Positions 1 through 18,657 of a DNA stretch of 18,657 nucleotides are shown here, piece by piece; the first letter of the stretch is position 1, and each line of letters starts with the position of its first letter. Both the position numbers and the translations under genes were made by a program. The DNA comes from Armatimonadota bacterium. GTDB lineage: Bacteria > Armatimonadota > Fimbriimonadia > Fimbriimonadales > GBS-DC. A model generated the notes under the pieces. The model was given only the letters and a program-made list of their open reading frames with translations. It did no database searches and was not told where the DNA came from. The stretch is from positions 1-18,657 of the forward strand of contig JBBIJY010000036.1 in NCBI GenBank assembly GCA_037445735.1, read 5' to 3'.

Positions 1-93
1 CATCAGGATTGGCTCCAGTTGCTGGCGGAGGGTGGGGTTGGCGTAGCCGAGCCAGTTCGTCTGACGGTGCGCCCCGGCTCGTTTGTGGGATAG
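1..93 (+). CDS. Probable 3' end of an upstream gene (partial, unidentified)
   Basis: Frame 1 is open from base 1 (HQDWLQLLAEGGVGVAEPVRLTVRPGSFVG) to TAG at 91-93, followed by a small hairpin CGCCC-TTCT-GGGCG (101-114). Too short to identify. Confidence 0.4.
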   Translation, partial: HQDWLQLLAEGGVGVAEPVRLTVRPGSFVG

Positions 94-128
94 CCGTATT
101 CGCCCTTCTGGGCGGTCTCTAATACCCT

Positions 129-144
129 GCCTGAGGTATAATTT
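129..144 (+). promoter_or_regulatory. Sigma70-type -10 element of purS (probably leaderless transcript)
   Basis: Perfect TATAAT at 137-142, only 6 nt before the ATG at 149; no Shine-Dalgarno sequence. Confidence 0.65.
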
Positions 145-148
145 GAGC

Positions 149-391
149 ATGCCAAAAGCGCGAATCTATATCACTCTGAAGCCGACGCTGCTGGATGCGC
201 AGGGGCGCACGATTCAGAACGCCCTGCATCAGCTGGGTTTTGAGGCGGTGCAGAGCGTGCGCGTGGGCAAATATCTGGAGATTGAGCTGGCGCCCGATGG
301 CGACCCGCGCGCCCAGATCGAGGCGATGTGCCAGCAACTGCTTGCCAACCCCGTGATTGAGCAGTACCGCTACGAGGTGGTCGACGAATGA
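149..391 (+). CDS. purS: Phosphoribosylformylglycinamidine synthase subunit PurS
   Basis: 80 aa from ATG 149: [12 protein letters not shown]...VRVGKYLEI...[14 protein letters not shown] matches PurS motifs; ATGA overlap with purQ. Confidence 0.96.
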
Positions 392-1062
392 GAGCTGCAG
401 TGGTGGTCTTTCCCGGCTCCAACTGCGATCGGGACGCTTATTATGCCCTGCGCGATGTGCTGGGCTATTCGGTGGATTACCTCTGGCACGCCGAGCCGCG
501 CCTCGACAGCTACGATCTGGTAGTTCTGCCTGGCGGCTTCTCGTATGGCGACTATTTGCGTCCCGGCGCGATTGCCCGCTTCGCACCGATTATGGATGCC
601 GTTCGTGCCTATGCAGAGCGGGGTGGGCGCGTGATTGGCATCTGCAACGGCTTCCAAATTCTGTGCGAGGCGGGGCTGCTGCCCGGCGCACTCACGCGCA
701 ATATCGGGCTGAAGTTCATCTGCAAGCATGTGTATGTGCGCGTGGAGAACAACCAGACGCCCTTCACGCGCCTGTTCCGTAAGGGCGAGGTGTTGCACCT
801 GCCGATTGCGCACGGCGACGGACGCTACCTGTGTGATGAGGAGACGCTGCGTCGAATGGAGGCGCGCGGGCAAATTATCTTTCGCTACTGCGCTCCCGAC
901 GGCTCCCTCGATGAAGCATGGAACCCCAACGGCTCGCTTGAAGCCATTGCAGGCGTGGCGAACGAGAACTTTAATGTGATAGGGCTGATGCCGCACCCGG
1001 AACGCGCCTGCGAGGCGCTGCTGGGCAGCACCGACGGGCGCCGCATCCTCGCCTTACAATAA
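388..1062 (+). CDS. purQ: Phosphoribosylformylglycinamidine synthase subunit PurQ (glutamine amidotransferase)
   Basis: [31 protein letters not shown] (catalytic Cys), [22 protein letters not shown] (His-Glu). Confidence 0.98.
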
Positions 1063-1071
1063 CCGCCCCCC

Positions 1072-1101
1072 TTGCAAAACCCTATAAAAATAGGGTATAA
1101 C
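1072..1101 (+). promoter_or_regulatory. Promoter of the prepilin-like gene with a palindromic operator in the spacer
   Basis: TTGCAA (1072-1077), 18 nt, TATAAC (1096-1101); perfect inverted repeat ACCCTAT-AAAA-ATAGGGT (1079-1096). Confidence 0.65.
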
Positions 1102-1122
1102 GCCAGTTACTGAGGTGCGGCG

Positions 1123-1920
1123 ATGCAACACAAAGGGTTTACTTTGATAGAGCTGCTGGTCGTTATCGCGATCATCGCCATTCTGGCGGCGATCCTGTTC
1201 CCGGTGTTCGCGCAGGCGCGCGAGTCGGCGCGCAAGACCCAGTGTTTGAGCAACACGCGCCAGATTGGTCTGGGCGTGATGCAGTATGTCCAGGACTACG
1301 ATGAGCTTTTCTTCCCCAGCCCCTGGCCAGGCGGTTGTGTAGAAACGGGCTACTTCACGAACAATCCGCTTCACCCGCGCCAGCACTGGGCGACGGTGAT
1401 CTACCCCTATGTGAAGAACGGCGGCGTGTTCGACTGTCCCAGCTATTCTGGCACGACCTATATCGCGGCGTACGCGCTGTGGGAGTGCGGGCGCGGTGCC
1501 AACAGCCCCCGAATCGTGCCGTTTGTGGAGTACGGCATCAACGAGGTCCTCTTCGGCAACATGGACAGCAGTGGGCGACCGATTCCAACCGCGCTGGCGA
1601 AACTGCAGGAGGCTGCCAGCATCGGTATCATCGTCGACAACAACTACATTTTCAGCTGGCGTGTCTGCCTGGTGGGTCCTGCTGACCCTCAGAACTTCCG
1701 CAAGTACTGGCCAGAGGGGCGCAACGGCTGGGAGTTCTATCAGGGCAATCCGCGCCACCAGCGCGGGATGAACTTCGTCTACGCCGATGGGCACTCCAAG
1801 TGGGCGCGTTCAACCGACACGCCAGGCAATCGCCCTGATTATGAGAAGGGCTACTATCCTGTGTTGATGAGCGATGGCAGGTTCGCCACGCAAGCGGCGT
1901 GCGAGCAGTCGCCCGATTAG
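1123..1920 (+). CDS. Prepilin-type N-terminal cleavage/methylation protein with DUF1559 and H-X9-DG motif
   Basis: [34 protein letters not shown]...CLSN..QIGLG..QY.QDYDE; C-terminal [20 protein letters not shown] upstream. Confidence 0.93.
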
Positions 1921-1931
1921 GAGGTGCGGTG

Positions 1932-2138
1932 ATGAAGCAGGAGGTTCCAACATGGCTGGCAGTGGCGATTATTGTCGCGATTCTGGTGGTGGCGGGCTTT
2001 TTCCTCTACCGCTCCTTCACAGCGGGCGGCGTGCAGGGCACGGGTCGCCCCGGCGAAGTGCAGGCGGCGCCACCTGTGCCGGGCGGCGGCGCGCCCCCAC
2101 GCCCCACCACCGCACCCGCTCCATCGGGATACCGCTAA
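1932..2138 (+). CDS. Small single-pass membrane protein with Pro/Gly-rich tail (partner of the prepilin-like gene)
   Basis: MKQEVPTWLAVAIIVAILVVAGFFLYRSF (one TM helix) then a Pro/Gly-rich tail; SD AGGAGGT overlaps the upstream TAG stop. Confidence 0.8.
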   Translation: MKQEVPTWLAVAIIVAILVVAGFFLYRSFTAGGVQGTGRPGEVQAAPPVPGGGAPPRPTTAPAPSGYR

Positions 2139-2145
2139 CCTGAAT

Positions 2146-2210
2146 CCCTCTCCCCAGCAGGCAAAGAGAATGGCTTTTACCCTTGCTGGGGAGAGGGCAC
2201 GGATGAGGGG
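2146..2210. repeat. REP-like palindromic element / bidirectional terminator between convergent genes
   Basis: Perfect 14-bp stem CCCTCTCCCCAGCA (2146-2159) / TGCTGGGGAGAGGG (2184-2197) followed by CACGGATGAGGGG; related copy at 14779-14823. Confidence 0.75.
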
Positions 2211-2213
2211 ATA

Positions 2214-3110
2214 TTACCGACATTTTCGCCACACGAGTCTGGCGACGGCAACAGCGGGACGCATCACGGGCGGGCACAATCGCGCGTTCGGGAACGCCGC
2301 ACGAAAGCATTGCTCAAAGCGCTGTCGGAAAGGCGTCCGCCCGCGAAACATGCCGCCCGTGATTGCCACCCGCAGCGGCTCATCGGGCGCGAACAGCCCC
2401 CGCGCGCAGGCAATCGCGTCGTGCGCCAGCACTGCCGCCGCATGCTCCAGAATCGCCCTCGCGCGTTCATCGCCGCGACGGGCGACCCGCACCACCTGCG
2501 CCGCGAAGCCCGCCAGCTGATGACGCGGCACGCCTCGCTGATAAAAGAGCGGCACCAGCTCGTCGAGGCGCCGCACCCTGAAATAGCGCTGCACCGCCTG
2601 CACCAGTTGCGTGTCGGGGTCGCGTCCGTCCCATGCGCGCACGGCTGCCCGCACCGCCTGCAACGCCACATCGTACGCGCTGCCCTCATCGCCCAGCAGC
2701 GCGCCCCAGCCCCCCACCGTGCGCACAAGCGAATCGTCCACAAACGCGGCGATCAGCGAACCTGTGCCCGCAATCACCGCCAGACCGTGCGCATAGAGCG
2801 GTCCCGTGCTGGCGAACGCCATGCGCGCCTCCTCGATGGCAATCGCGCGGGGGTTGCCCAGCCGCTGCAGAAGCCACTCCCAGTTCGCCCGCGAGCCAGC
2901 CACCGTGTAGCCCAGCATCAGTACCGGTTCGCTGATGCCCTGCAGTGCGCCCTCTAACGCCGTCTCGAACGATTCGCGCTGAACCGCCTCGCTGACAAAG
3001 TTCAGATTGGCAGGTCCGCCCTCCGCATAGGCAAGCAACCTGCCATTCTCATCCAGCACGGCACAGCCCGTCTTCGTGCCCCCACCTTCCAAGCCAACGA
3101 TAATTCCCAC
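2214..3110 (-). CDS. BadF/BadG/BcrA/BcrD-family ATPase, N-acetylglucosamine-kinase-like sugar kinase
   Basis: GLEGGGTKT, GGPANL, VIAGTGS, VGGWGALLGDEGSAY, ITGGMF (ASKHA sugar-kinase motifs); GTG start. Confidence 0.9.
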   Translation of the reverse strand: MGIIVGLEGGGTKTGCAVLDENGRLLAYAEGGPANLNFVSEAVQRESFETALEGALQGISEPVLMLGYTVAGSRANWEWLLQRLGNPRAIAIEEARMAFASTGPLYAHGLAVIAGTGSLIAAFVDDSLVRTVGGWGALLGDEGSAYDVALQAVRAAVRAWDGRDPDTQLVQAVQRYFRVRRLDELVPLFYQRGVPRHQLAGFAAQVVRVARRGDERARAILEHAAAVLAHDAIACARGLFAPDEPLRVAITGGMFRGRTPFRQRFEQCFRAAFPNARLCPPVMRPAVAVARLVWRKCR

Positions 3111-3193
3111 AGGTAGCGCTCACGCTGTCCATTAAGGTAGTTGTGTGTCCGGCGCGCCAATTTAAGAGACAAATATGTATCATTTGATTAATA

Positions 3194-6136
3194 TCAACAG
3201 CCATTACCAAAATTATACAAAACAATCAATAGATCGTTATCATCCACGATACCATCGTTGTTTAGATCGGCAAGTCCGTCAGAACGACCGAAATTGAACA
3301 GAACGGACAGGAGATCCGCGTCATTCACACAGCCGTCCAGATTCACATCCCCATCAGTGCGACCATAGGGGTTCGGATACAAAACACTGCGTTCGTACGT
3401 GTTGAACAGAATCCACCGATCATCCCCAGAGGCATATACCTTCCGGTTAGACCAAGGCGGCACTGGCGACTGGCTTGTATCGAAAGACGCTATCGTGCGC
3501 ATAGACGGGAATGCTATCAGGTGGTATTGATAGCCAATCGAGTCACTTTGTGCAACCACAGCAAAACGCCCATCAAAATAGTCAACTGTGTACTGTCGCG
3601 GAAAGGAACTCACCAGATTGCCTGTCTGTACATCGTAGACCTGATAGCCGCTCAACAGATAACGCGAGTCACGGGAGTATCTGGCGGAGGGTAGATAGAG
3701 CGTTCGGCTCCAGAGTGGCTGATTGGTTCGCGTGTCATACATCCAGCAGACGCCCGAAGCAAGCTCGATGAGGGCGTAATTTCCATCGGGCGAGAACAAC
3801 ACGCCTCGAATGTCTGACAGCCCTGTGTCGCTGGCGCTCCAGAGAGTCTCTCCTGTAATCCAGTTGTACAGCTGTCTGTTGCGTACCAACAGGTCAAACC
3901 GATTCTCGATAAGGGAGGTATTAGGTGCATACTCTCCTGCTACGAACCGTAGTGTCGGCCATTCATAGGCGTACCAGTAGGGTTGGTTGCTGTAATGACC
4001 CAAGGTCAAAAGGTAGCCCCCCCCAACAACGCCGTTGCCAGCGCCGGGCCCACTCCCAAACTCATGCACAAAAATTGCAATTCGCTGGTAGTCCCACGAC
4101 TCGGAGTTTGCATGCCAGAGAACCCCTCCTATATCCCTTGTGAAAATAACCTGGTCGGCGTCAGCAAATAGAGCCGCGTATGCAGGCACCGAAATGGCAC
4201 TGATTCCTTGCGAAGGGGCACTGGCAGGATGATACACAAGCTCCGATCGTCCAAGTAGGTTTGCAAAAAGGGTAATCCAGCCATTAGGGATACGCCAGAA
4301 AGCACTATTGTACGGGTTTTGCAGAGGAACCCTGCGCACAACGCGAGCAGTTTCTGCATCAATGATGAACACAGTTCCCAAAGATAACACATGAAACTCG
4401 TTGTTGGCAGCGTATGAGTCTAAAACTGTAGGAATACGCTGTGTACCAGCAACAGGGTCATATTGATAATAGTTTTCTATAAGCAACGCATTTAATTGTT
4501 CCATCGTAGGGTATCGAAAGACCAGAAGGGTACACCAGTTTGAACTATCTACTCTGTTGACGGCAATGTAGTTGTTGTCCGGAGTCACAGCCGCGTTTGT
4601 GAACTGACCACCGCTACGATATAGCAAATGGGTTTCCAGCGATTCAATATCAATGCTTATTAATTCAGCACCATTAAAAATCGTGCGAAGGGCAAGAATT
4701 TTGTTATCTGGGGTGATACAAACCAGCTTCAATCCAAAGGCTACAACCTGATGCTGCCATGCCTCCGTACCATCGCTGTGTATTCGGTATAGCCTCGTTC
4801 CTATATTCAAAATTAGCCCACTGCCATCAGGCAGAAAGAGGGCTGTTGGGTGTGAAGAAGATGTAGAGTAGGTGCGCGTCCAGAGCTCTTGACCTGTGTT
4901 CAAATCGATGAAGTGGAAGCGTCCATTGCTTGAGAGTGTTAGCGCTCTCTGGGCATCGTCGGAAATCCCAATAGGTATCATAGGGGTGCTGACAGGCAGT
5001 TGCCGTACCTCAACAAAATCGCTCAGACGGTACAAAGACAGCATCCAGCGGAGACTGGAATGATACTTCGGCACAATCATCCATTCTCGATTGGGCGATA
5101 GCAAGGCATCCCCGAAAAACCGTCGTTCTTGGGAGATGATGTCAGGGTAAGTCGTTGCGCTAAGCCCTTCAATGTCGACCATATGCACCCCATATTGGTG
5201 CGTCGCCACAAGGCGTTGAGTGCCCGGTTGGATCACAATTCTTCTTGCAAAGAATCCCGTCGCGATACTGCGTTCCAGAATCCCATCGGTAAAAACCCCG
5301 ATTCCGTAACCCGCACTGGCAAGTAAAGTCTGGTCAGACAGCCACGCAAGCGCTATGCTGTACGCAGCTCCACCACCCTGAAGGAGCTGTGTCGCTCCGC
5401 TCTGCAAATCCAGCATCAATACGCGGCCTGCATTGACAGCCCGACGATCCCAAGCATAAATCGCCATATAGCGTCCCGACGGAGAGGTAGACAAATCTAT
5501 GGGCAGAGTGTCTGAATCCCCAAACGCGAACTGATTCTCTACGATTCCATCAGCCAGGCGGATCACAAATGCCTGAGGCAAGCCAAAATCTTGCGGAGCA
5601 ACTATAACCACAGCACGCTGTTCGTCAGGAGTAAAACAGACCTTGGGATATATTAATATAGAGTTATAGTTTACATACACATTTTCATATAAATAAGTAT
5701 ATGATCTTCCATCGAACAGATTGATAAAGTTGGCATATCTGCTTGTTTGACTACCACCTCCCAGCACAAGCCAGTTTCCTGATGGCGAAAATGCTATAAA
5801 TCTAAGAGCGGATTGAATCTGATAAATAAGGCGTGATGTATCGATTTCATAAACCGCATATCCTCCTCCACCCTGAACAACAACCACGGAGCCGTTGGTT
5901 GCCACGAAAGACGATGCGTTAAAGTTTTCGGGTATCAAAGTGCGGACAACCTTTCTCTGGAGCATATCGTAAACCGCCAGAAACTGGTTACGCATCAATA
6001 CCAGATGGCGTCCGTCCGGCTGAAATGCCATTTCGGTGGGAACGAAGTGAAGTAAGATTGTGCGCACAGGGATGCGGTCGCTGGCAACCCCTGTATACAC
6101 AACCATCACTGCTAAAAGCACGCTGACTATGCGCAT
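3194..6136 (-). CDS. Secreted 980-aa WD40/YVTN-like multi-beta-propeller protein with C-terminal dockerin-like Ca-binding repeat
   Basis: Hydrophobic signal peptide; many blade motifs (AFQPDGRHL, AFSPSGNWL, FTPDEQRA, STSPSGRYM, VTPDNNYI, FSPDGNYAL); C-terminal GDVNLDGCVNDADLLSVLFNFG...DLNNDGIVDDNDLLIVLYNFG; SD GGAGG. Confidence 0.85.
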   Translation of the reverse strand: MRIVSVLLAVMVVYTGVASDRIPVRTILLHFVPTEMAFQPDGRHLVLMRNQFLAVYDMLQRKVVRTLIPENFNASSFVATNGSVVVVQGGGGYAVYEIDTSRLIYQIQSALRFIAFSPSGNWLVLGGGSQTSRYANFINLFDGRSYTYLYENVYVNYNSILIYPKVCFTPDEQRAVVIVAPQDFGLPQAFVIRLADGIVENQFAFGDSDTLPIDLSTSPSGRYMAIYAWDRRAVNAGRVLMLDLQSGATQLLQGGGAAYSIALAWLSDQTLLASAGYGIGVFTDGILERSIATGFFARRIVIQPGTQRLVATHQYGVHMVDIEGLSATTYPDIISQERRFFGDALLSPNREWMIVPKYHSSLRWMLSLYRLSDFVEVRQLPVSTPMIPIGISDDAQRALTLSSNGRFHFIDLNTGQELWTRTYSTSSSHPTALFLPDGSGLILNIGTRLYRIHSDGTEAWQHQVVAFGLKLVCITPDNKILALRTIFNGAELISIDIESLETHLLYRSGGQFTNAAVTPDNNYIAVNRVDSSNWCTLLVFRYPTMEQLNALLIENYYQYDPVAGTQRIPTVLDSYAANNEFHVLSLGTVFIIDAETARVVRRVPLQNPYNSAFWRIPNGWITLFANLLGRSELVYHPASAPSQGISAISVPAYAALFADADQVIFTRDIGGVLWHANSESWDYQRIAIFVHEFGSGPGAGNGVVGGGYLLTLGHYSNQPYWYAYEWPTLRFVAGEYAPNTSLIENRFDLLVRNRQLYNWITGETLWSASDTGLSDIRGVLFSPDGNYALIELASGVCWMYDTRTNQPLWSRTLYLPSARYSRDSRYLLSGYQVYDVQTGNLVSSFPRQYTVDYFDGRFAVVAQSDSIGYQYHLIAFPSMRTIASFDTSQSPVPPWSNRKVYASGDDRWILFNTYERSVLYPNPYGRTDGDVNLDGCVNDADLLSVLFNFGRSDGLADLNNDGIVDDNDLLIVLYNFGNGC

Positions 6137-6226
6137 GGCTGTCCTCCCACTATGTCGTCGCTCGTAACCTTAGGATACTCCTCCTGATTGTCGATTCCTG
6201 CCTCATACGCCTGCTGCATACTACCG

Positions 6227-6242
6227 AAAGTATACCTCAGGC
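6227..6242 (-). promoter_or_regulatory. Putative -10 promoter element for the beta-propeller gene
   Basis: Minus strand GCCTGAGGTATACTTT, with TATACT at 6234-6229; 15/16 identical to the purS promoter segment 129-144. Confidence 0.5.
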
Positions 6243-6243
6243 T

Positions 6244-7557
6244 CTATCGCCAGCGGCGGTATTCGGCGGCGACGCGCTGCTGCACATCGCGCAGCGCCTG
6301 TTCGGGCGCCTTGTTGCCGCTGATGATGAAGTCCTGCGCGGTTGCAAGTTCGTGCAGGTAGAGCGTGGCGACAGGCGTGGTGGGGAAGAAGCGGGCGTTG
6401 GGGCTGTCCACCAGGTCCAGAAACTTCGCATAGCCGCGCTTCCAGATTTCATCGGGCGAGCGGGGCGTGCGCAGGCGCGGGTTGCGCAGCACACACCGAA
6501 TGTTGGGGATGCCGTGCATCGTCTCGGCGAACAGCACCTGCGCCTCCTCGCTCTGCATCCAGACAAAAAAGTGCCACGCCTCGCGCGGATGCTTCGATTC
6601 ACGCGGGATGCAGAACATGTTCTGCCCGATCCAGGTGGGGCGCTGCAGATGTGGCTTATCCGCGGGATAGGGGATGGGCGCCACATCGTAGGGCACATGG
6701 GGCGCGTACTTCTGGAACCAGTAGGGATTCCACTGCCCGTTGATCATCATGGCGATTTTGCCGAGAAAGAAGGGGTTGTTTGTGCCCTGTTCGTTGCCGA
6801 AGCCGGCGGTGAACGCCTGCACGCGCCGCCCGCCGCCCATCGCCTCGATCAGCGCCCGATAATAGCGTGCCGCCTCCAGATTCACGGGATGGTCGGCGGT
6901 GATGGCGCCCGTTTGCGGGTCCACAAACTGTCCACCGAACGCGCCGATAATGAAGGTGAGTTCAGGCGGGCGCATGCCCAGCACACGAATCTCGCCCGTC
7001 GAATCGCGCAGGGTCAGCTGGCGGGCGTACGCCAGCATCTCTTCTAAAGTGCGTGGCGGACGATGGGGCGGCAAGCCTGCCCGGCGAAACAGCGACGGGT
7101 TCCAGAAGAGCGCCTGCGCATCCAGCAGATAGGGCATCGAGTAGAGCCGACCCTGATAGCGTCCCTGCTCCAGCGCGGCGGGGATAAAGTCCGATTGGCG
7201 CAGCCCCGATTCGCGGAACCACGCATCCAGAGGCAGCAGCGCGTTATTGGCAGCGAGCGGTGCCAGATAGCCTGGCTCACGCAGGGTGAAAAAGTCGGGC
7301 GGTGCGCCCGCCACAATCGCGCGGATGATTTTGGTGTCCTCGACGGCTCCCAGATTCTCAAGGTAGAGGGGCGGGTTCAGGCGCGGCGCCACATGGCGGT
7401 TGAAATAGTCCACCACGCCCTGAAACACGCGCTCCTCGTCGCCGCTCCACATGCTCCACACCCGCAGGATGGTGCGCCCGTCGCGCTTCTCGATGCGCCC
7501 TGCGCACCCGCTCAGCACCATCGCCAGCCCAACACCCGCCTGCCAGCCGATTCGCAT
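6244..7557 (-). CDS. Carbohydrate ABC transporter substrate-binding lipoprotein (family 1, CUT1 type)
   Basis: Lipobox VLSG|C; AIVAGAPPD, YQGRLYSMP, LFWNPSLFRRAGL, PPRTLEE, FFLGKIAMMINGQW, SKHPREAWHF. Confidence 0.92.
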   Translation of the reverse strand: MRIGWQAGVGLAMVLSGCAGRIEKRDGRTILRVWSMWSGDEERVFQGVVDYFNRHVAPRLNPPLYLENLGAVEDTKIIRAIVAGAPPDFFTLREPGYLAPLAANNALLPLDAWFRESGLRQSDFIPAALEQGRYQGRLYSMPYLLDAQALFWNPSLFRRAGLPPHRPPRTLEEMLAYARQLTLRDSTGEIRVLGMRPPELTFIIGAFGGQFVDPQTGAITADHPVNLEAARYYRALIEAMGGGRRVQAFTAGFGNEQGTNNPFFLGKIAMMINGQWNPYWFQKYAPHVPYDVAPIPYPADKPHLQRPTWIGQNMFCIPRESKHPREAWHFFVWMQSEEAQVLFAETMHGIPNIRCVLRNPRLRTPRSPDEIWKRGYAKFLDLVDSPNARFFPTTPVATLYLHELATAQDFIISGNKAPEQALRDVQQRVAAEYRRWR

Positions 7558-7561
7558 CCAT

Positions 7562-9736
7562 TTACCTCACGATTGTTTGCAGAAACGCAAGGCGACTCCC
7601 TTCAGAAATAACAATCATCGTGCGACCGTTAATGCGCTCGGTAGCCCATGCTCCCTCCGCTTCAAGCCCGAAAAAGCGTTCCAGAGCAGGTCTAACAAGG
7701 TTATAGGCAATTTCACGATGATTTTGAATGGTTGAATTAATATCACTAATAAACTGTTGTAATTTTCCAACCAGCCAACCCCAGGCAATAGGCCCACCGC
7801 GTTGGAGTTGCGCGATGAAGTCAGGATCAGTACGCAAGCGTTCTAATGCTGCTTCCTGCACATGTGTGAGATAGTCCAGCTCGGCATGCACTGGGGTTTG
7901 CAGATCGACGCCGTCGGCGTCGTCGGCAGGCGAGTAAGCGAGAGAAACATCGCGGTAGAAAGCATTTCGGAGCTGGCTGGCATAGGTGGGCACTGCGGCG
8001 CGATTATAGTGCGGATCGGCGGGTTGGTAGCGCGCCTCGAAAGAGAGGATGCGCAACGGTAGCGGATAGGGCTTCCCTCCAGCGCTTGACCAGAAAATGC
8101 AATGTCCGGGAATTGGCTCGTTAAGCAGGGTAGCCAGTAAATCGCTGCTGAAATGGGCATTGGCGCGCTGCACCGCTTTCAGGTCGCTTTCCGAAAGCAG
8201 ATGGAAGACAAACCAGACATCGCCCTGGCTCAGCAGTTCGGGCGGGATACTTCCGGGTTGCTGGGTAATCATCACGGCGCCCAGGTCATATTTGCGCCCC
8301 TCCTTGACCCAGGTGACGAAGGGCGCGTGGGCGGTGCTGCGCTCTTCACTCAATACGCTCTGCGCCTCTTCCAGCACAGCGATCACAGGGATGGTCATAG
8401 CGTCGCGCTGAGTGAATTCTTCCTGGTTGCGCTCAAAGAGGTATTGCAGGATAAGCGCTGCCAGGATGCGTGCCGCTTCACCGGCAAGGCGGGAAAGGTC
8501 TATCACGCAGATTTTGCCCTCCTTGAGCGACCGCTCCACCATGTCCAGCAGACGGCTGTTGGGGTTGTGCAGCAGGCGCACGATGGTGAAAAGGTTGCTG
8601 CGGGCGGCGTTCGCTTCCACCTGGCTCAGGCTACCCTCCTCGCTGCTCATGCCCAGCAGATCGCTAACCTGCTGCAACGGCGCGTTCATGCCGTTCTGGT
8701 AGATGCAGTCCACCAGCGCCTTCCAGCGGTCAGCAGGTAGCCCCCTGAGCTTGCGCACATTCTGCTGATCCTGCTTTTCAGGTGAGAGCGCGATGCTCAC
8801 CACCATCCCGGCGGGCAGTCGGCGAATATCCAGTTTGGTGTCCCCCGCCACAAATGAGCCATAGTAAGCCGACGGAGGCGTCCGATCGGTGAACACCACC
8901 AGCTGATCCTGAAGGTGGGGCACATCGCATAGACCAGGGCGCCCCTTGTCATCTGGCCAGAAATATTCGCCGTCACGGTCGAAAATAAGGGTTCCAACCG
9001 ATTCCATTCGTCCACCCCGTTTCTGAATCAGGGGGGTGGTACGATACAGCTCCGAGAAGAGCAATTTAACGAGGTTCGATTTACCGAAGCCCGATTGAGC
9101 AAACACGAAGGTGCGCCGTGCAACCAAGTTGTTCACGGGAAACCGCACCAGCATTGTGGGCTGGAGCAGACGCATCCAGGGCTGGACCTGCAAGTCGGGA
9201 TGATGCTGATGATCGTCCTGGAGCGCCCAGATGAACTCGCCCATAGCCAGGAAGCCGAGCGCAGCGCCTGCGGAATCGCTATCGCCGTGTCCCACGATGG
9301 AGCGCAATACACTGGGGGTGGGCAGAGCCACAGGGCTGCCTACATGGGGCAACCGTCGATGGGAGGGCACAAAGATGAATGATCCCTGCCCCTCTTGCCG
9401 CAGCACACCCAGCACCCGAATATTGACCCGAAACTTGAGATATTGATCCCGCATATCCTCTGGGATGTGGCGTCGCTCGATCACCTGCCGCAACAGGTAG
9501 TCCTCCCCTTCCGTGTCGACCAGCCGTCCCTCCGAACGCAGCGAGGTGATCCGACCCAGCACCGCCTCATTATGGTCCGTCAGCTGAATCAGCAGGAACT
9601 GACCATGCATCGGCTGAATATGATAATCGGGTCGATAAGGCAGGATAAGGTCGGCGTGGAACTCCAGACCACCTTCGCTGAAACCCCGAAAGATACCCAC
9701 AATGCGATCTTCACGAATTAACGCCTCATCGCCCAT
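7562..9736 (-). CDS. HerA/FtsK-superfamily ATPase (DUF87/HerA-like DNA translocase)
   Basis: N-terminal HAS-barrel-like beta region; Walker A variant FVFAQSGFGKSN; IFDRDGEY; Walker B IAVLEEAQ; KEGRKYDLG (Arg finger); ITQQP; SD AGGAGG; overlaps the nurA stop by 11 nt. Confidence 0.9.
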   Translation of the reverse strand: MGDEALIREDRIVGIFRGFSEGGLEFHADLILPYRPDYHIQPMHGQFLLIQLTDHNEAVLGRITSLRSEGRLVDTEGEDYLLRQVIERRHIPEDMRDQYLKFRVNIRVLGVLRQEGQGSFIFVPSHRRLPHVGSPVALPTPSVLRSIVGHGDSDSAGAALGFLAMGEFIWALQDDHQHHPDLQVQPWMRLLQPTMLVRFPVNNLVARRTFVFAQSGFGKSNLVKLLFSELYRTTPLIQKRGGRMESVGTLIFDRDGEYFWPDDKGRPGLCDVPHLQDQLVVFTDRTPPSAYYGSFVAGDTKLDIRRLPAGMVVSIALSPEKQDQQNVRKLRGLPADRWKALVDCIYQNGMNAPLQQVSDLLGMSSEEGSLSQVEANAARSNLFTIVRLLHNPNSRLLDMVERSLKEGKICVIDLSRLAGEAARILAALILQYLFERNQEEFTQRDAMTIPVIAVLEEAQSVLSEERSTAHAPFVTWVKEGRKYDLGAVMITQQPGSIPPELLSQGDVWFVFHLLSESDLKAVQRANAHFSSDLLATLLNEPIPGHCIFWSSAGGKPYPLPLRILSFEARYQPADPHYNRAAVPTYASQLRNAFYRDVSLAYSPADDADGVDLQTPVHAELDYLTHVQEAALERLRTDPDFIAQLQRGGPIAWGWLVGKLQQFISDINSTIQNHREIAYNLVRPALERFFGLEAEGAWATERINGRTMIVISEGSRLAFLQTIVR

Positions 9737-10877
9737 AATCTATCTTCCTCCTGCGAGCGCCCAGCATTCGAAAAGCTTCGAGGGCTGCCACCTCTTCTCG
9801 ATCCATCACGGCGCAGATAGCACGCAGCACGCACTGTTGCAGCATGTCGCCTTCCAGCCCCGACAGGTTCGCCTGTTCATGCGCTTTCTGGAGGCAAAGA
9901 GGGTAGTAAGGCTGGGGAAAGCCAACCTGCGCATCAGCCAGCAGATAACTGAACACTTCATCGACCTCGTTGCGCTGCAGATGATAATACCACACATCCA
10001 CGGGGTAGATGGGGTCATAGCGCCGGGGACCGAACTTTGCCAGGTAGAGGGCACCAACCACACGGTAGCGGGTGTCCTCAAAGGTTTCGCCTTCTGGCGA
10101 GCGTCCGTACTGCGTCCAGCGATAGACCTGCTGCTCCATCGCTGGTGGGATTCGCACATAGCGGGCGCCTTGCTGCACCAGCACACCCTCAATCACCAGC
10201 GCAAGATGATATCGATCCAGCACTTTGCTGCGCTTGGCAACACCGACCACAAAGATGCGCCGCCGCTCCTGACGCTCATGCCGCTCCACCGCCTCCCGAA
10301 TCCGATCCCACATGCAAGCAAAAAGGTCGCCGTCAAAGATGAGGCTGCGCAAAAACCCGTCACGCACCAGTAGCGTATCCGTTGCAAATTGATTTCGCGT
10401 GATATATTTGTATAAAACTGCCCATTCTGCCAGGTCACGATAGACCTGCCACCAGCGTGGACGGGCTGCTGCTGGTTCATGGGAACCATCTGGACAGGGG
10501 ATGAAACGGCTCAGCTCCCACAGGTGGCGCACACCCAGGTCCTGCATCAGTATCCCCAGAGGGGTCTGCTGCTCGAACTGCCATTCGTCCAGCTGGCGAA
10601 TATCCATATAGGGCGAAAGCACATCCAGAAAGTGGGGTTTACCATATGAATCAACCACGCGTACAGGCACCAGCAGATAGGGATCAAACTGGATTACATT
10701 TTCGCCTGCGTCGGTTGCCATGAGGGAGATAGCCGTTGTGGTGCGGGGATGAATAGGGCGCACGCTGTCACGCAGGGATCGCACCTGCTGGCGAAGAGCG
10801 TCCAGGCGTGAACGGTCTGCCTCTGCCAGCCGACGAATTGCCTGCGCCAGCACCTGTTGCTGTTCTGCATCCAGCAT
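9726..10877 (-). CDS. NurA-family nuclease (RNase H-like fold)
   Basis: NurA-type motifs MATDAGEN, LLVRDGFLRS, VVGVAKRSK, GFPQPYYPLCLQKAHEQANL; directly upstream of and coupled to the HerA-like ATPase. Confidence 0.82.
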   Translation of the reverse strand: MLDAEQQQVLAQAIRRLAEADRSRLDALRQQVRSLRDSVRPIHPRTTTAISLMATDAGENVIQFDPYLLVPVRVVDSYGKPHFLDVLSPYMDIRQLDEWQFEQQTPLGILMQDLGVRHLWELSRFIPCPDGSHEPAAARPRWWQVYRDLAEWAVLYKYITRNQFATDTLLVRDGFLRSLIFDGDLFACMWDRIREAVERHERQERRRIFVVGVAKRSKVLDRYHLALVIEGVLVQQGARYVRIPPAMEQQVYRWTQYGRSPEGETFEDTRYRVVGALYLAKFGPRRYDPIYPVDVWYYHLQRNEVDEVFSYLLADAQVGFPQPYYPLCLQKAHEQANLSGLEGDMLQQCVLRAICAVMDREEVAALEAFRMLGARRRKIDYGR

Positions 10878-10894
10878 CGAACCGCCCCATCACA

Positions 10895-10937
10895 ATTATA
10901 CCATATGTTTTCAGTCGCCGGGCTGGCACTCTGAAAA
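10895..10937 (-). promoter_or_regulatory. Extended -10 promoter of nurA-herA with an inverted repeat upstream
   Basis: Minus strand TGgTATAAT (10903-10895); inverted repeat TTTTCAG (10908-10914) / CTGAAAA (10931-10937) spans the -35 region. Confidence 0.65.
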
Positions 10938-10956
10938 TGCTCAGCATGGACCAGCC

Positions 10957-12051
10957 CTATACGCCAGCATTCGCTACCGATTCGCGGACCACAAGCTCCA
11001 GAGGCAGTCGTTCCTGAAACGGTTCGGGCGGTTGACCGCGGATGAGCTGGAGCATTTTGCGCACGGCGCGGACACCCATCTCCTCCAGCGGCTGGCGGAA
11101 GGTGGTCAGCGGTGGCACGGTGAAGGCGGCGGAGGGTGGGTCATCAAAGCCCAGCACCGACAGCTGTTGCGGCACTGCCACGCCCGATCCATGCGCCGTC
11201 TGCAAAGCCGCCAGCGCCAGATAATAACCGCCTGCAAAAACGGCGGTGGGTCCATTCGGCAGGCGAATCAGTGTGCTGAGTCCCTCGCGCACGGCGTCGT
11301 CGAACTCGTCGGCGTAGGGCGTGATGAAGGTCCAGATGTGCTCTTTGGGGATGCCCGCCTCTTGCAGGGCGTCGCGGAAGCCGCGCCAGCGATCGCGCGA
11401 ATTGAAAGTTTCCAGCGCGGCGAACAGCCCCACAAAGCGTTGATGCCCGTGCTTGAGCAGGTAGCTCACACCGTCCCGCGCTGCGGCGTAGTTATCGGTG
11501 TCCACAAAAGGCAGTGTCCAGTTGTCCGCGCTGGCGCCCACAACCACCACGGGCACGCCCCGCGCGTAGAGCTGCTCCAGCCACGCGATATGCTCGGCGG
11601 TGGGCGCAATCGCGAGAATGCCCACCAGCTCCGCAGAGCGCAGCTCGCGCTCCACCTGATCGAACTGATAATCGTGCCATATCGTGCGGATGCCCGACGC
11701 CGCCAGCTCGGTGTGGATGCTGCGGTGCAGCGCGCCGAAATAGAAATCGGCGGTCTGGCGCGTCGCCGTGCCGATGCCCAGCACCAGCAGGGTGGTGGCA
11801 GCTTGCAGCAGATGCAGGGGCAGCTCACGGGCAACGATGGTGCCCACACGCCGCTTGCGAATCAGCACGCCCTCCCGCGCCAGCCACTGCAACGCCCGAC
11901 TCACCGTCAACGGGCTAACTTTGAGCTGGGCTGCCAGATCGCGCTCTGGCGGCAACACATCGCCCGGGCTCCAGCGCCCACACGCAATCTGGCGCTCCAC
12001 CCACTGCTTCACCTGCACATAACGCGGCAGCTCCTCGTTCAGTTTCAACAC
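10957..12051 (-). CDS. GntR-family wHTH / LacI-type sugar-binding domain hybrid transcriptional regulator (AraR-like architecture)
   Basis: N-terminal PRYVQVK...GDVLPPERDLAAQLKVSPLTVSRAL..L..EG (GntR); C-terminal VDTDNY, GHQR, RWRGFRDAL, VPQQLSVLGFDD, PPLTTFRQP, LVVRES (LacI); GTG start with GGAGAGG SD. Confidence 0.93.
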   Translation of the reverse strand: MLKLNEELPRYVQVKQWVERQIACGRWSPGDVLPPERDLAAQLKVSPLTVSRALQWLAREGVLIRKRRVGTIVARELPLHLLQAATTLLVLGIGTATRQTADFYFGALHRSIHTELAASGIRTIWHDYQFDQVERELRSAELVGILAIAPTAEHIAWLEQLYARGVPVVVVGASADNWTLPFVDTDNYAAARDGVSYLLKHGHQRFVGLFAALETFNSRDRWRGFRDALQEAGIPKEHIWTFITPYADEFDDAVREGLSTLIRLPNGPTAVFAGGYYLALAALQTAHGSGVAVPQQLSVLGFDDPPSAAFTVPPLTTFRQPLEEMGVRAVRKMLQLIRGQPPEPFQERLPLELVVRESVANAGV

Positions 12052-12064
12052 CGCCGTCCTCTCC

Positions 12065-12104
12065 GTTATACCCGTCCGTAAAACAGGGTTATGAGGTTAT
12101 TATA
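12065..12104 (-). promoter_or_regulatory. Promoter and candidate autoregulatory operator of the regulator
   Basis: Minus-strand TATAAT at 12104-12099, then ATAACCCTGTTTTACGGACGGGTATAAC (imperfect ACCC...GGGT dyad) before the SD. Confidence 0.5.
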
Positions 12105-12287
12105 CTCGCTCTGACGCCCTCCTCTTTACAGAGCCGATTCTGCCGCCCGATGGCGGGGAAATGCCCCCGAATCTTGAAAATGGCTGTCCGCTTTTTGACC
12201 CTTTTTGAGTCATTAAAGGGTGGATGCTCCCACCAGCAGAGACGCCATAGAAGGGGTTGTCCAGAAAACTATCAGGAGGTATGTGCT

Positions 12288-12965
12288 ATGAGACGATACG
12301 CGGTTCTCGGAATCGCCCTGGTGGCGATTGTGGCAAACGCTCTGGCGTCAGGCTGGACGGTGAGCGTGTCAAGAAGTGAGGGTCAGCTGTTTCCAGGCGG
12401 TGGGATCACGCAGGTGCCCTATACCGTCGACGGTCTGGGTCCCTTCACGGGTCCCACCACGGTGACCATCAATGTGCTGCCCAAAGTGACCTTCTTGACC
12501 GCAGCCAGCTCCCCGCCAATGATTGTGGGTGACGGCACCACTTTCCGCAACGGCACCTTCACCGCCGTCTACACCATCAACACCAATAAGACCCCGTTGA
12601 CCGGGTTCAACTTCGTGGTCTTCGGCTTCGTGCAGGACTTCGGTCAGATTTTCTGGAGCAAGAAGGTTGTCGATCTCAACACAAGCGCAGTGCTGTTCGC
12701 GGGCACATGGGTGTTCAGCGGGGATGGCTATCCCGGCGGTGCGGACGGAGCCTTCCAGAAAACGGGCTTCTTCCCGCTGTCCACGCCATCCAGCAACATC
12801 CTGGTGATCGAGACCTTCTTCATGCACATCGACGGGGCGCAGGCGCCGGGACCTTCCACCGTGACATTAGGGCTGGTCGAGCAGGACTGGGTGCCTGAGC
12901 CTGCCAGCCTGCTGGCGCTGGGCGTCGGTCTGGGCGGTCTGCTGTTGCGCCGCCGCATGAAATAG
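12288..12965 (+). CDS. PEP-CTERM sorting-domain surface protein
   Basis: SD AGGAGGT (12274-12280); signal peptide MRRYAVLGIALVAIVANALA; C-terminal VPEPASLLALGVGLGGLLLRRRMK. Confidence 0.93.
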   Translation: MRRYAVLGIALVAIVANALASGWTVSVSRSEGQLFPGGGITQVPYTVDGLGPFTGPTTVTINVLPKVTFLTAASSPPMIVGDGTTFRNGTFTAVYTINTNKTPLTGFNFVVFGFVQDFGQIFWSKKVVDLNTSAVLFAGTWVFSGDGYPGGADGAFQKTGFFPLSTPSSNILVIETFFMHIDGAQAPGPSTVTLGLVEQDWVPEPASLLALGVGLGGLLLRRRMK

Positions 12966-13036
12966 CTCTTTTCCCTCTGAACGGTATGGTTGAACCATAT
13001 CTGTGGGCGACGCGGAAAGCAAACAAAACGCTGATT

Positions 13037-13059
13037 GAGGGGCGCAGGGTGCGCCCCTC
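13037..13059. terminator. GC-rich hairpin between convergent PEP-CTERM and comEC genes (terminator or REP-like)
   Basis: Perfect 10-bp stem GAGGGGCGCA-GGG-TGCGCCCCTC directly abutting the comEC stop codon. Confidence 0.6.
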
Positions 13060-14634
13060 TTACCATGTTTGAGCCTCCTCAACGGCTGGCTCCCTCGCCA
13101 GGATCAGCACCGCTCCATAAAACGCTGTCACCAGCCACCACGGCAGCGATTCGATGCGCAGCGCGGGCACCCATTCTGCGCCGAAGAGCATCGCCACCAC
13201 CTTCAGCCACGCGCACACGGCTTGTAGCGGCAATGCGCCGATGCCCCCTGAAGCCCAGAAGAATCCACCCAGCGTCAGCATCAGATAGGCAGCAGGGGCA
13301 GCGAGCAGATTCGCAACGGGCGACAGCAACGGCAGATAGCCGAAATGATAGAGCTGAATCAGCCCGATACCCACCTGCGCACAGAGCGTGAGGGCAAGTG
13401 CGGGCACAATCAGCCGCTCGCCCGCGATTCGCACCCAGCGTGCGCGAACAAACAGCATCCAGCCATGCGCCAGCAACCGCTCCACCCGACGATAGAAGAG
13501 CAGAATGAACAGCACCGCCGTAAACGAGTATTGAAATCCCACCTCGAACAGCGCGCAGGGCGCGTAGAGCAGCCAGCAAGCGGCTGCCCAGCCCAGCGCG
13601 TTCAAGCCATCGGGTTCGCGGCGCAGGATGGGCGCCAGCAGATAGAGGCTCGCCATCGTCGCCGCGCGCACAATCGGCGGGTTCAGCCCTGCTAACAGCG
13701 CGTAGCCCCACGCCGCCACAATCAGCAACCCGCTCCGCCAGCGAAAAGACGCTCGCAGAGCTATCAGCACGACCAACAGCATCTGCAACAGCATCGCCAC
13801 ATGCAACCCTGAAGTGGAGAGCAGATGCCCGATCCCACTGCGCATAAACGCCTCCCGCAGCGGGCGCGGGAAATCGCTCGCCGCACCCACCAGCATGCCC
13901 TCCGCGATTGCCGCATCGTCTGCAGGGAGACGCGAACGCAGCAGGCTCCGCAGGGCGTAACGCCGCTCCAGAAACCACCGCTGCCAGCTCGCCCGACTGG
14001 AACGCACCACCCGAAACTGCGAATCGCCGTAGACCGTGGCGATGTAAAAGATTCGCCGCCGCTGCAGGTAGCGCACCCAGTCAAACGGGATATTGGGCGG
14101 GTTGCGTGGCATTCGCCAGCTCACCCGCGCGATAAACTCGTCCCCAAAATCGGGCGGATGGGCGACCGTGTGCCGGAAATAGAGCAGCGCGTAGCCCTTC
14201 TCTGAGCCGTCCACAAACGCGCAGAGCAGCCTGCCACCTGTGCGTGTCGGCTCATAGCTGCCAATCGCTCTTAATCGCACCTCCACAGGCAATCGAGAAG
14301 GGTTCACGGGCGCGACACGGCTCCAGCCATCATAGCGCCATCCGCCCAGAACCGCAGCCATAACAAAAAGCGTCCAGCGCGGTCGGATAAGAATCAGCAA
14401 CACGGCTCCTGACAGGCAGGCGATTGCCGGAAAAGCGAGTGCATTATGGAGCCATTCCCGATAGGCGATGCCCACGGACAGCCCCAGCGCCGCCTGCAAG
14501 CCGACACGCGCTCGCCATACCGGCGCCAGTTGAAAATCAGTGCCTATTCGCGACAGATGAAGCACAGTCGCGCCGATTCGGTGTGCCACTCGCCGCATCG
14601 CTCGCACCGACGCCAGCCCATCGCCAGTCGCCAC
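13060..14634 (-). CDS. comEC: ComEC/Rec2-family competence membrane channel (OB-like + Competence domains, no C-terminal beta-lactamase-like domain); start uncertain
   Basis: PRNPPNIPFDWVRYL, AFMRSGIGHLLSTSGLHV, GLNPPIVRAATM, FEVGFQYSF, YHFG, SPVANLLAAP; many TM segments. Alternative in-frame starts at 14598, 14565 and 14499. Confidence 0.88.
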   Translation of the reverse strand: MATGDGLASVRAMRRVAHRIGATVLHLSRIGTDFQLAPVWRARVGLQAALGLSVGIAYREWLHNALAFPAIACLSGAVLLILIRPRWTLFVMAAVLGGWRYDGWSRVAPVNPSRLPVEVRLRAIGSYEPTRTGGRLLCAFVDGSEKGYALLYFRHTVAHPPDFGDEFIARVSWRMPRNPPNIPFDWVRYLQRRRIFYIATVYGDSQFRVVRSSRASWQRWFLERRYALRSLLRSRLPADDAAIAEGMLVGAASDFPRPLREAFMRSGIGHLLSTSGLHVAMLLQMLLVVLIALRASFRWRSGLLIVAAWGYALLAGLNPPIVRAATMASLYLLAPILRREPDGLNALGWAAACWLLYAPCALFEVGFQYSFTAVLFILLFYRRVERLLAHGWMLFVRARWVRIAGERLIVPALALTLCAQVGIGLIQLYHFGYLPLLSPVANLLAAPAAYLMLTLGGFFWASGGIGALPLQAVCAWLKVVAMLFGAEWVPALRIESLPWWLVTAFYGAVLILAREPAVEEAQTW

Positions 14635-15131
14635 TTCTCGTAGCGCAAAGATGCCGCGCGTGCCCGATAGATTGCCGCGCGCAGGGACGGCTCCTCTATC
14701 ACAGCCACACTGCGCTCTAACGCTGCCCGCTCTTCAGGGGTGAGCTCGATATGCTCTGGGGAAATCTCACTCATGGAACCCTCACCCTCCAGCCCCCCTC
14801 TCCCCGATCCTGGAGAGAGGGGGACAAAATCGGGTAGTGGATTGCGCACCACGAACCGAATCTCCCTGAAGGCATCGATACCGCATTCGGCATTAAGCCG
14901 CTCCAGCAGGGTTTCCTTCTGGAACTGCAGTTCCTGCGCCCAGGCGCTGCTTTTGACCGCGACCCAGAGCGTGCCGCCCTCCATGCGCAGCGGTCGCGCC
15001 GCCTGCGCAACGGCTTCACCCGCTATCTGCGACCATGACAGCAGCGCACGGCGCACCCGAAACTCGCGCTCGATGCCCAGCTGCTGCAACACGCTCCAGA
15101 GCCATCTGCCCACAGGCTCAAAGCCGCTCAC
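14544..15131 (-). CDS. dciA: DUF721/DciA-family protein (replicative helicase loading factor) with C-terminal Cys4 zinc ribbon
   Basis: WSQIAGEAVAQAARP..MEGGTLWVAVKSSAWAQELQFQKETLLERLN...IRF; CERC...CFIC; typical position after recF; GTG 15131 preceded by GGAGGG. Confidence 0.88.
   Translation of the reverse strand: MSGFEPVGRWLWSVLQQLGIEREFRVRRALLSWSQIAGEAVAQAARPLRMEGGTLWVAVKSSAWAQELQFQKETLLERLNAECGIDAFREIRFVVRNPLPDFVPLSPGSGRGGLEGEGSMSEISPEHIELTPEERAALERSVAVIEEPSLRAAIYRARAASLRYEKWRLAMGWRRCERCGEWHTESARLCFICRE
14779..14823 (-). repeat. REP-like palindromic element embedded in-frame in dciA
   Basis: Minus strand CCCCCTCTCTCC-AGGATC-GGGGAGAGGGGG-GCTGGAGGGTGAGGG, translated as PLSPGSGRGGLEGEG; same architecture as 2146-2210. 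Confidence 0.65.
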
Positions 15132-16251
15132 GATAAACCCTCCCATTCTCGATGCGGAACAACACCGCCTCTTTCAGCCCTATCTCGTCCAGCGCGCCCA
15201 GATCGGTGCAGGTGAGAAAGGTCTGCACGCGCGGCTGAAGGAACTGCACCAGCCGCATGCGCCGCTCCGGGTCCAGATCCGAAAACACATCATCCAGCAA
15301 GACGATGGGGCTTTCTTCGAGCCGGCTCTCCAGCAAAGGCACTTCAGCAAGGCGCAAACTGAGCGCACAGGTGCGCTGCTGACCCTGCGAGGCGAACAGG
15401 CGCGCGTCATGCCCGTCGATGAGCATCAGAAAATCGTCGCGATGGGGTCCCACCAGCGTCATCCCGCGCCGAATCTCCTCCGATTCAACCTCCTGAAGGG
15501 ACACCTGCAGAGCATACGCCCAATCCTGCTCGCTGAAGCCGGTCCCATACCCGTTTGCAGGCGGCAAGCCGGGCTGATAGAGGAGCTGGAAGACCTCTTT
15601 GCCGCCTGTGAGCGTGGTGTGAACGGGCGTGATGAATGTTTGCAGTTGCTCAAGGAAGCGGCGGCGCTCGTCCATCAGGCGCGCGCCATATTTGATGAGC
15701 TGCTGGCTCCATTCAGGCAGGCTCTCCAGCGTGGCGTGCCCCTCCAGATGCATGCGCAGTAGCGTGTTGCGCTGTTCCAGACAGCGACGATACTGCGCCA
15801 GCGAATAGAGATAGCGATGGCTGATGAGGCTCAGCTCGCTGTCCAGAAAGCGGCGGCGCTCCGCAGGCTCGCCTCGAATCAGCAGCAAATCCTGCGCGGT
15901 GAAACAGACCATCTTCAATCGCCCGATCAGCTCGCTCTGGCGCGACACAGGCTGCTCGTTCAGCAACACCGTGCGTTTGCCCGACAGGGGAGTGCGGATC
16001 ACCAGCTCATCTTCGATCTCATGCCGCAAAAAGCGTACCGAAAGAAAGGCTTCCGATTCGCCCCAGCGTACCAGATCGCTTTCCCGAACGGGACGCAACG
16101 GGCGAAAGGTGCTGGCATAGTAAAGGGCTTCCAGCAAATTGGTCTTGCCCTGCGCGTTGGCGCCCACCAGCACATTCAGCCCCGCACCCGGCTCAATCTG
16201 CGCCTGTTCATAGTTCCGAAAGTTTCTTATACGCAGCTGACGCACCCGCAT
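15118..16251 (-). CDS. recF: DNA replication and repair protein RecF
   Basis: MRVRQLRIRNFRNY, Walker A GANAQGKTN, GEPAERRRFLD, GPHRDD, ASQGQQR, LLDDVFSDLD; the ORF extends to a GTG at 16263. Confidence 0.97.
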   Translation of the reverse strand: MRVRQLRIRNFRNYEQAQIEPGAGLNVLVGANAQGKTNLLEALYYASTFRPLRPVRESDLVRWGESEAFLSVRFLRHEIEDELVIRTPLSGKRTVLLNEQPVSRQSELIGRLKMVCFTAQDLLLIRGEPAERRRFLDSELSLISHRYLYSLAQYRRCLEQRNTLLRMHLEGHATLESLPEWSQQLIKYGARLMDERRRFLEQLQTFITPVHTTLTGGKEVFQLLYQPGLPPANGYGTGFSEQDWAYALQVSLQEVESEEIRRGMTLVGPHRDDFLMLIDGHDARLFASQGQQRTCALSLRLAEVPLLESRLEESPIVLLDDVFSDLDPERRMRLVQFLQPRVQTFLTCTDLGALDEIGLKEAVLFRIENGRVYRERL

Positions 16252-16305
16252 CGGTATGCCCACTCTATGGTTCGGCTTTCACAGGAGCCTTCCTGTCAGG
16301 AGAAG

Positions 16306-16622
16306 TTATCCACAATCCGCTTCGAGTTATCCACATGCAAGGTGGATTCTTCCCTATACATGCTTTAAGAGACTCTCATGTTAACCGGGCGTTGTGGATA
16401 TTGTGGATAACTCGAGGGCACTGACCGACTGTTCGAAAAATCAGCAGGCAATTTTGAACTCAAAACCGCCCTCAGAATCGTCGAACAAGCGGTTATTTAG
16501 CGTGGCTAAAGAATGTGGATAACTCTGTGGATAACCTGTGGATAACCTGTGGATAACTCGGGCGTTGGGAGGGCGATTCGGCACTTATCCACAGAGTTAT
16601 CCACAGTGGCTGTGGATAACTC
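16306..16622. other. DnaA-box cluster, candidate oriC
   Basis: Ten perfect TTATCCACA/TGTGGATAA boxes starting at 16306, 16327, 16402, 16514, 16526, 16537, 16548, 16585, 16597 and 16611, plus a 1-mismatch box at 16393; intergenic, upstream of recF and near rsmG. Confidence 0.85.
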
Positions 16623-16631
16623 CCTGCATGC

Positions 16632-17756
16632 TTATTCAGGTGCTTCTGCCGCCTGAAGGTAAACCTGATAGGTAAGCTCAGCGGTGGTTTGCCAGCTGAA
16701 GGTGCTGGCTTGCTGCAGGGCGCGCGCCTGCAGACCCCTGCGATACGATTCGTTTTGCAGAAGGGTCAGAATCGCGTGCGCCCACTGCGCAGGCTGGTCA
16801 GGGGGCAGCAGCAGCCCGCCAGAACCGACCACCTCTGGCAGTGCGCCGCCATTTGAGGCTATCACCGCTGTGCCACACGCCATCGCCTCCAGCGGAGGCA
16901 GCCCGAACCCCTCGTAGAACGAGGGATACAGAAATATCTCGGCGGCGTTGTAGAGCCACACCAGATGCTCGTCGGGCACATAGCCTGTTTCGATGAGCCA
17001 GTTGCCGTCCATCAGCGTGCGTCTGGCATGCTCCAGCTTGCGCTGTGCCCAGCCAGGCTTGCCTGTCAGCACCAGTTTCAACGGCAAGCCGGACCATTCG
17101 CGGGCGCGGGCGACCGCCTCTATGGTTAGCAGCCAGTTCTTTCGCGGCTGCAGCACGCCCACCGCGAGCAGAAAGGGCGGCTCAATCCCGTAATGCTGGC
17201 GCACCCATTCCTGCGCCTGCTCGCGCTCCATCGGATGGAAGCCCTCGGGCAAGCCGTTCGGCGTCGCCACCACCTTTTCCGGCGGCAGATTCAGCAGCCG
17301 AATCATGTCGCGGCGAGAGGTCTCCGAAACGGTCAGCACGCGCGCCGCCTTCCGACACGAATAGGGCACGCTCAACCGCAGCAGCAGCCAATCTTTGAGC
17401 GGGAACCAGCGCGGGTTAATCAGGAACGACACATCGTGAACGGTGGTGATGGCAGGGATGCGAAAAAAGGGTGAGAGGCTGTACTGGGTGTGGGCGACGG
17501 CACAGCCATATTGCCGGGCGGCGCGCGGAAAACGAATCAGGCTCCAGACGCGCTCGTTGCGGGCGGGCAGCACCACGAACTCATAAAGAGGCGATTCGGG
17601 CAGCAGATGGGCAGGCACAGGGCGCGTGCTGAACAGAATCAGCCGATGCTCGGCAGGGTCTATCAGCGTCGCGAACGCCTTGAGCAGCCCGCGCCAGTAG
17701 GTGCGATCGCCCGTGTAGGCGCCCGTCAGCAGGCGGGCATCGATGGCAATCTTCAT
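16632..17756 (-). CDS. Glycosyltransferase family 4 (GT-B, group 1)
   Basis: MKIAIDAR, ITTVHD, LTVSE, VGVLQPRKN, FLYPSFYEGFGLPPLEAMACG (EX7E); ATGA overlap with the rsmG stop. Confidence 0.93.
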   Translation of the reverse strand: MKIAIDARLLTGAYTGDRTYWRGLLKAFATLIDPAEHRLILFSTRPVPAHLLPESPLYEFVVLPARNERVWSLIRFPRAARQYGCAVAHTQYSLSPFFRIPAITTVHDVSFLINPRWFPLKDWLLLRLSVPYSCRKAARVLTVSETSRRDMIRLLNLPPEKVVATPNGLPEGFHPMEREQAQEWVRQHYGIEPPFLLAVGVLQPRKNWLLTIEAVARAREWSGLPLKLVLTGKPGWAQRKLEHARRTLMDGNWLIETGYVPDEHLVWLYNAAEIFLYPSFYEGFGLPPLEAMACGTAVIASNGGALPEVVGSGGLLLPPDQPAQWAHAILTLLQNESYRRGLQARALQQASTFSWQTTAELTYQVYLQAAEAPE

Positions 17757-18484
17757 CGCGCCACCCCCAGCGGCTGGCGGCTCATCTGGCTCCATCGGCG
17801 CGGGTAGCGCGAATCGGTCGGCACCCGCTTCGGCAGACGCGCAATCAGGCGAGAGACTGTGCCCCTCTCCAGCTCAAGCGTGCGCTCCACTATCTCCAGC
17901 TCGCCACCGAGCAGATGAACAGCGGGACGCGCCGATTCGATCTCGTCGCGTTCCGTTGCGCTTTTGATGGCGAGCGCGACGCCCCCAACGCGCACAAAGG
18001 GCAGCATCAGTTCCGCCAGAATGGGCATCTTCGCGACGGCGCGCGCCACCACCCTGTCGAACTGCTCGCGGGCTTGCGGCGTGTGCGCCCACTCCTCCGC
18101 GCGCGCCTGCACCACCGTCGTCCCGCTCAAGCCCAGCTGCTCGCATGCCTCCTTCAGAAAGGCAACCGTTTTGCCATGCGAATCGAGCAACACCAGATTC
18201 AGATCGGGGCGGGCAATTTTGAGCGGGATTCCAGGCAAGCCACCGCCCGTGCCGATGTCCAGCAAGCGTGCGCCTTCCGGCGGCATGTCGACCGAAAGCA
18301 GCACCAGCGAATCGACCAGATGGCGTCCGACGGCTTCGTCAGGGGGCACGCGCGTCAGGTTGAACCGCTGATTGGCTTCATACAGCAACTGCAGATAGCG
18401 TTCAAGGGCGGCACGCTGCCTCAGGCTCAGCGGGAACCAGCCCGCCACCTGCTCCAGCACCGCCCAATCGCCCAGCGCGTGCAT
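17753..18484 (-). CDS. rsmG: 16S rRNA (guanine527-N7)-methyltransferase RsmG (GidB)
   Basis: NQRFNLT, HLVDS, LLDIGTGGGLPGIPLKI, RAEE, REQFDRVVARAVA, YPRR; likely start at ATG 18484 rather than 18628. Confidence 0.95.
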   Translation of the reverse strand: MHALGDWAVLEQVAGWFPLSLRQRAALERYLQLLYEANQRFNLTRVPPDEAVGRHLVDSLVLLSVDMPPEGARLLDIGTGGGLPGIPLKIARPDLNLVLLDSHGKTVAFLKEACEQLGLSGTTVVQARAEEWAHTPQAREQFDRVVARAVAKMPILAELMLPFVRVGGVALAIKSATERDEIESARPAVHLLGGELEIVERTLELERGTVSRLIARLPKRVPTDSRYPRRWSQMSRQPLGVAR

Positions 18485-18494
18485 CCCTGAGCCT

Positions 18495-18503
18495 ATTATG
18501 ACA
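18495..18503 (-). promoter_or_regulatory. Putative extended -10 promoter of rsmG
   Basis: Minus strand TGtCATAAT ending 10 nt before ATG 18484. Confidence 0.45.
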
Positions 18504-18559
18504 TGCGCCGCGAAACATCTCCCCTGCATCATCAGGTCACCCTGCCCAGCTACACTGTG

Positions 18560-18586
18560 AAACAAAAAAGCCCGAAAATCAAGGCT
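18560..18586 (-). terminator. Possible intrinsic terminator of an upstream transcript
   Basis: Minus strand AGCCTTGA-TTT-TCGGGCT (imperfect stem) followed by TTTTTGTTT. Confidence 0.35.
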
Positions 18587-18657
18587 AATCCTGACTGACC
18601 CATCGTTCGACGACACTTCCACCACCATACCACCACCCGCTGTAGACCTCTCACCAA

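Follow-up and report, generated by a model that had tools for sequence, protein, structure and literature searches.

A mobile NurA-HerA-type gene pair of a Fimbriimonadales bacterium as a probable methyltransferase-less derivative of a TdpAB-related module

The window, i.e., the whole 18,657-nt stretch of Armatimonadota DNA that was analysed, carries a two-gene cassette encoding a NurA-fold nuclease and a HerA-type ring ATPase (Table 1). The cassette was probably acquired horizontally and derives from a module composed of a methyltransferase, a NurA-fold nuclease and HerA, of which it lacks the methyltransferase; it would serve to degrade incoming DNA. Judged from sequences and predicted structures, the closest studied relative of the three-gene module appears to be the TdpAB restriction motor. 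TdpABC is reportedly a phosphorothioate-based restriction-like defence of thermophiles, said to have been described by An et al. in Nat Chem Biol in 2025, and the cryo-EM structures of TdpAB are 8wet and 8wfd. The TdpABC work is cited in PMC12914056.

Table 1. Coordinates of the features of the cassette in the window.
Feature	Position	Strand	Remarks
NurA-fold nuclease gene (TdpB-like)	9726..10877	-	383 aa; ORF and translation
HerA-type ring ATPase gene (TdpA-like)	7562..9736	-	724 aa
Nuclease/ATPase gene overlap	9726..9736	-	11 nt; from ORF coordinates
Extended -10 box TGGTATAAT, without -35	10895..10903	-	TATAAT end to ATG, 17 nt
NurA motif I, T55-D56-A57-G58	10704..10715	-	D56, candidate catalytic Asp
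NurA motif II, R172-D173-G174	10356..10364	-	D173 and G174 invariant (25 homologues)
NurA C-terminal motif LQKAHEQA, residues 329-336	9870..9893	-	read off sequence
Walker A, AQSGFGKS, residues 213-220	9077..9100	-	read off sequence
Walker B, IAVLEEAQ, residues 452-459	8360..8383	-	read off sequence
HerA C-terminal extension, ~residues 575-724	7565..8014	-	absent from TdpA and Sulfolobus HerA
Stretch absent from same-genus genome G002	7558..10970	.	3413 bp; blastn, window vs L014

Both window proteins were recognised by the HMMs of the family (513.5 bits for the nuclease and 1045.8 bits for the ATPase), and their genes were adjacent and co-oriented. A DNA methyltransferase gene of the SPPY type (gene X) adjoined the pair in 70 of 80 related loci, being placed upstream in 59, downstream in nine and downstream in convergent orientation in two. 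PF01555 was matched by 9/9 of the gene X products tested, which were characterised by the motifs DPFCGRGTT and TSPPY. In three Nostocales loci, gene X was replaced by an unrelated D12/Dam-type methylase, and the motor is thus evidently able to change its methylase partner. A literature search revealed no paper naming or testing the methyltransferase-NurA-HerA three-gene cassette, and NurA and HerA are just touched on in the review of Aravind (2012).

The window belongs to a methylase-less lineage of this family, which is the new point of the present analysis. The stretch absent from G002 held only the two genes, with no modification gene at the locus, and no gene X orthologue was found in the genome of the window (G000), where the best match reached 59 bits vs 496-581 for family members. 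Likewise, genomes G012 (one contig), G020 and G024 gave no orthologue (45 bits at most). In the NurA tree, the window fell into a clade of five rows, all from Fimbriimonadales (SH-aLRT 100), which was nested in a clade of 12 rows (100), the other assessable members of which have gene X downstream. The loci of Moorellaceae and Thermoflexus are examples of sisters that carry the methylase. The earlier note had described a self-contained two-gene module; this description was not upheld, as a methyltransferase adjoins the pair in most related loci and the two-gene form is, as read from the gene family, a derived, methylase-less state. Both genes are nevertheless held by purifying selection in the lineage lacking the methylase: each of the 10 pairwise comparisons in the five-row clade gave dN/dS values of 0.07-0.23 for the nuclease as well as for the ATPase gene. 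The proteins of this clade are 62-72% identical to those of the window, and the invariant motif residues of the nuclease and the ATPase are all present in the window.

The pair is accessory and mobile. In G002, the same two flanking genes are separated by just 17 bp, so that the stretch in question is a clean indel of 3.4 kb, and the flanks of the two genomes share 93-96% of their DNA sequence (97-98% identity for the flanking proteins). No terminal inverted or direct repeats and no target duplication were found across the indel beyond chance-level short matches, the sole string common to its junctions being the 9-nt GGTAAATGG at the herA end. The GC content was 0.56-0.59 in the indel vs 0.61-0.66 in the flanks. 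The nuclease gene was present in 4 of 41 related genomes and in none of the three other genomes of the same genus, each of which is 97-98% complete. Both genes are single-copy in G000. The genomic context of the cassette differs among all Fimbriimonadales loci, the cassette brings along a conserved -10 box, and the nuclease gene tree cuts across phyla, which together with the exact indel supports its mobility. No copy was found on plasmids or phages by tblastn with the nuclease as query. The family is rare: clustering at 50% identity gave 504 clusters out of 1.84 billion representatives. Among the sequencing runs listed for the stretch, none was of RNA, and the one DNA run may stem from the source sample.

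The layout of the locus was as previously described, with two overlapping minus-strand genes, and the overlap makes their translational coupling probable. The TGgTATAAT box was confirmed as well, and TGGTATAAT was found upstream of the nuclease gene in four of five Fimbriimonadales loci (the window, L003, L018 and L027), L003 and L027 being identical over the aligned stretch of their upstream regions and both counted; L004 has TGGTATACT. The pattern TGNTATAAT matched once in the whole window (0.12 expected), a uniqueness without significance by itself, since at least one match was also obtained in 23/200 shuffles. The box was missing from the list of the promoter scanner because it is not accompanied by a -35 hexamer. 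The pair is flanked by genes for a solute-binding protein and a GntR/LacI-type regulator, the neighbouring genes being concerned with sugar uptake and competence or corresponding to recF and rsmG. No mre11 or rad50 was found within the window, in agreement with the earlier note.

The nuclease (P0001) did not match the NurA profile of Pfam (PF09376) at E<=1, and neither NCBIfam nor PADLOC models matched it by itself, nor did phmmer find a match in the PDB. Its designation as NurA-like is instead owed to its relatives, as 9 of 25 homologues matched PF09376 at E<=1 (best 4.3e-7), and to its fold. The AlphaFold model (pLDDT 85.6) had TdpB (8wfd_G) as its top Foldseek match, with E 8.7e-12 and TM 0.61/0.64 (0.61-0.66 over 376-380 columns for TdpB), followed by the NurA proteins of Sulfolobus, Thermococcus, Pyrococcus and Deinococcus (ranks 3-9). 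Five different NurA structures were matched at E<=6e-4; the TM values were 0.40/0.46 for Sulfolobus NurA and 0.33-0.46 for repair-type NurA overall. Consistently, a profile built from the 25 homologues matched TdpB at 8.1e-6, the identity to TdpB being 18% in the structural alignment. The protein combines a predicted RNase H-like NurA fold with the DG motifs and the C-terminal AH motif, except that motif I reads DAG, not DG. The TDAG sequence is indeed present but is not odd, since the family consensus is DGG and its middle position varies between A and G family-wide; D56 and G58 were invariant in the 25 homologues. In LQKAHEQA, which matches the motif LxxAHxxxA given in the review PMC13748450, residues L329, Q330, A332, E334 and A336 were invariant and H333 was at least 90% conserved in the same set.

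The HerA/DUF87 identity of the ATPase (P0002) was confirmed by Pfam (PF01935, 2.5e-18; 67.4 bits, cut-off 23.2). By sequence, its PDB matches were led by TdpA (2.5e-24), followed by Sso HerA (1.2e-12), with no Deinococcus HerA at E<=0.01. The predicted model (pLDDT 82) likewise had TdpA as its top Foldseek match (E 8.1e-29, TMt 0.64-0.68, 23-24% identity in the structural alignment), and the repair-type HerA proteins of archaea, Deinococcus and Thermus came at ranks 7-10 and 37, the last being that of Deinococcus. The equivalog models of NCBIfam were far from their cut-offs for repair HerA (NF040937, 65.5 bits vs 800; NF040819, 46.8 bits vs 970) as well as for anti-phage HerA (56 bits vs 800). 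The earlier note had based an unusual subfamily on motif deviations, an argument that cannot be kept, the motifs being ordinary for the HerA/NurA family. AQSGFGKS is present but fits [AG]xxxxGK[ST], like AATGSGKS of Sulfolobus HerA and GKTGFGKS of TdpA, and A213, G216, G218, K219 and S220 were invariant in 28 family members. LEEAQ is also present, but the HerA norm is EEAH, not DEAH, as seen in its PDB relatives (VLEEAH in TdpA, VIEEAH in Sso, LLEEAH in DUF4297-HerA). The change of H to Q is the sole deviation from that norm and is fixed in all 28 members (Q459), along with I452, E456, E457 and A458. A distinct subfamily is nonetheless supported by kinship, judged by ranked sequence and fold similarity: the nearest solved relatives of both proteins appear to be the defence proteins TdpB and TdpA, and the archaeal and Deinococcus repair NurA-HerA are farther away.

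The long C-terminal extension of the ATPase was also verified, as the alignment with TdpA stops at residue 567 of 724 (TdpA residue 578 of 586). It was found family-wide (median ATPase length 716 aa) and is poorly conserved except for W652 and W697. The model predicts helices at 585-599 and 622-689, a disordered linker at 598-619, a beta hairpin at 697-710 and a helix at 712-723; from the order of these elements alone, we guess that the domain may be winged-helix-like. When the last 150 residues of the ATPase were searched against the Atlas, no usable match was obtained.

Defence genes appeared to be enriched around the family elsewhere. In its flanks, 29 of 124 proteins, spread over 16 of 31 loci, matched PADLOC (R-M systems of types III and II, Septu, parts of DISARM, NsnA and others), compared to 9 of 108 random G000 ORFs (Fisher p 0.0023), a difference that is no more than indicative, as the control ORFs were drawn from a single other genome and close kin are among the 31 loci. 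The window itself is no defence island, given that 2 of its 11 neighbours matched PADLOC and both are housekeeping look-alikes. For the pair itself, PADLOC had no model matching the nuclease and gave generic HerA matches (~1e-19) for the ATPase.

Most likely, the pair would break down linear DNA that enters the cell, at the expense of ATP. In the putative complex of the two enzymes, six HerA subunits would form an ATP-fuelled ring that pumps double-stranded DNA (Walker A K219/S220, Walker B E456/E457), and a NurA dimer (D56, D173 and H333/E334) would dock on this ring and cut the DNA fed through it, so that bound DNA would be digested in a processive manner. The role of the linked methylase in the parent family is presumably to mark host DNA, which the motor would then spare, as phosphorothioate on host DNA reportedly makes TdpAB spare it; the blocking of the motor by methylation is an extrapolation from TdpABC. 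In the Fimbriimonadales lineage, where the methylase was lost and the pair retained, the substrate would most likely be free-ended DNA, i.e., injected phage genomes and linear incoming DNA. The circular chromosome could be spared if the ring can load at DNA ends only, or if a resident methylase covers it. According to PMC3326311, Sulfolobus HerA-NurA requires DNA ends and a circular plasmid is refractory, and by analogy the same dependence on free ends may hold for the window family.

Purifying selection on both genes after loss of the methylase would also suit a domesticated repair module that performs end resection or double-strand-break repair and feeds RecFOR. The cassettes of Fimbriimonadales and Allorhizocola lie among housekeeping genes; G000 has RecJ (496 bits, above cut-off), with recF in the window, but no AddA match above cut-off and SbcD-like matches below it (57-60 bits), which resembles the RecBCD-less setting of Deinococcus, and the D. 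radiodurans NurA-HerA provides a precedent, as it resects DNA ends (PMC9960219). However, a core function should be inherited vertically, and the nuclease is confined to 4/41 relatives and missing from all three other same-genus genomes, the cassette being an indel between flanks nearly identical in DNA; with Deinococcus HerA at fold rank 37 and the repair equivalogs scoring far below their cut-offs, we regard repair as unlikely. It is distinctly unlikely that the pair still acts in restriction-modification under protection in trans, a resident methylase making the mark and rendering the linked one dispensable. G000 does offer 22 PF01555 matches (20 above the Pfam cut-off), and the Nostocales loci exchanged their linked methylase. 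Nevertheless, the G000 methylase most similar to X (460 aa, contig C4), the single candidate tested, was rejected as a dedicated partner, as it forms a pair with an XcyI-like endonuclease of its own and does not track the cassette: it occurs in 8/41 relatives (seven full-length, one fragment), G012 has the cassette without it, and G001, G003, G009 and G019 show the reverse.

A role in DNA donation, in which the pair would process chromosomal DNA and export it to neighbours (transjugation), was suggested by the ICETh1 operon, which comprises a NurA-like nuclease (377 aa), the HerA-like TdtA (568 aa) and a PF01555 methylase (410 aa) in the order seen in the sister clade of the window; both the nuclease and the ATPase are required for donation (PMC5365140). 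This role is very unlikely for the window pair, where an integrase, a tRNA insertion site, direct repeats and a type IIG enzyme are all missing, and TdtA, likened to the window ATPase by description, lacks the 150-residue extension. It is hardly credible that the cassette is a decaying remnant, deprived of its methylase when it inserted and heading for loss. The downstream edge of the indel does lie exactly at the herA end, where the sister clade has the methylase gene, and L067, a related locus, shows clear degradation, but both window ORFs are full length, every invariant residue is in place, and dN/dS remained low across a methylase-less clade that has diverged considerably.

Since nucleases of the restriction type are normally toxic once their methylase is gone, the long retention of the pair could instead mean a changed function. 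We tentatively consider, as a possible though rather doubtful reading, a motor independent of any modification enzyme, which would tell self from non-self by DNA topology, ends or the variable C-terminal domain; the methylase was lost at least twice (Fimbriimonadales, Allorhizocola) and swapped once (Nostocales). If this were true, the cassette would be a modular immune platform combining a motor with any mark or none, and the form lacking a methylase would provide bacteria that gave no AddA match above cut-off with a RecBCD-like innate barrier. HerA rings with effectors are a growing theme in bacterial immunity, and TdpAB sets the precedent for a HerA-NurA motor that does the restriction work of a DNA-modification system. 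The window is a natural experiment in which such a motor was long retained in one lineage without a methylase, which makes it testable whether the chromosome is spared by methylation, by a requirement of the motor for free DNA ends or by the additional C-terminal domain.

When compared to known systems, the window pair shares both folds with archaeal HerA-NurA (which acts with Mre11-Rad50) and with Deinococcus/Thermus NurA-HerA, and a ring motor with a toroidal nuclease dimer would be expected, but its nuclease resembles the repair enzymes only at the low TM values given above, it has no mre11/rad50 linkage, and its family is patchy, horizontally spread and accompanied by a methylase in most relatives. 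Sir2-HerA and DUF4297-HerA (Nezha/Gao_Her) likewise join a HerA ring to an effector and account for the PADLOC HerA matches, but the effector here is a NurA-fold nuclease in place of Sir2 or DUF4297. The tdtA operon of Thermus thermophilus ICETh1, compared by description (PMC5365140), has the same order of NurA-like, HerA-like and PF01555 methylase genes and resides on a mobile element; it differs by its type IIG enzyme, integrase, donation role and shorter TdtA. Within the methyltransferase-NurA-HerA family, the window proteins are members with a nested nuclease clade, although both locus and genome lack the methyltransferase. TdpABC differs by the low identity of its proteins, by a phosphorothioation enzyme in place of a SAM-type methyltransferase (PF01555, SPPY), by the ~150 residues that the window HerA has in addition and by a tdpC-type linked gene, which is missing from the two-gene indel. 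In common with TdpABC, the family has a predicted hexameric HerA-type motor with a NurA-fold nuclease, these being the nearest relatives of both window proteins, and a linked DNA-modifying enzyme in its wider membership, and it seems to be the base-methylation counterpart of TdpABC.

The flagged stretch was filled by two overlapping ORFs, as the earlier note had read it: the genes for the NurA-fold nuclease (P0001) and the HerA-type ATPase (P0002) shared 11 nt (see the table). The window contained a single match to TGNTATAAT (0.12 expected; at least one match in 23 of 200 shuffles), which was not significant alone. TGnTATAAT occurred at the equivalent position upstream of the nuclease gene in four of the five aligned Fimbriimonadales regions (the window and loci L003, L018 and L027, with L003 and L027 identical across the aligned upstream stretch); the region of L004 carried TGGTATACT instead. 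This common position indicates that the cassette has an extended −10 promoter of its own, in agreement with the initial reading of the box. The promoter scanner had missed it because there was no −35 element. The spacer between ATG and box (10878-10894, minus strand) is only 17 nt long, and a leader of about 10 nt is therefore predicted for the mRNA; related loci had the same short spacer.

Features of the window and of related loci
Feature	Location	Position	Strand	Remark
P0001 (383 aa)	window	9726-10877	minus	ORF
P0002 (724 aa)	window	7562-9736	minus	ORF
TGGTATAAT	window	10895-10903	minus	17 nt from the end of TATAAT to the ATG
m4C/m6A-type methylase (460 aa), then XcyI-like restriction endonuclease	G000 (window's own genome) contig C4, L098	1204-3527	+	
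Nostocales D12/Dam-type methylase	L034	13340-14221	-	adjoins pair
Nostocales D12/Dam-type methylase	L039	13353-14240	-	adjoins pair
Nostocales D12/Dam-type methylase	L077	8873-9682	+	adjoins pair

In G002, a genome of the same genus without the cassette, the solute-binding-protein and regulator genes were 17 bp apart, and their products were 98% and 97% identical to those of the window. The blastn alignment between the window and G002 broke at 7557/7558 and 10970/10971, and 3413 bp are therefore extra in the window. The insert takes the place of the regulator's final four codons, and the herA stop codon (TAA) was located within a 9-nt string common to both sequences. The GC content of the insert was slightly below that of its flanks, and neither terminal repeats nor a recombinase were found at its ends or in its surroundings in the window. 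The nuclease was present in 4 of 41 related genomes and was not found in any of the three other genomes of the genus (97-98% complete), and the other Fimbriimonadales copies occupied differing, housekeeping contexts. Phyla were freely mixed in the NurA tree (quick IQ-TREE, LG+G4, 80 rows, without L067), e.g., Dehalococcoidales beside Coriobacteriaceae and Methylacidiphilum beside Zixiibacteriota. The indel, the sparse occurrence among relatives and the mixing of phyla support the earlier view of a mobile cassette. In two genomes of the genus (L015 of G001 and L016 of G003), a sigma-70 gene, assigned by Pfam in G003 and by position and size (a similar-sized 446-aa ORF) in G001, stands after the regulator where the window has the solute-binding-protein gene, and the junction used by the cassette is therefore itself a rearrangement point within the genus. 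The window also contained a 980-aa WD40/PQQ beta-propeller gene (3194-6136, minus strand) with a GC content of ~0.49, versus ~0.61 around it. Because G002 carries a different, shorter stretch (~1.6 kb) at this place, this is a second variable region, probably acquired and located 1 kb from the cassette.

P0002 was assigned to the HerA/DUF87 ATPases (Pfam, 2.5e-18). Its motifs had been called atypical and turned out to be ordinary. The Walker A sequence AQSGFGKS conforms to [AG]xxxxGK[ST] (AATGSGKS in Sulfolobus HerA, GKTGFGKS in TdpA), and the Walker B norm of HerA relatives is EEAH, not DEAH (VLEEAH in TdpA, VIEEAH in Sso and LLEEAH in DUF4297-HerA). P0002 has EEAQ, with Q459 invariant among 28 family members. 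P0001 itself was matched by no Pfam, NCBIfam or PADLOC model. The description NurA-like could nevertheless be retained, given the fold (described below), the PF09376 matches of 9 of its 25 homologues and the conserved NurA motifs, namely motif I (D56, G58), motif II (D173-G174) and, close to the C-terminus, LQKAHEQA, which is consistent with the NurA motifs given in a review (PMC13748450). TDAG is not a deviant motif I, as its middle residue is either A or G across the nuclease family.

In a scan of species-representative genomes, relatives were found to be encoded in 265 stretches; 80 loci, from many bacterial phyla and some archaea, were retained. A third gene, X, was tallied by neighbour clustering followed by family HMMs to locate genes. 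It adjoined the pair in 70 of these 80 (upstream in 59, downstream in the same orientation in 9, downstream and convergent in 2), and a self-contained two-gene module is thus not the usual state of the family. All nine X members tested matched the DNA methylase family PF01555, with the motifs DPFCGRGTT and TSPPY. X was missing from four loci whose flanks both exceed 1.3 kb (L034, L039, L045 and L095). Five loci (L018, L019, L022, L027 and L077) were left unscored because one or both of their flanks fall short of 1.3 kb; L027 extends for 5.8 kb in the direction in which its clade has X, and X does not occur there. L067 was a degraded remnant. In the three X-less Nostocales loci a D12/Dam-type methylase adjoined the pair instead. 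The modification gene has thus been replaced there by a non-homologous one, which argues for a motor that works with a methylase. In a Planctomycetota locus (L037), herA was found in two pieces (11107-12123 and 14646-15941) about 2.5 kb apart, probably split by an insertion. Two large genes (~990 and ~875 aa) recurred beside the three-gene cassette in the unrelated loci L035, L036, L049 and L084; in L035 the second of them encodes a type III methylase, and the two may represent a recurrent partnership with a type III restriction-modification system.

The X family HMM reached at best 59 bits in the window's own genome (99.2% complete), versus 496-581 bits for true members, and the nuclease and ATPase HMMs each found one copy there. 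An X profile detected no orthologue in the three other pair-bearing Fimbriimonadales genomes either, one of which (G012) is a single contig; no score there exceeded 45 bits. In the NurA tree, the window was placed inside a five-row clade, all Fimbriimonadales, nested in a 12-row clade (SH-aLRT 100 for both) whose other assessable members have X downstream of herA. The simplest account is a single loss of X in the window's Fimbriimonadales lineage; X was lost a second time, independently, in Allorhizocola (L095). The dN/dS values were 0.07-0.23 for both genes in all 10 pairs of the methylase-less clade, with dS saturated in the deeper pairs, and 0.07-0.10 in the three closest pairs (dS 0.6-1.0). 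The pair is therefore kept by selection, and a decaying remnant is very improbable.

In 31 loci with full flanks, PADLOC models were run on the closest two ORFs per side that were 100 aa or longer. Five of the 36 eligible loci were left out (L081, L082, L090, L092 and L097); four have close kin among those retained, and the nearest relative of L081 was not retained. Matches (E ≤ 1e-10) were obtained for 29 of 124 flanking proteins, in 16 of the 31 loci, and included type III and type II restriction-modification, Septu, DISARM parts, NsnA, a Ppl-like protein and HEC-05. In the control, 108 ORFs drawn from eight regions picked at random in the window's genome, nine mostly generic matches were obtained (Fisher p 0.0023, with one other genome as control and loci that are non-independent). 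Among the window's 11 neighbours, the two matches were recF and rsmG look-alikes. The comparison is thus indicative of a defence neighbourhood for the family elsewhere, and the window copy lies outside any defence island.

A role in DNA repair would fit the gene content of the window's genome, in which RecJ and recF are present, AddA had no match above the cut-off and SbcD-like genes were sub-threshold only; the patchy distribution of the nuclease counts against this role, which we consider unlikely. Sulfolobus HerA-NurA is described as cutting only free-ended DNA, circular plasmid being refractory (PMC3326311), and should this dependence hold for the window pair, loss of the methylase would not be lethal. 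The alternative, protection of host DNA by a resident methylase in place of X, is considered unlikely. The most X-like methylase of the genome, the one of 22 PF01555 matches that this test covered, is part of its own XcyI-like restriction-modification pair, and its presence among the 41 relatives (8 genomes, with 7 full-length copies and 1 fragment) does not track the cassette. These 22 matches constitute an unusually rich methylase set. The operon of Thermus ICETh1, which according to PMC5365140 serves DNA donation, has the same gene order (NurA-like gene, TdtA, PF01555 methylase) as the window's sister clade, in which X lies downstream, and may be related to it; that the window pair is such a donation motor is very improbable.

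The closest solved relatives point to a restriction-like system. Among PDB sequences, P0002 matched TdpA best (2.5e-24), followed by Sulfolobus HerA (1.2e-12) and DUF4297-HerA (6e-10), and it scored far under every cut-off of the NCBIfam equivalogs for repair and anti-phage HerA. Its model (pLDDT 82) also gave TdpA as the top fold match (E 8.1e-29), ahead of archaeal HerA and Sir2-/DUF4297-HerA, with Deinococcus HerA in 37th place. The sole significant match of a profile of 25 P0001 homologues was TdpB (8.1e-6), which the P0001 model (pLDDT 85.6) matched over its full length (E 8.7e-12, TM 0.61/0.64); the next folds were NurA of Sulfolobus (TM 0.40/0.46), Thermococcus, Pyrococcus and Deinococcus. 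The earlier observation was thus confirmed in part and its interpretation partly supported: the window carries a HerA-NurA cassette of a restriction-like kind in a new form that lacks the methylase, and whose function we infer. By both sequence and fold, P0001 and P0002 are nearest to TdpB and TdpA of TdpABC, a phosphorothioate-based system resembling restriction-modification, as cited in PMC12914056.
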